Source: Escherichia phage TH09. Taken from it: DNA of 64,000 nucleotides. The notes under the pieces were generated by a model that saw only the letters and a program-made list of their open reading frames with translations, ran no database searches and was not told the origin of the DNA. The DNA is taken from sequence record MT446387.1; one strand, written 5' to 3'. How positions within the stretch are numbered: position 1 is the first letter of the stretch; every line of letters begins with the position of its first letter. The translations under genes were made by a program, and so were the position numbers. This document shows positions 1-64,000 of this stretch, in pieces.

Positions 1-55
1 CCATTTTTAATTAAAGAACAATCTTGGATAAATTTATTTTCTAATTGAGGTTTAT

Positions 56-418
56 ATGAAAGCATATCAAATTCTTGAAGGCACACATAAAGGTACTATT
101 TATTTTGAAGATGGTATTCAAGCACGAATTATTGTCTCTAAAACCTTTAAAGAGGACTCTTTTGTAGACCCAGAAATTTTCTACGGTTTGCATGCCCGTG
201 AAATTGAAATTGAGCCACAGCCTACAGTTAAAATTGAAGGTGGTCAACACCTGAACGTTAACGTTCTGCGTCGTGAAACTCTGGAAGATGCAGTTAAGCA
301 TCCGGAAAAATATCCGCAGCTGACCATCCGTGTATCAGGTTATGCAGTTCGCTTTAATTCTCTGACTCCGGAACAGCAGCGCGACGTTATTGCTCGTACC
401 TTTACTGAGAGCTTATAA
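56..418 (+). CDS. GrcA/YfiD-like autonomous glycyl-radical protein (pyruvate formate-lyase C-terminal domain homolog)
   Basis: 120-aa ORF; glycyl-radical signature [25 protein letters not shown] near C-terminus; SD gagg upstream. Confidence 0.7.
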
Positions 419-639
419 TGGCAAAGATAATTATTGAAGGTTCTAAAGATGTGCTAAATGCTTTCGCCGAGTGGTTTAGTAATTCAGGCGAACAGCAATT
501 TAACGAAGCGTGGAATATGGGTGATATTGATGGAATTTATCCTACGACAGAAATTTCTGTTCAGGGATATGGCATTCATGAACCTATTCGTTTAGTTGAA
601 TATGATTTATGTACTGGTGAGGAAGTCAAATATGATTGA
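418..639 (+). CDS. hypothetical protein
   Basis: 73-aa ORF, start overlaps upstream stop (TAATG). Confidence 0.45.
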   Translation: MAKIIIEGSKDVLNAFAEWFSNSGEQQFNEAWNMGDIDGIYPTTEISVQGYGIHEPIRLVEYDLCTGEEVKYD

Positions 640-898
640 AGATATTAAAGGTTATAAGCCGCATACCGACGAAAAAATCGGTAAAGTAAATGCTATTAAA
701 GACGCTGAAGTTCGTTTAGGACTTATCTTTGATGCTTTATACGATGAATTTTGGGAAGCATTTGATAGCTGTGAAGATGATGAACTCGCGAAGAATTACG
801 CTGAAAGCCTCGATCAGTTAACTATTGCTAAAACGAAACTCAAAGAAGCCAGTATGTGGGCTTGTCGTGCAGTGTTCCAACCAGAGGAAAAATACTAA
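632..898 (+). CDS. hypothetical protein
   Basis: ORF in track 596..898; start moved to ATG 632 preceded by ggtgaggaag SD. Confidence 0.4.
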
Positions 899-1176
899 TG
901 GCTCAATTAAGTGCAGGGTTTGGTTATGAGTATTATACTGCACCTCGTCGTGTATCTGCCGCTCCTAAGAAAATTCAAAGTCTTGATGACTTCCAGGAAG
1001 TAGTCCGTAAAGCTTTTCAGGACTATGCACGTTATCTTAAAGAAGATTCACAGGACTGTCTCGAAGAAGATGAAATTGCTTACTATGAACAGCGTCTTGA
1101 ACAGCTTAAAAACTTGCATGAGGTTCGTGCAGAAGTTTCAAAGTCTATGAATAAATTGATTAGATTTAAAGAATAA
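898..1176 (+). CDS. hypothetical protein
   Basis: track ORF 856..1176; ATG at 898 overlaps upstream stop (TAATG) with gaggaaaaa SD. Confidence 0.45.
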
Positions 1177-1178
1177 CT

Positions 1179-1208
1179 GTTTACTTTTCCTCTTGACTGT
1201 GGTATAAT
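1179..1208 (+). promoter_or_regulatory. sigma70-type early promoter (GTTTAC-N17-TATAAT)
   Basis: gtttacttttcctcttgactgtggtataat about 28 nt upstream of regB ATG; matches T4 early promoter consensus. Confidence 0.6.
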
Positions 1209-1235
1209 TTTTCTATCAGTTAAGAGGAGAATAAC

Positions 1236-1697
1236 ATGACTATCAATACAGAAGTTTTTATCCGTCGAAATAAGCTTCGTCGTCATTTTGAGTCGGAGTT
1301 TCGTCAAATTAACAATGAGATTCGTGAGGCATCAAAAGCAGCAGGGGTCTCATCGTTTCATCTAAAATATTCTCAGCATCTTCTTGATCGTGCAATTCAA
1401 CGGGAGATTGATGAGACATATGTTTTTGAATTATTCCATAAAATAAAAGACCATGTTTTAGAAGTTAATGAATTCCTGAGTATGCCTCCGCGTCCTGACA
1501 TTGACGAGGATTTTATTGATGGGGTTGAATATCGTCCTGGACGTTTAGAAATCACAGATGGAAATCTTTGGCTTGGATTTACGGTTTGTAAGCCTAATGA
1601 GAAGTTCAAAAACCCGTCACTTCAATGCAGGATGGCAATTATCAACAGTCGTCGTTTACCAGGAAAGGCTTCTAAAGCAGTAATTAAAACTCAATGA
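1236..1697 (+). CDS. regB: RegB site-specific endoribonuclease (cleaves GGAG in early mRNAs)
   Basis: 153 aa, N-terminus MTINTEVFIRRNKLRRHFESEF matches my recollection of T4 RegB; syntenic position upstream of tk. Confidence 0.65.
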   Translation: MTINTEVFIRRNKLRRHFESEFRQINNEIREASKAAGVSSFHLKYSQHLLDRAIQREIDETYVFELFHKIKDHVLEVNEFLSMPPRPDIDEDFIDGVEYRPGRLEITDGNLWLGFTVCKPNEKFKNPSLQCRMAIINSRRLPGKASKAVIKTQ

Positions 1698-1704
1698 GGT
1701 AAGC

Positions 1705-2250
1705 ATGAGAAAAGCACTACTCGCTGGTCTATTGGCCATTTCAATGATGGCACATAGCTCCGAGCATACTTTCAGTAATGTCCAACTCGATAACATGCGT
1801 TACGCGTATCAATTCGGGGAACAGTTTTCTAAGGATGGAAAATATAAAACACACAAAAATATCCACAAGAGCGGATTAGGTCATATAATGGCTGCTATTT
1901 TATGGCAAGAAAGCTCTGGCGGAGTTAATTTAAAATCTAAACCAAAGCATCACGCCTACGGAATGTTCCAAAATTATTTGCCTACTATGCGAGCAAGAGT
2001 TAAGGAACTTGGTTATAATATGACCGATGCTGAAATAAAAAGAATGTTGAATAAACGGTCCAATTCAGCTTCCTGGGCGTACATTGAACTTTCTTATTGG
2101 TTAAATATACATAAGGGCGATATAAGAAAAGCAATATCCTCTTATAATTCGGGATGGAATGTTAAAGCAGGTTCTAAATATGCTTCTGAAGTCCTAGAAA
2201 AGGCTAATTACCTTAAAAATAATAAACTTTTGGAAATAGTAAATGACTAA
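1705..2250 (+). CDS. secreted lytic transglycosylase-like protein (SLT domain)
   Basis: N-terminal signal peptide; SLT-like motifs WQESSG, GMFQ, YNSGWN. Confidence 0.55.
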   Translation: MRKALLAGLLAISMMAHSSEHTFSNVQLDNMRYAYQFGEQFSKDGKYKTHKNIHKSGLGHIMAAILWQESSGGVNLKSKPKHHAYGMFQNYLPTMRARVKELGYNMTDAEIKRMLNKRSNSASWAYIELSYWLNIHKGDIRKAISSYNSGWNVKAGSKYASEVLEKANYLKNNKLLEIVND

Positions 2251-2584
2251 AATTTTGGTTTTATGTATAGGATTAATTTCATTTTCTGCGTTAGCAGATA
2301 CATCATATACTGAAATTAGAGAGTATGTAAACCGTACTGCAGCGGATTATTGCGGGAAAAATAAAGCATGCCAAGCTGAATTTGCGCAGAAATTAATATA
2401 TGCATATAAAGACGGAGAAAGAGATAAATCAAGCAGATACAAAAATGATACACTGTTAAAACGATATGCTAAAAAGTGGAATACCTTAGAATGTTCAGTT
2501 GCGGAGGAGAAAGATAAAGCCGCTTGTCATTCAATGGTTGACCGTTTGGTAGATTCTTATAATCGAGGATTGAGTACTAGATGA
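2243..2584 (+). CDS. secreted hypothetical protein
   Basis: 113 aa with signal peptide MTKILVLCIGLISFSALA; Cys-containing. Confidence 0.45.
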   Translation: MTKILVLCIGLISFSALADTSYTEIREYVNRTAADYCGKNKACQAEFAQKLIYAYKDGERDKSSRYKNDTLLKRYAKKWNTLECSVAEEKDKAACHSMVDRLVDSYNRGLSTR

Positions 2585-3060
2585 TTGTAAAATATATCAA
2601 GGGCGATATTGTCGCCCTATTTCTTCAAGGTAATATTATTGCGCACGGGTGCAATTGTTTTCATACTATGGGTTCAGGTGTAGCGGGTCAATTAGCAAGA
2701 GCCTATCCCAAAATTTTAGAAATAGATAAAACCACTACTGAGTACGGTTCTCGTGATAAATTAGGCGATATGTCTATTGTTTTTAAACATAAACCTAATG
2801 GTTTTGGCATATGTTATAACTTGTATACGCAATACGAACCAGGTCCTAATCTTGATTATGGTGCTTTAGTAAACTGCATGATAGAATTAAATCTACAGGC
2901 AGAAACCCTTTTGTTTAAACCGGTAATTTACATTCCACGCATAGGTTGTGGTATTGCTGGCGGCGATTGGGATAAGGTTTCTAAATTAATCGACATGTTT
3001 ACTCCTGATATTGATTTAATAGTGGTGGATTATGAAAGTACATTACCCGCATCCGTTTGA
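2581..3060 (+). CDS. macro-domain protein (ADP-ribose binding/processing fold)
   Basis: motif IKGDIV...NIIAHGCNCFHTMGSGVAGQL and CGIAGG typical of macro domains. Confidence 0.6.
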   Translation: MIVKYIKGDIVALFLQGNIIAHGCNCFHTMGSGVAGQLARAYPKILEIDKTTTEYGSRDKLGDMSIVFKHKPNGFGICYNLYTQYEPGPNLDYGALVNCMIELNLQAETLLFKPVIYIPRIGCGIAGGDWDKVSKLIDMFTPDIDLIVVDYESTLPASV

Positions 3061-3244
3061 TCCTAAAAACAAAGCAGTAATTATTCGTCAATGGGAACGC
3101 ATTTGCCGTACTAAATGTCCAATTAATAGTCCACATGATGTAGATAAAGACTACATTGGAACATTCGTTGAATATACTTTTATTGATAAGAAAGGTCGTA
3201 AACAACATGTAGAAGAATATTGCTTAAAGGTTACATGGTTATGA
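3032..3244 (+). CDS. hypothetical protein
   Basis: 70-aa ORF overlapping upstream gene end. Confidence 0.35.
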   Translation: MKVHYPHPFDPKNKAVIIRQWERICRTKCPINSPHDVDKDYIGTFVEYTFIDKKGRKQHVEEYCLKVTWL

Positions 3245-3447
3245 GCCAAACTAGTATTCTTAAAAATGCCCACTGTGAAAAGTGTAAGTGGCCTGTTGTT
3301 TTTGCTTTATGCAACGATGAAATGGCTTGTGATTTCGATTATTGGTGCTATTGTTCTAATAAAGGATGCATCAATCATAAAGGTGAAGGATTTTATTCAG
3401 GATTTTATCCTTATCCTGATTTCGTTAAAGAAGGTAAACCAAAATGA
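3241..3447 (+). CDS. Cys-rich putative zinc-binding small protein
   Basis: ATGA stop/start overlap; CEKC...C..C...CYC...C pattern. Confidence 0.4.
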   Translation: MSQTSILKNAHCEKCKWPVVFALCNDEMACDFDYWCYCSNKGCINHKGEGFYSGFYPYPDFVKEGKPK

Positions 3448-3629
3448 ATAATTTTGAGTTACAATACGAAGTGTTACGTGAGCTTGATAATTTAATTGAA
3501 CTCGCTGTTAATAAAGGTTTTGCCATTGGAATCGGTCAAAAAGATACTGGTCATTTAACTATGGAAATATTTAAGCAAAAGCGAATTATTTTAAAACTCC
3601 TGGAAATTAATATATATGAGTCTGAGTAA
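3444..3629 (+). CDS. hypothetical protein
   Basis: 61-aa ORF, ATGA overlap with upstream. Confidence 0.4.
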   Translation: MNNFELQYEVLRELDNLIELAVNKGFAIGIGQKDTGHLTMEIFKQKRIILKLLEINIYESE

Positions 3630-3801
3630 AGAACAAAAAGATAAATTGTTTGAGCTTATCCATGAACTTCTAGATGAGCATATAGAAGCAAACACTTTTT
3701 ATGATGAATACGGCCCGCTATCTCCAGAACAGCAGGAAGAATTTGCTGATCGGTTTGATAAGAAAGAAAACGAATTAATAGCTTATGTGAATACGCTTTA
3801 A
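3616..3801 (+). CDS. hypothetical protein
   Basis: 61-aa acidic ORF. Confidence 0.4.
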   Translation: MSLSKEQKDKLFELIHELLDEHIEANTFYDEYGPLSPEQQEEFADRFDKKENELIAYVNTL

Positions 3802-3810
3802 GAAGGTGAT

Positions 3811-4392
3811 ATGGCGAGTTTAATTTTTACTTATGCAGCAATGAATGCTGGAAAATCTGCTTCTCTTTTGACTGCTGCACATAATTATAAAGAACGTGGA
3901 ATGAGTGTATTAGTTCTTAAGCCTGCTATTGATACTCGCGATTCTGTCTGTGAAGTTGTTTCTCGCATTGGAATTAAACAGGAAGCGAATATTATTACAG
4001 ATGATATGGATATTTTCGAGTTCTATAAATGGGCTGAAGCACAAAAAGATATTCATTGCGTATTTGTAGATGAAGCTCAGTTTTTAAAAACTGAACAGGT
4101 GCATCAATTAAGTCGAATTGTTGATACATATAATGTTCCTGTTATGGCTTATGGATTAAGGACTGATTTCGCTGGAAAATTGTTTGAAGGTTCTAAAGAA
4201 CTTTTAGCGATTGCAGATAAACTTATTGAACTAAAGGCAGTTTGTCATTGCGGCAAAAAAGCGATTATGACAGCTCGATTAATGGAAGATGGAACACCAG
4301 TTAAAGAAGGTAATCAAATCTGTATTGGTGATGAAATTTATGTTTCTTTGTGCAGAAAACATTGGAATGAATTAACTAAAAAGCTCGGTTAG
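3811..4392 (+). CDS. tk: thymidine kinase
   Basis: 193 aa; P-loop AMNAGKSASLL; C-terminal CxxC...C zinc motif; matches T4 Tk. Confidence 0.9.
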   Translation: MASLIFTYAAMNAGKSASLLTAAHNYKERGMSVLVLKPAIDTRDSVCEVVSRIGIKQEANIITDDMDIFEFYKWAEAQKDIHCVFVDEAQFLKTEQVHQLSRIVDTYNVPVMAYGLRTDFAGKLFEGSKELLAIADKLIELKAVCHCGKKAIMTARLMEDGTPVKEGNQICIGDEIYVSLCRKHWNELTKKLG

Positions 4393-4401
4393 TGTAAAAG
4401 T

Positions 4402-4409
4402 TATAAATA
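4402..4409 (+). promoter_or_regulatory. candidate late promoter TATAAATA
   Basis: exact TATAAATA about 26 nt upstream of the 4435 ORF, in the rI region. Confidence 0.4.
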
Positions 4410-4434
4410 GGTTTATCTAACTAAAGGGGTATAT

Positions 4435-4647
4435 ATGCTACAATTAACTGAAAAGCAACTTCGCAATCTTACTGTGCTTCAATTAGATGAAATTCGTAGG
4501 GAAGTTGGAAATATCATTTCAGCTTTGCGTCGAGAAGTATCACTCAACCAATCTCCGGCAGACTATACTAGATTGCGAAATTTTGAAAAATACCTTGATA
4601 AAGTTAAGGCCGTGCATCGGCATAAAGTAAATACAGGACAAAAATGA
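4435..4647 (+). CDS. hypothetical protein (rI.1-like position)
   Basis: 70-aa ORF, SD aaagggg upstream. Confidence 0.45.
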
Positions 4648-4659
4648 TAGGAGGCCTTT

Positions 4660-4953
4660 ATGGCCTTAAAAGCAACGGCACTATTTGCCATGCTAGGATT
4701 GTCATTTGTTTTATCTCCATCGATTGAAGCGAATGTCGATCCTCATTTTGATAAATTTATGGAATCTGGTATTAGGCACGTTTATATGCTTTTTGAAAAT
4801 AAAAGCGTAGAATCGTCTGAACAATTCTATAGTTTTATGAGAACGACCTATAAAAATGACCCGTGCTCTTCTGATTTTGAATGTATAGAGCGAGGCGCGG
4901 AGATGGCACAATCATACGCTAGAATTATGAACATTAAATTGGAGACTGAATGA
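4660..4953 (+). CDS. rI: lysis-inhibition regulator RI (periplasmic antiholin)
   Basis: 97 aa with N-terminal signal/SAR segment; size and position match T4 rI. Confidence 0.6.
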   Translation: MALKATALFAMLGLSFVLSPSIEANVDPHFDKFMESGIRHVYMLFENKSVESSEQFYSFMRTTYKNDPCSSDFECIERGAEMAQSYARIMNIKLETE

Positions 4954-5336
4954 AATTCAGCGACTTTTCACAAAGTGGAAAACCTTCAAAGGCAGATGAA
5001 TACTTAGGTTTATTAATGGCTGCACAAGCTTATTTTCATTCTGCACATTTTGAAACTAAAAGTTATGCTAGACACAAAGCATACGATTTTATTTTCTCCG
5101 AGTTGCCAGATTTGATTGATAAATTTGGTGAGCAATATTTGGGGTATTCTGGTAGAAAATACACACCTTCAATTCCAGATGCCAGTAAACTTCCTACCGA
5201 CACAATTAAAATGATTGATCGCATACTAGACCAATCTAACAGCATTTATAAAGAAATGCCTCCAGCCATTCAAAGCACGATAGATGATATTACTGGAATG
5301 TTTTACCAGAGTAAGTATCTTCTTTCCCTCGAATAA
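4950..5336 (+). CDS. hypothetical protein (rI.-1-like position)
   Basis: 128-aa ORF, ATGA overlap with rI. Confidence 0.45.
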
Positions 5337-5340
5337 CATT

Positions 5341-5364
5341 AGTCTCCTTCGGGAGACTTTTTTC
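5341..5364 (+). terminator. intrinsic terminator hairpin (UUCG tetraloop) + U-run
   Basis: agtctcc-ttcg-ggagact followed by tttttt. Confidence 0.6.
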
Positions 5365-5373
5365 ATTTTACCG

Positions 5374-5403
5374 GTTTACTTTCCGTTTGAGTTGTGGTAC
5401 TAT
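5374..5403 (+). promoter_or_regulatory. early promoter (GTTTAC-N17-TACTAT)
   Basis: ccggtttactttccgtttgagttgtggtactat; cassette nearly identical to 45708..45737. Confidence 0.55.
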
Positions 5404-5431
5404 ACAACTATCGAATAAAGAGGAGAACATC

Positions 5432-5620
5432 ATGAAAATTGAAGCACTCAATCAAGAAGGAAATATCTACGTCATCATTAATGGTGATTTTTTCGTCGAC
5501 ATGGATGAAGTTACTAGTGAAGAACTTGTTGAAGTTTTGAAGAAACGTTATAATATGTGTGATGAAGCTGCAACGCATATGGCGTGTGCAATATTCTCTC
5601 TGTCATATGTGGTGGAATAA
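5432..5620 (+). CDS. hypothetical small protein
   Basis: track ORF 5387..5620; start moved to ATG 5432 after SD gaggagaa; the upstream in-frame part is promoter sequence. Confidence 0.45.
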
Positions 5621-5823
5621 TGATTAGTATAGAGCAAGCAGATAAAATCAAGGAATTAGTGGCTTCAATTCGTAAAGCAGATGAAGAGCTGATTGACTTT
5701 GCTTGGTATTCATCGGGTATTTCGAATAAAGGCATTAAAGACTTTGAAACTAAAGTTGATAATGCTTTAGAAGCGTTAGATATGTTTCTTGATGAAATTA
5801 TCGATCATAATACGAGAGTTTAA
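5620..5823 (+). CDS. hypothetical small protein
   Basis: TAATG stop/start overlap at 5618-5622. Confidence 0.4.
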   Translation: MISIEQADKIKELVASIRKADEELIDFAWYSSGISNKGIKDFETKVDNALEALDMFLDEIIDHNTRV

Positions 5824-5825
5824 TT

Positions 5826-6020
5826 ATGCTAACACGTGAACAGTTTGAAAAAATCATTAAATTAGCACGTGATATTGAAATAGATTCATACCAATTGGCA
5901 GTTGAACATTGTGAAGGATATTCATATGATGGTATAGAAGCAGCTAAAAAGGATTTGGACAAATCTAAAGCTAAATTAGTTCAATATCTTGAAATGATTA
6001 GGTGGAATAATGAAAACTGA
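5826..6020 (+). CDS. hypothetical small protein
   Basis: 64-aa ORF. Confidence 0.4.
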   Translation: MLTREQFEKIIKLARDIEIDSYQLAVEHCEGYSYDGIEAAKKDLDKSKAKLVQYLEMIRWNNEN

Positions 6021-6183
6021 AAAGCAGATGTTTTTAATGAAGCTAATTGAAGAATATGCTAATGCAGTTTCTGACTATGAGTATTCTGCTCGGGAAAGAG
6101 GTACGGCTTTCGCAAAGGAAGAAATGAAAATCATGGTTGATGCTCACACAAAGCTTCAGAATTTTATTGAAAACGTCATTTAA
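6010..6183 (+). CDS. hypothetical small protein
   Basis: 57-aa ORF not in track; ATG preceded by aggtgg SD. Confidence 0.3.
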   Translation: MKTEKQMFLMKLIEEYANAVSDYEYSARERGTAFAKEEMKIMVDAHTKLQNFIENVI

Positions 6184-6185
6184 TG

Positions 6186-6215
6186 GTTTACAAGTTGGCA
6201 AGGTTATGGTATAGT
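6186..6215 (+). promoter_or_regulatory. early promoter (GTTTACA-N17-TATAGT)
   Basis: ggtttacaagttggcaaggttatggtatagt with imperfect inverted repeat around the -10. Confidence 0.5.
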
Positions 6216-6243
6216 AATCTTGTCAACTGTCAAGGAGAAGAGA

Positions 6244-6351
6244 ATGAAAATTTTGTTTGTTGTGTATGTGATGATTCAATATAATTACCCAATGTTTACT
6301 TATAATCTGGTGAACAACATTATTGATATGATTCAGAGGAGTATACAATGA
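6244..6351 (+). CDS. small hydrophobic peptide (about 35 aa)
   Basis: strong SD caaggagaag; MKILFVVYVMIQ...; ATGA overlap with next gene. Confidence 0.3.
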   Translation: MKILFVVYVMIQYNYPMFTYNLVNNIIDMIQRSIQ

Positions 6352-6893
6352 TGAGTGAGGCGAAACGATTAGTATTAGAAGTTAGTTCACTTTTTGGTGA
6401 ATTGGCTATAGAAAAAGTAAATAATATGTATCGTTTGACACAAGAAGACGATATGCTATATTTTACGCCTAACGAAATTGTTCGTTTAACCCAAATTGAA
6501 AATTCTTATACTGATAAAATTGTAAGCATTAATGATGAGCATAAAATTCATTTCTATTCTTTATGCCCAGGATTTAATATTGAAAGCGAGTCAATATGCT
6601 TATCAATTAATAATTGGGATAATTTTATAACTAAGATTAAATATTTTTATTATTCTAATGAAAGAAAACATAGTTTAAAATGGTTTAAAAATTGCAATGC
6701 TATTATTACTAACGCTTGCAATCAGAATGATGAAACTGTTTTAAACGTATCAAAATGTTATGAAGATGGAGATGTCTTAACTATTCGTCAAATTGATGAT
6801 TCTCGAGCACATATTGTCACATTTACCAAAGACGAAGCTATTGCACTAAAGACTTATCTTGATTCTGTTATTCCAACTATGATTTCAAAGTGA
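6348..6893 (+). CDS. hypothetical protein, paralog A of a tandem pair
   Basis: 181 aa; shares GFNIE and C-terminal ...EA.A.K.YL..V.P.M motif with the next ORF. Confidence 0.5.
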   Translation: MMSEAKRLVLEVSSLFGELAIEKVNNMYRLTQEDDMLYFTPNEIVRLTQIENSYTDKIVSINDEHKIHFYSLCPGFNIESESICLSINNWDNFITKIKYFYYSNERKHSLKWFKNCNAIITNACNQNDETVLNVSKCYEDGDVLTIRQIDDSRAHIVTFTKDEAIALKTYLDSVIPTMISK

Positions 6894-6899
6894 GGAAAT

Positions 6900-7421
6900 A
6901 TGTTTATTTCAAGTGGAAGCGGTTTAATTCGTGTTGAATTTAAAAATGACATCTTCCTTAGTCAAGGAGATGATATTATTAAAATGAGTTATGACGAAAT
7001 CAAGAAAATTTGTCATACTCTTGAAAGCCGTGGAAAAGTAAATGCTGTTATTGACATCGGTGATTTATGGGTAACTCTTTATGAAGTATCCGAAGGATTT
7101 AATATTGAAGATGAAAATAACATCTTAGCTATTGATAAAAGAACTGATTTGCTTGATGTATTAAAAGCCTATGAACAGTCAAATGGTGGAAGAAAAGCTG
7201 TATTGATTTATCAAAAACCGCATTCATGTGGAACTGCTTCAATCATTTCAAATATTGAAGGCGAAGCTGATACTTATATGTGTGTTTTAAAAGCTGGTGG
7301 TGACCGTCATCCGGATTTTATTTCTATTCGTCAAAACAATGAAGAAATTTCATTATCAAAATCAGAAGCTGAAGCGATGATTAAGTATTTAACAACCGTT
7401 ACGCCTTCAATGAAAGGATAA
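6900..7421 (+). CDS. hypothetical protein, paralog B of a tandem pair
   Basis: 173 aa; similar to 6348..6893 (EGFNIEDEN; SEAEAMIKYLTTVTPSM). Confidence 0.5.
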   Translation: MFISSGSGLIRVEFKNDIFLSQGDDIIKMSYDEIKKICHTLESRGKVNAVIDIGDLWVTLYEVSEGFNIEDENNILAIDKRTDLLDVLKAYEQSNGGRKAVLIYQKPHSCGTASIISNIEGEADTYMCVLKAGGDRHPDFISIRQNNEEISLSKSEAEAMIKYLTTVTPSMKG

Positions 7422-7423
7422 TT

Positions 7424-7885
7424 ATGATTATTAATGAAAACTCTTGGCACTATAAATTATTCAAATTGTTTAACGATGAATGGCAACGACCTAAGACACT
7501 ATGCGTATATTTTTGGTCTATTGCCATTCCTATATTTTTCGTTTCTATTTTTGGGTGTGCTATACTCGTAGGGCTAACAATTATTTGTGCAGAAAGCCTA
7601 CAACGTTGGCTTATTTTCGGTAGTTTATGGACTCTTCTTCCATCAGCATTTATACTTGCGCTTTTGGTTGTTTTACTTATTATCGGTTCATTTGTTATTC
7701 CTGCACATTTGCATGAAAAATATAAAGATTATAAATGGAAAAAGGATTATGCTTTACACGTAGAAAATATTGATAGGGCGTATAAAGGTTTACCTCCTAT
7801 TCAACCCAAGAAATCGGTTATCGTTGAATTTTTAAAAGCTCGTAAAGCTAAAGTATGTCCTGTTATTGAATATAAGGCTGAATGA
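7424..7885 (+). CDS. integral membrane protein
   Basis: 153 aa with several hydrophobic helices. Confidence 0.45.
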   Translation: MIINENSWHYKLFKLFNDEWQRPKTLCVYFWSIAIPIFFVSIFGCAILVGLTIICAESLQRWLIFGSLWTLLPSAFILALLVVLLIIGSFVIPAHLHEKYKDYKWKKDYALHVENIDRAYKGLPPIQPKKSVIVEFLKARKAKVCPVIEYKAE

Positions 7886-8895
7886 TGAAAACAGTAATGA
7901 AAAGCTATTTTGGTAGTCATCTTTATGGAACTTCTACCCCAGAATCTGATGTAGATTTTAAAGAAATCTTTGTTCCTCCTGCTCGCGATATTCTTATCGG
8001 AAATGTCAAAGAGCACATGAGTAAAAACACTAACAACACATCATCTAAAAACACTAAAGATGATATTGACCATGAACTATACAGTCTTAAATATTTCTTT
8101 AAATTAGCAGCAGATGGTGAAACTGTAGCGTTGGATATGCTTCACACTCCACCTGAACTAGTGGTTAAATCTGATTTGCCTGATGTGTGGAAGTTTATTC
8201 AAGACAACCGTTCTCGTTTTTATACGACTAACATGAAATCCTATTTAGGATATGTCCGCAAGCAAGCTTCTAAATACGGTGTCAAGGGTTCTCGTTTGGC
8301 TGCATTACGTGATGTATTGAAAGTAGTTAATCAAATCCCCGAGCAATGGGTTGATTACCAAGAAGACGGTTCCATTAAGCAGCGTCGCACTAAAGTTGAA
8401 GATATTAAGCATCGTCTTCCAGAAAACGAATTCTGTGAATGGGTGTTCCATAATCATGAGAAAACAGGTCCACAAACGTTCTACACTGTATTGGGTCGTA
8501 AATATCAGACAACGCTTTCTCTTATTGAGCTTAAGCAGTCTTTGAATAAACTTGATGCTGAATACGGTGAACGTGCTCGTAAGGCCGAAGCCAATGAAGG
8601 CATTGATTGGAAAGCACTAAGTCATGCTTGTCGTGGTGGACTCCAACTATTGGAAATTTACAAAACTGGTGACTTGGTTTATCCACTCAAAGATGCTCCA
8701 TTTATTCTCGACGTGAAGTTGGGTAAACATCCATTTAAAACGGTTCAAGAGTTTTTGGAAGATGTGGTCGATCAAGTAGAAGCAGCATCTACTGAAGCTT
8801 CTAAGAACGGTATGCCTAAAACAGTAGACATGAGTTTCTGGGATGACTTCCTTGAGAAGGTCTATCTTGAAAACCACCGAAGTTATTATAAATGA
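7882..8895 (+). CDS. predicted nucleotidyltransferase-fold protein (nrdC.11-like position)
   Basis: 337 aa; N-terminal GSHLYGTSTPESDVDF resembles Pol-beta-type NTase G[SG]-x(n)-DxD motif. Confidence 0.45.
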   Translation: MMKTVMKSYFGSHLYGTSTPESDVDFKEIFVPPARDILIGNVKEHMSKNTNNTSSKNTKDDIDHELYSLKYFFKLAADGETVALDMLHTPPELVVKSDLPDVWKFIQDNRSRFYTTNMKSYLGYVRKQASKYGVKGSRLAALRDVLKVVNQIPEQWVDYQEDGSIKQRRTKVEDIKHRLPENEFCEWVFHNHEKTGPQTFYTVLGRKYQTTLSLIELKQSLNKLDAEYGERARKAEANEGIDWKALSHACRGGLQLLEIYKTGDLVYPLKDAPFILDVKLGKHPFKTVQEFLEDVVDQVEAASTEASKNGMPKTVDMSFWDDFLEKVYLENHRSYYK

Positions 8896-8897
8896 TA

Positions 8898-8922
8898 GGG
8901 AGCCTTCGGGCTCCCTTTTTTA
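8898..8922 (+). terminator. intrinsic terminator hairpin + U-run
   Basis: gggagcc-ttcg-ggctccc followed by ttttttt. Confidence 0.65.
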
Positions 8923-8945
8923 TTTCAAAAATTTTTCACAAAACT

Positions 8946-8975
8946 GTTTACAAGCATAAAGCTTTATGGTACTAT
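8946..8975 (+). promoter_or_regulatory. early promoter (GTTTACA-N17-TACTAT), cassette type
   Basis: aaaatttttcacaaaactgtttacaagcataaagctttatggtactatacaactatc. Confidence 0.6.
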
Positions 8976-9013
8976 ACAACTATCAAAACAAATGAGTAAA
9001 TTGGAGATACAAA

Positions 9014-9214
9014 ATGACTACTTTGAATAAACGTTTCGGTAAAGCTAAATCTGGGTGTGCAGCTGAACGTCGTTATGTTTTCGCTCAGTTAGAAGATGTA
9101 GAGTATCAGATTAATCAAGTTCACATTACTGGTATCGAGCCTATGTGTGGCCTTGAAGCTCTTCGTGAAGTTCGTGACGGGTATCGTCGTGCCATCGAAG
9201 AAATGTCAAAATAA
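9014..9214 (+). CDS. hypothetical small protein
   Basis: 66 aa; SD ttggag. Confidence 0.45.
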   Translation: MTTLNKRFGKAKSGCAAERRYVFAQLEDVEYQINQVHITGIEPMCGLEALREVRDGYRRAIEEMSK

Positions 9215-9253
9215 GTATACAAACTGATAGGACTATGTTATAGTAGTCCTATC
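9215..9253 (+). promoter_or_regulatory. early promoter embedded in a perfect 10-bp inverted repeat
   Basis: gataggacta-tgttatag-tagtcctatc; TATAGT -10 in the loop; SD and ATG at 9272 follow. Confidence 0.45.
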
Positions 9254-9271
9254 AAATCAAAGGAGAATAAA

Positions 9272-10240
9272 ATGAAAACTGTAACTATCAATAAGGGTAT
9301 CTACTTCGGTAAAGAAATCTCTGGAACTTTTGAGCTCTTAGGTGAATGGTTCCCAGATAATGCTCCGGTGGATGCACAAGGAGATGGTAAAGTTTTTGTT
9401 GAAATTGACGGTAAGCGTCGCGGTGTTTGGGTTTACAAATCAGACATTTCATATGATGGTGTAAAAGTTGAAGAAGTTAAAGAATCATATGAAGATATGA
9501 AAACCCGCATTAATAAAAGATTTAATGTTATGGGAATGATGACGAATGGTATTATTAACGGAAACATTCGTTCATTAATTATCTCTGGTGCGGCAGGCAT
9601 TGGTAAAACGTATTCTTTAGATAAAGCTTTAAATAAAGCAAATGATATTGGATACATTGAATATAAAAGCATTAACGGTAAAATCTCTGGTATCGGTCTT
9701 TATGAACAGCTCTGGAATAATCGTGAAGAGAATTCTGTCCTTTTGATTGATGATGTGGATGTTTTCTCTGATATGGACATTCTTAATCTTTTGAAAGCTG
9801 CTCTGGACACTGGAGAGACCCGTAAAGTCTGCTGGAGCACTGCATCTTCTTACTTAGAAGAAAAAGGCATTGAGCGTGAGTTTGAATTTAAAGGAACGAT
9901 TGTTTTTATCACAAACGTTGACATTGACCGCGAATTAGACCGTGGTACTAAACTTGCTCCACATTTACAAGCATTAGTTTCCCGCTCGGTTTATTTAGAT
10001 TTGGGTGTTCACACTAATGAAGAAATTATGGTCAGGGTTGAAGATGTTATTCTTTCAACCGACATGATGCAAAAGCGTGGTCTTTCTGATGAAGAAACTT
10101 ATAAAGCATTATCATGGATGAAAGTCAATGTTAATCGTTTACGCAATGTTTCACTGCGTACTGCTCTTTATCTTGCTGACTTTATTATGACCGACAAAAA
10201 TGGTTGGGAAGAAATTGCTGAGGTTACTCTTCTGAAATAA
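9272..10240 (+). CDS. P-loop ATPase (AAA-like; nrdC.10-like position)
   Basis: 322 aa; Walker A GAAGIGKT, Walker B LLIDDVD. Confidence 0.55.
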   Translation: MKTVTINKGIYFGKEISGTFELLGEWFPDNAPVDAQGDGKVFVEIDGKRRGVWVYKSDISYDGVKVEEVKESYEDMKTRINKRFNVMGMMTNGIINGNIRSLIISGAAGIGKTYSLDKALNKANDIGYIEYKSINGKISGIGLYEQLWNNREENSVLLIDDVDVFSDMDILNLLKAALDTGETRKVCWSTASSYLEEKGIEREFEFKGTIVFITNVDIDRELDRGTKLAPHLQALVSRSVYLDLGVHTNEEIMVRVEDVILSTDMMQKRGLSDEETYKALSWMKVNVNRLRNVSLRTALYLADFIMTDKNGWEEIAEVTLLK

Positions 10241-10341
10241 TTCATAAGAGGCCTTCTATGACAAAAAGGCAGTTCAGAAATAGATTATATGGACTGCCAT
10301 TAAAAAGATGACTAGAATTAAACTGGTAAATGGAGGTAGTG

Positions 10342-10644
10342 ATGTTATACTCAAAGGCTCGTGAAATTTACGAAACTAAAATTAAAGAAGCAGTATTTCA
10401 GTTCGCAACAACGATGCGATGGACAAATGATTGGGAATACTCCAAGAATCATAAGAAGCCCTTGGTGACAAGAAAGGCTCATATGTTAGTGTTAATAGAC
10501 CGTGAGCAGATTAAAGCCCGAGAAGCCCTCCAGAATCATAAAAAGGCTGCCTTTGAATGGTTTATGGATAACACTGCTCCTGAGACTAAGAAAGCAGTGA
10601 GTGCGTGGTTCAGTGGAAAAAATTGTGAAAGAAGTTTCTTTTAG
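10342..10644 (+). CDS. hypothetical protein
   Basis: track ORF 10330..10644; ATG 10342 follows tggaggtagtg SD. Confidence 0.4.
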   Translation: MLYSKAREIYETKIKEAVFQFATTMRWTNDWEYSKNHKKPLVTRKAHMLVLIDREQIKAREALQNHKKAAFEWFMDNTAPETKKAVSAWFSGKNCERSFF

Positions 10645-10646
10645 TT

Positions 10647-10699
10647 GTTTACAATACCGTTCCTCTGTGGTACTATACAACTATCAACTACGGAGGAAC
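10647..10699 (+). promoter_or_regulatory. early promoter + stem-loop cassette (PeSL-like); 3' arm carries the SD
   Basis: gtttacaataccGTTCCTCtgtggtactatacaactatcaactacgGAGGAACa; 7-bp arms gttcctc/gaggaac flank the -10. Confidence 0.55.
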
Positions 10700-10704
10700 A
10701 CAAA

Positions 10705-11232
10705 ATGAACGCTAAAGATATTTTCAACCTGGTAAATTACAACGATGGTAAATTTAAATCAGAAGCACAAAGCAAGTTCTTTAATGACATCTCAATTGGA
10801 GGTGAAATCACTGTTGATGGAGGACAAATTTACAAATCCCGTTGGAATTGGATCGTTATTATTGACGAGATCGGTATTGTAGAAATTTACAAGAATACGA
10901 ATAAAAATCGTACATTACACTGGTCTCGTGATACTAACGAACAGTACAAAAAGGATAAAGCATCTAAATTATCTCGTGTAACTCAAGAAGATATTGAGTT
11001 CATCAAGAAAGATATTTTGATGTATGATAACTTAATTGCTGAAGAGCAAGCTGTTATTGATAAATTTGACGAGATTAAAGCTTCTCGTGAAATTCCTGAT
11101 TTTATGAAAGAATCAGTAAATGAACGATACAATCTCATTTCAGAGCGTATTGAAACTTACAAAAAGCAAAGAGCTGAACGCCAGAACACTCTTCGGAAGT
11201 TTGAAGAACGGTTAAAGACGGTACTCGCATAA
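10705..11232 (+). CDS. hypothetical protein with C-terminal coiled coil
   Basis: track ORF 10645..11232; start moved to ATG 10705 after cassette SD ggagg; C-terminal heptad-like ...ETYKKQRAERQNTLRKFEERLKTVLA. Confidence 0.45.
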   Translation: MNAKDIFNLVNYNDGKFKSEAQSKFFNDISIGGEITVDGGQIYKSRWNWIVIIDEIGIVEIYKNTNKNRTLHWSRDTNEQYKKDKASKLSRVTQEDIEFIKKDILMYDNLIAEEQAVIDKFDEIKASREIPDFMKESVNERYNLISERIETYKKQRAERQNTLRKFEERLKTVLA

Positions 11233-11287
11233 CCGCTTTATACCAAGGATGGTATAATGGTTCTAAGCCCTTTTAATTGAGATTATT

Positions 11288-11695
11288 ATGAAACAGTTGA
11301 TAATTAAAAGATTGAATTTATTGATATGTTGTTTATGTATAGCAATTGCATATGGTTATTATGCTATTAATGATTATATGCATTATAAAGATTATGATGT
11401 TACTGTAGTTAATACCTTTACAGGAACTCAAGGAAAGGGGTCTAGTTTATCGTTTATTGCCGTATATGAACTAAATGACGGTTATAGATTTAGCGAATAT
11501 ATTTCACCGGAGATGTATTCTTCAATAGAAAAAGGTGATAATATTACTGTAAGTTTACGTCCTTTCGACGTAAAACAGACATTGTTTGATAATATTGTTT
11601 GGTTCTTTGGAATGGTATTAGTTCAATCTGTGTGTGGTGCTTATATAGTCTGTTCCATCTTATTCTGTATATTTAGTAAAATTGAAATTGAGTGA
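11288..11695 (+). CDS. membrane protein (N- and C-terminal TM segments)
   Basis: 135 aa; hydrophobic N-terminus LLICCLCIAIAYGYY and C-terminus. Confidence 0.45.
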   Translation: MKQLIIKRLNLLICCLCIAIAYGYYAINDYMHYKDYDVTVVNTFTGTQGKGSSLSFIAVYELNDGYRFSEYISPEMYSSIEKGDNITVSLRPFDVKQTLFDNIVWFFGMVLVQSVCGAYIVCSILFCIFSKIEIE

Positions 11696-11702
11696 GGAAA
11701 AT

Positions 11703-12590
11703 ATGTCAGTAGTAATTAATAATGTCAATGCAGTAATTAAATCTTTAGTTAATAAAAAATTGAATGAATGGACTGTACTTCGTCGTGGAGAGCCAGATAA
11801 ATTTTTTCATAGATTTAACCCAACTTTGGATTTGAATGTTATTGACAGAGATGTTCATGCAGAAATTTTAGATAAGTTTAAAGTTGATATTGGATTTGGA
11901 TTAGAAAAACATTTACAGCGAACAAACGGATCTGGAATGAGTTTATCTAATCGCATTATGAAAGCACTTAATAAAATTGGAGCATTGTCTCGTATTAACG
12001 CGAGTGAAATCCTTCGCAATTATAATAAAGGATACGACCTTTATGGTCGACTAATGCCGAAATTATCATTTGACCAAATGATTGCGGATTTGTGGGAAAA
12101 TCAACGACGATTATTAGCATTAGGCGCTCGATTAGCTAAAGGTCTAGATAAACAAATGATTTTTAAGACCAATAATACAGAAGACCTTAAATGCTTTAAA
12201 TTTAGTATTCGCGGAGATGATTATTACATCAGAGCTCGCTCTACAGATTATGTTAATATGGGGCATCATCTCTGTTTAGCTTTTGAAGTTTTAAAAGAAG
12301 TCGGAACATTAGAATATTCATCTGGTGCAAAATGTCCAATTGGTTCAAGTTGTATTTTAATTTATCGCCCGGATGAATCCAGTTCAACTAAATTGCCTAC
12401 AAAACCTGTACCAGTTCGTAGTAACGAAAAACATTCTGAACAAATTGATTATTTTAATAAGCAAATTGAAGAGCTGAATATTTCTATTCAACAGTATGAC
12501 GATGAAATTTTCAGACTATCTGGATTGAGTAGTAAAGCTAAATCTGAGCGTGAAAAATTAATTAAAATTGTTGATTTACTTAAATCTTAA
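11703..12590 (+). CDS. hypothetical protein with C-terminal coiled-coil tail
   Basis: track ORF 11682..12590; ATG 11703 after gaggaaa SD; C-terminus ...IEELNISIQQYDDEIFRLSGLSSKAKSEREKLIKIVDLLKS. Confidence 0.45.
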   Translation: MSVVINNVNAVIKSLVNKKLNEWTVLRRGEPDKFFHRFNPTLDLNVIDRDVHAEILDKFKVDIGFGLEKHLQRTNGSGMSLSNRIMKALNKIGALSRINASEILRNYNKGYDLYGRLMPKLSFDQMIADLWENQRRLLALGARLAKGLDKQMIFKTNNTEDLKCFKFSIRGDDYYIRARSTDYVNMGHHLCLAFEVLKEVGTLEYSSGAKCPIGSSCILIYRPDESSSTKLPTKPVPVRSNEKHSEQIDYFNKQIEELNISIQQYDDEIFRLSGLSSKAKSEREKLIKIVDLLKS

Positions 12591-12598
12591 GGAACACT

Positions 12599-13624
12599 AT
12601 GAAAACTCGTTCTCAAATTGAAGATATGGTTCGTAATGCCAGCTATACTCGTGATGTTATGACATTTTTGTGCCAAAATAATTTAGACCCTGATAAAGTT
12701 AATCGTGATATTCACTTTAAGTATATGAATAGCAGTGAATGGTTACGTCATTTTGATAAAGCTGGATATATTACACAAATGACTGCTCGTGAGCAGCTCA
12801 CCGATTTCTGTAAAACTATTGATTATAAAAATCCTCTATTTGTTCAAGGCGTCGGTCAGAGTAAGGTTGATTTATCAACAGGATTTTTTAATCCAAATCA
12901 TTATCGTCTTGAATGGAGATTTATTGCTCTATTCCGTAAACAATTAAAGCAAATTTTGTCTACTGCTAGTCGATTAAAAGGCTCTGATATTAACTTAAAG
13001 AATTTGAAATTTGATGGTTATACTCTTCAGATGGAAGTAAGACCGTTAAAAGAAAATAATAGAACTGCACGAATTAGCTTTAAACCTAATACAAAAAATT
13101 CTCTTTCAATTTGTGAATGTCTTAAATCACAGTTGACAGAAGCATTTAAGTATATGGATGTTGTTGCTGCTGTTCAATCTAAGATTTTACCTCGTTTTGA
13201 ACGATTTAAATTAGACACAACAACATATGAACTTGATATGGTTGTTTCATTTAAATATGATTTTTTGAGAAAGGACGAAGTCCCGCAAGAGAAAAAGCAG
13301 GAAGTACAAGATAACTTAAATTTAAATTTATCCAATTACTTATCAAACGATCCTAAATTTTGGATGTATAGTTCAGGTAATAAAGATGCATGGAAATTTA
13401 ATAAAGTGAATTTTCTTCCTATTGAAAATCCGAGTCTTAAACCTGTTGAAAAATGGCATGCAGATGCGATTGAGAAGTCTATCAAGGCAGTAGATGATGA
13501 ACTCGTTAAAGCAACTAATGAAGTGCTAGAAGCTGAAAAGATGTTGGAAAAAGCTCAAGAAAAAGTCAAAAATCTTACGAAGCAACGTTCTAAACTGAAC
13601 AATGCACTAAATGCACTGAACTAG
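12599..13624 (+). CDS. hypothetical protein with C-terminal coiled-coil tail
   Basis: 341 aa; C-terminus ...VLEAEKMLEKAQEKVKNLTKQRSKLNNALNALN. Confidence 0.45.
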   Translation: MKTRSQIEDMVRNASYTRDVMTFLCQNNLDPDKVNRDIHFKYMNSSEWLRHFDKAGYITQMTAREQLTDFCKTIDYKNPLFVQGVGQSKVDLSTGFFNPNHYRLEWRFIALFRKQLKQILSTASRLKGSDINLKNLKFDGYTLQMEVRPLKENNRTARISFKPNTKNSLSICECLKSQLTEAFKYMDVVAAVQSKILPRFERFKLDTTTYELDMVVSFKYDFLRKDEVPQEKKQEVQDNLNLNLSNYLSNDPKFWMYSSGNKDAWKFNKVNFLPIENPSLKPVEKWHADAIEKSIKAVDDELVKATNEVLEAEKMLEKAQEKVKNLTKQRSKLNNALNALN

Positions 13625-13653
13625 TTTACTTTGCCACAAGGATGTGGTATAAT
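13624..13653 (+). promoter_or_regulatory. early promoter (GTTTACT-N17-TATAAT)
   Basis: agtttactttgccacaaggatgtggtataat; 31/32 identical to promoter at 58748..58777; lies within the 3' end of the upstream gene. Confidence 0.55.
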
Positions 13654-13681
13654 GTTCTTACTTTCTACTGAGGAGATTAAT

Positions 13682-14683
13682 ATGACTCGTAACGAATATA
13701 TCAAATCATTCAATAGCGTTATTGATGATAAAGCTATACCGATGTTTGGTCAAAATATCGTTCTTTCTATTATCAATCAATGGCTCAATAGTGTTGATGC
13801 AAGTATTGTTTCTTCTACTAAATTTATTCATGAAATTCGTAAAATTTCTAGCCGTGTAGATAAAGATGTTATCAAGAAAACTTTTAAAGAGTCTCGTCTT
13901 CTTTCATATTTGGTTAATCGGGATATTCTTGGTAATTTTGGGAAAGAAATTAAACGAACCAAAGATGTAGTAGGATATAATTGGTTCGGTGATGTTAATT
14001 CTTATCATCTTAATAATAAAGAAGACCCTGAGAATATTTTTACTCGTCGTTGGATTAGTAATTTCAGACTTTTCAAAGGACAAATTCTAAAATCAGCTTC
14101 TAAATTATGTTATGGCGATTATCGTCAAATTCATCCTTTGGCTTCTGATATGATTATCGTAAAAGAATATGAGCTTGATGAAAATAAAGTAGCTATTTTT
14201 GTGAATTATGGATTTTTTACACCAAACGCTAACCAAAAGAATATTAATAAATTTTTCTCAATTGCTAGCACTATAACTCGTCAGTTAGAGACTGCATTAC
14301 TTTGTATGGAAACAGTAGAAAATATTCATACATATCCTTTTAAGAATATATGCGGATGGGAAGGATATAAAATTGTAATTAGTCTTCGTGAAGTGAAATG
14401 TGCTTATTCACTGACTGATAAAGAAATTTACCAACAAAAATGTGATGAAATTGTGAATACTCCTAAAGAAGAAACTACCCTTGAGGAATTAATGGAATGT
14501 CTTGACGATTCACCTGAATCGGTAGAAATTCGTCCAGAAGTTATTGCACTAGAAAAAGCTTATAAAGAAGTTCTAGAAATTTCTAATAAAGCGCAGAAAG
14601 AATATGAGCAGGCTAAAAAGATTTGGGAAGAATCTGTCAATCGCTTGGATCGTCTTGAACAAGCTTTACAGTTAATTAAGTAA
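13682..14683 (+). CDS. hypothetical protein with C-terminal coiled-coil tail
   Basis: track ORF 13631..14683; ATG 13682 after gaggag SD; C-terminus ...KAQKEYEQAKKIWEESVNRLDRLEQALQLIK. Confidence 0.45.
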   Translation: MTRNEYIKSFNSVIDDKAIPMFGQNIVLSIINQWLNSVDASIVSSTKFIHEIRKISSRVDKDVIKKTFKESRLLSYLVNRDILGNFGKEIKRTKDVVGYNWFGDVNSYHLNNKEDPENIFTRRWISNFRLFKGQILKSASKLCYGDYRQIHPLASDMIIVKEYELDENKVAIFVNYGFFTPNANQKNINKFFSIASTITRQLETALLCMETVENIHTYPFKNICGWEGYKIVISLREVKCAYSLTDKEIYQQKCDEIVNTPKEETTLEELMECLDDSPESVEIRPEVIALEKAYKEVLEISNKAQKEYEQAKKIWEESVNRLDRLEQALQLIK

Positions 14684-14735
14684 TTTAAAGCCAAGGATGG
14701 CTCGGAGCATAAATCATTAACCAAGTGAGAAGAAC

Positions 14736-15665
14736 ATGAAAACTCGTAAACATTACATTGATTATTTTGACAGTCTTATTACTAAACATCGTAATTATCA
14801 GATCGGACACAGAGCAGTAATCAATAATATTCTTCGTGATTTCCTTCAATATGTTGGCCAGGAAAATCATATCTGTAAAGATACTCAAAACGCTTATTCT
14901 CATTCGTTAGGTAATTTGCTTGAATGGTTTAAACGTTCTCGTATGTTATCTTCTACTGTAGCTCACGATAACATTAAAAACTTTATGAAGCCGAGCTTTA
15001 TTAAATCTGAGACATCTATAACCGATTTGGTTGAATTTACTATTGTTAACGATGTTAAAAAGACTCATTTGGCTGATTGGTTATCTACCATTCCTGAAAC
15101 TAAATTTGCTGATAAATTTGCTTGTCAATTCAATGACCAAGTGAATATGCTTTTTAAGCATGCTCGCAAACTGTTTACCGCGGGTGATGACCGTACAAAT
15201 ACAGTTCATGTTAAGGACTGGGTTATTGCTGATGAAGTAACACACAAGCCAGGTGGTTCATCAGTATTAATTAATATCCAGGTTCCTTATTATTACTCAC
15301 GTAATCTCGGCACCATGACAGCTAAAGAAATTAATAAGCACAACAAAACTATTCGTTCGTTGTCTTATAAACTCCGCATGATGTTAAAAATTATGGACGT
15401 AGTGGAAATGTATGACGAAACCGAAGATAATGGTTCAATGTTATACAGTTCACGCATTCTAATTAAACTGAAGAACCCTAATACATATAAGACAGTTGTA
15501 AAAGAGCCTAAAGTAGAAAAGGTTGATAATCTGAGTGAAGAACGTGAATATCTCAATGCCCGTTTGATTGAAGTTGAAGCCCAAATTGCAGAACACACCA
15601 AATTGTTAAAAGCTCTTAATGCAAAAGCAAATGGTTTACGTAATGCTATTGAGGTATTGAAATGA
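14736..15665 (+). CDS. hypothetical protein with C-terminal coiled-coil tail
   Basis: 309 aa; C-terminus ...[41 protein letters not shown]. Confidence 0.45.
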   Translation: MKTRKHYIDYFDSLITKHRNYQIGHRAVINNILRDFLQYVGQENHICKDTQNAYSHSLGNLLEWFKRSRMLSSTVAHDNIKNFMKPSFIKSETSITDLVEFTIVNDVKKTHLADWLSTIPETKFADKFACQFNDQVNMLFKHARKLFTAGDDRTNTVHVKDWVIADEVTHKPGGSSVLINIQVPYYYSRNLGTMTAKEINKHNKTIRSLSYKLRMMLKIMDVVEMYDETEDNGSMLYSSRILIKLKNPNTYKTVVKEPKVEKVDNLSEEREYLNARLIEVEAQIAEHTKLLKALNAKANGLRNAIEVLK

Positions 15666-16051
15666 AAAAGCGTTTATTAGAAGACATTGCAGCTTCAAGT
15701 AATTCCAGTTTAATTAAAATTATTATGGCTGGTGAGGAAGATGATATGGAAATGCGTGGAAAGATTCACGGCTGCGACGATTTAGATTTTAAACCTCCAG
15801 CATGGGATGCTATTATGGTTATGGTTGAACGACGTGAAAGAGCTTCTAAAAACGTTCCTAATTGCCCTGAATGCGGTACTGAACAAGTTCAATTGATTAA
15901 CTGGCGTAAACCAGAGCTTGAATATAAATGCCGTCAATGTAAACATAAATTCAGTAAGCATGCTCCGGAAATGGTTAAATTGCCTGACTCTACTGAGTTC
16001 TTTAAAGAACTTGTGAGTGTTCAACCAATGCCTAATAATATTTTGGATTAA
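15662..16051 (+). CDS. zinc-ribbon-containing hypothetical protein
   Basis: 129 aa; CPECG...CRQCKH. Confidence 0.4.
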
Positions 16052-16053
16052 AA

Positions 16054-16296
16054 ATGACCAAGCGTAAAGAATATATGGAGACTGCTGAAAAGGCAGTCCG
16101 TGAATTAGCAATAGCTTATTATAATGAACACGGTAAATTTCCTGATAGATGCAGCGTGCTTAAATCTGCTTTAACTCGTTCATACAAAAATATGCTATCA
16201 GAAGTAAGTGATATTATATACAAACATAAAGAACAAACAGGCCAAAGTCTTGATTACGATGAGACTTTTAAACAAGTACTAGGAATTAAGGAATAA
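16054..16296 (+). CDS. hypothetical protein
   Basis: 80-aa ORF directly upstream of nrdC. Confidence 0.4.
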
Positions 16297-16297
16297 T

Positions 16298-16561
16298 ATG
16301 TTTAAAGTATATGGTTATGATAGCAACATCCATAAATGTGTGTATTGTGATAATGCAAAGCGTCTTTTGACCGTGAAGAAACAGCCGTTTGAATTTATCA
16401 ACATTATGCCGGAAAAAGGTGTTTTTGATGATGAGAAAATCGCTGAGCTTCTGACTAAACTAGGTCGTGATACTCAAATCGGCTTGACAATGCCCCAGGT
16501 ATTTGCTCCTGATGGAAGTCATATTGGTGGATTTGACCAACTGCGAGAATATTTTAAATGA
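16298..16561 (+). CDS. nrdC: phage thioredoxin/glutaredoxin NrdC
   Basis: 87 aa; active-site CVYC; MFKVYGYDSNIHKCVYCDNAKRL matches T4 NrdC. Confidence 0.85.
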   Translation: MFKVYGYDSNIHKCVYCDNAKRLLTVKKQPFEFINIMPEKGVFDDEKIAELLTKLGRDTQIGLTMPQVFAPDGSHIGGFDQLREYFK

Positions 16562-16773
16562 TGCTCGAAGGAACTGACTATATTCATGATTACCGCGGAA
16601 GCGCGGTATATGTAGGTGATGAAGTTGCAGTTTATTATGGGTATGGAACTTTGATGACAGCCAAGGTTATTCAAATTAAAAATAACCGTGCTAAACTTGA
16701 AGTTTATTATTCTAATGGCGAAAAGTCTATTTCTAAGTGGAAATATGGCGATTGTATGGTTAAACTGGGGTAA
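16558..16773 (+). CDS. hypothetical small protein
   Basis: 71 aa, ATGA overlap with nrdC. Confidence 0.4.
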   Translation: MMLEGTDYIHDYRGSAVYVGDEVAVYYGYGTLMTAKVIQIKNNRAKLEVYYSNGEKSISKWKYGDCMVKLG

Positions 16774-16775
16774 AT

Positions 16776-16946
16776 ATGATTTACGATATTAGTGTATCAA
16801 GAACTCCGTCAATGGTTACTATTCCAGCCGAAGAACTAGATCGTCTTCAGAAAATTGAAGAACTTCTTTGGGAAATTGAATGTGACCTGCCATCGGGGCT
16901 AGAATCCTGGATTGATGATGAAGAACTTAATAAATTGCGAAATTAA
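16776..16946 (+). CDS. hypothetical small acidic protein
   Basis: about 56-aa ORF not in track; ATG 2 nt after upstream stop. Confidence 0.3.
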   Translation: MIYDISVSRTPSMVTIPAEELDRLQKIEELLWEIECDLPSGLESWIDDEELNKLRN

Positions 16947-16956
16947 TTGGTGAAAA

Positions 16957-17277
16957 ATGACTATTGAAAATAAATTAGATGTTGATGCAGTTCTGAGCGA
17001 AATCATTGAAGACCATGATGCATTTTCGGAAAACTATGATTTCGATTTTTCCGATTATCTTAAACCTGTCGAAATAGAAGACTGGGTGCAAGATGGTAAA
17101 TGTCAATATCGTCAGTGTGTTTACTTTAGTCCAAAACATAATGTACATGTGGCTGTAAATGAATCTCGGTCAGGTTCTTATCATTCTGACTGGTATTATG
17201 CAGTTCCGACTGTTGAACTAGTCGAGCCCCATGAACGTGTAGTAACTCAGACAGTACGAGAATGGATTACGCTATAA
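16957..17277 (+). CDS. hypothetical protein
   Basis: 106-aa acidic ORF. Confidence 0.4.
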   Translation: MTIENKLDVDAVLSEIIEDHDAFSENYDFDFSDYLKPVEIEDWVQDGKCQYRQCVYFSPKHNVHVAVNESRSGSYHSDWYYAVPTVELVEPHERVVTQTVREWITL

Positions 17278-17400
17278 AACCTTGGTGGGCGGCTAGATGG
17301 GAAACTGTAGAGCCAGAGCCGGAAGAACCGGTTTACACTGATGAAGAAACAGTATATAATGAACCAACGATAAATGACTTAATTGATATGGAGATGGGAC

Positions 17401-17886
17401 ATGATTACAGTAGATAAGTGGTTTAGAATTAATCGTGCTGATACAGGGCTGTGTAATTACTGGCCGGAACTTAGTGCAGGTACTGTCTTTAAAGTTCGTG
17501 AACTTGCAAAAGAATGTGAAGATGATATAGAGCCTGATACTGGAATTATTGAAATTGAACTTTCTGATGGAAAGATTATTAACATCTACGATAAGCCAAT
17601 TACGTATTGGTGCTTGTGGAATACTGAATCAGTAGAAAATGGCGAAATTGAAGAAGTTGTAGATAGAACTAATCAAGTTGTTCAGAAGCCTAAAGCTGAT
17701 TTTCAAGGTGAACGTATTTCATACGCATTAGCTAAATTAGCTGCACAAGAAAATAACGATGGCTATGAAGGAAATTTAATGCAAGCTGCCGCAGAGTACA
17801 TTGAATGGCTTGAAACTCAAATTTCTTTTTCTGACCAAAAGATTCGGCAATATAAGCGATTGAATCAAATGTTTTACAATACTTGA
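17401..17886 (+). CDS. pin: hypothetical protein (Pin protease-inhibitor-like position and size)
   Basis: 161 aa from ATG 17401 (track ORF begins at an upstream TTG); lies immediately upstream of gene 49 as pin does in T4; identity not verified. Confidence 0.35.
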   Translation: MITVDKWFRINRADTGLCNYWPELSAGTVFKVRELAKECEDDIEPDTGIIEIELSDGKIINIYDKPITYWCLWNTESVENGEIEEVVDRTNQVVQKPKADFQGERISYALAKLAAQENNDGYEGNLMQAAAEYIEWLETQISFSDQKIRQYKRLNQMFYNT

Positions 17887-17927
17887 AAATAATAAATACC
17901 CTTATCTATTTAAGGTAAGGGTTTATT

Positions 17928-18401
17928 ATGTTATTGACTGGCAAATTATATAAAGAAGAAAAACAGAAATTTTATGATGCACAAAATGGTAAATGTTTAA
18001 TTTGCCAACGAGAACTAAATCCTGATGTTCAAGCTAATCACCTCGACCATGACCATGAATTAAATGGACCAAAAGCAGGAAAGGTACGTGGATTGCTTTG
18101 TAATCTCTGCAATGCCGCAGAAGGTCAAATGAAACATAAATTTAATCGTTCTGGCTTAAAGGGGCAAGGTGTTGATTATCTTGAATGGTTAGAAAATTTA
18201 CTTACTTATTTAAAATCCGATTACACCCAAAATAATATTCACCCTAACTTTGTTGGAGATAAATCAAAGGAATTTTCTCGTTTAGGAAAAGAGGAAATGA
18301 TGGCTGAGATGCTTCAAAGAGGATTTGAATATAATGAATCTGACACTAAAACACAATTAATAGCTTCATTTAAGAAGCAGCTTAGAAAGAGTTTAAAATG
18401 A
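17928..18401 (+). CDS. 49: endonuclease VII (Holliday junction resolvase)
   Basis: 157 aa; CLIC...HLDHDHELNG zinc/H-N-H-like motif; matches T4 gp49 N-terminus MLLTGKLYKEEKQKFYDAQNGKC. Confidence 0.85.
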   Translation: MLLTGKLYKEEKQKFYDAQNGKCLICQRELNPDVQANHLDHDHELNGPKAGKVRGLLCNLCNAAEGQMKHKFNRSGLKGQGVDYLEWLENLLTYLKSDYTQNNIHPNFVGDKSKEFSRLGKEEMMAEMLQRGFEYNESDTKTQLIASFKKQLRKSLK

Positions 18402-20215
18402 CAATTGAAAAAGAAATTGAAGGATTGATTCATAAAACTAATAAAGACCTTTTAAACGAGAATGCTAATAAAGATTCTCGTGTTTTTCCAACTCAACGGG
18501 ACCTTATGGCTGGTATTGTGTCTAAACACATTGCCAAAAATATGGTCCCGTCTTTTATTATGAAAGCGCATGAAAGCGGAATTATTCATTTCCATGATAT
18601 TGATTATTCCCCTGCTCTTCCATTTACTAATTGTTGTTTAGTAGATTTAAAAGGAATGCTTGAGAACGGATTTAAGCTTGGCAATGCGCAGATTGAAACT
18701 CCTAAATCAATTGGCGTTGCTACTGCAATTATGGCACAAATTACTGCGCAAGTTGCTTCCCATCAATATGGCGGAACGACTTTTGCGAATGTAGATAAAG
18801 TACTTTCTCCTTATGTTAAACGCACCTATGCAAAACATATTGAGGATGCAGAAAAATGGCAAATCGCTGATGCGTTGAATTATGCTCAATCTAAAACAGA
18901 AAAAGACGTATACGATGCATTCCAAGCTTATGAATATGAAGTAAATACTCTCTTTAGTTCAAACGGACAAACACCTTTTGTAACAATTACATTTGGTACA
19001 GGAACTGACTGGACTGAACGAATGATTCAGAAAGCAATTCTGAAAAATCGTATTAAAGGTCTCGGTCGTGATGGGATAACTCCTATTTTCCCTAAGCTTG
19101 TTATGTTCGTTGAAGAAGGTGTTAATCTTTACAAAGACGATCCGAACTATGATATTAAACAGCTTGCTCTAGAGTGCGCAAGCAAAAGGATGTATCCTGA
19201 TATTATTTCAGCTAAGAACAATAAAGCTATCACCGGCTCATCTATTCCTGTTTCTCCAATGGGTTGTCGTAGTTTCTTGAGCGTATGGAAAGATTCGACT
19301 GGCAATGAAATTCTTGATGGACGTAATAATCTCGGTGTTGTAACACTGAATCTTCCTCGTATCGCGTTAGATTCTTATATTGGAACACAATTCAATGAAC
19401 AGAAATTTGTTGAATTGTTCAATGAACGAATGGATTTATGTTTTGAAGCATTGATGTGTAGAATTAGTTCCTTAAAAGGAGTTAAAGCGACTGTTGCTCC
19501 TATTCTTTACCAAGAAGGTGCATTCGGGGTTCGTCTTAAACCTGATGACGATATAATTGAGTTATTTAAAAATGGCAGAAGTTCAGTGTCTCTAGGATAC
19601 ATTGGTATTCACGAATTGAATATTCTTGTCGGTCGTGATATTGGACAAGAAATTTTAACTAAAATGAATGCTCATCTTAAGCAGTGGACTGAAAGAACTG
19701 GGTTTGCTTTTAGTTTATATTCGACTCCTGCTGAAAACCTTTGTTATCGCTTCTGTAAACTTGATACAGAAAAATATGGAAGCGTAAAAGATGTTACTGA
19801 TAAAGGCTGGTACACTAATAGTTTCCATGTTTCAGTAGAAGAAAATATTACTCCGTTTGAAAAGATTTCTCGTGAAGCGCCATATCATTTCATTGCGACA
19901 GGTGGTCACATTTCTTATGTTGAACTTCCTGATATGAAAAATAATCTAAAAGGTCTTGAGGCCGTATGGGATTATGCTGCACAGCATTTAGATTATTTTG
20001 GTGTTAACATGCCAGTAGATAAGTGTTTTACATGCGGAAGTACTCATGAAATGACTCCTACTGAAAACGGATTTGTTTGTTCTATCTGTGGAGAAACTGA
20101 TCCTAAAAAGATGAACACAATAAGAAGAACATGTGGTTATTTGGGAAATCCGAACGAACGCGGATTTAATCTTGGCAAAAATAAAGAAATCATGCATAGG
20201 GTTAAACACCAATGA
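18398..20215 (+). CDS. nrdD: anaerobic ribonucleoside-triphosphate reductase
   Basis: 605 aa continuous ORF; C-terminal Zn ribbon CFTCG...CSICG and glycyl-radical motif RRTCGYLG; no intron interruption. Confidence 0.9.
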   Translation: MTIEKEIEGLIHKTNKDLLNENANKDSRVFPTQRDLMAGIVSKHIAKNMVPSFIMKAHESGIIHFHDIDYSPALPFTNCCLVDLKGMLENGFKLGNAQIETPKSIGVATAIMAQITAQVASHQYGGTTFANVDKVLSPYVKRTYAKHIEDAEKWQIADALNYAQSKTEKDVYDAFQAYEYEVNTLFSSNGQTPFVTITFGTGTDWTERMIQKAILKNRIKGLGRDGITPIFPKLVMFVEEGVNLYKDDPNYDIKQLALECASKRMYPDIISAKNNKAITGSSIPVSPMGCRSFLSVWKDSTGNEILDGRNNLGVVTLNLPRIALDSYIGTQFNEQKFVELFNERMDLCFEALMCRISSLKGVKATVAPILYQEGAFGVRLKPDDDIIELFKNGRSSVSLGYIGIHELNILVGRDIGQEILTKMNAHLKQWTERTGFAFSLYSTPAENLCYRFCKLDTEKYGSVKDVTDKGWYTNSFHVSVEENITPFEKISREAPYHFIATGGHISYVELPDMKNNLKGLEAVWDYAAQHLDYFGVNMPVDKCFTCGSTHEMTPTENGFVCSICGETDPKKMNTIRRTCGYLGNPNERGFNLGKNKEIMHRVKHQ

Positions 20216-20682
20216 ATTATGATAGATTTTATCCTTGCGATTTTGTTAATGGCCCTGGTTGCAGGGTCGTTCTTTTCGTTACAGGTTGTTTGCATAAATG
20301 CGAAGGGTGTTATAATAAATCAACATGGAATGCTAGAAATGGTATTCCATTCACTGGAGAGACACTAGAGCAATTAATTGAATGTTTGAATAATGATTAT
20401 ATAGAAGGATTAACTATAACTGGGGGTGACCCTCTTTATCCTGATAACAGAGATGTGATTCATTGCATTGTTCAAACAGTAAAAAATCTTTATCCCAATA
20501 AAAGCATTTGGTTGTGGACAGGATATAAATTTGAAGATATTAAACAACTAGAAATGCTTAAATATGTTGATGTTATTATTGATGGGAAGTATGAGAAAAA
20601 TCTTCCGACCAAAAAGCTGTGGCGAGGATCAGATAATCAGCGACTTTGGTCAAATACCGATGGGGTGTGGAAACATGATTAA
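20212..20682 (+). CDS. nrdG: anaerobic RNR activating enzyme (radical SAM)
   Basis: 156 aa; cysteine cluster CLHKCEGC; ATGA overlap with nrdD. Confidence 0.85.
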   Translation: MNYDRFYPCDFVNGPGCRVVLFVTGCLHKCEGCYNKSTWNARNGIPFTGETLEQLIECLNNDYIEGLTITGGDPLYPDNRDVIHCIVQTVKNLYPNKSIWLWTGYKFEDIKQLEMLKYVDVIIDGKYEKNLPTKKLWRGSDNQRLWSNTDGVWKHD

Positions 20683-20796
20683 ATTGAATTATATTATGGA
20701 CACTATAAATGATATGATTTTTCATTTTGGTCCAGAATTTTATTCGCAATATAGTTTAGTGCTTATCAATGCTTGGTTAATCAATTAAGGGTAAAT

Positions 20797-21009
20797 ATGT
20801 ATAAATTTCGTAAAGGTTTAGCTGATTTTCTTACAACCGTAACATTCTTTTTGTTTATGGCAGTTGGAGCTATTTTCCTTATTCCTTTTATTGCTATATT
20901 TTTCGTGATTAGTTTGATTTCTCCAGAAAAAGGACTATCTTCTAGTGAGTTCAATGAGCGTCTGGATAAAATTACTAATAAGCTGAATTCTGCTCTTAGT
21001 AAGGAATAG
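20797..21009 (+). CDS. small membrane protein
   Basis: track ORF 20773..21009; ATG 20797 after aagggtaaat SD; hydrophobic core TVTFFLFMAVGAIFLIPFIAIFFVISLI. Confidence 0.4.
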   Translation: MYKFRKGLADFLTTVTFFLFMAVGAIFLIPFIAIFFVISLISPEKGLSSSEFNERLDKITNKLNSALSKE

Positions 21010-21011
21010 TT

Positions 21012-21320
21012 GTGAAACAAAACAAGATTGAAGTCTATGGAATTCCAGATGAAGTAGGTCGTTGTCCTGGATGTCAATCAGTTACAAAACTTCTAAAGGA
21101 GCTCAATGCTCCTTTTACTTTCTATAAAGTTCTTACAAATAATGGTAAGATTGAGTATGATCGTCCACTGATTGTATCTCTTGCTAAACGCGCTGGATTC
21201 ACATCTCTTAACATTCGTTATCCAGTCATTTTCATCAATGATTCTAGACAAAAGAACATTAAACACTTCAAAGAAACTCTCATTTCACTTGGATATGATA
21301 GAGATATCATAGAAGACTAA
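21012..21320 (+). CDS. nrdH: glutaredoxin-like protein NrdH
   Basis: 102 aa; CPGC redox motif; apparent GTG start. Confidence 0.6.
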   Translation: MKQNKIEVYGIPDEVGRCPGCQSVTKLLKELNAPFTFYKVLTNNGKIEYDRPLIVSLAKRAGFTSLNIRYPVIFINDSRQKNIKHFKETLISLGYDRDIIED

Positions 21321-21323
21321 GAC

Positions 21324-21346
21324 GGGCCCTCTGGGCCTTTCTTTCT
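21324..21346 (+). terminator. terminator-like GC hairpin
   Basis: ggccc-tct-gggcc followed by T-rich tract. Confidence 0.45.
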
Positions 21347-21418
21347 TACATTCTGTATATTACCATTCTAAGCTATCGTTCCCTTCTTATCATTCCCTAA
21401 AATAATTTTCACAAAGTT

Positions 21419-21448
21419 GTTTACAACAAGTTCAAACCGTGGTATTAT
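21419..21448 (+). promoter_or_regulatory. early promoter (GTTTACA-N17-TATTAT)
   Basis: aaaataattttcacaaagttgtttacaacaagttcaaaccgtggtattat. Confidence 0.55.
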
Positions 21449-21478
21449 TAACATATGAATTGCCTTTGAGGATTTGAT

Positions 21479-21661
21479 ATGGTTGTGGTTGATAAAGAAA
21501 TTAAAAAGGGACAATATTATTTTATTAATGGTAATGTTGTTCGTGTTACTTACGTAAATGGTTATGATGTTTATTATCTTATACTTAAGTTACATAAACA
21601 CATGATTTGTGATCGTGCTGTATTTAGTTCAGTTGCTAAGGAAATTAAACTCCATGGGTAA
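21479..21661 (+). CDS. hypothetical small protein
   Basis: 60-aa ORF. Confidence 0.4.
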   Translation: MVVVDKEIKKGQYYFINGNVVRVTYVNGYDVYYLILKLHKHMICDRAVFSSVAKEIKLHG

Positions 21662-21947
21662 AACGTATCGTCGTAAAGACTTGAAAGTTCGTGATTATGA
21701 CTATTTCGGAAAGCGTAAAGCCCCTGATGGGGTAAGTCATAAAGATATGGTTGAAAACATTTTTCGCTCAGATAAATGGCGTAGAATGAAAGGCATTGAT
21801 TCAGAAGTTAAAGATGAGCTAAATCGCCAATTACGTGGTGAAGTAAGAAAGTTGAAAAAATCAGTTTACATTGACGATGATTTTGATTACAATACATCTC
21901 AACGAGTTGCTAAGCGCAAATCAAACGAGTGTTATCGTTACAGCTGA
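21654..21947 (+). CDS. hypothetical basic protein
   Basis: track ORF 21609..21947; internal ATG 21654 overlaps upstream stop. Confidence 0.35.
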   Translation: MGKTYRRKDLKVRDYDYFGKRKAPDGVSHKDMVENIFRSDKWRRMKGIDSEVKDELNRQLRGEVRKLKKSVYIDDDFDYNTSQRVAKRKSNECYRYS

Positions 21948-22086
21948 GGAAAATATGAATATCAAACGAATGCTTTTTAAGCAGGGGTTATACACTTTAA
22001 ATGTTACTCCAAAAGGCGATACAACTAAGTGGTCAGTAAATGACTGGATTAAATTTATTGATGAAAATGGTAACTGGAAAATTTAA

Positions 22087-22287
22087 ATGAATCCTGAATC
22101 TAAATTATCGCAACGAATTGCTGAAGCTCGTCGTCAGTTCTTTGAAAATATGATAGCCCAAGGTATTGATGACGAAGTTTTTCTAAACTGGTTTTGGAAT
22201 CACAAATATTCAAAATGCTCAGGAGCAATATTAATATCAGCCGCAATGATGTACGAAGGCTGGAAGGGTGCCAAACAGTTTAGCTAA
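22087..22287 (+). CDS. hypothetical small protein
   Basis: 66-aa ORF followed by terminator. Confidence 0.4.
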   Translation: MNPESKLSQRIAEARRQFFENMIAQGIDDEVFLNWFWNHKYSKCSGAILISAAMMYEGWKGAKQFS

Positions 22288-22305
22288 GGGCTTCGGCCCT
22301 TTTTG
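22288..22305 (+). terminator. intrinsic terminator hairpin + U-run
   Basis: gggc-ttcg-gccc followed by ttttt. Confidence 0.65.
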
Positions 22306-22339
22306 GATAATAAAATTTTAACGCAATTGAGGATAATGT

Positions 22340-22666
22340 ATGACTATTCAAATTAAAAACGCCATCAATTCTTATGCATATGATAAAGTAGTTTCTTTGC
22401 TAGAAAAAGGCGATATTGTAACTCCTCAAAGTTTGGATAAATGGGAAAAAGAGCTTCATCAGACGATGAAACAGAATGATCAGAAGATTGGACGCAACAC
22501 TATCCGCGAATTGTTGGTTCAATATATCTTGTCAGAATTTGATGTTAAAGCTTTTGGCGTAGAATCTAAAGCTTATCAAAAACATGAAATTTCCGATAAA
22601 ACTATTCGTCGTATGAAAAATCAACGCAAGAAAAAATTTGCTGACCTGAAAATTACTAAGGTATAA
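22340..22666 (+). CDS. hypothetical protein
   Basis: 108-aa ORF. Confidence 0.4.
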   Translation: MTIQIKNAINSYAYDKVVSLLEKGDIVTPQSLDKWEKELHQTMKQNDQKIGRNTIRELLVQYILSEFDVKAFGVESKAYQKHEISDKTIRRMKNQRKKKFADLKITKV

Positions 22667-22668
22667 TT

Positions 22669-22884
22669 ATGAACGAAGCTCTTATTAACGATTTGCGTCT
22701 TGCCGGATATGAAGTAAATACAAATGGCATTGGTTTAACTCAAATTGAAGGAAATGGATTCATCCTTGAGTATGAATTTAGCCAATGGTGGTTATACGCT
22801 AATTACGGCGAATTGATTGAATACGTCGACCAATTTGATTCACTAGATGCAGCTCTCGAAGCGGCTAAGTTGATGAATGTATGA
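22669..22884 (+). CDS. hypothetical small acidic protein
   Basis: 71-aa ORF. Confidence 0.4.
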   Translation: MNEALINDLRLAGYEVNTNGIGLTQIEGNGFILEYEFSQWWLYANYGELIEYVDQFDSLDAALEAAKLMNV

Positions 22885-23150
22885 AATTTATTAATATTTC
22901 TATTACTATTGAAAATTATGGAATTTTCTATGTTGACCAATACATGAAAATTTCATTTTTCCCAAATAAGACTGGTGTTGGATATTGGGAAAGCCATGTT
23001 TCTGAATTAAATGAAAGCGAATATGCTAGCACACATGAAAAGTTTTTAGACTTTTTATATCATGCTGATTTAACTAGTCATTATATAGATATTCATGAAT
23101 TTAAAAAGATGATGGAAAAAGTGTTCCAAGCATACTGCTTACTTAGATAA
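22881..23150 (+). CDS. hypothetical protein
   Basis: 89-aa ORF, ATGA overlap. Confidence 0.4.
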   Translation: MKFINISITIENYGIFYVDQYMKISFFPNKTGVGYWESHVSELNESEYASTHEKFLDFLYHADLTSHYIDIHEFKKMMEKVFQAYCLLR

Positions 23151-23160
23151 CTGATATCCT

Positions 23161-23199
23161 CTATGCTTTAAGATAGATCTTCAAATATTATGATATAAT
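23161..23199 (+). promoter_or_regulatory. candidate middle promoter (MotA box TGCTTTA + -10) within 7-bp inverted repeat
   Basis: ctatgctttaagatagatcttcaaatattatgatataat upstream of gene 55; -10 assignment ambiguous (TATTAT or TATAAT). Confidence 0.4.
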
Positions 23200-23228
23200 A
23201 GATCTATGAATTGAGCTAAGAGGTGAAA

Positions 23229-23786
23229 ATGTCAGAAACTAAGCCTAAATATAATTACGTAAACAATAAAGAGCTTTTACAAGCTATTATTGATTGGAAA
23301 ACAGAATTAGCAAATAATAAAGACCCAAATAAAGTAGTTCGTCAGAATGATACTATCGGATTAGCCATTATGCTTATTGCAGAAGGCTTATCTAAACGTT
23401 TCAACTTTTCAGGATACACCCAGTCTTGGAAACAAGAAATGATTGCAGATGGTATAGAAGCTTCTATTAAGGGGCTTCACAATTTTGATGAAACGAAATA
23501 TAAAAACCCACATGCGTATATAACTCAAGCTTGTTTTAATGCATTCGTCCAGCGTATTAAAAAAGAACGTAAGGAAGTTGCAAAGAAATATAGTTACTTC
23601 GTTCACAATGTCTATGACAGTCGTGACGACGATATGGTTGCGTTAGTAGATGAAACTTTTATTCAAGACATCTACGATAAAATGACGCATTACGAAGAAT
23701 CAACCTATAGAACACCCGGGGCTGAAAAGAAAAGTGTTGTAAACGATTCTCCTAGTTTGGATTTTTTATATGAGGCTAACGATTAA
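23229..23786 (+). CDS. 55: late-transcription sigma factor gp55
   Basis: 185 aa from ATG 23229; [23 protein letters not shown] matches T4 gp55. Confidence 0.85.
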
Positions 23787-23988
23787 CCTCTCCGGATTCT
23801 TGGAAGAAATACCTGAAGTTGAAGCTATTCCCTATTTGCTTAAAATGTATCTCAGGGAAGTTTTAGCTCTTGACATTGATATTGATCCAGAAAATCCGTA
23901 TGATACCGCTTTTAAATCTAATGGTGTAGAATTAAATTACAGGTATCATTTAACAGATGATGATTTTTATTTTATATTAGAGAAATAA
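23770..23988 (+). CDS. hypothetical small protein
   Basis: 72-aa ORF. Confidence 0.35.
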
Positions 23989-23989
23989 T

Positions 23990-24307
23990 ATGACTGATAA
24001 ACCCGAAATTAATGATGAAGTGGAAAAGCTTATTTCTTCTATTGAAGAAAAGAACCGTCTTGAAGCAGAAAGAAAAGCAAATAAGTTATTGTCTAAAAAC
24101 AAACGCGAACTGAATCGTCTTTATAAGCACGCTCAGATCGCAGCTGAAAACAATAATTTTGCTCAATACGAATATGCTATCAAGAAAAGTCGGGATATTC
24201 TAAAACAGCCATATAACGATGAACTCATCAGTATTCTTTGGAAGACTACTAGATCGCAAATTGAGGATATGATTGATGCTTACACACGTAAAATTCAAGC
24301 GTCTTAA
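23990..24307 (+). CDS. hypothetical protein
   Basis: 105-aa ORF. Confidence 0.4.
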   Translation: MTDKPEINDEVEKLISSIEEKNRLEAERKANKLLSKNKRELNRLYKHAQIAAENNNFAQYEYAIKKSRDILKQPYNDELISILWKTTRSQIEDMIDAYTRKIQAS

Positions 24308-24479
24308 AATTAATGCAGGATTTACTGAATCTTTGAATGGTCATCTTTGTGTGAAAATTTCTGAAAAAGAATACCATGATAGTTCAATTAAAGAAGTTAA
24401 TCCTCCTATTGTAAGAGCAGACCCTAATATGAAAGTGTGGGTTGATTCTTATCAAGTCAAAAAATGGTGGCAGTTATGA
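24273..24479 (+). CDS. hypothetical small protein
   Basis: 68-aa ORF overlapping upstream gene end. Confidence 0.3.
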   Translation: MMLTHVKFKRLKINAGFTESLNGHLCVKISEKEYHDSSIKEVNPPIVRADPNMKVWVDSYQVKKWWQL

Positions 24480-24672
24480 AAGATGAACATCCAGACTTCT
24501 GAAATAGATTATAATAAAATTCGTTCCTCTAAAGAGGAAATGATGAGACGCTTTAAAGAGTCTCATGATAAAGCTAAAGCAGAAGGAACTATAAAATATA
24601 AGCGCATAAAATTTAAAAGTTCTAACGAGCCTCTGTATGGCGTATTATGCGGATAGGAGCTTCGGCTCCTAT

Positions 24673-24698
24673 ATTGCTTTATAAATTTTTGGTAAAAT
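24673..24698 (+). promoter_or_regulatory. candidate middle promoter (MotA box ATTGCTTTA, -10 TAAAAT)
   Basis: attgctttataaatttttggtaaaat about 25 nt upstream of a-gt. Confidence 0.4.
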
Positions 24699-24722
24699 AA
24701 ACCAAAACAAAGAGGATATTAA

Positions 24723-25925
24723 ATGAAAGTATGTATTTTTATGGCTCGAGGTCTTGAAGGTTGTGGTGTAACAAAATTCTCACTCGAGCAACGTGATTGG
24801 TTTATTAAAAATGGTCATGAAGTAACTTTGGTTTATGCTAAAGATAAATCATTTACTCGTAATTGCGCGCATGATTATAAATCATTTTCAATTCCGGTTT
24901 TATTGGCAAAAGAATATGATAAAACACTTAAGCTGGTAAATGATTGTGATATTCTAATTATCAATTCGGTTCCTGCTACTTCGGTTGAAGAAGACACGAT
25001 TAATAACTATAAAAAAATTATTGATAACATTAAACCTTCTGTTCGTGTTGTAGTTTATCAACATGACCATTCTTCTCTTTCTTTGCGTCGAAATTTGGGA
25101 TTAGAAGAAACTGTTCGTCGAGCTGATGTTATTTTTAGCCATTCTGATAATGGTGATTTTAATAAAGTTCTGATGAAAGAGTGGTATCCTGAAACAGTTT
25201 CTCTGTTTGATGATATTGAAGAAGCGCCGACAGTATATAACTTTCAGCCTCCGATGGATATTGCGAAGGTTCGATCAACCTACTGGAAAGATGTTTCTGA
25301 AATTAACATGAATATCAACCGTTGGATTGGTCGTACTACTACATGGAAAGGTTTTTATCAGATGTTTGATTTTCATGAAAAACATCTTAAACCTGCAGGA
25401 CTAAGTACTATTATGGAAGGTCTGGAACGTTCTCCAGCGTTTATTCCTATTAAAGAAAAAGGAATTCCATACGAGTATTATCGTCTTCATCAAGTAGACC
25501 AAATTAAAATTGCTCCTAATTTGCCAACGCAAATTCTTGACCGTTATGTAAATAGCGAAATGCTTGAACGCATGAGTAAATCCGGTTTTGGTTATCAGTT
25601 GAGTAAGTTGGATAAAAAATATCTACAACGTTCTTTAGAATATACTCATCTCGAGCTTGGTGCATGTGGAACAATTCCGGTATTTTGGAAATCTACTGGC
25701 GAAAATTTAAAATTCCGTGTTGATAATAATCCTTTGACCTCGCATGATAGCGGTATCATTTGGTTTGATGAAAATGACATGGAATCAACATTTGAACATA
25801 TTAAAGAACTGTCATCTGACCGAGCTCTTTATGACCGTGAGCGAGAAAAAGCATATGAATTTTTGTATCAGCATCAAGATTCAAGCTTCTGCTTTAAAGA
25901 ACAGTTTGACATTATTACAAAATAA
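24723..25925 (+). CDS. a-gt: DNA alpha-glucosyltransferase
   Basis: 400 aa; N-terminus ...CIFMARGLEGCGVTKFSLEQRDWFIKNGHEVTLVYAKDKSF matches T4 alpha-gt. Confidence 0.85.
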   Translation: MKVCIFMARGLEGCGVTKFSLEQRDWFIKNGHEVTLVYAKDKSFTRNCAHDYKSFSIPVLLAKEYDKTLKLVNDCDILIINSVPATSVEEDTINNYKKIIDNIKPSVRVVVYQHDHSSLSLRRNLGLEETVRRADVIFSHSDNGDFNKVLMKEWYPETVSLFDDIEEAPTVYNFQPPMDIAKVRSTYWKDVSEINMNINRWIGRTTTWKGFYQMFDFHEKHLKPAGLSTIMEGLERSPAFIPIKEKGIPYEYYRLHQVDQIKIAPNLPTQILDRYVNSEMLERMSKSGFGYQLSKLDKKYLQRSLEYTHLELGACGTIPVFWKSTGENLKFRVDNNPLTSHDSGIIWFDENDMESTFEHIKELSSDRALYDREREKAYEFLYQHQDSSFCFKEQFDIITK

Positions 25926-25926
25926 A

Positions 25927-25941
25927 GGGCTTCGGCCCTTT
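25927..25941 (+). terminator. terminator hairpin GGGC-UUCG-GCCC
   Basis: gggcttcggccc followed by ttt. Confidence 0.5.
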
Positions 25942-25966
25942 AGCTTTATACGGAGTTTGATATAAT
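25940..25966 (+). promoter_or_regulatory. candidate middle promoter (AGCTTTA box variant + TATAAT)
   Basis: tttagctttatacggagtttgatataat; same hairpin+box arrangement as upstream of gene 39. Confidence 0.35.
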
Positions 25967-26105
25967 GATATTTCTTGGATATGTGATACTTTTTCTTGCA
26001 TTTTATCTATTCACTAGAGCATGCTGGATTGGTTTCTTTAGCACTCCAGATGGATTTATTTCAATAATTTTATTTTGCATTTCAATGACGGTTCTTGATA
26101 TATGA
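25965..26105 (+). CDS. small membrane peptide (about 46 aa)
   Basis: MIFLGYVILFLAFYLF...; ATGA overlap with gene 47 start. Confidence 0.3.
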   Translation: MIFLGYVILFLAFYLFTRACWIGFFSTPDGFISIILFCISMTVLDI

Positions 26106-27121
26106 AAATTTTAAATTTAGGTGATTGGCATTTAGGCGTTAAAGCCGATGATGAGTGGGTTCAATCTATTCAGTTGGATGGAATTAAACAAGCAATAGAA
26201 TATTCTAAGAAAAATGGAATTACTACATGGATTCAATACGGCGATATTTTTGATGTGCGAAAAGCAATCACACATAAAACTATGGAGTTCGCTCGTGAAA
26301 TAGTTCAAATGCTTGATGATGCTGGTATTACCCTACATACTGTTGTAGGAAACCATGATATGCACTTTAAAAATACTTTAACTCCAAATGCCTCTACTGA
26401 GCTTTTGGCTAAATATCCTAATGTTAAAGTATATGATAAGCCTACTACAGTAGATTTTGACGGGTGTTTGATTGATTTGATTCCTTGGATGTGCGAAGAA
26501 AATACTGGTGAAATTCTTGAACACATCAAAACTTCATCTGCTTCTTTTTGTGTTGGTCACTGGGAGCTGAATGGATTTTATTTTTATAAAGGAATGAAAT
26601 CTCACGGTCTTGAACCTGATTTCCTTAAGACTTATAAAGAGGTGTGGTCTGGTCACTTCCATACTATCTCTGAGGCTGCTAACGTCAGATATATTGGGAC
26701 ACCATGGACACTAACTGCAGGTGACGAGAATGACCCTCGTGGGTTCTGGATGTTTGATACAGAAACAGAACGAATGGAATTTATTCCAAACAATACTACC
26801 TGGCACCGTAGAATTCATTATCCATTTAAAGGAAAAATTGACTATAAAGATTTTACAAATCTATCAGTACGTGTTATAGTAACTGAAGTAGACAAAAATC
26901 TGACGAAGTTCGAATCTGAACTAGAAAAAGTTGTGCATTCATTACGAGTTGTGTCAAAGATTGATAACTCTGTCGAGTCAGATGACAGTGAAGAAGTTGA
27001 AGTTCAATCTCTTCAGACGTTGATGGAAGAATACATTAATGCAATTCCAGACATCACTGATTCTGATCGTGAAGCACTTATTCAATATGCAAATCAGTTA
27101 TATGTAGAGGCAACACAATGA
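26102..27121 (+). CDS. 47: recombination endonuclease subunit gp47 (Mre11/SbcD-like)
   Basis: 339 aa; phosphoesterase motifs GDWHLG, GNHD. Confidence 0.85.
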   Translation: MKILNLGDWHLGVKADDEWVQSIQLDGIKQAIEYSKKNGITTWIQYGDIFDVRKAITHKTMEFAREIVQMLDDAGITLHTVVGNHDMHFKNTLTPNASTELLAKYPNVKVYDKPTTVDFDGCLIDLIPWMCEENTGEILEHIKTSSASFCVGHWELNGFYFYKGMKSHGLEPDFLKTYKEVWSGHFHTISEAANVRYIGTPWTLTAGDENDPRGFWMFDTETERMEFIPNNTTWHRRIHYPFKGKIDYKDFTNLSVRVIVTEVDKNLTKFESELEKVVHSLRVVSKIDNSVESDDSEEVEVQSLQTLMEEYINAIPDITDSDREALIQYANQLYVEATQ

Positions 27122-27381
27122 CTTTTGATGAATTTAAAAATGTTATGATGAGTCAGCATTTTGAATGCGAAGTAAAAGATGATATTGGTCATAAAGAAAT
27201 TATTGAATATTGGTTTGAACCGCTAGAGGTTGAAGATAATTGTATTAAAAAGGTTACAGTCTGCACTGACTGGGCTGTATCTTTTAACTTCAACATTTTA
27301 GATAATGACACACCTAAATCATTGCGAGATATGGCTGTATCTTGTATTAAGGATGCATACTGTGAAGTTTTCGACATTTGA
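27118..27381 (+). CDS. hypothetical protein
   Basis: 87-aa ORF, ATGA overlap with 47. Confidence 0.4.
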   Translation: MTFDEFKNVMMSQHFECEVKDDIGHKEIIEYWFEPLEVEDNCIKKVTVCTDWAVSFNFNILDNDTPKSLRDMAVSCIKDAYCEVFDI

Positions 27382-27568
27382 CATTAATGATGAATTCATA
27401 GCAAATATTGATTATACCGAAGAAGATTCTAGATATGTTGGAATAATTTATATTACATCAAAAACAACACAAGGTGTTGTTTGCGTGGCTGAATTTGATG
27501 AATACTTTTTAGATTATGATGATATGATAGAATGGTCTAAAAGATACATTAAAAGGAATCTTTTGTGA
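27362..27568 (+). CDS. hypothetical small protein (start uncertain)
   Basis: track ORF 27305..27568 overlaps upstream gene; GTG 27362 with taagga SD is a plausible start. Confidence 0.3.
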   Translation: MKFSTFDINDEFIANIDYTEEDSRYVGIIYITSKTTQGVVCVAEFDEYFLDYDDMIEWSKRYIKRNLL

Positions 27569-29247
27569 AGAATTTTAAACTAAACCGAGTTAGGTATCAA
27601 AATATAATGTCAGTAGGTGGAAATCCTATTGACATTCAATTAGATAAGGTTCAAAAAACTCTTATTACTGGACGAAATGGCGGTGGTAAGTCTACTATGT
27701 TAGAAGCCATCACGTTTGGGCTTTTTGGCAAGCCATTTCGTGATGTAAAGAAAGGTCAATTAATAAACAGCACAAATAAGAAAGAACTTTTAGTTGAACT
27801 GTGGATGGAATATGATGAGAAAAAGTACTATATCAAAAGAGGACAAAAACCAAACGTTTTCGAAATCACCGTTAACGGTACACGTCTTAATGAATCTGCC
27901 AGCAGTAAAGATTTCCAAGCAGAATTTGAACAGCTTATCGGAATGTCATATGCCAGTTTCAAGCAGATTGTTGTCCTTGGTACAGCAGGGTATACCCCTT
28001 TCATGGGTTTGTCGACCCCTGCGCGAAGAAAGCTTGTGGAAGACCTGCTTGAGGTAGGAACATTAGCTGAAATGGATAAGCTTAATAAAGCACTAATACG
28101 TGAATTAAATTCACAAAACCAAGTGCTTGATGTTAAAAAAGATAGTATTATCCAGCAAATTAAAATATATAATGATAATGTTGAACGCCAGAAAAAATTG
28201 TCTGGTGACAACCTTACTCGTCTACAAAATATGTATGATGATTTGGCAAAAGAAGCTAGAACGCTAAAATCGGAAATAGAAGAAGCTAATGAAAGATTAG
28301 TTAATATTGTTTTGGATGAAGACCCGACTGATGCATTTAATAAAATCGGTCAAGAAGCAGTTTTAATTAAATCAAAAATTGACTCGTATAATAAAGTCAT
28401 TAATATGTATCACGAAGGTGGATTATGTCCAACCTGTTTGTCACAATTAAGTTCCGGCGATAAAGTTGTTTCTAAAATTAAAGATAAAGTTTCTGAATGT
28501 ACGCATTCGTTTGAACAGCTTTCAACGCACCGTGATAATTTAAAAGTTCTTGTTGATGAATACCGAGATAATATTAAAACCCAACAGTCGTTGGCAAATG
28601 ATATTCGCAATAAAAAGCAATCTCTAATCACGACGGTAGATAAAGCTAAAAAGGTTAAAGCGGCTATAGAAAAAGCATCTTCTGAGTTTATTGACCATGC
28701 TGATGAAATAGCACTGCTTCAAGAAGAACTTGATAAAATTGTTAAGACAAAAACTAATTTAGTAATGGAAAAATACCACCGAGGAATTTTGACTGATATG
28801 CTCAAAGATTCTGGTATTAAAGGTGCTATTATTAAAAAGTACATTCCATTATTCAATAAGCAGATTAACCATTATCTTAAAATAATGGAAGCGGATTATG
28901 TGTTTACATTAGATGAAGAATTTAATGAGACAATTAAATCCCGTGGTCGTGAAGATTTTAGTTATGCTTCATTTAGTGAAGGTGAAAAGGCACGAATCGA
29001 TATTGCTCTTTTATTTACTTGGCGTGATATTGCTTCTATTGTATCTGGTGTTAGTATTAGTACATTAATACTCGATGAAGTGTTTGATGGGTCATTTGAT
29101 GCCGAAGGTATTAAAGGTGTAGCTAATATTATAAATTCAATGAAAAACACTAATGTTTTTATAATTTCACATAAAGACCATGACCCGCAAGAATATGGTC
29201 AGCATCTTCAAATGAAGAAAGTTGGTCGATTTACTGTAATGGTTTAA
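27565..29247 (+). CDS. 46: recombination endonuclease subunit gp46 (Rad50/SbcC-like ATPase)
   Basis: 560 aa; Walker A GRNGGGKST; zinc-hook CPTC; coiled-coil middle. Confidence 0.9.
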   Translation: MKNFKLNRVRYQNIMSVGGNPIDIQLDKVQKTLITGRNGGGKSTMLEAITFGLFGKPFRDVKKGQLINSTNKKELLVELWMEYDEKKYYIKRGQKPNVFEITVNGTRLNESASSKDFQAEFEQLIGMSYASFKQIVVLGTAGYTPFMGLSTPARRKLVEDLLEVGTLAEMDKLNKALIRELNSQNQVLDVKKDSIIQQIKIYNDNVERQKKLSGDNLTRLQNMYDDLAKEARTLKSEIEEANERLVNIVLDEDPTDAFNKIGQEAVLIKSKIDSYNKVINMYHEGGLCPTCLSQLSSGDKVVSKIKDKVSECTHSFEQLSTHRDNLKVLVDEYRDNIKTQQSLANDIRNKKQSLITTVDKAKKVKAAIEKASSEFIDHADEIALLQEELDKIVKTKTNLVMEKYHRGILTDMLKDSGIKGAIIKKYIPLFNKQINHYLKIMEADYVFTLDEEFNETIKSRGREDFSYASFSEGEKARIDIALLFTWRDIASIVSGVSISTLILDEVFDGSFDAEGIKGVANIINSMKNTNVFIISHKDHDPQEYGQHLQMKKVGRFTVMV

Positions 29248-29258
29248 ATTTATAAGAG

Positions 29259-29286
29259 ATTATGCTTTAATTTATTAGAGTATAAT
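29259..29286 (+). promoter_or_regulatory. candidate middle promoter (MotA box TATGCTTTA + TATAAT) inside inverted repeat
   Basis: agagattatgctttaatttattagagtataatctct. Confidence 0.45.
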
Positions 29287-29302
29287 CTCTATGGAGGAAA
29301 AC

Positions 29303-29491
29303 ATGGAATATTCAACTGGACAGCATCTATTAACTATTCCTGAAATAAAACGATATATTCTGAGAAATAATTTTTCTAATGAAGAGCATATAGTTACTGA
29401 ATCTATGCTTAGGAATGCATTTAAAGCAGAATATACAAAAATAATGTCCAATAGAAATGAAGCTTGGACTGTTACTGATTATTATGACTAA
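29303..29491 (+). CDS. hypothetical small protein
   Basis: track ORF 29291..29491; ATG 29303 follows ggaggaaaac SD. Confidence 0.4.
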   Translation: MEYSTGQHLLTIPEIKRYILRNNFSNEEHIVTESMLRNAFKAEYTKIMSNRNEAWTVTDYYD

Positions 29492-29500
29492 AGGTGTATT

Positions 29501-29890
29501 ATGACTAAAATTACTGTGAATTATACTGTTGACGTAAAAGATATTCAGCCAAAACACGTGCGTTCTGAATCAAATCCACAAAATCAAAATAAAATTCGTC
29601 GAGCATGGGTTTTGTCTCTTTCTGATAACGCAATGGAAGTTATTCAGAACAAAATTAAATCTGCACCTGCTCGTCATGCGTATTATGAAGCTATCGATCG
29701 TGAAGTAAGTAATAAATGGATTGAACTAATGCGCAAACATACTGCAGAATCCCTAAACGCCGGTGCTAAATTTATTATGACTTCATGCGGTGAACGTTTA
29801 GAAGATGATTATTGCGGTAATGCAGATGAACGTCTAATTGTTGCTGCTCAAATTGTTGCGGAAACAATTGCGGCTGATTTTAATCGTTAA
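29501..29890 (+). CDS. rpbA: RNA polymerase-binding protein RpbA
   Basis: 129 aa, positioned between 46 and 45 as in T4. Confidence 0.65.
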
Positions 29891-29945
29891 TTGCTTTATT
29901 AAATTAGTTATAAAATTAAATCTCATTTGAATTGAAGGAAATTAC

Positions 29946-30632
29946 ATGAAACTGTCTAAAGATACACTGAATATTTTGAAAAATTTCGCTACTATTAACT
30001 CTGGCATTATGCTTAAATCCGGTCAATTTATTATGACTCGCGCAGTTAATGGTACAACTTATGCAGAAGCAAATATTTCTGACGTTATTGATTTTGATGT
30101 AGCAATTTACGATTTGAACGGTTTTCTCGGTATTCTGTCTCTAGTTAATGATGATGCAGAAATTTCCCAGTCAGAAGATGGAAATATTAAAATTGCTGAT
30201 GCCCGCTCAACAATTTTTTGGCCAGCAGCCGATCCGAGTACAGTAGTTGCTCCTAATAAACCAATTCCATTCCCGGTAGCATCTGTTGTTACTGAAATTA
30301 AAGCTGAAGACCTTCAACAACTGTTGCGTGTATCTCGTGGTCTGCAAATTGATACAATTGCTATCACGGTAAAAGAAGGTAAAATCGTAATTAACGGTTT
30401 TAATAAAGTAGAAGATTCTGCTCTGACCCGTGTTAAATATTCTTTGACTCTTGGTGATTATGATGGTGAAAATACATTTAATTTCATTATCAATATGGCA
30501 AATATGAAAATGCAACCAGGAAATTATAAACTTCTGCTCTGGGCAAAAGGTAAACAAGGTGCTGCTAAATTTGAAGGTGAACATGCGAATTATGTAGTAG
30601 CTCTTGAAGCTGATTCTACCCACGATTTTTAA
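29946..30632 (+). CDS. 45: sliding clamp gp45
   Basis: 228 aa; MKLSKDTLNILKNFATINSGIMLKSGQFIMTRAVNGTTYAEANISD matches T4 gp45. Confidence 0.9.
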   Translation: MKLSKDTLNILKNFATINSGIMLKSGQFIMTRAVNGTTYAEANISDVIDFDVAIYDLNGFLGILSLVNDDAEISQSEDGNIKIADARSTIFWPAADPSTVVAPNKPIPFPVASVVTEIKAEDLQQLLRVSRGLQIDTIAITVKEGKIVINGFNKVEDSALTRVKYSLTLGDYDGENTFNFIINMANMKMQPGNYKLLLWAKGKQGAAKFEGEHANYVVALEADSTHDF

Positions 30633-30636
30633 TAAA

Positions 30637-30651
30637 GGGCTTCGGCCCTTT
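30637..30651 (+). terminator. terminator hairpin GGGC-UUCG-GCCC
   Basis: gggcttcggccc then ttt. Confidence 0.5.
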
Positions 30652-30683
30652 ATAATTTACACTAAAACTTGAATGAGGAAATT

Positions 30684-31643
30684 ATGATTACCGTAAATGA
30701 AAAAGAACACATTCTTGAACAGAAATATCGTCCATCTACTATCGATGAATGTATTCTTCCCGCCTTTGATAAAGAAACCTTTAAATCTATTACAAGTAAA
30801 GGTAAGATTCCACATATTATTCTTCATTCTCCTTCTCCAGGAACAGGTAAAACAACTGTAGCAAAAGCATTGTGTCATGATGTAAATGCTGATATGATGT
30901 TTGTGAATGGATCAGATTGTAAAATTGATTTCGTTCGTGGTCCTTTGACTAATTTTGCCAGCGCCGCTTCATTTGATGGTCGTCAAAAAGTAATCGTTAT
31001 TGATGAATTTGACCGCTCAGGATTAGCAGAGTCTCAGCGACATCTTCGTTCCTTTATGGAAGCTTATAGTTCAAACTGTAGTATTATTATTACTGCTAAC
31101 AATATTGATGGTATTATTAAACCGCTTCAGTCACGCTGTCGAGTTATTACATTCGGTCAACCAACTGATGAAGATAAAATTGAAATGATGAAGCAGATGA
31201 TTCGTCGATTGACTGAAATCTGCAAGCATGAAGGAATTGCTATAGCTGATATGAAAGTTGTAGCAGCTTTGGTTAAAAAGAATTTTCCTGATTTTCGTAA
31301 AACTATTGGCGAGCTCGATAGTTATTCATCTAAAGGTGTTTTGGATGCTGGTATTTTATCACTGGTTACTAACGATCGTGGTGCTATTGATGATGTTCTT
31401 GAGTCTCTCAAAAATAAAGGTGTTAAACAACTCAGAGCTTTAGCACCAAAATATGCAGCTGATTATTCGTGGTTCGTGGGTAAACTTGCCGAAGAAATCT
31501 ATTCACGTGTAACTCCGCAAAGTATTATTCGTATGTACGAAATTGTTGGCGAAAATAATCAGTATCATGGTATTGCAGCTAATACTGAGTTACATTTAGC
31601 ATATCTTTTCATTCAATTGGCATGCGAAATGCAGTGGAAGTGA
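30684..31643 (+). CDS. 44: clamp loader large subunit gp44 (AAA+)
   Basis: 319 aa from ATG 30684 (SD gaggaaatt); Walker [11 protein letters not shown]. Confidence 0.9.
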
Positions 31644-31644
31644 T

Positions 31645-32208
31645 ATGAGCTTATTTGAAGATGATATTCAATTAAACGAGCATCAAGTTGCTTGGTATTC
31701 AAAAGATTGGACAGCTGTCCAATCCGCTGCTGATTCTTTTAAAGAAAAAGCTGAAAATGAATTTTTTGAAATAATTGGAGCTATTAATAATAAAACTAAA
31801 TGCTCTATTGCTCAAAAAGATTATTCAAAATACATGGTTGAGAATGCATTATCACAATTTCCTGAATGCATGCCAGCTGTATATGCTATGAATTTAATTG
31901 GATCAGGTTTAAGTGATGAAGCCCATTTTAATTATCTGATGGCTGCTGTTCCTCGGGGTAAAAGATATGGTAAATGGGCAAAACTGGTTGAAGATTCTAC
32001 CGAAGTATTGATTATTAAGTTACTTGCTAAGCGGTATCAAGTTAATACAAATGATGCAATTAACTATAAATCAATTCTTACTAAAAATGGAAAACTTCCT
32101 TTAGTATTAAAAGAACTAAAAGGTTTAGTCACGGATGATTTTTTGAAAGAAGTGACTAAGAACGTAAAAGAACAGAAACAACTCAAAAAACTAGCATTGG
32201 AATGGTAA
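31645..32208 (+). CDS. 62: clamp loader small subunit gp62
   Basis: 187 aa immediately after gene 44. Confidence 0.8.
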
Positions 32209-32209
32209 A

Positions 32210-32578
32210 ATGATTGAAATTACTCTTAAAAAACCTGAAGATTTTCTGAAAGTAAAAGAAACTTTGACTCGTATGGGAATTGCTAATAATAAAGATAAAG
32301 TTCTGTATCAGTCCTGTCATATTCTTCAGAAAAAAGGACTATACTATATCGTTCATTTTAAAGAAATGCTTCGTATGGATGGTCGCCAAGTTGAAATGAC
32401 AGAAGAAGATGAAGTTCGTCGTGATTCGATTGCATGGCTATTAGAAGATTGGGGACTAATTGAAATCGCTCCCGGTCAAAGAACTTTTATGAAAGACTTA
32501 ACTAATAACTTCCGAGTTATTTCTTTTAAGCAAAAACATGAATGGAAACTCGTTCCTAAATATACGATTGGTAATTAA
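32210..32578 (+). CDS. regA: translational repressor RegA
   Basis: 122 aa; position between 62 and 43. Confidence 0.8.
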   Translation: MIEITLKKPEDFLKVKETLTRMGIANNKDKVLYQSCHILQKKGLYYIVHFKEMLRMDGRQVEMTEEDEVRRDSIAWLLEDWGLIEIAPGQRTFMKDLTNNFRVISFKQKHEWKLVPKYTIGN

Positions 32579-32582
32579 GCAA

Positions 32583-32600
32583 GGGGCTTCGGCCCCTTAT
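32583..32600 (+). terminator. terminator hairpin GGGGC-UUCG-GCCCC
   Basis: ggggcttcggcccc then ttatttgg. Confidence 0.5.
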
Positions 32601-32620
32601 TTGGAGTATAATATATCAAG

Positions 32621-32638
32621 AGCCTAATAACTCGGGCT
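32621..32638 (+). promoter_or_regulatory. gp43 autogenous translational operator hairpin (5-bp stem, 8-nt loop)
   Basis: agcct-aataactc-gggct about 18 nt upstream of gene 43 ATG; matches the operator architecture described for T4 gene 43. Confidence 0.45.
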
Positions 32639-32656
32639 ATAAACTAAGGAATATCT

Positions 32657-35353
32657 ATGAAAGAATTTTATATCTCTATTGAAACAGTCGGAAATAACAT
32701 TGTTGAGCGTTATATTGATGAAAATGGAAATGAACGTACTCGTGAAGTAGAATATCTTCCAACTATGTTTAGGCATTGTAAGGAAGAGTCAAAGTACAAA
32801 GACATCTATGGTAAAAACTGCGCTCCTCAAAAATTTCCATCAATGAAAGATGCACGAGACTGGATGAAGCGAATGGAAGACATCGGTCTCGAAGCTCTTG
32901 GTATGAACGATTTTAAACTTGCTTATATCAGTGATACATATGGTTCAGAAATTGTTTATGACCGAAAATTTGTTCGTGTAGCTAACTGTGACATTGAGGT
33001 TACTGGTGATAAATTTCCTGACCCAATGAAAGCAGAATATGAAATTGATGCTATCACTCATTATGATTCAATTGACGATCGTTTTTACGTCTTTGATTTG
33101 TTGAATTCAATGTACGGTTCAGTATCAAAATGGGATGCAAAGTTAGCTGCTAAGCTTGACTGTGAAGGTGGTGATGAAGTTCCTCAAGAAATTCTTGACC
33201 GAGTAATTTATATGCCATTTGATAATGAGCGTGATATGCTCATGGAATATATCAATCTTTGGGAACAGAAACGACCTGCTATTTTTACTGGTTGGAATAT
33301 TGAGGGATTTGACGTTCCGTATATCATGAACCGTGTTAAAATGGTTCTCGGTGAACGCAGTATGAAACGTTTCTCTCCAATCGGTCGAGTAAAATCTAAA
33401 CTTATCCAAAATATGTACGGTAGCAAAGAAATTTATTCTATTGATGGCGTATCTATTCTTGATTATTTAGATTTGTACAAGAAATTCGCTTTTACTAATT
33501 TGCCGTCATTCTCTTTGGAATCAGTTGCTCAGCATGAAACCAAAAAAGGTAAATTACCATACGACGGTCCTATTAATAAACTTCGTGAGACTAATCATCA
33601 ACGATACATTAGTTATAACATCATTGACGTAGAATCAGTTCAAGCAATTGATAAAATTCGCGGGTTTATCGATCTAGTTTTAAGTATGTCTTATTACGCT
33701 AAAATGCCTTTTTCCGGTGTAATGAGTCCTATTAAAACTTGGGATGCTATTATTTTTAACTCATTGAAAGGTGAACATAAGGTTATTCCTCAACAAGGTT
33801 CGCACGTTAAACAAAGTTTTCCGGGTGCATTTGTATTTGAACCTAAACCAATTGCTCGTCGATATATTATGAGTTTTGACTTGACGTCTCTGTATCCGAG
33901 CATTATTCGTCAGGTTAACATTAGTCCTGAGACTATTCGTGGTCAGTTTAAAGTTCATCCAATTCATGAATATATCGCAGGAACAGCTCCTAAACCGAGT
34001 GATGAATATTCTTGTTCTCCGAATGGATGGATGTATGATAAGCATCAAGAAGGTATCATTCCAAAGGAAATCGCTAAAGTATTTTTCCAGCGTAAAGATT
34101 GGAAAAAGAAAATGTTCGCTGAAGAAATGAATGCCGAAGCTATTAAAAAGATTATTATGAAAGGCGCAGGGTCCTGTTCAACTAAACCTGAAGTTGAACG
34201 ATATGTTAAGTTCAGTGATGATTTCTTAAATGAATTATCGAATTACACCGAATCTGTTCTTAATAATTTGATCGAAGAGTGTGAAAAAGCAGCTACACTT
34301 GCTAACACAAATCAGCTGAACCGTAAAATTCTTATTAACAGTCTTTATGGTGCTCTTGGTAATATTCATTTCCGTTACTATGATTTGCGAAATGCTACTG
34401 CTATCACAATTTTCGGCCAAGTTGGTATTCAGTGGATTGCTCGTAAAATTAATGAATATCTGAATAAAGTATGCGGAACTAATGATGAAGATTTCATTGC
34501 AGCAGGTGATACTGATTCGGTATATGTTTGTGTAGATAAAGTTATTGAAAAAGTTGGTCTTGACCGATTCAAAGAGCAGAACGATTTAGTTGAATTCATG
34601 AATCAGTTCGGTAAGAAAAAGATGGAACCTATGATTGATGTTGCATATCGTGAGTTATGTGATTATATGAATAACCGCGAGCATCTGATGCATATGGACC
34701 GTGAAGCTATTTCTTGCCCTCCACTTGGTTCAAAGGGCGTTGGTGGATTTTGGAAAGCGAAAAAGCGCTATGCTCTGAACGTATATGATATGGAAGATAA
34801 GCGATTTGCTGAACCGCATCTAAAAATCATGGGTATGGAAACTCAGCAGAGTTCAACGCCTAAAGCGGTCCAAGAAGCTCTTGAAGAAAGTATTCGTCGT
34901 ATTCTTCAAGAAGGCGAAGAGTCTGTTCAAGAATATTATAAGAACTTTGAGAAAGAATATCGTCAACTTGACTATAAAGTTATTGCTGAAGTAAAAACTG
35001 CAAACGATATAGCGAAATATGATGATAAAGGTTGGCCAGGATTTAAATGCCCGTTCCATATTCGTGGTGTGCTAACTTATCGTCGAGCTGTTAACGGTTT
35101 AGGTGTAGCTCCAATTTTGGATGGAAATAAAGTAATGGTTCTTCCATTGCGTGAAGGAAATCCATTTGGTGACAAGTGCATTGCTTGGCCGTCGGGCACA
35201 GAACTTCCAAAAGAAATTCGTTCTGACGTATTGTCTTGGATTGACTACTCAACTTTGTTCCAAAAATCGTTTGTTAAACCGCTTGCAGGCATGTGTGAAT
35301 CGGCTGGTATGGACTATGAAGAAAAAGCTTCGTTAGACTTCCTGTTTGGCTGA
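32657..35353 (+). CDS. 43: DNA polymerase gp43 (family B)
   Basis: 898 aa; exonuclease motif NCDIEVTG; polymerase motif C AAGDTDSVYV. Confidence 0.95.
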   Translation: MKEFYISIETVGNNIVERYIDENGNERTREVEYLPTMFRHCKEESKYKDIYGKNCAPQKFPSMKDARDWMKRMEDIGLEALGMNDFKLAYISDTYGSEIVYDRKFVRVANCDIEVTGDKFPDPMKAEYEIDAITHYDSIDDRFYVFDLLNSMYGSVSKWDAKLAAKLDCEGGDEVPQEILDRVIYMPFDNERDMLMEYINLWEQKRPAIFTGWNIEGFDVPYIMNRVKMVLGERSMKRFSPIGRVKSKLIQNMYGSKEIYSIDGVSILDYLDLYKKFAFTNLPSFSLESVAQHETKKGKLPYDGPINKLRETNHQRYISYNIIDVESVQAIDKIRGFIDLVLSMSYYAKMPFSGVMSPIKTWDAIIFNSLKGEHKVIPQQGSHVKQSFPGAFVFEPKPIARRYIMSFDLTSLYPSIIRQVNISPETIRGQFKVHPIHEYIAGTAPKPSDEYSCSPNGWMYDKHQEGIIPKEIAKVFFQRKDWKKKMFAEEMNAEAIKKIIMKGAGSCSTKPEVERYVKFSDDFLNELSNYTESVLNNLIEECEKAATLANTNQLNRKILINSLYGALGNIHFRYYDLRNATAITIFGQVGIQWIARKINEYLNKVCGTNDEDFIAAGDTDSVYVCVDKVIEKVGLDRFKEQNDLVEFMNQFGKKKMEPMIDVAYRELCDYMNNREHLMHMDREAISCPPLGSKGVGGFWKAKKRYALNVYDMEDKRFAEPHLKIMGMETQQSSTPKAVQEALEESIRRILQEGEESVQEYYKNFEKEYRQLDYKVIAEVKTANDIAKYDDKGWPGFKCPFHIRGVLTYRRAVNGLGVAPILDGNKVMVLPLREGNPFGDKCIAWPSGTELPKEIRSDVLSWIDYSTLFQKSFVKPLAGMCESAGMDYEEKASLDFLFG

Positions 35354-35366
35354 TAGAATAAATCTA

Positions 35367-35388
35367 GGGACCTCCGGGTCCCTTTTTC
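35367..35388 (+). terminator. intrinsic terminator hairpin + U-run
   Basis: gggacc-tccg-ggtccc followed by ttttt. Confidence 0.6.
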
Positions 35389-35469
35389 ATACAAGTAATA
35401 TAAATCTATACTTATGAAAAACAGATGATTCTGGACCTTTAGAATTCCCTAAAAAATTTTCACAAAACT

Positions 35470-35499
35470 GTTTACAAGACTGTTCTTCCATGGTACTAT
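35470..35499 (+). promoter_or_regulatory. early promoter cassette (GTTTACA-N17-TACTAT)
   Basis: aaaattttcacaaaactgtttacaagactgttcttccatggtactatacaactatcaact. Confidence 0.6.
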
Positions 35500-35536
35500 A
35501 CAACTATCAACTATTGATACAGATTTGGAGAATAAA

Positions 35537-35773
35537 ATGAAAATTGTTATGGGATGCTTAGCAGTTTGTTTAGTTGCATTAGCAGCAGTTCCATTTGTTA
35601 GTGTTGAAAATGATACTCAACCTGTGATTGAATCTAGCACCGTTATTCACACTAATGGTAAAATATCAGTTAAAATTGATGATAATCTTCATGTGAATAC
35701 AAATGGATCTTTAGGTGTGCAAATGGGTAATACCTGCATAAGCACTACTGGAGTAATTACTACTTGCATTTGA
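35537..35773 (+). CDS. secreted small protein
   Basis: track ORF 35525..35773; ATG 35537 after ttggagaataaa SD; signal peptide MKIVMGCLAVCLVALAAVPF. Confidence 0.45.
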   Translation: MKIVMGCLAVCLVALAAVPFVSVENDTQPVIESSTVIHTNGKISVKIDDNLHVNTNGSLGVQMGNTCISTTGVITTCI

Positions 35774-35783
35774 GGAAATTATT

Positions 35784-36164
35784 ATGAAAATCGCTATTTT
35801 GGTTATTGCATTAGGTCTTACTGGTTGTGTAGCTCAAGGACCGGTAGTAAATCAGTCTGATGTAGGAAAAATTGTAAACTGTTCAAGCAAATTTTATAAT
35901 CCTAATGTCAAGTGTTATAAAGAAGCTCCAAAACAGACAGTAGAACAAATGCAGGCGAATTTTGACGAAGCTATTCGTCCAGATGAATCTGCTCAAGCAT
36001 ATCGTAATTCGGATGTAATTACACGCGAAGAAAAAATTGAAAACTACTGCGCCGAGCTTTGGGCTAATTGGGCTAATAATTACCAATGGCGTACTGGTAA
36101 AAATGCTCCGATGGAGTATGTAGTGAATTCTTATAATTCATGTGTAAAAAATTTGACTAAGTGA
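35784..36164 (+). CDS. lipoprotein
   Basis: 126 aa; signal peptide with lipobox LTGC. Confidence 0.5.
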   Translation: MKIAILVIALGLTGCVAQGPVVNQSDVGKIVNCSSKFYNPNVKCYKEAPKQTVEQMQANFDEAIRPDESAQAYRNSDVITREEKIENYCAELWANWANNYQWRTGKNAPMEYVVNSYNSCVKNLTK

Positions 36165-36171
36165 GGAAAAC

Positions 36172-36423
36172 ATGGAAACTTTAGTAGCAGGTTCAATTTT
36201 TATGGTTTTAGTTTCAGGTGTGTTGGCTATTATTATATACATGCTTCCATGGTTTATCGCCTTGATGCGTGGGTCAAAATCGACAGTAGGAATCTTTTTC
36301 ACATCTTTACTGTTTAACTGGTCAATTATTGGTTGGTTTATTACATTTATTTGGTCAATTGCGGGTGAAACTAAAAAGTCTGCACAGCCAAATCAGGTAA
36401 TTATCATCAGAGAGAAGGAATGA
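36172..36423 (+). CDS. imm: superinfection immunity membrane protein Imm
   Basis: 83 aa, two TM helices; size and position next to gene 42 as in T4. Confidence 0.55.
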   Translation: METLVAGSIFMVLVSGVLAIIIYMLPWFIALMRGSKSTVGIFFTSLLFNWSIIGWFITFIWSIAGETKKSAQPNQVIIIREKE

Positions 36424-36569
36424 AAAGCAAAATTATAACAGTGTTGCTTTTAATCTTGATGATTATAATAAGTATATACTATAGTGTAACGGTTCCTCTT
36501 ATGATTCCAACTATTATTTTAGGTTGGAGCTTATTACTGTTACAAGTTAAATATGAATGTATCAATTGA
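36420..36569 (+). CDS. small membrane peptide (about 49 aa)
   Basis: ATGA overlap with imm; MKSKIITVLLLILMIIISIYY... Confidence 0.3.
   Translation: MKSKIITVLLLILMIIISIYYSVTVPLMIPTIILGWSLLLLQVKYECIN
36443..36469 (+). promoter_or_regulatory. candidate middle promoter (MotA box TTGCTTTTA + TATAAT)
   Basis: gttgcttttaatcttgatgattataat upstream of gene 42, inside the small ORF. Confidence 0.35.
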
Positions 36570-36576
36570 GGTTTAA

Positions 36577-37317
36577 ATGATTAGTGACTCTATGACAGTT
36601 GAAGAAATCCGTCTTCATTTGGGGCTTGCATTAAAAGAAAAAGATTTCGTAGTTGATAAAACTGGTGTTAAAACTATTGAAATTATTGGCGCATCATTTA
36701 TAGCAGATGAACCGTTTATTTTTGGCGCTCTTAATGATGAATACATTCAGCGTGAACTTGAATGGTATAAATCTAAGAGCTTGTTTGTTAAAGATATTCC
36801 AGGTGAAACACCAAAGATTTGGCAGCAGGTAGCATCTTCTAAAGGCGAAATTAACTCGAATTACGGTTGGGCTATTTGGTCAGAAGATAACTATGCCCAG
36901 TATGATATGTGTTTAGCTGAACTTGGTCAAAATCCTGATTCTCGACGTGGTATCATGATTTATACTCGTCCATCTATGCAGTTTGACTATAATAAAGATG
37001 GTATGTCAGATTTCATGTGTACGAATACAGTACAGTACCTGATTCGTGATAAGAAAGTCAATGCAGTAGTAAGCATGCGCTCAAATGATGTGGTCTTCGG
37101 ATTCCGTAATGATTATGCATGGCAAAAATACGTATTAGATAAATTAGTATCTGATTTGAATGCCGGCGATTCAACTCGTCAGTATAAAGCAGGTTCTATT
37201 ATATGGAATGTTGGAAGTCTTCATGTATATTCTCGTCATTTTTACTTGGTTGATCATTGGTGGAATACTGGCGAAACTCATATTGTGAAAAAAGACTATA
37301 AAGGTGAGTGGAAATGA
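36577..37317 (+). CDS. 42: dCMP hydroxymethylase gp42
   Basis: 246 aa; thymidylate-synthase-like fold; matches T4 gp42. Confidence 0.85.
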   Translation: MISDSMTVEEIRLHLGLALKEKDFVVDKTGVKTIEIIGASFIADEPFIFGALNDEYIQRELEWYKSKSLFVKDIPGETPKIWQQVASSKGEINSNYGWAIWSEDNYAQYDMCLAELGQNPDSRRGIMIYTRPSMQFDYNKDGMSDFMCTNTVQYLIRDKKVNAVVSMRSNDVVFGFRNDYAWQKYVLDKLVSDLNAGDSTRQYKAGSIIWNVGSLHVYSRHFYLVDHWWNTGETHIVKKDYKGEWK

Positions 37318-38156
37318 TTCAATTCGTAATTCCGAGCTATCAGCGTGTTGGGGCAGTTTCTGCCCTTGATATGTTTCCGACTGATTATGAACCACATATT
37401 GTAGTGCGTGAACATGAAGAAAAAGCTTATCATGACGCTTATGGGTCTAGAGCTAAAATTATAGCTATTCCTGATGATGTAAACGGAATTGCCGGTACTC
37501 GTAAAGCAATTACTGATATGTATGCAGGTCAACGAATTTGGATGATTGACGATGATACTACTATTCGTATGAGTTCAATGCGAAAAAGAGATGATCGTCG
37601 TTGTGTGGATAAAGTCAATCAATTAACCCGTGAACAGTTCTATGAATTGATTCAATACGTTGAAGATGCTATGGATTGCGGGTATTATCACGGTCATGCT
37701 CGTCTACCTATTTTTAAAATTACTTCATCTTGGGGTAATTATCGTGAAAATTCATATGGATTCACGAATACATGGTATGACCTCGGAAAACTTACGACAG
37801 AACAAATTGGGTATGGAAAAATTGATTTGTGCGAAGATATGTATGCATTTCTCAATTTAATTAATCAAGGTTATCCGCATTTGGCCTTGTTCAAATATCT
37901 GGTTGTATCTGGAAAAGCACAAGCTCCTGGCGGGTGCAGTTCAATTCGCAGTAATTCTAAACATAATAGAGCGCTTGAGCAGATCAATAGAGAGTTTCCA
38001 GAGCAAGCTCGTTGGAAAACTTCTAATATTGAAAAACGAAAATCGTTGGGTGAAGAAGACGAGCCATTAAAGGTTCTTCGTATGTGTGTTTCACGTAAAG
38101 AAAAATCAGAAGCATTTCATAAGTTTAATGCTATTCATCCAATAGCAGTTGATTAA
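37308..38156 (+). CDS. putative glycosyltransferase at the beta-gt locus
   Basis: 282 aa between 42 and uvsX; DxD-like MIDDDTT; not similar to T4 beta-gt as I recall it; possibly the T2/T6-type beta-glucosyl-HMC alpha-glucosyltransferase. Confidence 0.35.
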   Translation: MEMIQFVIPSYQRVGAVSALDMFPTDYEPHIVVREHEEKAYHDAYGSRAKIIAIPDDVNGIAGTRKAITDMYAGQRIWMIDDDTTIRMSSMRKRDDRRCVDKVNQLTREQFYELIQYVEDAMDCGYYHGHARLPIFKITSSWGNYRENSYGFTNTWYDLGKLTTEQIGYGKIDLCEDMYAFLNLINQGYPHLALFKYLVVSGKAQAPGGCSSIRSNSKHNRALEQINREFPEQARWKTSNIEKRKSLGEEDEPLKVLRMCVSRKEKSEAFHKFNAIHPIAVD

Positions 38157-38233
38157 TGCCTAAATTTATTGTGTTATAATTACTCTATCTTTAACCAGTG
38201 AGGAAAATATAATGATGCCTATGGAAAAAATGA

Positions 38234-39415
38234 ATGTCTATTGCAGATTTAAAATCCCGTTTGATTAAAGCTTCCACTTCTAAAATGACTGCTGAACTGA
38301 CTACATCTAAATTCTTTAATGAAAAGGATGTAATCCGTACAAAAATCCCAATGCTTAATATTGCTATTTCTGGCGCGATTGATGGCGGTATGCAGTCTGG
38401 TTTAACTATTTTCGCAGGGCCTTCTAAACACTTTAAATCAAATATGTCTTTAACTATGGTTGCGGCATATTTGAACAAATATCCTGACGCAGTTTGTCTA
38501 TTCTATGATAGCGAATTTGGTATTACTCCAGCTTATTTGCGATCCATGGGAGTTGACCCGGAACGAGTAATTCATACGCCAATTCAGTCAGTTGAACAGC
38601 TGAAAATTGATATGGTGAACCAACTTGAAGCTATTGAGCGTGGTGAAAAGGTTATTGTATTCATCGACTCAATTGGTAATATGGCTTCTAAGAAAGAAAC
38701 TGAAGATGCCTTGAATGAAAAATCTGTGGCAGATATGACTCGTGCTAAATCACTGAAGTCATTATTCCGTATTGTTACTCCTTACTTTAGCATTAAAAAT
38801 ATTCCATGTGTTGCGGTTAACCATACAATTGAAACAATTGAAATGTTTAGTAAAACCGTGATGACAGGTGGTACAGGCGTAATGTATTCGGCTGATACCG
38901 TATTCATTATCGGTAAACGTCAGATTAAAGATGGTTCTGATCTTCAGGGGTATCAATTTGTTCTAAATGTAGAAAAATCTCGTACCGTTAAAGAAAAAAG
39001 TAAATTCTTTATTGATGTTAAATTTGACGGTGGTATCGATCCTTATTCTGGATTGTTAGATATGGCTCTAGAATTAGGATTTGTTGTAAAACCTAAAAAT
39101 GGCTGGTATGCTCGTGAATTTCTTGACGAAGAAACTGGCGAGATGATTCGCGAAGAAAAATCTTGGCGTGCAAAAGATACCAACTGCACTACATTCTGGG
39201 GTCCTTTATTTAAGCATCAACCGTTCCGAGATGCTATTAAACGTGCTTATCAGTTAGGTGCTATTGATAGTAATGAAATTGTTGAAGCTGAAGTTGATGA
39301 ATTAATTAACTCAAAAGTTGAAAAATTTAAATCTCCAGAAAGTAAAAGTAAATCAGCTGCTGATTTAGAAACTGACTTAGAACAGTTAAGTGATATGGAA
39401 GAATTTAATGAATAA
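38234..39415 (+). CDS. uvsX: recombinase UvsX (RecA-like)
   Basis: 393 aa; Walker A GPSKHFKS; N-terminus DLKSRLIKASTSK matches T4 UvsX. Confidence 0.9.
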   Translation: MSIADLKSRLIKASTSKMTAELTTSKFFNEKDVIRTKIPMLNIAISGAIDGGMQSGLTIFAGPSKHFKSNMSLTMVAAYLNKYPDAVCLFYDSEFGITPAYLRSMGVDPERVIHTPIQSVEQLKIDMVNQLEAIERGEKVIVFIDSIGNMASKKETEDALNEKSVADMTRAKSLKSLFRIVTPYFSIKNIPCVAVNHTIETIEMFSKTVMTGGTGVMYSADTVFIIGKRQIKDGSDLQGYQFVLNVEKSRTVKEKSKFFIDVKFDGGIDPYSGLLDMALELGFVVKPKNGWYAREFLDEETGEMIREEKSWRAKDTNCTTFWGPLFKHQPFRDAIKRAYQLGAIDSNEIVEAEVDELINSKVEKFKSPESKSKSAADLETDLEQLSDMEEFNE

Positions 39416-39752
39416 AGATGATTTGGATTTAGATCTAGAAATTATCGACGAATCCCCCTCTTCGGAGGGGGAAGAAGAAAGAAAAGAACGTCTTTTTAAT
39501 GAATCTCTTAAGATAATTAAATCTGCCATGGAAAATGTTATCCAGGAGATTGTCATTAAACTAGAAGACGGTTCTACACACATTGTGTATGTGACAAAAT
39601 TAGATTGGGTTGATGGAAAAGTCGTAATGGACTTTGCTGTTCTTGACCAAGAAAGAAAAGCTGAGTTAGCTCCTCATGTAGAAAAATGTATTACAATGCA
39701 ACTGCAAGATGCATTTAATAAAAGGTCAAAGAAAAAATTTAAATTCTTTTAA
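39408..39752 (+). CDS. 40: head vertex assembly protein gp40 (by position)
   Basis: track ORF 39390..39752; ATG 39408 overlaps uvsX stop; acidic N-terminus. Confidence 0.45.
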   Translation: MNKDDLDLDLEIIDESPSSEGEEERKERLFNESLKIIKSAMENVIQEIVIKLEDGSTHIVYVTKLDWVDGKVVMDFAVLDQERKAELAPHVEKCITMQLQDAFNKRSKKKFKFF

Positions 39753-39761
39753 GGAGTAAGT

Positions 39762-41189
39762 GTGGTAGAAATTATTCTTTCTCATCTCATATTTGATCAA
39801 GCTTATTTTTCAAAAGTTTGGCCATATATGGATTCAGAATATTTTGAAAGTGGTCCAGCTAAAAATACATTCAAATTAATTAAATCTCATGTTAACGAGT
39901 ATCATAGCGTTCCATCTATTAATGCGTTAAATGTTGCGTTAGAAAATAGTTCATTTACTGAAACAGAATATTCTGGTGTAAAAACACTTATTTCAAAACT
40001 GGCCGATTCTCCGGAAGACCATAGCTGGTTAGTAAAAGAAACAGAAAAATATGTTCAGCAAAGGGCGATGTTTAATGCTACGTCTAAAATAATCGAAATT
40101 CAAACTAATGCTGAGCTTCCTCCGGAAAAACGAAATAAGAAAATGCCGGATGTTGGTGCTATTCCTGACATCATGCGACAAGCATTATCAATTTCATTTG
40201 ATAGTTATGTTGGTCATGATTGGATGGATGACTACGAAGCACGCTGGCTATCTTATATGAATAAAGCTCGTAAGGTTCCATTTAAACTCAAAATTCTAAA
40301 TAAAATTACTAAAGGCGGAGCTGAAACTGGAACACTGAACGTTTTAATGGCTGGTGTTAACGTTGGTAAGTCATTAGGTCTGTGTTCATTGGCAGCAGAT
40401 TATTTGCAGCTCGGACATAATGTTCTTTACATTTCCATGGAAATGGCAGAAGAAGTCTGTGCTAAACGTATTGATGCTAATATGCTTGACGTTTCTCTTG
40501 ATGACATTGACGATGGGCATATTTCTTACGCTGAATATAAAGGAAAAATGGAAAAATGGCGTGAGAAATCTACTCTCGGCCGTTTAATCGTTAAACAGTA
40601 TCCTACTGGTGGAGCAGACGCTAATACATTTCGATCGCTTTTAAACGAATTAAAGCTCAAGAAGAATTTTGTTCCAACAATCATTATTGTTGACTATCTA
40701 GGTATTTGTAAATCTTGCCGCATCAGAGTTTATTCAGAAAATAGTTACACAACTGTTAAAGCCATCGCAGAAGAATTGCGTGCTCTTGCTGTTGAAACCG
40801 AAACTGTTCTTTGGACCGCAGCACAGGTTGGTAAACAAGCTTGGGATTCTTCTGATGTTAACATGAGCGATATTGCAGAATCTGCCGGTCTTCCAGCAAC
40901 AGCCGATTTTATGCTTGCGGTCATTGAAACTGAGGAGTTAGCAGCTGCTGAACAACAACTCATTAAGCAAATCAAATCACGATATGGCGATAAGAATAAG
41001 TGGAATAAGTTTTTGATGGGTGTTCAAAAGGGAAATCAGAAATGGGTAGAAATTGAACAAGATTCTACTCCAACTGAAGTGAGTGAAGTAGCAGGTTCAC
41101 AACAGATTCAGGCTGAACAGAATCGCTATCAAAGAAATGAATCCACTCGAGCACAGTTAGATGCTTTGGCAAATGAATTAAAATTTTAG
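39762..41189 (+). CDS. 41: replicative DNA helicase gp41 (DnaB-like)
   Basis: 475 aa, GTG start; Walker A GVNVGKS. Confidence 0.9.
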   Translation: MVEIILSHLIFDQAYFSKVWPYMDSEYFESGPAKNTFKLIKSHVNEYHSVPSINALNVALENSSFTETEYSGVKTLISKLADSPEDHSWLVKETEKYVQQRAMFNATSKIIEIQTNAELPPEKRNKKMPDVGAIPDIMRQALSISFDSYVGHDWMDDYEARWLSYMNKARKVPFKLKILNKITKGGAETGTLNVLMAGVNVGKSLGLCSLAADYLQLGHNVLYISMEMAEEVCAKRIDANMLDVSLDDIDDGHISYAEYKGKMEKWREKSTLGRLIVKQYPTGGADANTFRSLLNELKLKKNFVPTIIIVDYLGICKSCRIRVYSENSYTTVKAIAEELRALAVETETVLWTAAQVGKQAWDSSDVNMSDIAESAGLPATADFMLAVIETEELAAAEQQLIKQIKSRYGDKNKWNKFLMGVQKGNQKWVEIEQDSTPTEVSEVAGSQQIQAEQNRYQRNESTRAQLDALANELKF

Positions 41190-41226
41190 TTTACAAGCTG
41201 ACAAGACTATGGTATAGTAGTCTTGT
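41189..41226 (+). promoter_or_regulatory. early promoter with inverted repeat around -10
   Basis: gtttacaagctgaCAAGACTAtggtatagTAGTCTTGt. Confidence 0.55.
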
Positions 41227-41247
41227 TGGTTAAATGAGGAGATTGTT

Positions 41248-41430
41248 ATGGAATTGGTAAAGGTAGTTTTTATGGGGTGGTTTAAGAATGAAAGCATGTT
41301 TATTAAAGAAACCACAATGATGAAAGATGACGTTCAATGGGCTACTACTCAATATGCTGAAGTTAATAAAGCATTAGTTAAAGCTTTCATTGATGACAAG
41401 AAAGTATGTGAAGTAGATTGCCGAGGATAA
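41248..41430 (+). CDS. hypothetical small protein
   Basis: 60 aa; SD gaggag. Confidence 0.4.
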   Translation: MELVKVVFMGWFKNESMFIKETTMMKDDVQWATTQYAEVNKALVKAFIDDKKVCEVDCRG

Positions 41431-41431
41431 T

Positions 41432-41689
41432 ATGCATATTGTTTTATTTAAACCTACTCCGTATAACGTCAGGAAAAATACGCAATTCAAAGCGCTTATT
41501 GCGGATACATGGGAATTGGTGTTAGATATTCCAGCAGAAGAAAGTCCTCCATTTGGTCGAGTGGAATTTATTAAGTTTGTTGTACGTCCTACGAAGAGGC
41601 AGATTCGTCAGTGTAAAAGGCATTTTCGTAAGATCGTTAAGCTAGAGAAACAGTTTGTAACATGTGATTATGCAGAAGTTTTAAAATAA
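41432..41689 (+). CDS. hypothetical basic protein
   Basis: 85 aa. Confidence 0.4.
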   Translation: MHIVLFKPTPYNVRKNTQFKALIADTWELVLDIPAEESPPFGRVEFIKFVVRPTKRQIRQCKRHFRKIVKLEKQFVTCDYAEVLK

Positions 41690-41691
41690 CT

Positions 41692-41721
41692 ATTTACTTT
41701 TGTTGGAAATTGAGATACTAT
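41692..41721 (+). promoter_or_regulatory. early promoter (ATTTACT-N17-TACTAT)
   Basis: ctatttacttttgttggaaattgagatactat. Confidence 0.45.
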
Positions 41722-41749
41722 ATAAACATAAACTACTGAGGAGATTATC

Positions 41750-42043
41750 ATGAAAAAATTTATTTTTGCTACAATTTTTACTTTGGCTTCTTGTGCTGCT
41801 CAGCCTGCTATGGCAGGATATGATAAAGATTTGTGTGAATGGTCTATGACTGCAGATCAGACTGAAGTTGAAACTCAAATTGAAGCGGATATTATGAATA
41901 TCGTTGAGCGCGATCGTCCTGAAATGAAAGCTGAAGTACAAAAACAGCTTAAGTCTGGTGGTGTAATGCAGTATAATTACGTTCTGTATTGTGATAAAAA
42001 CTTCAATAATAAAAATATCGTAACCGAAATCACAGGCGAATAA
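41750..42043 (+). CDS. sp: periplasmic Spackle-like protein
   Basis: 97 aa with signal peptide; position between 41 and 61; length equals T4 Sp. Confidence 0.5.
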   Translation: MKKFIFATIFTLASCAAQPAMAGYDKDLCEWSMTADQTEVETQIEADIMNIVERDRPEMKAEVQKQLKSGGVMQYNYVLYCDKNFNNKNIVTEITGE

Positions 42044-42044
42044 T

Positions 42045-42677
42045 ATGATTTATTATATGCACAAAAATCCACCGTTTAAATACGGTAAATTTCCTGATGC
42101 ACAATGTTATAATATAACGCCTGATGAAAATAACCGTGGATATCTTATTGGCACAATTTTTGTAATTGTTAAAGATAACGAAATCGTTGCCTGGGCAGAT
42201 TTTAAAGGTACAACATATGATGTTAATCCGGTGCCTTTCACATATTACAATTTAATGGATTTGGCATACGATTATAATTGGTTTAATCATGACACTTTGG
42301 CTCATATTGAAGGTGTAGGATTTGATATTTCATATTCGGAATACACTTTAAGCCCTATGAGTCGAGCCCATAAAGAACCTGAATATTTTTCATTTAGGAA
42401 ACGTGTAAACTTTAAACGCAGCACAGAGTATGTCGGTGGAATATTTGTTAAAGATAATCGAATTACTCGCATTATTTATCCTTTGGGCTGTGGTCAAAAA
42501 GATATTGATGTTAATTTAGACTTTACTGAAAACATCATTAATCATATTGCTTCTGTGTATTTTGGTATCGATCACAAAATTGTAATATGTGGATATGAAT
42601 TACCGTTTGAAGAACAGCCTAAAGTAAAAGTTTCTATTGACGATCAAATTTTTAATGCTTTTATGAATAAAGGTTAA
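42045..42677 (+). CDS. hypothetical protein (61.2-like position)
   Basis: 210 aa; C-terminus SIDDQIFNAFMNKG shared with next ORF. Confidence 0.45.
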   Translation: MIYYMHKNPPFKYGKFPDAQCYNITPDENNRGYLIGTIFVIVKDNEIVAWADFKGTTYDVNPVPFTYYNLMDLAYDYNWFNHDTLAHIEGVGFDISYSEYTLSPMSRAHKEPEYFSFRKRVNFKRSTEYVGGIFVKDNRITRIIYPLGCGQKDIDVNLDFTENIINHIASVYFGIDHKIVICGYELPFEEQPKVKVSIDDQIFNAFMNKG

Positions 42678-42683
42678 TATGTA
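42631..42683 (+). repeat. direct repeat copy 1 (about 50 bp) at gene junction
   Basis: tctattgacgatcaaatttttaatgcttttatgaataaaggttaatatg; near-identical copy at 42989..43041. Confidence 0.7.
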
Positions 42684-43035
42684 TAGTTCTGAATTTTCAT
42701 ATTTAAAAATGGAAAAAATTTCATACGATTTTATAGATGAAAAGGTTTATTACAGTTTCCATGAACCGCGTTTTAATAGTGAGGTTGGGTTTATTGTAGT
42801 AAAAGACAATTTCATTTTAAAGATATATTCGGCATTAAAGGATTTTCACTATGAAAATATTAACCTAAAATTTGATAAAGAAAACGTTCGTAATTGTGCA
42901 GTAACAATTACAGGAAATAAAGGTACGTGTGTTATGCTATCTGATGAAATTAATGATTTGCTAAATGATGCAGAAAATATTACTGCGCCATCTATTGATG
43001 ACCAAATTTTTAATGCTTTTATGAATAGAGGTTAA
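42679..43035 (+). CDS. hypothetical protein bracketed by direct repeats
   Basis: 118 aa; C-terminal 14 aa nearly identical to upstream gene. Confidence 0.45.
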   Translation: MYSSEFSYLKMEKISYDFIDEKVYYSFHEPRFNSEVGFIVVKDNFILKIYSALKDFHYENINLKFDKENVRNCAVTITGNKGTCVMLSDEINDLLNDAENITAPSIDDQIFNAFMNRG

Positions 43036-43041
43036 TATGAA
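42989..43041 (+). repeat. direct repeat copy 2
   Basis: tctattgatgaccaaatttttaatgcttttatgaatagaggttaatatg. Confidence 0.7.
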
Positions 43042-43201
43042 AACATATAAAGAATTTATCAAAGAAGATATGGTCGCTGGAGATTCAGGTGGTAGTCCTG
43101 AAAATATCTCTACTGGAACAACGTCAGGCGCTGTAGTAAATAAAGGTCCTGAACAGATTCCTAAAAAGAAAAAAGAGGAATCTAAAGAAAAAGAAGAGTA
43201 A
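43037..43201 (+). CDS. small Lys/Glu-rich protein
   Basis: about 54 aa; ends PKKKKEESKEKEE. Confidence 0.3.
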   Translation: MKTYKEFIKEDMVAGDSGGSPENISTGTTSGAVVNKGPEQIPKKKKEESKEKEE

Positions 43202-43203
43202 AA

Positions 43204-44232
43204 ATGTCATCAATACCTTGGATTGATAATGAGTTTGCATACCGTGCATTAGCTCATTTACCTAAATTCACACAAGTAAATAATAGTTCAACTTTTAAAT
43301 TACGGTTTAGATGTCCTGTTTGTGGAGATTCAAAAACCGACCAGAATAAAGCTCGTGGATGGTATTATGGTGATAATAATGAAGGAAATATTCATTGTTA
43401 TAACTGTAACTATCATGCACCAATCGGAATATATTTAAAGGAGTTTGAACCTGATTTATATCGTGAGTATATCTTTGAAATAAGAAAAGAAAAAGGTAAA
43501 AGTCGTCCAGTAGAAAAACCTAAAGAACTTCCTAAACAACCCGAAAAGAAAATAATTAAATCTCTTCCGTCATGTGTTAGATTAGATAAACTGGCGGAAG
43601 ACCATCCAATTATAAAATATGTAAAAGCTCGTTGTATTCCAAAGGATAAATGGAAATATCTTTGGTTTACAACTGAATGGCCTAAATTAGTTAATAGCAT
43701 AGCACCAGGAACATACAAAAAGGAAATTTCTGAGCCTCGTCTTGTTATTCCAATTTATAATGCTAATGGAAAAGCTGAGTCTTTTCAAGGACGTGCATTA
43801 AAGAAAGATGCTCCTCAAAAATATATCACCATTAAAGCTTATCCTGAGGCAACAAAAATTTACGGTGTTGAACGAGTTAAAGATGGTGATGTATATGTTC
43901 TAGAAGGACCTATAGATTCACTTTTTATTGAAAATGGTATAGCTATTACGGGTGGTCAATTAGACCTAGAAGTTGTTCCATTTAAAGATAGACGAGTGTG
44001 GGTTTTAGATAATGAACCTCGTCACCCTGACACTATCAAACGAATGACTAAATTAGTTGATGCAGGAGAAAGGGTTATGTTTTGGGATAAATCTCCCTGG
44101 AAATCAAAAGATGTCAATGATATGATTAGAAAGGAAGGTGCAACCCCTGAACAAATTATGAAATATATGAAAAATAATATTGCCCAGGGGTTGATGGCTA
44201 AAATGCGGCTATCTAAATATGCTAAGATTTAA
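43204..44232 (+). CDS. 61: DNA primase gp61
   Basis: 342 aa; N-terminal zinc ribbon CPVCGDSK...CYNCNYH; TOPRIM-like C-terminal region. Confidence 0.9.
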   Translation: MSSIPWIDNEFAYRALAHLPKFTQVNNSSTFKLRFRCPVCGDSKTDQNKARGWYYGDNNEGNIHCYNCNYHAPIGIYLKEFEPDLYREYIFEIRKEKGKSRPVEKPKELPKQPEKKIIKSLPSCVRLDKLAEDHPIIKYVKARCIPKDKWKYLWFTTEWPKLVNSIAPGTYKKEISEPRLVIPIYNANGKAESFQGRALKKDAPQKYITIKAYPEATKIYGVERVKDGDVYVLEGPIDSLFIENGIAITGGQLDLEVVPFKDRRVWVLDNEPRHPDTIKRMTKLVDAGERVMFWDKSPWKSKDVNDMIRKEGATPEQIMKYMKNNIAQGLMAKMRLSKYAKI

Positions 44233-44429
44233 ATTAACCCAACTAAAGCAAATGCTAAATCTACGAATGTATCAAGAGTAACTACTGGAATATTAATACC
44301 ATGTGCAATTGCAACAGGTGATAAAATAAAGTTCCAGAGTAAAATTCCTACCATAGCAGAAATAGTAAAAGCTATACGTTTTTTATTACCTTTTATGGCA
44401 TTAACAAGTGCCATTAATTTTTGTACCAT
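44229..44429 (-). CDS. antisense-oriented small membrane protein
   Basis: 66 aa on minus strand; strong SD AAGGAGG 4 nt before ATG; two hydrophobic segments; only convincing minus-strand gene in window. Confidence 0.45.
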   Translation of the reverse strand: MVQKLMALVNAIKGNKKRIAFTISAMVGILLWNFILSPVAIAHGINIPVVTLDTFVDLAFALVGLI

Positions 44430-44440
44430 GTGTCCTCCTT

Positions 44441-44466
44441 ATTGCTTTATATATTTATTGTATAAT
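44441..44466 (+). promoter_or_regulatory. candidate middle promoter (MotA box ATTGCTTTA + TATAAT)
   Basis: attgctttatatatttattgtataat upstream of gene 56. Confidence 0.45.
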
Positions 44467-44500
44467 TAATCTACTAACCCATGAATTGAAAGGAAAAATA

Positions 44501-45019
44501 ATGGCTTACTTTAATGAATGTTCACAACTGATCGAAGGCGCTGATAAAGCTCAAAATGAATACTGGGATATTCTCGGTGATGAAAAAGACCCGCTGCAGG
44601 TTATGCTTGATATGCAGAAATCTCTGCAGGTTCGTTTAGCTAAAGATAAACCTGAATATAACCGTCATCCTGATGATTTGGCTACTGCAGGTGAAGTTGT
44701 TGATTGGCTGCGCAATCAGAAAGATTATATTGATGATGAATTCCGCGAACTTCTGACTTCTCTTGGTGGTATGAGCAATGGTGAAAAAGATGCATCTGCT
44801 GTATGGAAGCCATGGAAAGCTCAACATGGTGAACGTCGTGAAACTCTGATTACTGATTTGTCTCCACAAGACCAGTTGGAAATTAAATTCGAAATGATTG
44901 ATATTCTTCATTTCGTTCTGAACATGTTCCAAGGTCTCGGTCTTACGGCTGAAGAAATCTTTAAACTTTATTATCTGAAAAATGCTGAAAACTTCGCTCG
45001 CCAAGACCGAGGTTACTAA
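44501..45019 (+). CDS. 56: dCTPase/dUTPase gp56
   Basis: 172 aa from ATG 44501 (track ORF begins upstream); MazG-like; matches T4 gp56. Confidence 0.8.
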   Translation: MAYFNECSQLIEGADKAQNEYWDILGDEKDPLQVMLDMQKSLQVRLAKDKPEYNRHPDDLATAGEVVDWLRNQKDYIDDEFRELLTSLGGMSNGEKDASAVWKPWKAQHGERRETLITDLSPQDQLEIKFEMIDILHFVLNMFQGLGLTAEEIFKLYYLKNAENFARQDRGY

Positions 45020-45219
45020 TGGCTCGTTTAAATAAACGACAGCTTAAGAAAGCCCACAAGAAACATATTGACCAGCTATTTAAAAATTATGACAAGGAGC
45101 TCGTATGTGAGCTCTTATCTAATCAGCTTCGTGTGGTTGATTGGGTTGTAGAAGAAGGTCCTGATGAAATTTTTGTCAGTGAAGAAGCTTTAAAATTAAT
45201 TATAGAGCATTCAAAATGA
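45019..45219 (+). CDS. hypothetical small protein
   Basis: 66 aa; TAATG overlap. Confidence 0.4.
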   Translation: MARLNKRQLKKAHKKHIDQLFKNYDKELVCELLSNQLRVVDWVVEEGPDEIFVSEEALKLIIEHSK

Positions 45220-45389
45220 AAATATCCAAAGAAGAATTTATTAGACGACAAAAAGCTTTAATTAATTTACACGAGTGGTATGCTTATCAGCTTAAAGTAG
45301 ATAGCTCTAATATAAATGCTGTAATGGCTTTATATAAACAAATTCATGATGAACACGAATTCCTAGCACAAGTTTTCATTGAAGACTGA
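45216..45389 (+). CDS. hypothetical small protein
   Basis: about 57 aa, ATGA overlap. Confidence 0.3.
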   Translation: MKISKEEFIRRQKALINLHEWYAYQLKVDSSNINAVMALYKQIHDEHEFLAQVFIED

Positions 45390-45397
45390 TATAAATA
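45390..45397 (+). promoter_or_regulatory. late promoter TATAAATA for soc
   Basis: exact TATAAATA about 32 nt upstream of soc ATG; soc is a late capsid gene. Confidence 0.55.
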
Positions 45398-45428
45398 CAC
45401 CTGTAATTAAACAATAAAGGAGTTTATT

Positions 45429-45665
45429 ATGGGTGGTTTCGTTAACATCAAGACCTTTACTCATCCAGCGGGTGAAGGCAAAGAAGTTAAAGGTATGGAA
45501 GTTTCTGTAGCATTTGATGTATATTCAAATGAACACCGTATCGCAGATTCTCATTATCAAATCTTTCCGTCAGAAAAAGCAGCTTATTCTGATGTAGTTT
45601 CCGATGCAGCAACTTGGAAAACTAAGAATGCTGCAATGTTTACGCCTACAGAAATAGGTGGTTAA
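45429..45665 (+). CDS. soc: small outer capsid protein Soc
   Basis: 78 aa; VNIKTF...EGKE..VSVAF..YS..H.I...HYQ.FPSEKAAYS pattern matches T4 Soc. Confidence 0.75.
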   Translation: MGGFVNIKTFTHPAGEGKEVKGMEVSVAFDVYSNEHRIADSHYQIFPSEKAAYSDVVSDAATWKTKNAAMFTPTEIGG

Positions 45666-45673
45666 TAATTCAA

Positions 45674-45697
45674 GGACTCCCGAAGGAGTCCTTTTTT
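45674..45697 (+). terminator. intrinsic terminator hairpin + U-run
   Basis: ggactcc-cgaa-ggagtcc followed by tttttt. Confidence 0.65.
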
Positions 45698-45707
45698 CAT
45701 TTTACCG

Positions 45708-45737
45708 GTTTACTTTCCAAAATGAGTATGGTATAAT
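45708..45737 (+). promoter_or_regulatory. early promoter (GTTTACT-N17-TATAAT)
   Basis: ttttaccggtttactttccaaaatgagtatggtataat; cassette nearly identical to 5374..5403. Confidence 0.55.
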
Positions 45738-45763
45738 AGAATTATCTTATAGAGGAGAGCACT

Positions 45764-45970
45764 ATGTTAAATCGCTGGATTAAACCAAATGAAGATTTAG
45801 ATATTATCATTTCACGGCATGTAATGAAAAAATATGAACTGCAGCCATGGTCTACAGAAGTTGTTGTGCATTCATTTATGATGTACGCAGATGGTTCTGT
45901 CGAATTTAATGCAGAGATTCGATATGATTATGGCGAGAAGCAAGTCGAATTCAAAAGAGGCTTTTTGTAA
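45764..45970 (+). CDS. hypothetical small protein
   Basis: 68 aa; SD gaggagag. Confidence 0.45.
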   Translation: MLNRWIKPNEDLDIIISRHVMKKYELQPWSTEVVVHSFMMYADGSVEFNAEIRYDYGEKQVEFKRGFL

Positions 45971-46311
45971 TGTTTATCTTTAATTGGTTTAAAAATTTCT
46001 TTACAGATTTTTTCTCTACAACTCCCGGAGAAGGTGTAGTTCCTATTTCAAATGACTACCTTCCTTTAACTGTAGTTGAATATGTTTATATGGGAGATGG
46101 AACAGTAGAAGCAGTTACTATGACTTATGAAGAAGCCCAAGAATATTATAAAAATCCTTGGCGTTGGTCAACACCTACTACATCATCTAATGCACAGAAT
46201 ACACAGTCTAGTTCTGATTCATATGACACCAATGTTCCTGTTCATGTATGGGCAGGTGATTCATGTGGAAGTTCTTGTGATTCTAGTTGTTCATCTACAT
46301 CTTGTGATTGA
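45970..46311 (+). CDS. hypothetical protein with Ser/Cys-rich C-terminus
   Basis: 113 aa; ends ...[18 protein letters not shown]. Confidence 0.4.
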
Positions 46312-46319
46312 GGAAAATT

Positions 46320-46805
46320 ATGGAAGCGATTTTGTTTGAAATGTATATTAGCAGTAATAGCATGTCGTTTGCTAAAGATGTTCCAATTACTGTAGCCGTA
46401 GTGATTGATAAGGGTTATTGTAACCCTATGTATCTCGTAGAAAATTTCGTTTCAATGCCAGTTCCAGAAGATGTTGAAATAAAACTTAAAAAGATCGGAA
46501 TTATTGAAACTGTGCCAAATAGTCCGTTTAGAGCAATTGAAGCATTTACTAAATCCGAATACATTAATGTTAGCGCAGAACAATATAATGGTAATCCTTT
46601 ATCTTTTTATTCGTACGATTCAGTATATGACTGGAAAATAAATGAAGGAAATAAATTTATAATTGCGAGTGAAGATGCTTTATCATACTTTATTTATTAT
46701 GTATGGAATAATTTAAATCCAAAATTGCTAAAAATTCATGAATTTGACGATGCTCCTACTATTGTTTTAGGTAAAACAAATGAAAGTTCTGAAGAAAATG
46801 CTTGA
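46320..46805 (+). CDS. hypothetical protein
   Basis: track ORF 46308..46805; ATG 46320 after gaggaaaatt SD. Confidence 0.4.
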
Positions 46806-46983
46806 ATGGTTCAATAGACCAAACTCAATGTATATTGATGATGGTTGGGTTGAACAGGCAAATAAAGAAATGCAGAACGAATCGGAAGAATGGATGAAAT
46901 CAATGATTAGTGCTGAGAAAGAAAAGAAATTAGAGCGCTCAGCTCTTAAATTAATGAGAGATATTTACGGTGATAAATCATGA
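46798..46983 (+). CDS. hypothetical small protein (start uncertain)
   Basis: track ORF 46780..46983 overlaps upstream gene. Confidence 0.3.
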
Positions 46984-47144
46984 GCAAAGATATGACGTTA
47001 GAAGAGGCCAAAGCAAAAGCAAATGAAGCAATGGATTTGCTTCTTAAAATTGGTAGTAAAATGATGGAAGAAAATGAGAAATATATCCAGGAAAACAAAA
47101 TTCCTGATGGTCCATTAGTAGGCAAGAGGAAATCACATGATTGA
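46980..47144 (+). CDS. hypothetical small protein
   Basis: about 54 aa; ATGA overlap. Confidence 0.3.
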
Positions 47145-47607
47145 AGTAGCAAAACTGTATTCAATAGGATTTATGTCTAAAGAAGGTAAATCAGTAAATA
47201 CACTTGATAAAAAATGCTCGTTAATTATTCCTTTAGCAGAAAATCCGGATATTTTAATTAAAGATATAAAAGAAAGAAAATATCCAGAAAATGTTATTCT
47301 AATTATAAAGCATACTGAAGATATTTTGCAGAATACTGATTCACCGTTTTCTTCTTCCGAAGCTTTAACTATTAAAGGCTATAAAAGAGCTCATGAATAT
47401 GGTCTTTTTGACATGTTTGAAGACGATAAAGTTAAATTAGCGAGTCAACCTTCTAAAAGTAAAACATTCATTATTGAAGATATTAAAGATATAAATGCAT
47501 TTGTTAGGATGGTCTGGGCTCATTTTGATGTTGGACTACGCTGGAGAATGTCCGAAGAAGAAAGAAAGATTATTGAAGCTAATCGTCAATTTGGTTTTTA
47601 TCGCTAG
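47137..47607 (+). CDS. hypothetical protein
   Basis: 156 aa. Confidence 0.4.
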
Positions 47608-47615
47608 GAATTAAT

Positions 47616-47798
47616 ATGGATTTATTTGAGATGTTAGAAGATAATCATTCTACGAATATCCAGAATGATTCTAGTGATTATAAGAAAGAGTACCGTATAG
47701 TATTACAGAATTATGGAATTGAAGCCCCAGATGCTCTTCTAGAAGAACTAGCTTCATACCATCTTGACCCTCCGCCTTGGGCTCCCTGGGCAAAATAA
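47616..47798 (+). CDS. hypothetical small acidic protein
   Basis: 60 aa. Confidence 0.35.
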   Translation: MDLFEMLEDNHSTNIQNDSSDYKKEYRIVLQNYGIEAPDALLEELASYHLDPPPWAPWAK

Positions 47799-47809
47799 TT
47801 CAAAAAGTT

Positions 47810-47839
47810 GTTTACTTTCCTTTCTAACGATGATATGAT
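47810..47839 (+). promoter_or_regulatory. early promoter (GTTTACT-N17-TATGAT)
   Basis: caaaaagttgtttactttcctttctaacgatgatatgat; downstream 7-bp inverted repeat tgatagc/gctatca spans the SD. Confidence 0.5.
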
Positions 47840-47865
47840 AGCTTCTGAAGTATACGGAGGCTATC

Positions 47866-48489
47866 ATGATTATTAATCCTGCAGATGTTGAACAGTTATC
47901 TATAAAAGCTGAAAGCGTTGATTTTCAATATGATATGTATAAAAAGGTCTGTGAAAAATTTACTGATTTTGAGCAGTCTGTTCTTTGGCAATGTATGGAA
48001 GCAAAAAAGAATGAAGCTCTTCACAGACAGTTGAATAAAATCATTAAAAAGCATTTAACTAAATCGCCTTATCAATTATATCGTGGTATATCAAAATCGA
48101 CAAAAGAACTTATTAAAGATTTGCAAGTTGGAGAAGTGTTTTCAACGAACAGGGTAGATTCATTTACTACTAGTTTGCATACAGCGTGTTCTTTTTCTTA
48201 TGCTGAATATTTCACTGAAATAGTACTTCGCTTAAAAACTGATAAAGCTTTTAATTATTCTGACCATATCAGCGATATTATACTTTCTTCTCCTAATACT
48301 GAGTTTAAGTACACGTATGAAGATACTGATGGGTTAGATTCAGAAAGAACTGATAACTTAATGATGATTGTACATGAACAAGAATGGATGATTCCAATTG
48401 GAAAGTATAGAATAACTTCTATTTCAAAAGAAAAATTACACGATTCATTTGGAACATTTAAAGTTTATGATATTGAGGTAGTTGAATGA
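47866..48489 (+). CDS. modB: ADP-ribosyltransferase (ModB-like)
   Basis: 207 aa; ART R-S-E motifs YRG, STN/STS, EQEWMIP; size and position as T4 modB. Confidence 0.6.
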   Translation: MIINPADVEQLSIKAESVDFQYDMYKKVCEKFTDFEQSVLWQCMEAKKNEALHRQLNKIIKKHLTKSPYQLYRGISKSTKELIKDLQVGEVFSTNRVDSFTTSLHTACSFSYAEYFTEIVLRLKTDKAFNYSDHISDIILSSPNTEFKYTYEDTDGLDSERTDNLMMIVHEQEWMIPIGKYRITSISKEKLHDSFGTFKVYDIEVVE

Positions 48490-49088
48490 AATACTCAGTA
48501 ATGCAACTAAAAGATTTTAAAATAAAATCAATGGATGCATCGGTGCGTGCTTCTATTCGTGAAGAATTACTTTCTGAAGGGTTTAATTTATCTGAAATTG
48601 AACTTTTAATTCATTGTATTACTAATAAGCCAGATGACCATACTTGGTTAAATGAAATAATCAAATCTCGTTTGGTTCCAAACGATAAACCTCTTTGGAG
48701 AGGTGTTCCAGTCGAGACTAAGCAGGTGTTAAATCAAGGAATTGATATTATTACATTTGATAAAGTCGTATCAGCTTCATATGATAAAAATATAGCTCTA
48801 CATTTTGCTTCCGGTTTAGAGTATAACACACAGGTTATTTTTGAATTCAAAGCTCCTATGGTATTCAATTTCCAGGAGTATGCTATAAAAGCTCTACGCT
48901 GTAAAGAATACAATCCAAACTTTAAGTTTCCGGATAGCCATCGTTATCGTAATATGGAATTAGTTTCAGATGAACAAGAAGTAATGATACCAGCTGGAAG
49001 TGTATTTAAAATTGCAGATAGATATGAGTACAAAAAGTATTCAACATACACTATCTATACTCTTGATTTTGAAGGATTTAATCTATAA
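48486..49088 (+). CDS. modA: ADP-ribosyltransferase (ModA-like)
   Basis: 200 aa; motifs LWRG, SAS, EQEVMIP; paralog of upstream ORF. Confidence 0.6.
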   Translation: MKYSVMQLKDFKIKSMDASVRASIREELLSEGFNLSEIELLIHCITNKPDDHTWLNEIIKSRLVPNDKPLWRGVPVETKQVLNQGIDIITFDKVVSASYDKNIALHFASGLEYNTQVIFEFKAPMVFNFQEYAIKALRCKEYNPNFKFPDSHRYRNMELVSDEQEVMIPAGSVFKIADRYEYKKYSTYTIYTLDFEGFNL

Positions 49089-49145
49089 TGGAAGGACTTA
49101 GATTCATTATACCATGAAATTTTTAAAGCATTTTTACATAAAGTT

Positions 49146-49175
49146 GTTTACAAGTTAAAGTAAAAATGTTATAGT
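49146..49175 (+). promoter_or_regulatory. early promoter (GTTTACA-N17-TATAGT)
   Basis: aaagttgtttacaagttaaagtaaaaatgttatagt. Confidence 0.5.
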
Positions 49176-49211
49176 ATAAGTAGTTAACCGTCCGTAAGAT
49201 GTGAGAAAAAT

Positions 49212-49967
49212 ATGAAACTGCATAATATGTCTAATAATCAAATTCGTAAAATTAAACGTCGTTTAGAGCATACTCAGGCATCTGCAAAAAGACGTTCTAA
49301 AGATTTTAACTTAGACTTCAATTACATTAAGAACATTTTAGATCAAAAAGTTTGTGCTTACTCGGGAGAACCTTTTGATAATCGTATTGAAGGAGAGAAA
49401 TTATCATTAGAACGTTTTGATAATAACATTGGATACATTAAAGGGAATGTTATTGCAGTAAAGAAAAAGTATAATACATTTCGTTCTGATTATACTTTAG
49501 AAGAGTTGATTGAAAAACGGGATTTATTTGCTTTGCGAATTGGTCGTTCATCTGCGAAAAAAGTTCATAAACTAAATTTAGATGAAAAGAAATGGGCTAA
49601 AATCAAAAAGACTTATAATCAAATTAAAGCTATACAGAAAAAGCGTGAAAATCGAATTGAACACATTTCTCAGCTTTCTAAATCAAAACAGACCTCTGAC
49701 ATTAAGCTAAGGATTATAGCACTTAAAGCTCGTATTGATGGTTCTCGCATAGCAGAAGGCGCTGAAGTTGTTAAACTGAACGTTCTTCTTAAAGGCTCGG
49801 ATTGGAAAATTGTGAAAAAGTTGTCAGAAGCAGAAATGCAATATGATATGTGTGATAAAATTATTCAAGGTGTAGAGCGGTATCAAAACTTGTCTTTTAT
49901 TGATAAACTTAAACTGAAAAGAGGATACCCGCTAAATTGTTCAATTTTTAAACTTATCCGAGGATAA
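49212..49967 (+). CDS. srd: Srd-like protein (by position between modA and dda)
   Basis: 251 aa basic protein; assignment by synteny only. Confidence 0.4.
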   Translation: MKLHNMSNNQIRKIKRRLEHTQASAKRRSKDFNLDFNYIKNILDQKVCAYSGEPFDNRIEGEKLSLERFDNNIGYIKGNVIAVKKKYNTFRSDYTLEELIEKRDLFALRIGRSSAKKVHKLNLDEKKWAKIKKTYNQIKAIQKKRENRIEHISQLSKSKQTSDIKLRIIALKARIDGSRIAEGAEVVKLNVLLKGSDWKIVKKLSEAEMQYDMCDKIIQGVERYQNLSFIDKLKLKRGYPLNCSIFKLIRG

Positions 49968-49968
49968 T

Positions 49969-50280
49969 ATGGTTTATGTATATGCGATAGTTTACCGAGA
50001 CAAAGACGGATTTACGGCGCCAGTTCCACTTGATGAACATCGTCCTGCTGTGTTTTTTGAAAGAGAGATTGCTGATAGAGTTTTTACTACTCTCAAAGAC
50101 CAATATAAACTAGCTTTAGATATGGGAATTCCAAGACTAGTTGAGACTCCACGCAAGTTTTGGTTTAATAAAATAGAAGTTAAACATGTTAAGCCTGATG
50201 TAGATACACAAAGATTATATCAACGAATTCTAGATACTGGGCGTATTGTTAGTATTCCAATTGCAGGGACTTTCCGATGA
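49969..50280 (+). CDS. hypothetical protein (dda.1-like position)
   Basis: 103 aa. Confidence 0.4.
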   Translation: MVYVYAIVYRDKDGFTAPVPLDEHRPAVFFEREIADRVFTTLKDQYKLALDMGIPRLVETPRKFWFNKIEVKHVKPDVDTQRLYQRILDTGRIVSIPIAGTFR

Positions 50281-51596
50281 CATTTGATGATTTGACAGAA
50301 GGCCAGAAAAATGCCTTTAACATCGTTATGAGGGCTATTAAAGAAAAGAAACATCATGTAACTATTAATGGACCTGCTGGTACTGGTAAGACTACTCTTA
50401 CTAAGTTCATCATTGAAGCTTTAATATCAACAGGCGAAACTGGTATCATTTTGGTAGCTCCTACACATGCAGCTAAAAAGATTCTTTCAAAACTGTCGGG
50501 GAAAGAAGCGAGTACTATTCACAGTATTCTTAAAATTAACCCAGTTACGTATGAAGAAAACGTTCTTTTTGAACAGAAGGAAGTACCAGATTTAGCTAAA
50601 TGCAGGGTATTAATCTGCGACGAAGTGTCAATGTATGATAGAAAGCTATTTAAAATTCTGCTTTCAACTATTCCACCTTGGTGTACTATAATTGGAATAG
50701 GTGATAATAAGCAAATTAGACCTGTTGATCCAGGAGAAAATACTGCTTATATCAGTCCATTCTTTACACACAAAGATTTTTATCAGTGTGAACTTACTGA
50801 AGTTAAACGCAGTAATGCTCCTATTATTGATGTAGCTACTGACGTTCGTAACGGTAAGTGGATTTATGATAAAGTTGTTGACGGGCATGGAGTACGTGGA
50901 TTTACTGGTGATACCGCTTTACGCGATTTTATGGTAAATTATTTTTCAATCGTCAAATCTTTAGATGATTTGTTTGAAAATCGCGTAATGGCATTTACGA
51001 ATAAATCTGTTGACAAGTTAAATAGCATTATTCGTAAAAAGATTTTTGAAACTGATAAAGATTTTATTGTCGGTGAAATTATTGTAATGCAGGAACCATT
51101 AATTAAAACATATAAAATTGATGGAAAGCCTGTGTCAGAAATTATTTTTAATAATGGACAATTAGTTCGTATTATAGAAGCAGAGTATACATCAACCTTT
51201 GTTAAAGCTCGTGGTGTTCCTGGAGAATACTTAATTCGTCATTGGGATTTAACAGTAGAAACTTATGGCGATGATGAATATTATCGTGAAAAGATTAAAA
51301 TAATTTCATCTGATGAAGAGCTATATAAGTTTAACCTATTTTTAGGTAAAACGGCAGAAACTTATAAAAATTGGAACAAAGGCGGAAAAGCTCCGTGGAG
51401 TGATTTTTGGGATGCTAAATCACAGTTTAGTAAAGTGAAAGCACTTCCTGCATCAACATTCCATAAAGCTCAGGGTATGTCTGTAGACCGTGCTTTCATT
51501 TATACGCCTTGTATTCATTATGCAGATGCTGAATTGGCTCAACAACTTCTTTATGTTGGTGTTACCCGTGGTCGTTATGACGTATTTTATGTGTGA
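50277..51596 (+). CDS. dda: SF1 DNA helicase Dda
   Basis: 439 aa; Walker A GPAGTGKTT; matches T4 Dda N-terminus MTFDDLTEGQKNAFNIV. Confidence 0.9.
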   Translation: MTFDDLTEGQKNAFNIVMRAIKEKKHHVTINGPAGTGKTTLTKFIIEALISTGETGIILVAPTHAAKKILSKLSGKEASTIHSILKINPVTYEENVLFEQKEVPDLAKCRVLICDEVSMYDRKLFKILLSTIPPWCTIIGIGDNKQIRPVDPGENTAYISPFFTHKDFYQCELTEVKRSNAPIIDVATDVRNGKWIYDKVVDGHGVRGFTGDTALRDFMVNYFSIVKSLDDLFENRVMAFTNKSVDKLNSIIRKKIFETDKDFIVGEIIVMQEPLIKTYKIDGKPVSEIIFNNGQLVRIIEAEYTSTFVKARGVPGEYLIRHWDLTVETYGDDEYYREKIKIISSDEELYKFNLFLGKTAETYKNWNKGGKAPWSDFWDAKSQFSKVKALPASTFHKAQGMSVDRAFIYTPCIHYADAELAQQLLYVGVTRGRYDVFYV

Positions 51597-51602
51597 GGTT
51601 AT

Positions 51603-51863
51603 ATGATTAACATCAATTCAAAATATTTAAATCGTCTAATAGATGGTATAAGGAAGCATACTAATAAGCAAGATAATCTTAATGTTATGGTAACAGGAGC
51701 TGAGCTCCTTCATAAGCTTTATCTTATAAGTGATACTATATTAGCAATTAAACGAATTGAAAAACAATCATATCACAGTAATACAGATACGGTAATTACA
51801 CTAGATGAAAGTGTCTGTAAATTACTAATTAAATTTGAGGAAGCTATTCGTGGAAATAACTAA
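51603..51863 (+). CDS. hypothetical small protein, member 1 of tandem trio
   Basis: 86 aa. Confidence 0.4.
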   Translation: MININSKYLNRLIDGIRKHTNKQDNLNVMVTGAELLHKLYLISDTILAIKRIEKQSYHSNTDTVITLDESVCKLLIKFEEAIRGNN

Positions 51864-52095
51864 AGATCAGTTTTATCTTCTTCAGGATAAAGTTAGCGAA
51901 ATTTATGAAATTGCTCATGGTAAAAATCGTGAAACTGTAAAAATTGAATCTAGTAAGTTGATGCTTCAATTAGAAGAAATTGAACGAGATTTAATTGCGT
52001 TAGAATTCTTTTGTGGTGAAGTGAAAACTGTTACAATCAATGATTACGTTTTAGGCGAAATTAGCTATCTTTATGAGGCGATTATTAATGATTGA
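51850..52095 (+). CDS. hypothetical small protein, member 2 of tandem trio
   Basis: track ORF 51835..52095; GTG 51850 with gagg SD 9 nt upstream; ...LEEIERDLIALEFF...INDYVLGEISYLYEAI. Confidence 0.35.
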   Translation: MEITKDQFYLLQDKVSEIYEIAHGKNRETVKIESSKLMLQLEEIERDLIALEFFCGEVKTVTINDYVLGEISYLYEAIIND

Positions 52096-52330
52096 ATTAA
52101 GTTGGTACCAGTTTAAATCTCTTATGACAAATGTTAAAGCTGTCATTCAAGAAAATCCAGGACCTGATAATGTTACTATTCGCGAAAAAGCTTCAAAGAT
52201 AGTATACAGTCTTGAAGAGATACAAAAAGACATTGAATCTATGGCAAAATTTATTGATGAGCCTATTAATAAAGTTTATATTCAAGACTATACTGTAGGC
52301 CAAATTCGCGATTTAGCGAGGAAAGTTTAA
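52088..52330 (+). CDS. hypothetical small protein, member 3 of tandem trio
   Basis: track ORF 52073..52330; ATG 52088; ...LEEIQKDIESMAKF...IQDYTVGQIRDLARKV resembles member 2. Confidence 0.4.
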   Translation: MIELSWYQFKSLMTNVKAVIQENPGPDNVTIREKASKIVYSLEEIQKDIESMAKFIDEPINKVYIQDYTVGQIRDLARKV

Positions 52331-53013
52331 TGTTTGATTTTATTATAGATTTTGAAACAATGGGAAGTGGTGAAAAAGCAGCTGTTATTGATTTGGCTGT
52401 AATTGCTTTTGACCCTAATCCAGAAGTCGTTGAAACATTTGATGAATTAGTTTCACGTGGCATTAAAATCAAATTTGATTTAAAAAGCCAAAAAGGACAT
52501 CGTCTTTTTACTAAAAGCACTATCGAATGGTGGAAGAATCAATCCCCTGAAGCTCGAAAAAATATTGCACCATCAGATGAAGATGTAAGCACTATCGATG
52601 GTATTGTAAAATTTAATGATTACATCAATGCGCATAATATCGATCCTTGGAAATCTCAAGGCTGGTGCCGTGGAATGTCGTTTGATTTTCCAATTTTAGT
52701 CGATCTCATTCGTGATATTCAACGCCTTAATGGTGTATCTGAGAATGAGCTTGACACATTTAAGTTAGAACCGTGTAAATTCTGGAATCAGCGTGATATT
52801 CGTACCAGAATTGAAGCACTTCTACTTGTTCGTGATATGACCACATGTCCTCTTCCAAAGGGAACTTTAGATGGATTCGTTGCACATGATTCTATTCATG
52901 ACTGTGCGAAAGACATCCTGATGATGAAGTATGCTTTGCGATACGCTATGGGTCTTGAAGATGCTCCGTCAGAGGAAGAGTGCGATCCTCTGTCTCTTCC
53001 AACAAAACGATAA
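52330..53013 (+). CDS. dexA: exonuclease A DexA
   Basis: 227 aa; DEDD-type exonuclease motif FDFIIDFETMG; matches T4 DexA. Confidence 0.85.
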   Translation: MFDFIIDFETMGSGEKAAVIDLAVIAFDPNPEVVETFDELVSRGIKIKFDLKSQKGHRLFTKSTIEWWKNQSPEARKNIAPSDEDVSTIDGIVKFNDYINAHNIDPWKSQGWCRGMSFDFPILVDLIRDIQRLNGVSENELDTFKLEPCKFWNQRDIRTRIEALLLVRDMTTCPLPKGTLDGFVAHDSIHDCAKDILMMKYALRYAMGLEDAPSEEECDPLSLPTKR

Positions 53014-53019
53014 AAAGTT

Positions 53020-53049
53020 GTTTACTTCCTCGGTTAGTTGTGGTATTAT
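53020..53049 (+). promoter_or_regulatory. early promoter (GTTTACT-N17-TATTAT)
   Basis: aaaaagttgtttacttcctcggttagttgtggtattat. Confidence 0.55.
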
Positions 53050-53076
53050 AACACCATAGCTACTGAGGATAATAAA

Positions 53077-53589
53077 ATGAAAATTTATCGTGTTGAATCA
53101 TCGTTTAGCGCATTAAATGATGATAGTGGTATAGTCAAAATTAGGCAAGAGTTATGCGTTCAATCAACTCCTTATCGTGGATTTGATTCTATGAAAACTC
53201 GAACTTGGCTAAAATTTTGTGGTATTAATTCATCGTCATTTCATCATCATAGCGATAATTATGAAAGCCATGAAAGTATTCCTATTCCACACGATGATAA
53301 GTTATTAGTTGAAAATGCTAATGATGTTATTAAAACTAAATGGAATAAAGATTATTCACGAATTGAAAATTATATTCCATTGTGGTTTATTGCATTATAT
53401 CATTTTGCTTTCGCTAGTGAATATGATATGATGAGATGGTTCACTCGAGAAGAGCGTGAAGACTTAAAAGAACGTGGAATGTACATTGCGATTTATGAAG
53501 TGCCAGATGACCAAGTTATCATTGGCGGGCACCAAGTAATGTTCCGTAAATCCCATGCCGAATTAAAAGGCTTTATTACCTTAGATTAA
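53077..53589 (+). CDS. hypothetical protein (motB-like position)
   Basis: 170 aa from ATG 53077 after gaggataataaa SD. Confidence 0.35.
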   Translation: MKIYRVESSFSALNDDSGIVKIRQELCVQSTPYRGFDSMKTRTWLKFCGINSSSFHHHSDNYESHESIPIPHDDKLLVENANDVIKTKWNKDYSRIENYIPLWFIALYHFAFASEYDMMRWFTREEREDLKERGMYIAIYEVPDDQVIIGGHQVMFRKSHAELKGFITLD

Positions 53590-53599
53590 AGAGAAAATT

Positions 53600-54037
53600 A
53601 TGATTAAAAATAATGCTGTTTATCAATTGAAAAAATTTGATGAAATTAAGAATTTTTCGGTACTGTCTAATACAGCTCATAATAAGTTTTGTGAACTTCT
53701 TGGTTTAACTGGCGGATATCCTTTTACTGTTATTAGTGTTAATAGCGGAATTCTTATCGGTATGATGTATATTGAAATTAGAAACTATTATGGAATGGTA
53801 TCACCGCTTATTATTTATGAAAAAGATTTTAGTCTATTGACAGAAATTGAAAAACCTGAAGATCCAACTGATCTGCTGTGTAAGGCAGTTTATATTCGTC
53901 GTCCATTCGCGAATCCTGTGGGTGGATGGGTGACTGATCAGTGGATTGAAGATGGTGTTGAACTTCTGAACGTAGTTCATGCTGGAGAGTACTCTGTAGT
54001 TCCTCGCAGCGCAGTGATTAATGTTCGTGTAAGCTAG
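53600..54037 (+). CDS. hypothetical protein, paralog 1 of tandem trio
   Basis: 145 aa; C-terminal ...GGWVTDQWIEDGVELLNVVHAGEYSVVPRSAV. Confidence 0.45.
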   Translation: MIKNNAVYQLKKFDEIKNFSVLSNTAHNKFCELLGLTGGYPFTVISVNSGILIGMMYIEIRNYYGMVSPLIIYEKDFSLLTEIEKPEDPTDLLCKAVYIRRPFANPVGGWVTDQWIEDGVELLNVVHAGEYSVVPRSAVINVRVS

Positions 54038-54066
54038 TTTACAAACTCTTGGGACCAGAGTATAAT
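54037..54066 (+). promoter_or_regulatory. early promoter (GTTTACA-N17-TATAAT) inside inverted repeat
   Basis: gtttacaaactcttGGGACCagagtataatGGTCCtg. Confidence 0.5.
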
Positions 54067-54109
54067 GGTCCTGCGGAGTATAAATCTTAACAACAAAGAG
54101 AGAAAAATT

Positions 54110-54583
54110 ATGATTACTATCGGTGAAATTAAGCGTGTATCGTCTGCATCTCGTTCTAAAGCTGCAGGTCGTCTAGTTGAAGTGGTAGGACTTCGTACTA
54201 ATGGTACTGGTCGTGTTAAAGAAGTTAAAGTTCGAATCATTCCTAGTTCTGGAAAAACTGAAACTCAGTACGCTTACGTAAGTCCTAAATTTCTGGAAAC
54301 TCGTGTTAGCTCTCATTTTGCTTCTGTTGAAGAAGTTGAATCCACTGAGTCTAATACACAATTTAAATGGGCGTTGTGTAAAGGCGTTGAATTTGTAACT
54401 GATGAAGAATTCGATTATATTGATGATTTCGCTGGTCCAAGTAAAACTGATAGGATGTGTGGCTTCATCACAGACCAATGGGTTGAAGATGGTAAAAAGC
54501 TATACAATATTGTATTTTTAGGTGACTTCCGGGTTGTTGAAGAATCTGAAATCACTCGTTATGCTTCTCCTCGTAAAGCTTAA
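54110..54583 (+). CDS. hypothetical protein, paralog 2 of tandem trio
   Basis: track ORF 54065..54583; ATG 54110; SRSKAAGRLVEVVGL and CGFITDQWVEDGKKLYNIVFLGDFRVVEESEI. Confidence 0.45.
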   Translation: MITIGEIKRVSSASRSKAAGRLVEVVGLRTNGTGRVKEVKVRIIPSSGKTETQYAYVSPKFLETRVSSHFASVEEVESTESNTQFKWALCKGVEFVTDEEFDYIDDFAGPSKTDRMCGFITDQWVEDGKKLYNIVFLGDFRVVEESEITRYASPRKA

Positions 54584-54592
54584 GGAATTATT

Positions 54593-55012
54593 ATGAATAT
54601 TGTAAATCTCTCTACTGGTGATTACGTATATGTATCCGTTGCTTCTCGTTCTAAAGTTGCAGGAAAGCTGGTTGAAGTTCTTTCTGTAAGTGATCCAGTT
54701 TTTGGTCGTAACGAGGTTAAAGTTCGTGACGCTGATGGTAACATTGGTTATGTCTCAAGTCAGTTCATTGAGCCAGAAGAAAGCGCATTTAAATGGAAAC
54801 TTTGTTCTTCAGTTTTAGTTGTAAAAGACCATAAATTCACAATTGCGGCGGCAACAGATGGAACTCCATGGACAACGAATCAAGTCGCTGGTTTTATTTC
54901 GGACCGTTGGGTAGAAGATGGTGTCAAGCTCTACAATATTGTTTTTGCAGGCCAGTTCATGGTAGTTCCTGAATTCCAAATTAAAAAATGGTGCGAAGCA
55001 GCTTTAGCATAA
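54593..55012 (+). CDS. hypothetical protein, paralog 3 of tandem trio
   Basis: 139 aa; SRSKVAGKLVEVLSV and AGFISDRWVEDGVKLYNIVFAGQFMVVPEFQI. Confidence 0.45.
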   Translation: MNIVNLSTGDYVYVSVASRSKVAGKLVEVLSVSDPVFGRNEVKVRDADGNIGYVSSQFIEPEESAFKWKLCSSVLVVKDHKFTIAAATDGTPWTTNQVAGFISDRWVEDGVKLYNIVFAGQFMVVPEFQIKKWCEAALA

Positions 55013-55046
55013 ATTTGCATAAAGTTTAAAATTTTTTCATAAAACT

Positions 55047-55095
55047 ATATACATCAGTAGTTGATTATGGTACTATATCAATATCAACTACTGAT
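55047..55095 (+). promoter_or_regulatory. early promoter cassette with perfect 13-bp inverted repeat around -10
   Basis: ATCAGTAGTTGATtatggtactatatcaatATCAACTACTGAT then ttggagaataaaatg. Confidence 0.5.
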
Positions 55096-55119
55096 ACAGA
55101 AAATAACTTGGAGAATAAA

Positions 55120-55389
55120 ATGGAAAACTTAATTATCATCGAGCAATCTTTTAACGATTATGGTATGGCTTACGGTTATCGTGCGATAATGGAAGATTCT
55201 CGTGGATGTGTTATCGATATTGCTGAATGTAAAGATTTACTGCAGCTTTTGAAGATTGTTCGTAAAAATTGGGATTGTGAAAATATTAAAGTTCGAGTTG
55301 TTACAGAAGAAGAAACTGTTTTTCATGATGTAAAATTCGCTAAAGGTGCTGCTACTCTTCTGAAACGTATCGCTCCAATGTTTAATTAA
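55120..55389 (+). CDS. hypothetical small protein
   Basis: track ORF 55108..55389; ATG 55120 after ttggagaataaa SD. Confidence 0.4.
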   Translation: MENLIIIEQSFNDYGMAYGYRAIMEDSRGCVIDIAECKDLLQLLKIVRKNWDCENIKVRVVTEEETVFHDVKFAKGAATLLKRIAPMFN

Positions 55390-55402
55390 TGAGGAAATTG
55401 TA

Positions 55403-55618
55403 ATGAAACGTAAAATTGTTCAGAATTGCACTAATGACGAATTTGAAGATGTATTATTTGACCCAGATTTGGTAGTGGTTCAAAAGGAACACACCATCAA
55501 GTTTACTCACTTGACTTCGGTTTATGTGTATGAAAAGGTTGGTGATAAACAACCAATTTACGGTGTATTTCGTGAAATTACTGAAGATGGCACAACTTAC
55601 TGGAAGGAAATTTATTAA
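55403..55618 (+). CDS. hypothetical small protein
   Basis: 71 aa. Confidence 0.4.
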
Positions 55619-56043
55619 TGGCTATTAAATTTGAAGTTAATAAATGGTATCAATTTAAAAATAAACAAGCTCAAGAAGCTTTTATTAAAGACCATACTGA
55701 TAACGGAATTTATGCACGACGTTTAGGTATGCATCCTTTTAAAATTTTAGATGTTGACCATCTTGGTCGTCCTACTAAAATTATGTCATTTACTGGCACA
55801 ATTGGATATGCAACACATGGTGATATCCTTGACGAAAACTTTATCTGGCTCTCTACTAACGAAGCCGAGTTCTTTGATGAAGTGGAAAATCCATATCAGG
55901 CAGCTGAAGAGCAAGAGCAGGAAGAGCAAGAGCAAGAACAAATAGAAGATTTCACAGAATTCCCAGTCATGAAAGTTACTATTGAAAATAATGAACAGGC
56001 ATGGTCCTTGTATCAGATGCTGAAAGCTCATTTTAAGGAATAA
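55618..56043 (+). CDS. hypothetical protein with acidic EQ-repeat
   Basis: 141 aa; [12 protein letters not shown] tract. Confidence 0.4.
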
Positions 56044-56045
56044 TT

Positions 56046-56222
56046 ATGCCAATGTATGATTATAAATGCCAATCCGAAGATTGCGGGCATGAATATGAAA
56101 AAATTAAAAAGATTTCTGAACGAGAAAATGATGTTTGCCCTAAATGTCATCGTTTGTCTACTCGTCGGCCTTCTGCTCCTAAGCATGTGAATGGTGGTTT
56201 TTACGATTTACTTAAAGGGTGA
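56046..56222 (+). CDS. zinc-ribbon small protein (FmdB-like)
   Basis: about 58 aa; MPMYDYKCQSEDCGHEYE...CPKCH. Confidence 0.45.
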   Translation: MPMYDYKCQSEDCGHEYEKIKKISERENDVCPKCHRLSTRRPSAPKHVNGGFYDLLKG

Positions 56223-56224
56223 TT

Positions 56225-56596
56225 ATGTTTAAAATCGGTAAGAAATATCGTATTCGCGAAGGCGAAGAAAAGAAATATCTAATGTCTGCTATTTATAGGA
56301 ATGGTTCTATTAATGCTGTAATATCTACAAGCGAATTTATCGTTGAAGATATGAAAGGTCATAATGTTACAATGATTAGTACAGCATCTGGAAATGATGG
56401 AAAAATTCTTCACAGCTTTCAGAGTAATGTTCTAATTTATGATGAAGAATTTGACTTCTTCGAAGAAGTTACAGAAGATTTTGATTTTGGATGCACCATC
56501 ACTATGAAATCTGGTGACCCTCTTTCTTTTACAGTTAAAGATGAAAGAAGTCGCTTGAGAATTATTAGTCTTCTTCAAGCCATTAAATTTGAGTGA
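56225..56596 (+). CDS. hypothetical protein
   Basis: track ORF 56219..56596; ATG 56225. Confidence 0.4.
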   Translation: MFKIGKKYRIREGEEKKYLMSAIYRNGSINAVISTSEFIVEDMKGHNVTMISTASGNDGKILHSFQSNVLIYDEEFDFFEEVTEDFDFGCTITMKSGDPLSFTVKDERSRLRIISLLQAIKFE

Positions 56597-56600
56597 AATT

Positions 56601-56861
56601 ATGAAATATGTTAATCGTTCTATCGCAGCATTAGTATTAGCAGTATCTTTAGTAGGATGTACTGATGCTGATAATGCAACCAAAATTTTGTCTTCAAGCG
56701 GTTTTACTAATATTGAAATCACTGGATATAATTGGTTCGGTTGCTCTGAAAATGATTTCCAACATACTGGATTTCGTGCTATTGGACCTACCGGGCAGAA
56801 AGTAGAAGGAACAGTATGTTCTGGTCTATTCTTCAAGGATTCGACTATCCGTTTTAAATAA
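56601..56861 (+). CDS. lipoprotein
   Basis: track ORF 56589..56861; ATG 56601; signal peptide with lipobox LVGC. Confidence 0.4.
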   Translation: MKYVNRSIAALVLAVSLVGCTDADNATKILSSSGFTNIEITGYNWFGCSENDFQHTGFRAIGPTGQKVEGTVCSGLFFKDSTIRFK

Positions 56862-56862
56862 A

Positions 56863-56878
56863 AGGCCTTCGGGCCTTT
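56863..56878 (+). terminator. terminator hairpin GGCC-UUCG-GGCC
   Basis: aggccttcgggcct then tt. Confidence 0.5.
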
Positions 56879-56903
56879 AGCTTTATGATTACCGGAGTAT
56901 AAT
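56877..56903 (+). promoter_or_regulatory. candidate middle promoter (AGCTTTA box variant + TATAAT)
   Basis: tttagctttatgattaccggagtataat upstream of gene 39. Confidence 0.35.
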
Positions 56904-56927
56904 ATTCCCGAAACCAAACGAGGATAA

Positions 56928-58748
56928 GTGATGATTAAGAATGAAATTAAAATTCTGAGCGATATTGAACATATCAAAAAGCGTAGCGGCATGTACATTG
57001 GTTCTTCTGCTAATGAAATGCATGAGCGCTTTCTGTTTGGTAAATGGGAAAGTGTTCAGTATGTACCTGGTCTTGTTAAGCTTATTGATGAAATTATCGA
57101 TAACTCAGTAGATGAAGGTATTCGTACTAAGTTTAAATTCGCAAATAAAATTAATGTTACTATTAAAAACAATCAAGTAACAGTTGAAGATAACGGTCGC
57201 GGTATTCCACAAGCGATGGTTAAAACACCTACTGGTGAAGAAATTCCTGGTCCAGTTGCTGCTTGGACTATTCCAAAAGCGGGTGGTAACTTCGGTGATG
57301 ATAAAGAACGCGTCACCGGTGGTATGAATGGTGTTGGTTCTAGTTTGACAAACATTTTTTCTGTGATGTTTGTTGGTGAAACTGGCGATGGTCAAAATAA
57401 TATTGTAGTTCGTTGTTCAAATGGCATGGAAAATAAATCCTGGGAAACTATTCCTGGAAAATGGAAAGGAACTCGTGTTACTTTCATTCCAGATTTTATG
57501 TCATTTGAAACTAATGAGCTGTCCCAAGTTTATCTTGACATTACACTGGATCGTCTCCAGACACTTGCAGTAGTTTATCCTGATATTCAATTTACCTTTA
57601 ATGGTAAAAAGGTTCAGGGCAATTTTAAGAAATATGCACGACAGTATGATGAACATGCTATTGTTCAAGAACAAGAAAATTGTTCTATTGCGGTTGGTCG
57701 TTCACCGGATGGATTTCGCCAATTAACTTATGTGAATAACATTCACACTAAGAATGGTGGCCATCACATTGACTGTGTTATGGATGATATTTGTGAAGAC
57801 CTTATTCCACAAATCAAACGTAAGTTCAAAATTGATGTAACTAAAGCACGTGTCAAAGAATGTTTGACTATCGTTATGTTTGTCCGTGATATGAAAAACA
57901 TGCGATTTGATTCTCAAACTAAAGAGCGTTTGACTTCTCCATTTGGTGAAATCCGTAGTCATATTCAACTTGACGCTAAAAAGATTTCACGCGCTATTCT
58001 AAATAATGAAGCAATTCTGATGCCAATTATTGAAGCTGCACTAGCTCGTAAATTGGCAGCAGAAAAAGCAGCTGAAACTAAAGCAGCTAAAAAGGCTTCT
58101 AAGGCAAAGGTTCATAAACATATTAAAGCTAATCTGTGCGGTAAAGATGCTGATACTACTCTTTTCTTGACTGAGGGTGATTCTGCTATCGGATATCTTA
58201 TTGATGTTCGTGATAAAGAACTTCATGGTGGTTATCCATTGCGTGGTAAAGTTCTCAACAGTTGGGGTATGTCATATGCTGATATGCTTAAAAACAAAGA
58301 ACTATTTGATATTTGCGCAATCACTGGATTAGTTCTTGGTGAAAAAGCTGAAAACTTGAATTATCATAATATTGCTATTATGACTGATGCTGACCATGAT
58401 GGTCTAGGAAGCATTTATCCTTCTCTGCTCGGGTTTTTTAGTAATTGGCCAGAATTGTTTGAGCAAGGACGAATTCGCTTTGTCAAAACTCCTGTAATCA
58501 TCGCTCAGGTCGGTAAAAAACAAGAATGGTTTTATACAGTCGCTGAATATGAGAGTGCCAAAGATGCTCTACCTAAACATAGCATCCGTTATATTAAAGG
58601 ACTTGGCTCTTTGGAAAAATCTGAATATCGTGAAATGATTCAAAATCCAGTATATGATGTTGTTAAACTTCCTGAGAACTGGAAAGAGCTTTTTGAAATG
58701 CTCATGGGAGATAATGCTGACCTTCGTAAAGAATGGATGAGCCAGTAG
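56928..58748 (+). CDS. 39: DNA topoisomerase II large subunit, uninterrupted (gp39 including the part encoded by gene 60 in T4)
   Basis: 606 aa continuous ORF; GHKL ATPase motif EDNGRGIP; TOPRIM-like C-terminal region. Confidence 0.85.
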   Translation: MMIKNEIKILSDIEHIKKRSGMYIGSSANEMHERFLFGKWESVQYVPGLVKLIDEIIDNSVDEGIRTKFKFANKINVTIKNNQVTVEDNGRGIPQAMVKTPTGEEIPGPVAAWTIPKAGGNFGDDKERVTGGMNGVGSSLTNIFSVMFVGETGDGQNNIVVRCSNGMENKSWETIPGKWKGTRVTFIPDFMSFETNELSQVYLDITLDRLQTLAVVYPDIQFTFNGKKVQGNFKKYARQYDEHAIVQEQENCSIAVGRSPDGFRQLTYVNNIHTKNGGHHIDCVMDDICEDLIPQIKRKFKIDVTKARVKECLTIVMFVRDMKNMRFDSQTKERLTSPFGEIRSHIQLDAKKISRAILNNEAILMPIIEAALARKLAAEKAAETKAAKKASKAKVHKHIKANLCGKDADTTLFLTEGDSAIGYLIDVRDKELHGGYPLRGKVLNSWGMSYADMLKNKELFDICAITGLVLGEKAENLNYHNIAIMTDADHDGLGSIYPSLLGFFSNWPELFEQGRIRFVKTPVIIAQVGKKQEWFYTVAEYESAKDALPKHSIRYIKGLGSLEKSEYREMIQNPVYDVVKLPENWKELFEMLMGDNADLRKEWMSQ

Positions 58749-58777
58749 TTTACTTTACCACAAGGATGTGGTATAAT
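58748..58777 (+). promoter_or_regulatory. early promoter (GTTTACT-N17-TATAAT)
   Basis: agtttactttaccacaaggatgtggtataat; 31/32 identical to 13624..13653. Confidence 0.55.
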
Positions 58778-58802
58778 TAATTGGGCAAATGAGGATATTG
58801 AA

Positions 58803-59006
58803 ATGAAATCATATAGAGTAAATTTAGAACTTTTTGATAAAGCAGTTCATCGAGAATATAGAATCATTCAACGCTTTTTCGATATGGGAGAAGCCGAAGA
58901 ATTTAAAAACCGCTTTAAGGATATTAGAGATAAAATTCAATCCGACACTGCAACTAAAGATGAACTACTAGAAGTTGCTGAAGTTATTAAGCGTAATATG
59001 AATTAA
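58803..59006 (+). CDS. hypothetical small protein
   Basis: 67 aa. Confidence 0.4.
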
Positions 59007-59016
59007 TGAGGAAATT

Positions 59017-61194
59017 ATGATTATCACCACTGAAAAAGAAACAATTCTTGGCAATGGTTCTAAATCAAAAGCATTTAGCATCGCAGCAAATCCTAAAGTA
59101 TTTAAAATCTTATCATCTGATTTGTATACAAACAAGATTCGCGCAGTTGTTCGTGAATTGATTACCAACATGATTGATGCCCATGCTCTCAATGGAAATC
59201 CTGAAAAATTTATCATTCAAGTTCCTGGACGTTTAGATCCACGATTTGTTTGCCGAGATTTTGGTCCCGGTATGAGTGATTTTGATATTCAGGGTGATGA
59301 TAATTCTCCCGGTCTGTATAATTCATACTTCAGTTCATCTAAGGCTGAATCTAACGATTTCATTGGCGGATTTGGTTTAGGTTCTAAATCTCCGTTTAGT
59401 TATACTGATACATTTAGTATTACTTCGTATCATAAAGGTGAAATTCGTGGCTATGTAGCTTACATGGATGGTGATGGTCCACAGATTAAACCTACATTCG
59501 TAAAAGAAATGGGTCCAGATGATAAAACTGGTATTGAAATCGTAGTTCCAGTTGAAGAAAAAGACTTTAGAAACTTTGCTTATGAAGTTTCTTATATCAT
59601 GCGACCGTTCAAAGATTTGGCTATCATTAATGGTCTTGACCGCGAAATTGATTATTTTCCGGATTTTGATGACTATTACGGTGTAAATCCAGAAAGATAC
59701 TGGCCTGATCGTGGTGGATTATATGCTATCTATGGTGGTATTGTTTATCCTATCGATGGTGTTATTAGAGACCGTAACTGGTTAAGCATTCGTAATGAAG
59801 TGAATTACATTAAATTTCCAATGGGTTCACTTGATATTGCTCCATCACGTGAAGCTCTTTCATTGGATGATCGCACTCGTAAAAATATTATTGAACGAGT
59901 TAAAGAGCTTAGTGAGAAAGCATTTAATGAAGATGTAAAACGATTTAAAGAATCTACATCTCCTCGTCACACATACCGTGAATTGATGAAGATGGGGTAT
60001 TCTGCTCGAGATTATATGATTAGTAATTCAGTCAAATTCACGACTAAAAATCTGTCATATAAGAAAATGCAGAGCATGTTTGAACCTGACATTAAGTTAT
60101 GCAATGCAGGAGTTGTGTATGAAGTAAATCTTGACCCTCGACTGAAACGCATTAAGCAAAGCCATGAAACTTCAGCCGTTGCATCAAGTTATCGTCTGTT
60201 TGGTATTAATACAACAAAAATTAATATCGTTATTGATAATATTAAAAATCGTGTTAATATTGTTCGTGGATTAGCACGTGCGTTAGATGATAGTGAATTT
60301 AATAACACTTTGAATATTCATCATAACGAACGCCTTTTGTTTATTAACCCAGAAGTAGAATCGCAGATTGATTTACTCCCTGATATTATGGCAATGTTTG
60401 AAAGTGATGAAGTTAACATTCATTATTTGTCAGAAATTGAAGCTTTAGTTAAAAGCTATATTCCAAAGGTAGTTAAAAGTAAAGCTCCTCGTCCTAAAGC
60501 TGCTACAGCATTTAAATTTGAAATTAAAGATGGACGATGGGAAAAAGAGGAACTATTTACACTTACGTCAGAAGCAGATGAAATTACTGGTTATGTAGCG
60601 TATATGCATCGTTCTGATATTTTCTCTATGGATGGTACTACATCGCTTTGTCATCCATCTATGAATATTTTGATTCGTATGGCTAATCTTATTGGCATTA
60701 ATGAATTTTATGTTATTCGTCCGCTTTTGCAGAAAAAGGTAAAAGAGCTTGGTCAGTGCCAATGTATTTTTGAAGCTTTACGTGATTTATATGTAGATGC
60801 TTTTGATGATGTAGATTATGATAAGTATGTAGGTTATTCAAGTTCAGCTCAACGATATATTGATAAAATTATCAAGTATCCTGAACTAGATTTTATGATG
60901 AAGTACTTCAGTACAGATGAAGTTTCTGAAGAATATACACGACTTGGTAATATGGTTAGTTCATTACGCGGTGTGTATTTCAATGGTGGAAAAGATACCA
61001 TCGGTCATGATATCTGGACAGTAACTAATCTCTTTGATGAATTATCACGTAATGCTTCAAAAAATAGTGATAAAATGGTTGCTGAGTTTACCAAGAAATT
61101 CCGTATTGTTTCCGACTTCATCGGTTATCGCAACTCTTTAAGTGATGATGAAGTTTCCCAAATCGCTAAAACTATGAAGGCCCTTGCGGCCTAA
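59017..61194 (+). CDS. rIIA: membrane-associated rapid-lysis protein RIIA (GHKL ATPase-like)
   Basis: 725 aa; N-terminus [32 protein letters not shown] matches T4 rIIA. Confidence 0.9.
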
Positions 61195-61205
61195 TAAGGA
61201 AAATT

Positions 61206-62144
61206 ATGTACAATATTAAATGCCTGACCAAAAACGAACAAGCTGAAATTGTTAAATTGTATTCAAGCGGTAATTACACCCAACAGGAATTGGCTGATTG
61301 GCAAGGTGTATCGGTTGACACAATTCGTCGTGTTTTGAAAAATGCTGAAGAAGCTAAACGCTCTAAAGTTACTATTAGCGGTGACATTACGGTTAAAGTT
61401 AATAGCGATACAGCTATTGCTCCAGTTACTAAATCTGACATTATTTGGAATGCATCTAAAAAATTCATTTCAATTACTGTTGACGGTGTAACTTATAACG
61501 CAACTCCTAATACTCATTCAAACTTCCAGGAAATTCTTAATCTGCTTGTAGCTGATAAGCTGGAAGAAGCAGCACAAAAAATTAACGTTCGTCGCGCTGT
61601 TGAAAAATATATTTCCGGCGATGTTCGAATTGAAGGTGGAAGCTTGTTCTATCAAAATATTGAATTGCGGTCTGGTTTAGTTGATCGTATTCTCGATTCG
61701 ATGGAAAAAGGTGAAAACTTTGAATTTTATTTTCCGTTCTTGGAAAATCTGCTGGAAAACCCAAGCCAGAAAGCGGTATCTCGACTCTTTGATTTCTTGG
61801 TAGCAAACGATATTGAAATTACAGAAGATGGTTACTTCTATGCTTGGAAAGTAGTTCGTGACAACTACTTTGACTGTCACTCAAACACCTTTGATAACAG
61901 TCCTGGTAAAGTAGTTAAAATGCCGCGTACTCGTGTGAATGACGATGATACACAAACTTGTTCTCGTGGTCTGCATGTGTGTTCTAAATCTTATATTCGT
62001 CACTTTGGCAGTTCAACCAGCCGAGTTGTAAAAGTTAAAGTACATCCACGTGATGTAGTATCAATTCCGATTGATTACAACGATGCTAAAATGCGTACCT
62101 GCCAATACGAAGTAGTTGAAGACGTTACTGAACAATTTAAATAA
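61206..62144 (+). CDS. rIIB: rapid-lysis protein RIIB
   Basis: 312 aa immediately downstream of rIIA. Confidence 0.85.
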   Translation: MYNIKCLTKNEQAEIVKLYSSGNYTQQELADWQGVSVDTIRRVLKNAEEAKRSKVTISGDITVKVNSDTAIAPVTKSDIIWNASKKFISITVDGVTYNATPNTHSNFQEILNLLVADKLEEAAQKINVRRAVEKYISGDVRIEGGSLFYQNIELRSGLVDRILDSMEKGENFEFYFPFLENLLENPSQKAVSRLFDFLVANDIEITEDGYFYAWKVVRDNYFDCHSNTFDNSPGKVVKMPRTRVNDDDTQTCSRGLHVCSKSYIRHFGSSTSRVVKVKVHPRDVVSIPIDYNDAKMRTCQYEVVEDVTEQFK

Positions 62145-62158
62145 GGGCTTTGGCCCTT
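62145..62158 (+). terminator. hairpin GGGC-UUUG-GCCC
   Basis: gggctttggccc directly after rIIB stop. Confidence 0.4.
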
Positions 62159-62172
62159 AACTAAGGAAAATT

Positions 62173-62367
62173 ATGTTAGGTTATCAAGCACGAGTAAAAG
62201 AAGAATACGATCAATTAATGCTCAAAATTAATGCACTGAGCAAATTTTTAGAAAGCACAAAGTTTCTAACGATTAATGAAGTCGAGCAAGAATTACTGCT
62301 TTCGCAGTTTATTTCAATGAAATCTTACGCAGATTGTTTAGAGAAAAGAATTGCACAATTCAAATAA
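62173..62367 (+). CDS. hypothetical small protein
   Basis: 64 aa. Confidence 0.4.
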   Translation: MLGYQARVKEEYDQLMLKINALSKFLESTKFLTINEVEQELLLSQFISMKSYADCLEKRIAQFK

Positions 62368-62373
62368 AGTAAA

Positions 62374-62394
62374 GGGCTTCGGCCCTTTTGTTTT
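62374..62394 (+). terminator. intrinsic terminator hairpin + U-run
   Basis: gggc-ttcg-gccc followed by ttttgtttt. Confidence 0.6.
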
Positions 62395-62431
62395 AAGAGA
62401 AATTATGATTCCGACATAAAGGAAAGTTTAA

Positions 62432-62989
62432 ATGCAGAAAACGAATCCGGGTTTACAGAGACTATTTCAGATTCCGACATTTACCCTATCGAACAATGAC
62501 TTGACTAGTGAAATGAAGGTCAAAATTGCTGATACAGCAAGATACTCTTTAAAACAAAATCCTAATCAGGATAAAGCAGAAGTCATCGAAAGATGCCGTA
62601 TCGCTGTGTATGCAGAGTTTTTTGTAGCAGATTGGCTGAGCGGGTATGTTAACAAAGGCCAAGAGGATGTTAATGACCCGTATACATACGCATGGGATGT
62701 ATTGGCGCATCCAAGATATTGCGGGCTTCGTGTAGAAGTTAAGACACACCAAACTGACTCACGTTGGATTTCGGTAACAACTGGATGCAGCGGAGAATAT
62801 CCATACGGTTCTGGAATAAATCTAGGGCCCATTCTGAATCACCAAGTCGCTGACTGTATAATTATATTCAACACTAAAGAAATTCATCCAGGTGTCATCC
62901 AATACACTCCGAAGTTCATCGGTGATAGAGAAGACCTTCGTAAAGTTGTAAGAAAAAGCAACTACAACGGATGGTATCTTTCCATTTAA
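62432..62989 (+). CDS. denB: endonuclease IV DenB (by position and size)
   Basis: 185 aa downstream of rIIB. Confidence 0.55.
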   Translation: MQKTNPGLQRLFQIPTFTLSNNDLTSEMKVKIADTARYSLKQNPNQDKAEVIERCRIAVYAEFFVADWLSGYVNKGQEDVNDPYTYAWDVLAHPRYCGLRVEVKTHQTDSRWISVTTGCSGEYPYGSGINLGPILNHQVADCIIIFNTKEIHPGVIQYTPKFIGDREDLRKVVRKSNYNGWYLSI

Positions 62990-63015
62990 AAATTTTCACA
63001 AAACGGTTTACATAC

Positions 63016-63045
63016 CACAAGGACTGTGGTACTATACAACTATCA
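63016..63045 (+). promoter_or_regulatory. early promoter cassette (GTTTACA-N17-TACTAT)
   Basis: aaaaattttcacaaaacggtttacataccacaaggactgtggtactatacaactatcaact. Confidence 0.55.
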
Positions 63046-63069
63046 ACTGATACGGATTTGGAGAATAAA

Positions 63070-63276
63070 ATGTTTACTACAGCTGAATTAAAACGAGCAA
63101 AAGCTAAGAAAGGGCAAGGAAAATATAAAGCTGAATTAGTTAAAGAACTTCAGTTTGCTGAGGCTGAATTGAATTCAATGATTATTCAAAATGCTCCAGA
63201 AACTGAAATTGCTCTTAAGCGTATTGCGAATAAGTGTCTTCGTGATGCAATCGTCGATCTTTTAGCGGATTATTGA
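63070..63276 (+). CDS. hypothetical small protein
   Basis: track ORF 62971..63276; ATG 63070 after ttggagaataaa SD. Confidence 0.4.
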   Translation: MFTTAELKRAKAKKGQGKYKAELVKELQFAEAELNSMIIQNAPETEIALKRIANKCLRDAIVDLLADY

Positions 63277-63545
63277 GTAAAATGAAATTTAAATTTTATT
63301 ACGCTAAACATAAAATAACTGATGAGTTTGTGTCAGTTGAATATTCTAGCGATGATGAAGGTATGATTTATACTCGCTTGGGACTATCGCATTGGGAGTC
63401 TGATACGCCTTATTTTTCAACTCCTGAAGAAATTACACGTTTAGTTAATGGTCATATGAATGACCACTGGAATGTAATTCTTTCAGATAGTCTTAAAGCG
63501 GCTATTAATAGTAATGAAATGAAAATCGCTGAGATTGAACTATGA
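63273..63545 (+). CDS. hypothetical protein
   Basis: 90 aa, ATGA overlap. Confidence 0.4.
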   Translation: MSKMKFKFYYAKHKITDEFVSVEYSSDDEGMIYTRLGLSHWESDTPYFSTPEEITRLVNGHMNDHWNVILSDSLKAAINSNEMKIAEIEL

Positions 63546-63730
63546 GTTCATTGTGGTGGTGTTTTATTTGGTTAATTAGTATTCCATTAATTTGTTTAAC
63601 ATTTACTTTTGTGATGAGGTTATTATGAAAATTTTGAATTCTGTACTTATTGCTTGTGCATGGTGGGTTGCGCAAGTTTCAGCGGTAGTAGTTGGTATTC
63701 ACATTTATTACGAATATTTTTAAAAAAGTT

Positions 63731-63783
63731 GTTTACAAGACTGTTCCTCTGTGGTACTATTACCCTATCAACTACGGAGGAAC
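63731..63783 (+). promoter_or_regulatory. early promoter + stem-loop cassette (same type as 10647..10699)
   Basis: gtttacaagactGTTCCTCtgtggtactattaccctatcaactacgGAGGAACag. Confidence 0.55.
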
Positions 63784-63788
63784 AGAAA

Positions 63789-63902
63789 ATGAAAAAGATT
63801 ATTAAAGCTATATGGAATGTAGTTATAATACTAATAGTTTTGAGTATATTCCCAATCGTTTTAATGATTGATGTATTAAACGCTTACTTTGGATTTATGT
63901 GA
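63789..63902 (+). CDS. small membrane peptide (37 aa)
   Basis: track ORF 63654..63902; ATG 63789 after ggagg SD; MKKIIKAIWNVVIILIVLSIFPIVLMIDVL. Confidence 0.35.
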   Translation: MKKIIKAIWNVVIILIVLSIFPIVLMIDVLNAYFGFM

Positions 63903-63910
63903 GGAAAATA

Positions 63911-64000
63911 TGAAGCGTAAACGCAGTGCTTTTACATTTATTGAATGGTTTTTCGATAATATTTTTCCGGCTTTATTCATTTTCATGCTGATTTTCGCCT
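63911..64000 (+). CDS. hypothetical membrane protein, 3' end beyond window
   Basis: ATG 63911 after gaggaaaat SD; MKRKRSAFTFIEWFFDNIFPALFIFMLIFA... runs off the window. Confidence 0.3.

Follow-up and report, generated by a model that had tools for sequence, protein, structure and literature searches.

Between genes 61 and 56 of Escherichia phage TH09, a short open reading frame (ORF) runs against the direction of its neighbours, raising the question of whether it is a gene at all and, if so, when it is expressed and what its product might do. The DNA analysed, referred to as the window, is the whole 64,000-nt stretch of record MT446387.1. A sequence-only reading had proposed a lone antisense gene for a small membrane protein preceded by a canonical Shine-Dalgarno motif. 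The lone orientation is borne out by the closest relative, JLBYU22 (99.6% identity over the 901 nt compared), in which 104 of 105 CDS across 50 kb lie on one strand and the sole opposite-strand CDS is this ORF, and the motif is present at the expected place. The locus comprises the following features:

44229..44429, minus strand: putative small membrane-protein ORF (ATG start, 66 aa, TAA stop), orthologue of RB32ORF030w / RB69ORF029w, PHROG 2024
44434-44440, minus strand: Shine-Dalgarno AAGGAGG, 4 nt 5' of the ORF ATG
43204..44232, plus strand: gene 61 (primase), convergent with the ORF
44229..44232, both strands: tail-to-tail overlap of the stop codons by 4 nt (gene 61 TAA 44230-44232, ORF TAA 44229-44231) within the palindrome ATTTAAAT
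44395..44424, plus strand: early-strand hairpin ATGGCATT-AACA-AGTGCCAT followed by TAATTTTTGT, within the first codons of the ORF; terminator-like site

A conserved gene restricted to T-even phages

The ORF is a genuine protein-coding gene under purifying selection. In all lineages examined, even where identity falls to 20–30%, it is open at a length of 63–67 codons, with dN/dS values of 0.07–0.3 for informative pairs (synonymous sites being saturated between genera) and variable sites at codon positions 1, 2 and 3 numbering 48, 29 and 63, respectively. GGAGG or AGGAG ahead of the start codon is conserved in most lineages, while the downstream ORF copy in L020/L021 is without it. The stop-codon overlap with gene 61 is identical in T4, RB51, Mosigvirus and Kanagawavirus and longer in L018 and PM2; in L016, L020 and KPV15, the two genes are separated by a gap containing a hairpin. 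The early-strand hairpin of the window (about -9 kcal/mol) might serve to terminate transcripts reading through from gene 61. It was rejected as the conserved feature of the locus on account of its restriction to Tequatrovirus, being missing from other genera, and is a side feature outside the conserved unit.

Judged by its sequence, the ORF is the same gene as the RB69ORF029w / RB32ORF030w family (PHROG 2024, 'unknown function'). The profile phrog_2024 matches the encoded protein over its full length (E 1.4e-31, residues 2-66 versus profile positions 1-65 of 65), and RB32ORF030w of RB51, at the same position and on the same strand, is 97% identical. Hence, the gene is already known: it has been listed as 'hypothetical protein' since the RB69 and RB32 genomes, in RB-phage annotations since 2006 and also in PHROGs. 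Added here are its presence in T4 and JS98, two paralogous types in at least eight named genera, a late-promoter-like box and evidence from mutant T4_583L on dispensability. Together with the selection pattern and the conservation, the PHROG match supports the proposal that the opposite strand carries a real gene for a small membrane protein.

By tblastn, the ORF was matched in 692 phage records, compared to 728 matching the surrounding 901 nt. In at least eight named Tevenvirinae genera, the locus falls within the 56-61 interval and is oriented against both genes; this placement was seen in Tequatrovirus (T2, T4, T6, RB51), Mosigvirus, Gaprivervirus, Dhakavirus, Jiaodavirus, Mosugukvirus and Kanagawavirus, and likewise in three metagenomic lineages. 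Comparison of the interval in T2, T4 and T6, proposed as a check on conservation, thus found the ORF in all three besides at least seven further genera. From RB49 it is absent. In Gaprivervirus, a homing-endonuclease gene is inserted between the ORF and gene 61, and the ORF is retained. The T4 copy is located at 17738..17938 on the plus strand of NC_000866, with all neighbours on the minus strand; in this reference record as well as in that of JS98, the ORF is present yet unannotated. The T4 neighbourhood holds dam, as the sequence-only reading had suggested, dam and the ORF being side by side in T4, and in both T4 and T2 dam lies between the ORF and the gene 56 promoter. The window was said to have no methyltransferase, in line with zero tblastn matches of T4 Dam in its whole length.

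The family falls into two paralogous types, A and B, plus distant members whose homology was established by profile-profile comparison (probability 97.7%, E 2.3e-12). Outside T-even phages, phmmer against 1.84 billion representatives found no homologues, three long repetitive proteins being judged spurious. The window protein and diverse members gave no match in Pfam, NCBIfam or PADLOC, including the PADLOC anti-phage defence families at E up to 1 with five diverse members, and profile search of PDB sequences returned only a non-significant YejA stretch (E 0.36). Foldseek yielded 0 matches against PDB and only family members against BFVD. As for small hydrophobic toxins of the Ldr/Hok type, one of 13 members searched reached Ldr_toxin at a non-significant E of 0.1. 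The label 'putative head morphogenesis protein' given in T2 and T6 was rejected because these records carry shifted automatic labels, the dCTPase, for example, being named 'similar to ferredoxin'. Literature searches covering the ORF names, T4 ribosome profiling, late and antisense transcripts around gene 61 and the dam-61 interval returned nothing on the ORF, and the literature searched contained no record of its transcript, protein or phenotype.

Upstream region and probable timing of expression

Two elements on opposite strands share the region ahead of the start codon:

44452-44459, minus strand: putative late-promoter-like box AATAAATA, 7/8 matches to TATAAATA (T4 consensus, -13 to -6), 22 nt before the ATG
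44443..44466, plus strand: gene 56 middle promoter, MotA-type, divergent (TGCTTTA 44443-44449, 11-nt spacer, TATAAT 44461-44466; gene 56 ATG 44501)

The latter follows the MotA-type middle promoter consensus established for T4. In the window, the late-like box sits within the spacer of this promoter, so the overlap of the two promoter regions that the sequence-only reading had pointed out is there, at the level of a sequence reading; between genera, placement of the middle promoter relative to the box varies. Regarding the late-type tract described in the same place, the A/T-rich region and the late-like box were found, but the octamer is best read as AATAAATA and not as TAAATATA. T4-type late promoters consist of such a box placed about one helical turn ahead of the transcription start and need no -35 element.

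Late motifs are depleted in the window, with 3 copies of TATAAATA versus 10.2 expected and 6 of VATAAATA versus 29.6 expected, so chance is an unlikely reason for a copy to have survived 22 nt ahead of a start codon. Other perfect TATAAATA copies, on the plus strand, precede soc and rI.1/rI. In nearly all lineages, nATAAATA is found 13–22 nt upstream of the ATG within unrelated flanks, Tequatrovirus alone showing three different contexts upstream of the ORF. At its first base, the box departs from the consensus in most lineages and varies (A, G, C, T); Entb_45 has a perfect TATAAATA ahead of the ORF, and L016 bears TATTAATA in place of nATAAATA. Where a tandem paralogue precedes the ORF, the box shifts ahead of the first copy. 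The A(-13) variant accounts for 9 of 50 listed T4 late promoters, and early and middle T4 transcripts all run counter-clockwise (PMC2988020). The orientation of the ORF, clockwise on the T4 map, fits late transcription only. In the 2006 promoter survey of RB69, no late promoter was called at this locus. As a sigma-70 promoter for the ORF, the best candidate, with 9/12 matches, lay 226 nt upstream within gene 56 and was rejected.

The gene is probably switched on late in infection, with a predicted transcript start at about 44446 and a leader of about 17 nt. It is the only gene running clockwise, in the late direction, amid the counter-clockwise early/middle replication cluster and would carry its own minimal expression unit made up of the nATAAATA box, this short leader with its strong ribosome-binding site and 63–67 codons. 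Such a unit with its own late-type box suggests that transcription probably occurs only after DNA replication has begun, and it would then be carried out by host RNA polymerase with gp55/gp33, activated by the gp45 clamp. With the T4 late units depending on gp55/gp33/gp45 and TATAAATA, such as soc two genes away, the ORF shares the clockwise orientation, an octamer (7/8 matches, with the common A(-13)), A/T-rich DNA behind it and a short leader. Unlike these units, it stands alone within the early/middle cluster, faces the primase gene and has a box with a variable first base.

With this arrangement, the conserved entity could in principle be something other than a protein. A chance ORF, or a conserved non-coding DNA or RNA element (a gene 61 terminator or part of an origin) kept open by accident, would be in line with the shortness of the frame, with its having been left uncalled by the annotators of T4 and JS98 and with the early-strand hairpin inside its first codons. 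However, the substitution pattern contradicts this, dN/dS being far under 1 with synonymous change saturated, and the frame is open over the full span of divergence, the ribosome-binding site is kept in most lineages and the hairpin is specific to Tequatrovirus, rendering such a reading extremely improbable. Alternatively, the functional product might be a late antisense RNA, begun within the gene 56 middle promoter and extending into the 3' end of gene 61, that would switch off primase and dCTPase expression, or else oriA priming, at late times. The end of gene 61 is overlapped by the ORF in Tequatrovirus, Mosigvirus, Mosugukvirus and Kanagawavirus, with no terminator-like site downstream on the strand of the ORF; moreover, the box of the window lies inside the middle-promoter spacer of gene 56, whose transcript is the T4 oriA primer according to record annotation. 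Against an RNA as the functional product, selection clearly acts on the amino-acid sequence. Furthermore, L016, L020 and KPV15 carry a G+C-rich hairpin and a T-rich stretch directly 3' of the ORF which would halt antisense read-through, Gaprivervirus keeps the ORF despite the homing-endonuclease gene before gene 61, and in T4 and T2 dam separates it from the gene 56 promoter. We therefore regard this alternative as very unlikely, while an antisense side effect may exist in some genera.

Predicted topology of the protein

Two segments of the protein are relevant to its probable location:

44304..44375, minus strand: predicted transmembrane helix IAFTISAMVGILLWNFILSPVAIA, codons 19-42
44271..44336, minus strand: conserved core W-N-F-x3-P-x5-G-x3-P-x-V-x-L-D, codons 32-53, covering the outer helix end and the start of the tail

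Both hydrophobic segments noted from the sequence are present as stretches, but only the first is plausible as a membrane span according to the Hessa scale and TMHMM. The summed insertion energy of the window protein on this scale is 0.41 kcal/mol for the best 19-residue window versus +6.5 for the C-terminal segment; across lineages, helix 1 ranges from -2.4 to +3.7 kcal/mol and the C-terminal segment from +5 to +11. For the RB69 orthologue, published predictions give a TMHMM span at 21-41 and no signal peptide. The AlphaFold model (pLDDT 78.7) shows helices at 2-14, 16-42 and 52-63. Basic residues cluster in the N-terminal part in every lineage, and the C-terminal 23 residues of the protein include no Lys or Arg and two Asp, ending in LVGLI. 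From this we infer an N-terminus-in, C-terminus-out topology. The product would be inserted into the inner membrane by one transmembrane helix, with the basic N-terminus (4–7 Lys/Arg) in the cytoplasm and a proline-containing, acidic and amphipathic tail of about 23 residues in the periplasm. Residues W32, N33, P38 and P48 are the only ones invariant across type A, type B and the distant members; they lie where the helix ends on its outer side and the tail begins, and the surface they form may serve for docking another envelope protein or for self-association.

A small, membrane-embedded and probably late protein might also be a holin or pinholin-like lysis protein which accumulates late in the inner membrane and forms holes or depolarises it. 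The OE5505 orthologue (UniProt/BFVD entry) and one Klebsiella phage record are indeed named 'holin' or 'putative holin', and the conserved Asn in the helix could drive oligomerisation. These labels, however, are submitter or automatic names without experiments, and no Pfam holin family was matched by 13 members at E up to 10. The protein has a single credible transmembrane helix and its charge is N-terminal, the hydrophilic charged C-terminal domain being absent. The neighbouring genes encode primase and dCTPase, with no endolysin or spanin gene adjacent, the burst of a mutant frameshifted in the ORF (T4_583L, see below) is near normal, and T-even phages already use T as their holin. Compared to class I-III holins and pinholins, the ORF protein is thus similarly small, membrane-located and putatively late but lacks a charged tail at the C-terminus, a place in a lysis cassette and a profile match, so a holin appears very unlikely. 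Another reading of the same segments takes residues 1-42 as a long signal peptide whose cleavage after A-x-A (A40-I41-A42 / H43) would set free an acidic, amphipathic peptide of 24 residues in the periplasm. A basic region leads into a hydrophobic one, with Pro38 as helix breaker and small residues at -3/-1, which would agree with this reading, and the pattern is kept in type A. On the other hand, SignalP is negative for the RB69 orthologue, the hydrophobic stretch of about 24 residues has transmembrane length and includes the invariant W32 and N33, which is unusual for a signal peptide, and the -1/-3 pattern fails, with Thr at -1, in Jiaodavirus, Mosugukvirus and the L020 paralogue, A-x-A being absent from KPV15, PM2 and that paralogue. 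The signal-peptide reading was rejected on the SignalP result and on A-x-A not being conserved family-wide, and a secreted peptide is considered highly unlikely.

Dispensability and possible role

The genome-reduced T4 mutant T4_583L carries a 2-bp frameshift after codon 22 of the ORF and a 4-bp deletion in the spacer of its ribosome-binding site. The mutant still grows, its burst being 109 versus 120 for the wild type, and since a viable strain bears this frameshift, the ORF is dispensable in the laboratory. In nature, by contrast, the ORF is present in nearly all isolates found with the surrounding stretch. Among T4 membrane proteins, those known to be non-essential serve for the most part in the timing or inhibition of lysis, in superinfection exclusion or in evading exclusion by the host. 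Retention in nature, breakage in a viable mutant and this analogy lead us to suggest, tentatively and at less than an even chance, a late accessory envelope function in the class of lysis timing, lysis inhibition, superinfection or defence; the functional class is drawn from analogy and from dispensability in one heavily mutated strain. Co-distribution with rI was rejected as a functional clue because rI is more widespread than the ORF.

Like the RI antiholin, Imm, Spackle and holin T, the ORF protein is small, non-essential and probably located in the inner membrane or periplasm. The Sp gene is found 1.2 kb from the ORF in the same neighbourhood. In contrast to the ORF, the genes for RI, Imm, Sp and T lie on the other strand, and their transcription is early or takes in both the early and the late phase. 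RI combines a signal-anchor that can be released with a folded domain in the periplasm, and Imm has two spans, whereas the ORF protein would have one span and a 23-residue tail. Hence, its likeness to RI, Imm, Sp and T is one of lifestyle only, and it is set beside them by description. A doubtful but conceivable extension is that the protein acts as a new player with holin T and the RI lysis-inhibition system, or as a late factor against superinfection or membrane-based abortive infection, via the W-N...P...P residues at the periplasmic face. Overall, we put at somewhat better than even the view that this is a real accessory Tevenvirinae gene for a late-expressed inner-membrane protein with an accessory envelope role.

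The T4 reference record is thus still without a conserved, selected gene at 17738..17938 (plus strand), and screens based on T4 annotation would have missed it. Being the only gene in the late direction across roughly 50 kb of early/middle genes, restricted to Tevenvirinae and present in nearly all isolates found with the stretch, the ORF is a cheap and well-defined target for knockout and localisation experiments. If lysis timing, superinfection or host defence is affected by its product, the gene would supply a further part for systems with 70 years of research behind them.

The ORF between genes 61 and 56

The minus-strand ORF lying between genes 61 and 56 is a real gene, and one already catalogued rather than a new family. 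Its product matches PHROG 2024 (function not known) over the full length (E 1.4e-31), and in RB51 it is annotated as 'RB32ORF030w hypothetical protein, similar to RB69ORF029w'. The window is oriented in reverse of the standard T4 map, with the early and middle genes on its + strand; early and middle transcripts are all counter-clockwise (PMC2988020, PMC1524935). The features of the locus are:

43204..44232, + strand, gene 61 (primase)
44229..44429, - strand, the ORF (ATG start, 66 codons, TAA stop)
44434-44440, - strand, ribosome-binding site AAGGAGG
44452-44459, - strand, late-promoter-like box AATAAATA, 7/8 versus the T4 late promoter TATAAATA, 22 nt before the ATG
same stretch, + strand, MotA-type middle promoter of gene 56 (TGCTTTA, 11 nt, TATAAT)
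44501..45019, + strand, gene 56 (dCTPase)

Coordinates, strand, length and ribosome-binding site are exactly those proposed by the sequence-only reading, and the stops of the ORF and gene 61 share 4 nt, tail to tail. Identity of the region with Escherichia phage JLBYU22 is 99.6%; RB51, RB68 and many further Tequatrovirus genomes follow at 97-98%. The description as a lone antisense gene holds in JLBYU22, where, of the 105 CDS annotated over 50 kb corresponding to most of the window, 104 lie on one strand and the ORF alone is opposite. Likewise, the claimed absence of a methyltransferase extends to the whole window, which encodes no Dam-like protein.

Conservation was assessed on orthologous DNA from Tequatrovirus, Mosigvirus, Gaprivervirus and three metagenomic T-even lineages. 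Where synonymous change is unsaturated, dN/dS (Nei-Gojobori) is 0.07-0.3, while in intergenus comparisons synonymous sites are saturated with about half of the residues retained. As the variable sites per codon position also number 48/29/63, what is conserved is the protein, not an element of the DNA or RNA.

The interval between genes 61 and 56 is a site of variable insertions (window 44233-44500; T4 NC_000866 16846-17737; T2 AP018813 15202-16630). In Gaprivervirus DK-13, a homing-endonuclease gene separates the ORF from gene 61, and such a gene is likewise annotated inside the 61-56 stretch of G4498. Besides, adjacent gp61.2-like genes at 42045-42677 and 42679-43035 (+) end in nearly identical C-terminal peptides, SIDDQIFNAFMNKG and SIDDQIFNAFMNRG; the second, RB32ORF033c ('similar to gp61.2'), looks like a partial tandem duplication without T4 counterpart.

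Distribution and paralogous types

By tblastn, the ORF is found in 692 phage records (about 190 at <60% identity) versus 728 related genome records found, a retention of about 95%. The comparison of T2, T4 and T6 suggested by the sequence-only reading shows it in all three. T6 has the same compact layout as the window, neither having extra genes in the interval; T4 does have dam between the ORF and gene 56, as the sequence-only reading had suggested, and T2 has dam plus one more gene, a 181-aa ORF. The T4 copy (NC_000866 17738..17938, +), differing from the window protein at 2 of 66 residues, lies in the 'empty' 309-nt gap from dam to gene 61 and is unannotated in the reference record, as is that of JS98 in RefSeq (NC_010105 15343-15543, +).

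Distant homologues with 20-30% identity, syntenic and on the opposite strand, occur in Jiaodavirus (Klebsiella phage KPV15), Mosugukvirus (Pectobacterium phage PM2), Kanagawavirus (Enterobacter phage Entb_45) and Dhakavirus (JS98), and profile-profile comparison joins the T4-like and distant sets at a probability of 97.7% (E 2.3e-12). Weaker matches, by sequence alone, come from Enterobacter phage CIP9, Kosakonia phage 305 and Edwardsiella phage PEi26. The family comprises two paralogous types, which stand in tandem in one metagenomic lineage, a 67-aa type B copy lying directly upstream of type A with an 8-nt overlap (L020 2805-3008, also L021); DK-13 carries a broken type B remnant downstream of its type A gene (L004, about 2700-2875). 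RB49 (Krischvirus, outside Tevenvirinae) has no such ORF, its genes 61 and 56 being only 14 nt apart, and an exhaustive phmmer search of 1.84 billion representative proteins gave no homologue outside T-even phages, spurious repetitive proteins aside.

Late-promoter-like unit

The late-type promoter element noticed upstream in the sequence-only reading is present on the ORF strand as AATAAATA, and its overlap with the gene 56 middle promoter is such that the box sits inside the spacer between TGCTTTA and TATAAT. Upstream of the ORF, a constant unit of nATAAATA, then 13-22 nt including a GGAGG-type ribosome-binding site, then ATG, is found in three unrelated contexts within Tequatrovirus, and also in Mosigvirus, Gaprivervirus, the metagenomic sequence L018, Dhakavirus, Jiaodavirus and Mosugukvirus. 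The Kanagawavirus box is a perfect TATAAATA; the sole exception to nATAAATA is the metagenomic L016, with TATTAATA. When a paralogue lies ahead of the gene, the box stands in front of the first copy. The box is no by-product of the gene 56 promoter sharing the stretch, as its placement relative to the MotA box varies among genera. A(-13) variants make up 9 of 50 listed T4 late promoters, and T4-like phages conserve position -13 poorly (PMC2988020, PMC1524935). The 2006 RB69 survey called no late promoter at the ORF, and no transcript mapping for it was found in the literature searched. The most economical reading of this arrangement would be gp55/gp33/gp45-dependent late transcription of the ORF.

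Over window 1-64000, TATAAATA occurs 3 times versus 10.2 expected and VATAAATA 6 times versus 29.6, all shuffles giving at least the observed count. Two of the three perfect copies are on the + strand, before soc (45390) and before rI.1/rI (4402). Late-promoter-like octamers hence appear purged here unless used, which suggests that stray late promoters are selected against in the early region. The only perfect minus-strand copy (56290-56297) lies inside a + strand gene; about 100 nt downstream starts a minus-strand ORF of 52 aa (56028-56186), antisense to a zinc-ribbon-like gene and probably not a gene.

In the window and T4, no terminator-like site follows the ORF on its strand, so that a late transcript would enter gene 61 antisense. 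In L016, L020 and KPV15, a G+C-rich hairpin and then a T-rich stretch come directly after the ORF. Because it is not conserved, antisense run-in may be a side effect but is not taken for the function. Any late antisense transcript would also cross an inverted repeat in the 3' end of the gene 61 coding sequence (44078-44140); its 9-bp arms, CAACCCCTG ... CAGGGGTTG, enclose a loop of about 35 nt, and it may be due to chance. On the early strand, an 8-bp hairpin with T-run (44395-44424, +), kept within Tequatrovirus only, falls within the opening codons of the ORF and could terminate gene 61 read-through just ahead of the gene 56 middle promoter.

Predicted topology and role

The N-terminal part carries 4-7 Lys/Arg in all lineages. 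Of the two hydrophobic segments claimed by the sequence-only reading, both exist, yet only one is a likely span. Residues 19-42 or so form a helix with a summed Hessa-scale insertion energy near zero, whereas the C-terminal stretch comes out at +5 to +11 kcal/mol and has conserved acidic residues, joined in distant members by His, Lys, Arg or Asn. In the AlphaFold model (28-sequence alignment, pLDDT 78.7), residues 2-14, 16-42 and 52-63 are helical, a proline-containing loop joining the last two helices, and TMHMM in the 2006 paper predicted for RB69ORF029w a single span (21-41) without signal peptide. The likely topology from these models is a cytoplasmic N-terminus and one span, followed by a tail of some 23 residues on the periplasmic face. 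W32, N33, P38 and P48 are invariant in all types, G44 and G64 nearly so; the invariant residues cluster where the helix ends on the outer side and the tail begins, a pattern that suggests a specific contact surface, not a generic anchor.

No characterised family was matched by sequence or fold (Pfam, NCBIfam, PADLOC, PDB profile search, Foldseek). A holin label in a few records is regarded as unsupported, and 'putative head morphogenesis protein', given to T2 and T6 in records of a single submission, stands among automatic labels of neighbouring genes that are clearly misassigned. In the genome-reduced T4 mutant T4_583L (MZ375356; L027 2380-2500), a 2-bp deletion causes a frameshift after codon 22, a 4-bp deletion lies between ribosome-binding site and ATG, and a point change accompanies them; editing has hence inactivated a gene missing from its authors' annotation. 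The mutant is viable and stable and has a burst of 109 versus 120 for the wild type (PMC9825161), so that on E. coli K-12 in rich medium the phage can do without the gene. Due to the many other lesions, subtle phenotypes are unreadable from this strain. Retention together with laboratory dispensability suggests that the gene plays an accessory part, in competition or in host interaction. Known non-essential membrane proteins of T4 mostly serve lysis timing, lysis inhibition, superinfection exclusion or escape from host exclusion, and by analogy a role in this class would be our best, albeit tentative, guess.

The sequence-only reading was correct in its finding and essentially right in its interpretation. 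Added here are the gene's omission from the reference annotations of T4 and JS98, its Tevenvirinae-wide occurrence in two paralogous types, the conserved late-promoter-like unit, one span instead of two, and dispensability in a viable T4 mutant. The ORF is no surprise, but a tidy, testable orphan gene of a model phage.

Follow-up and report, generated by a model that had tools for sequence, protein, structure and literature searches.

Why does Escherichia phage TH09 (record MT446387.1) carry three short and similar genes in a row, and are they really three copies of one gene? In the window, by which we mean the whole 64,000-nucleotide stretch analysed, three adjacent open reading frames lie on the plus strand, at 53600-54037 (ORF1, 145 aa), 54110-54583 (ORF2, 157 aa) and 54593-55012 (ORF3, 139 aa). 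These were located correctly by the original prediction, which read them as a tandem triplet of paralogous proteins of unknown function. Judged from sequence comparison, the cluster is the motB.1, motB and motB-like set of early genes of a T-even phage, which has already been described, and the “triplet” is a full-length paralogue pair accompanied by a domain-level paralogue.

The gene cluster and its transcription signals

Tequatrovirus genomes that are 95-99% identical to the window carry annotations for motB, MotB-like and motB.1 at the corresponding positions, and homologue searches returned only MotB or MotB.1 proteins of T4-like phages. The cluster is bordered by dexA/motB.2 on one side and cef/goF on the other, and its gene order agrees with those of T4 and RB69. 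ORF1 is the MotB.1 homologue, ORF2 is MotB, and ORF3 is a second MotB paralogue of the RB69p010/RB32ORF010c type. A mechanical list of open reading frames starts ORF2 at 54065, with an ATG that overlaps the −10 hexamer of the promoter described below. We consider 54110 the sensible start, because the start annotated for ORF2-type genes in related records corresponds to this position. ORF3 begins 9 nt past the ORF2 stop and has its own Shine-Dalgarno sequence, AAGGA, at 54582-54586.

Multiple alignment and HMM searches, the check proposed with the original prediction, placed all three proteins in Pfam PF17613 (motB, Modifier of transcription), and structure prediction gave two barrels each for ORF1 and ORF2. 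Against the curated whole-protein gathering score of 25 bits, ORF1, ORF2 and ORF3 score 32.7, 141.6 and 72.1 bits, respectively. NCBIfam gave no match for ORF1 or ORF2, and for ORF3 only a sub-threshold SH3 match (13 bits vs the 65-bit cut-off).

The early promoter that had been proposed for one of the copies is borne out: a predicted sigma-70-type (T4 early-type) promoter, TTTACA-17-TATAAT, lies on the plus strand at 54038-54066, ahead of ORF2 and ORF3. Of the 12 consensus positions it matches 11, and it ranks first among the sites in 52900-55700. The promoter sequence is identical in T4, and the GiZh record annotates it as promoter-like. We infer that ORF2 and ORF3 are transcribed as a pair from this strong promoter, while ORF1 would be transcribed together with motB.2 by early transcription from upstream. 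Just 3′ of ORF3, on the same strand, an RNA hairpin with a 13-bp stem and an inner 5-bp stem is predicted at 55053-55095. The fold of the surrounding 55010-55125 segment has an energy of −25.7 kcal/mol (z = −4.9), and none of 200 shuffled sequences was as stable. The hairpin sequence also occurs 3′ of motB in T4, and an Rfam search gave no match. Since it has no T-run, the hairpin is not a canonical intrinsic terminator; it may be a 3′-end or processing structure of the motB transcript.

One shared domain and two kinds of N-terminal domain

How far does the similarity among the three proteins extend? The C-terminal block ascribed to all three is present in each of them, far above background. 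BLASTP gives E values of 1e-12 (ORF1-ORF2), 1e-10 (ORF1-ORF3) and 6e-29 (ORF2-ORF3), the Smith-Waterman scores of the C-terminal parts have z values of 19-28, with none of 500 shuffles reaching the real score, and the MotB and MotB.1 C-terminal profiles match each other in hhalign with a probability of 99.6% (E 5e-25). The Pfam, shuffle and profile-profile results thus rule out chance similarity. The pattern first written for the block needs a correction at its first position, given as I or F, where ORF1 has V (GWVTDQW); the near-invariant signature is G-[WFY]-[IV]-[TS]-D-Q-W-[IV]-E-D-G-x-x-L-x-N-[IV]-V. The common end domain comprises about 55-70 residues, corresponding to the PF17613 core, of which ORF1 shares only about 55.

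The N-proximal block SRSK(A/V)AG(R/K)LVEV, also assigned to all three, exists in ORF2 and ORF3, but ORF1 has nothing similar there. In Smith-Waterman comparisons of the N-terminal parts, ORF1 scores z = −0.06 against ORF3 and a weak z = 4.9 against ORF2. The latter signal is lost between the MotB and MotB.1 N-terminal family profiles (hhalign probability 0.1-0.2%), and we therefore rejected the idea that ORF1 carries a diverged MotB N-terminal domain.

ORF2 and ORF3 both belong to MotB proper (Category 1 of PMC7827196; PHROG 1671), defined by a full-length match with a KOW-like N-terminal domain, containing the conserved V-S-x-x-S-R-S-K-A-A-G block, and the C-terminal domain. They match phrog_1671 over their full lengths (3.5e-68 and 9.8e-51, respectively) and PF17613 with values of 2.6e-41 (full length) and 6.4e-20. 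In ORF2, the N-terminal domain (aa 1-64, 54110-54301) and the C-terminal domain (aa 85-157, 54362-54580) are joined by an acidic disordered linker (aa 65-84); ORF3 has the same two domains with a very short linker. Their N-terminal barrel, which holds the SRSKxAGxLVEV block, is KOW/SH3-like in the predicted models, and the invariant columns of the MotB family alignment are S14, R15, S16 and G20. ORF1 is of the MotB.1 type (Category 2 of PMC7827196; PHROG 2333), defined by three features: an N-terminal domain of the MotB.1 type, the DPTDLLC...GWVTDQWIEDGVELLNVVH signature in the C-terminal domain after it, and a gene directly upstream of motB. It matches phrog_2333 over residues 1-144 (9.3e-68) and is 78-80% identical to T4 MotB.1. 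Its match to PF17613 (8.5e-8) covers only the C-terminal 36 residues, 104-139, and that to phrog_1671 is limited to residues 79-141; with this partial match and an unrelated N-terminal profile, it falls outside MotB proper. The domain boundary in ORF1 lies near residue 86, with the N-terminal domain at 53600-53857 (about aa 1-86) and the MotB-family domain at 53858-54034 (about aa 87-145).

The AF2 models of ORF1 and ORF2 (pLDDT 82-84) show two barrels in each protein, and every barrel has the beta4, 3-10 turn, beta5 signature. In the ORF1 model (pLDDT 84), a beta-alpha-beta-beta-beta-(alpha)-beta N-terminal domain precedes a five-strand barrel; in that of ORF2 (pLDDT 81.7), residues 66-82 fall below a pLDDT of 50. 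Each C-terminal domain is a five-strand meander, in which a 3-10 turn separates beta4 from beta5. Since the ORF1 and ORF2 models share the C-terminal domain only, the fold matches point to a Tudor/SH3-like barrel there. The domain had been assigned by HHpred to a cold-shock-type OB fold, which could itself bind DNA (PMC7827196), but the AF2 models depart from the published description of that fold, and in them the domain looks like an SH3/Tudor-like barrel instead. The likeness to the small SH3-like beta-barrels of the Tudor, chromo, PWWP and KOW types (e.g., the 53BP1 tandem Tudor and the PHF19 Tudor) is a structural analogy rather than membership, at sequence identities of 7-20%; the Tudor or “Royal family” readers are defined by an aromatic cage for methylated lysine or arginine and by a relation visible in sequence profiles. 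A Pfam search at E values up to 1 found motB only, with no Tudor, chromo or PWWP match, and a sequence search of the PDB matched no solved structure. An internal duplication, in which the N-terminal domain would be homologous to the C-terminal one, was rejected at profile probabilities of at most 2.3%.

The N-terminal domain of MotB.1 has been reported to be LSm-like, together with GoF and Frd.2, from structure comparison (PMC12152347); the defining feature of this family is a bent N-terminal beta-sheet of five strands, related to the corresponding domains of GoF and Frd.2. Compared in hhalign with the N-terminal profile of the MotB.1 type, the GoF of the window gave a weak match (probability 9%, E 0.0036), and a neighbouring 125-aa ORF matched with a probability of 88%.

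Does the shared domain occur elsewhere? A C-terminal HMM retrieved 33 matches among 1.84 billion representatives. Judging from two that were inspected, the five long sequences (601-862 aa) seem to be spurious hits to repeats (SGYATEQWVE...); the others range from 43 to about 250 aa in length, and every one inspected is of the two-domain phage type. Foldseek against BFVD at E < 1e-3 found Straboviridae proteins only, with no relatives beyond T4-like phages. Candidate “mini-proteins” with the C-terminal domain only, suggested by tblastn matches to ORF1 residues 71-142, proved to be 180-aa and 250-aa proteins with other N-terminal domains. Likewise, an apparently split MotB in Klebsiella phage KPV15 (two ORFs of 67-68 aa) is a frameshift relative to the intact 135-aa protein P0249 and not a natural domain split.

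The proposed old tandem duplication therefore holds only in part. Paralogy and old divergence stand for ORF2 and ORF3, which are 46% identical in amino acids over their full lengths and use the same codon in 58% of the identical residues. ORF1 is not a whole-gene duplicate: because it shares the C-terminal domain only and has a different N-terminal domain, simple triplication is wrong, and duplication of the C-terminal module with a swap of the N-terminal domain fits better. A 2021 paper (PMC7827196) had already reported the paralogy, including the C-terminal domain common to MotB and MotB.1, multi-copy genomes and the presence of two motB copies in RB69. Some database sequences look like hybrids of the paralogues. 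In P0104, an N-terminal part of the T4 MotB type (98%) is joined to a C-terminal part of the ORF3 type (95%), and P0036, P0033 and P0034 are similar; all such hybrids lie on short Logan or ENA contigs only, and P0104 has no match above 76% in complete phage genomes. They may be assembly chimeras, and we do not rely on them for recombination between the paralogues.

Counterparts in T4 and RB69

T4 MotB (NP_049626) is matched over its full length by ORF2 (46% identity, E 2.6e-47) and ORF3 (37%, E 1.5e-24). Both share with it the KOW-like N-terminal domain, including the SRSKAAG motif, and the C-terminal domain, and the gene occupies the same genome position behind the same upstream promoter sequence. 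However, T4 carries one motB and this phage two, and the basic character of T4 MotB (pI 9.23) is found neither in ORF2 (pI 5.96) nor in ORF3 (pI 5.38), which also lacks the roughly 20-residue linker. Of the 773 phage records with a MotB-type match, 207 contain a copy of ORF3 with at least 80% identity.

T4 MotB.1 (NP_049627; PHROG 2333; a “Category 2” relative in Patterson-West et al. 2021) likewise resembles ORF1 in its position directly upstream of motB, in its N-terminal domain, reported as LSm-like, and in its MotB-type C-terminal domain. In the T4 reference, however, it has only 119 aa and lacks most of the C-terminal domain, whereas ORF1 is intact. The truncation results from a one-base insertion, an extra G at about position 7297 of NC_000866.4, which is absent from 15 other T4, RB55 and RB59 records; in the other T4 records the protein is intact, with 143 aa. 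By this comparison, the 13.8-kDa protein annotated as MotB.1 in the T4 reference is almost certainly an artefact of the truncation.

All three gene types are found in RB69 (Mosigvirus), likewise arranged as motB.1/motB/RB69p010. ORF2 is 85% identical to RB69 MotB (97% in the N-terminal and 84% in the C-terminal domain), and ORF3 is 92% and 84% identical to RB69p010 in the respective domains. Unlike here, motB.2 of RB69 lies on the opposite side of the cluster, and the RB69 reference motB.1 is broken by two extra bases, both T, leaving a 29-aa fragment ORF. The small insertions in motB.1 of the T4 and RB69 reference genomes fall exactly in the C-terminal domain. Therefore, MotB.1 apparently lacked that domain in the only functional tests made of it.

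Proposed function of the cluster

What do the three proteins do? “Function unknown” is too broad a label: it does not apply to MotB, which has been studied experimentally in T4. T4 MotB, which is toxic to E. coli, shows non-specific binding to both host DNA and modified T4 DNA; H-NS and StpA co-purify with it, and it increases the burst size two-fold (PMC6070864). Moreover, it is abundant from 1 min after infection, alters H-NS footprints, and up-regulates 75 host genes, about one third of them in the H-NS regulon (PMC7827196). By homology only, this H-NS/DNA mechanism is the best one for ORF2, and it is less certain for ORF1 and ORF3. ORF2 would be produced abundantly from the first minutes of infection and would coat DNA without sequence specificity, with the strongly basic N-terminal barrel (net charge +7, pI 10.4) probably making most of the contact; the C-terminal domain is acidic (net −5). 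The coating would change the seating of H-NS on DNA and de-repress H-NS-silenced genes, and the nucleoid would become compacted, with a modest gain in burst size.

Strong non-specific DNA binding is not simply transferable to ORF3 and ORF1, because these are acidic or near-neutral (pI 5.4 and 5.35). The ORF3 domains carry net charges of −1 (N-terminal) and +1 (C-terminal), acidic to neutral in both, and the ORF1 N-terminal domain has a net charge of 0. We weakly infer that ORF1 and ORF3 are diverged variants that reuse the shared C-terminal barrel, which might serve in common for binding a partner or for self-association, with the nucleic-acid-binding heads differing. Deletion of MotB.1 from T4 gave no laboratory phenotype (PMC12152347). 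It is conceivable, though doubtful, that the Tudor/SH3-like (rather than OB) C-terminal barrel is what all members of the family use for targeting the host or for self-association, and possibly what makes them toxic, and that the functional tests missed the true role of MotB.1 and of the MotB.1/MotB/MotB-like set acting together on the nucleoid or H-NS.

Other readings start from the same barrels. NusG, UvrD/PcrA, Mfd and CarD bind to RNA polymerase through Tudor/KOW-like barrels, and motB was named for an effect on middle transcription (PMC6070864), so that the shared barrels could be polymerase-binding modules and the family true “modifiers of transcription”, with DNA binding secondary. We regard this as unlikely: in T4, a motB amber mutation has no effect on early and middle transcripts, and the only impairment, a mild one, concerns a few late genes (PMC6070864), and the MotB papers report no direct contact with the polymerase. 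PWWP, Tudor and KOW barrels also often bind nucleic acids, and ORF1, perhaps with the whole set, could instead act on RNA, its LSm-/KOW-like head binding transcripts and its C-terminal barrel recruiting a common partner, with consequences for the stability or translation of early mRNA. The acidity of ORF1 and ORF3 argues against histone-like DNA coating, and an LSm-like fold is predicted for the N-terminal domain of MotB.1 as for those of GoF and Frd.2; the D25Y variant of GoF stabilises an mRNA (PMC12152347). Yet T4 MotB demonstrably binds DNA (PMC6070864), and MotB.1 had no clear effect in a gene 41 5′-UTR reporter (PMC12152347), in a construct that was probably the truncated 119-aa form; action on RNA thus seems quite improbable.

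It is very unlikely that the three genes are merely redundant dosage copies, kept only to raise MotB activity. MotB is reported to be highly abundant (PMC7827196), and related phages have 1 to 3 copies (three, for example, in JLBYU24 and RB69) with no obvious penalty, as such a role would allow. However, the copies are old and diverged, the N-terminal domain of ORF1 is different, and their charge patterns differ. Each type also follows its own lineage across genera, ORF2 with RB69 MotB and ORF3 with RB69p010, which indicates separate selection. Taken as a whole, a motB.1/motB/motB-like cluster of two-barrel proteins in which ORF2 acts like T4 MotB is, in our judgement, the probable explanation.

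The finding of the triplet is real but ordinary, as the family is already known from a Pfam entry, PHROG families and two dedicated papers, in which the common C-terminal domain, the differing N-terminal domains and genomes with several copies are described. New here are the predicted SH3/Tudor-like model of the C-terminal domain and the truncation of the T4 reference MotB.1. For work on T4 early genes, the intact MotB.1 is a protein of 143-145 aa with a complete MotB-type C-terminal domain, and an SH3/Tudor-type fold of that domain would suggest other candidate partners and surfaces to probe. In addition, MotB alleles differ greatly in charge, and results for the basic T4 MotB may not transfer to the RB69-type MotB/MotB-like proteins of about one quarter of the related phages.

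Early relief of H-NS silencing, the outcome proposed for MotB, is likewise proposed for the phage H-NS antagonists T7 gp5.5 and T4 Arn and for the anti-silencers Ler and VirB (PMC7827196). None of these has a sequence or fold relation to the MotB family, and T7 gp5.5 and T4 Arn bind the H-NS protein directly, unlike MotB, which is proposed to act through the DNA.

Three motB-family genes between motB.2 and gene 39

The three ORFs lie exactly where the original prediction had placed them: ORF1 at 53600-54037 (145 aa), ORF2 at 54110-54583 (157 aa), and ORF3 at 54593-55012 (139 aa). ORF1 is the MotB.1 homologue (78% identity to T4 MotB.1; phrog_2333 at 9e-68), ORF2 is MotB (phrog_1671 at 3.5e-68; 46% identity to T4 MotB and 85% to RB69 MotB), and ORF3 is a second MotB-type gene, with the counterparts RB69p010 in RB69 and ORF010c in RB32. 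The surrounding 3.1-kb stretch is 99% identical in Escherichia phage JLBYU24 and, among the matches listed, 91-99% identical in the other best Tequatrovirus (T4-like) genomes. The matching Tequatrovirus records use the gene names motB, “MotB-like transcriptional regulator”, cef, goF, and dexA.

The plus strand of the window runs in the reverse orientation relative to the standard T4 map, and the gene order is dexA (52330-53013), motB.2 (53077-53589), ORF1, ORF2, ORF3, a 93-aa ORF (55108-55389, plus strand; phrog_3720), cef, goF, 39.2, a 125-aa ORF (56219-56596, plus strand, GTG start), 39.1, and gene 39. The 125-aa ORF, which has no annotation in the record of the related phage GiZh, aligns with the MotB.1-type N-terminal (LSm-like) profile over 80 columns (hhalign; 88% probability, E 3e-6), and it appears to be one more protein at this locus with an N-terminal domain of the GoF/MotB.1/Frd.2 family.

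An early promoter had been proposed before one of the copies, and the TTTACA-17-TATAAT sequence at 54038-54066 (11/12 consensus positions) is indeed the top consensus match of the region; T4 carries the identical promoter sequence. Its position favours 54110 over the upstream ATG at 54065 as the start of ORF2. Directly after ORF3, a stable RNA hairpin at 55053-55095 (plus strand) comprises a 13-bp stem and an inner 5-bp stem, and the 116 nt around it have a predicted folding energy of -25.7 kcal/mol (z = -4.9). In T4, motB is followed by the identical hairpin sequence; it lacks a T-run, and the Rfam search gave no match. The hairpin may act as a transcript end, as a processing site, or as a stabiliser.

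A common C-terminal domain with two types of N-terminal domain

The C-terminal block proposed for all three proteins is real and highly significant. The BLASTP E values are 1e-12 for ORF1-ORF2, 1e-10 for ORF1-ORF3, and 6e-29 for ORF2-ORF3; the C-terminal parts reach Smith-Waterman z scores of 19-28 against 500 shuffles, and all three ORFs pass the curated threshold of Pfam PF17613 “motB”. When the two C-terminal families were compared profile to profile, the probability was 99.6% (E 5e-25), as compared to just 0.1-0.2% for the two N-terminal families. The N-proximal SRSKxAGxLVEV block, also ascribed to all three, is present in ORF2 and ORF3 and absent from ORF1, whose N-terminal 86 residues reach a weak z = 4.9 with ORF2 and z = -0.06 with ORF3.

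ORF2 is 97% identical to RB69 MotB in the N-terminal domain and 84% in the C-terminal domain, and ORF3 is 92% and 84% identical to RB69p010. The corresponding values are 46% and 48% between ORF2 and ORF3, 59% and 49% between T4 MotB and ORF2, and 51% and 44% between T4 MotB and ORF3. These domain-wise identities mark ORF2 and ORF3 as separate old lineages and, together with the use of the same codon at merely 58% of the residues identical in the two, make “old duplication” the right description for this pair. ORF1 is related to them through the C-terminal module alone. The original observation is thus partly confirmed, and its interpretation as an old tandem duplication partly right.

The AlphaFold2 models of ORF2 and ORF1, built from family alignments, are confident (pLDDT 81.7 and 84.0, respectively). 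In the ORF2 model, a disordered linker (residues 66-82) connects a four- to five-strand N-terminal barrel to a C-terminal one, and the ORF1 model pairs an N-terminal beta-alpha-beta-beta-beta domain with a C-terminal barrel of five strands. Because the C-terminal domain is all that these models have in common, their common structure matches were assigned to it. In both modelled C-terminal domains, a short helical turn lies between the last two strands, in the fashion of SH3-like small barrels, and we read the shared domain as an SH3/Tudor-like barrel. The first domain of IF5A and EF-P is SH3-like, and the modelled C-terminal domain appears to resemble this domain, and not the OB domain. The published HHpred assignment, from archaeal IF5A matches, was a cold-shock-type OB fold (PMC7827196).

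Distribution and frameshifts in reference genomes

A search with the 33-residue C-terminal core consensus gives 1818 matches, spread over 921 of 50,697 phage records. Among the records listed, most Tequatrovirus genomes have two matches and JLBYU24, RB68, and several others three, against one in T2 and in each of the Klebsiella, Raoultella, and Enterobacter phages; ORF3-type genes (at least 80% identity) are found in 207 of the 773 records with a MotB-type match. The C-terminal-domain HMM matched only 33 of 1.84 billion representative proteins. Five long matches (601-862 aa) look like spurious repeat matches, judging from the two inspected; the others are 43 to ~250 aa long, and those inspected combine a KOW-like head with a MotB-type tail. 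Foldseek against viral models found no proteins outside Straboviridae. Thus, the MotB family is confined to T4-like phages.

Four apparent hybrid MotB proteins (P0104, P0036, P0033, and P0034) combine N- and C-terminal parts of different types, as in a 98% T4-MotB N-terminal part with a 95% ORF3 C-terminal part, and their junctions fall at conserved blocks. They come from short Logan/ENA contigs and, instead of being true recombinants, may have arisen as chimeras during assembly; among complete phage genomes, none encodes P0104, the best match being 76%. In Klebsiella phage KPV15 (Jiaodavirus), the sole MotB-family gene (2220-2626) is annotated as two 67-68-aa ORFs with a 4-nt overlap, and comparison with an intact 135-aa relative identifies a frameshift instead of a natural domain split.

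In the T4 reference (AF158101.6 / NC_000866.4), an additional G interrupts the DQWIEDG codons of motB.1 (3792-4151, minus strand; the counterpart of 53600-54037), which accounts for the annotated 119-aa, 13.8-kDa MotB.1. This G is absent from 11 other T4 records, T4T, RB55, and RB59, in which the 201-nt stretch is matched over 200 bases with one difference. One of these records annotates a 143-aa MotB.1 with a complete MotB-type C-terminal domain, and the 143-aa form occurs on 256 contigs, against 2 for the 119-aa form. Kim et al. used the reference coordinates, outsourced gene synthesis, and a 13.8-kDa MotB.1, and make no mention of a frameshift (PMC12152347). The published MotB.1 experiments appear to use this truncated form, and the negative MotB.1 results of Kim et al. 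may therefore concern a truncated protein.

The RB69 reference (NC_004928.1) motB.1 (3860-4373, minus strand) is likewise broken in the C-terminal domain: it has two extra bases (241 nt; over 80 close relatives have 239 nt), which create the 29-aa ORF RB69p012, set apart in the literature as a “Category 3” peptide (PMC7827196). In this single RB69 sequence, the extra bases may be a sequencing error or a strain mutation.

Possible roles and comparison with known systems

KOW/Tudor-like domains dock on RNA polymerase, and in a rival, less likely reading the MotB-family barrels would do the same. This would agree with the old name “modifier of transcription” and with the isolation of MotB with polymerase, but the T4 transcriptome is nearly unchanged in a motB mutant. 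Two further rivals are that ORF1 might act on RNA, or that the three copies might be redundant dosage copies.

Overall, T4 MotB is a basic protein (pI 9.23, net charge +6); in ORF2, the N-terminal barrel alone is basic (+7) and the C-terminal domain is acidic (-5), both domains of ORF3 are near neutral, and ORF1 is acidic (pI 5.35). This distribution of charge suggests that the domains divide the labour, and we infer from it that the N-terminal heads would bind nucleic acid. The conserved, rather acidic C-terminal barrel may serve all members as a module for protein interaction or self-association.

By homology, ORF2 most likely plays the role of T4 MotB, and would bind DNA non-specifically and alter H-NS footprints. 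T4 MotB is made early and in large amounts (PMC7827196). [quoted passage not shown] It also alters H-NS footprints and up-regulates 75 host genes, about one third of them in the H-NS regulon (PMC7827196).

Patterson-West et al. (2021; PMC7827196) described the common C-terminal domain and the different N-terminal domains of MotB and MotB.1, suggested a duplication, grouped 102 homologues into categories, and reported two motB copies plus motB.1 in RB69. The MotB.1 N-terminal domain was described as an LSm-like barrel common to GoF and Frd.2 (Kim et al. 2025, PMC12152347). Since the shared domain and multi-copy arrangement were already published, the original prediction is a correct rediscovery; both the gene family and its arrangement are known, and the annotation and fold corrections are the sole new points. 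As compared to the window, T4 has only motB.1 and motB, without ORF3, and lacks the 125-aa ORF. Of the 93-aa gene, T4 keeps just the start codon region and the last ~55 nt, out of frame, and has therefore undergone a deletion there. Gene 39, for the topoisomerase II large subunit, is one unsplit 606-aa ORF here (56928-58748, plus strand), where T4 has the separate genes 39 and 60.
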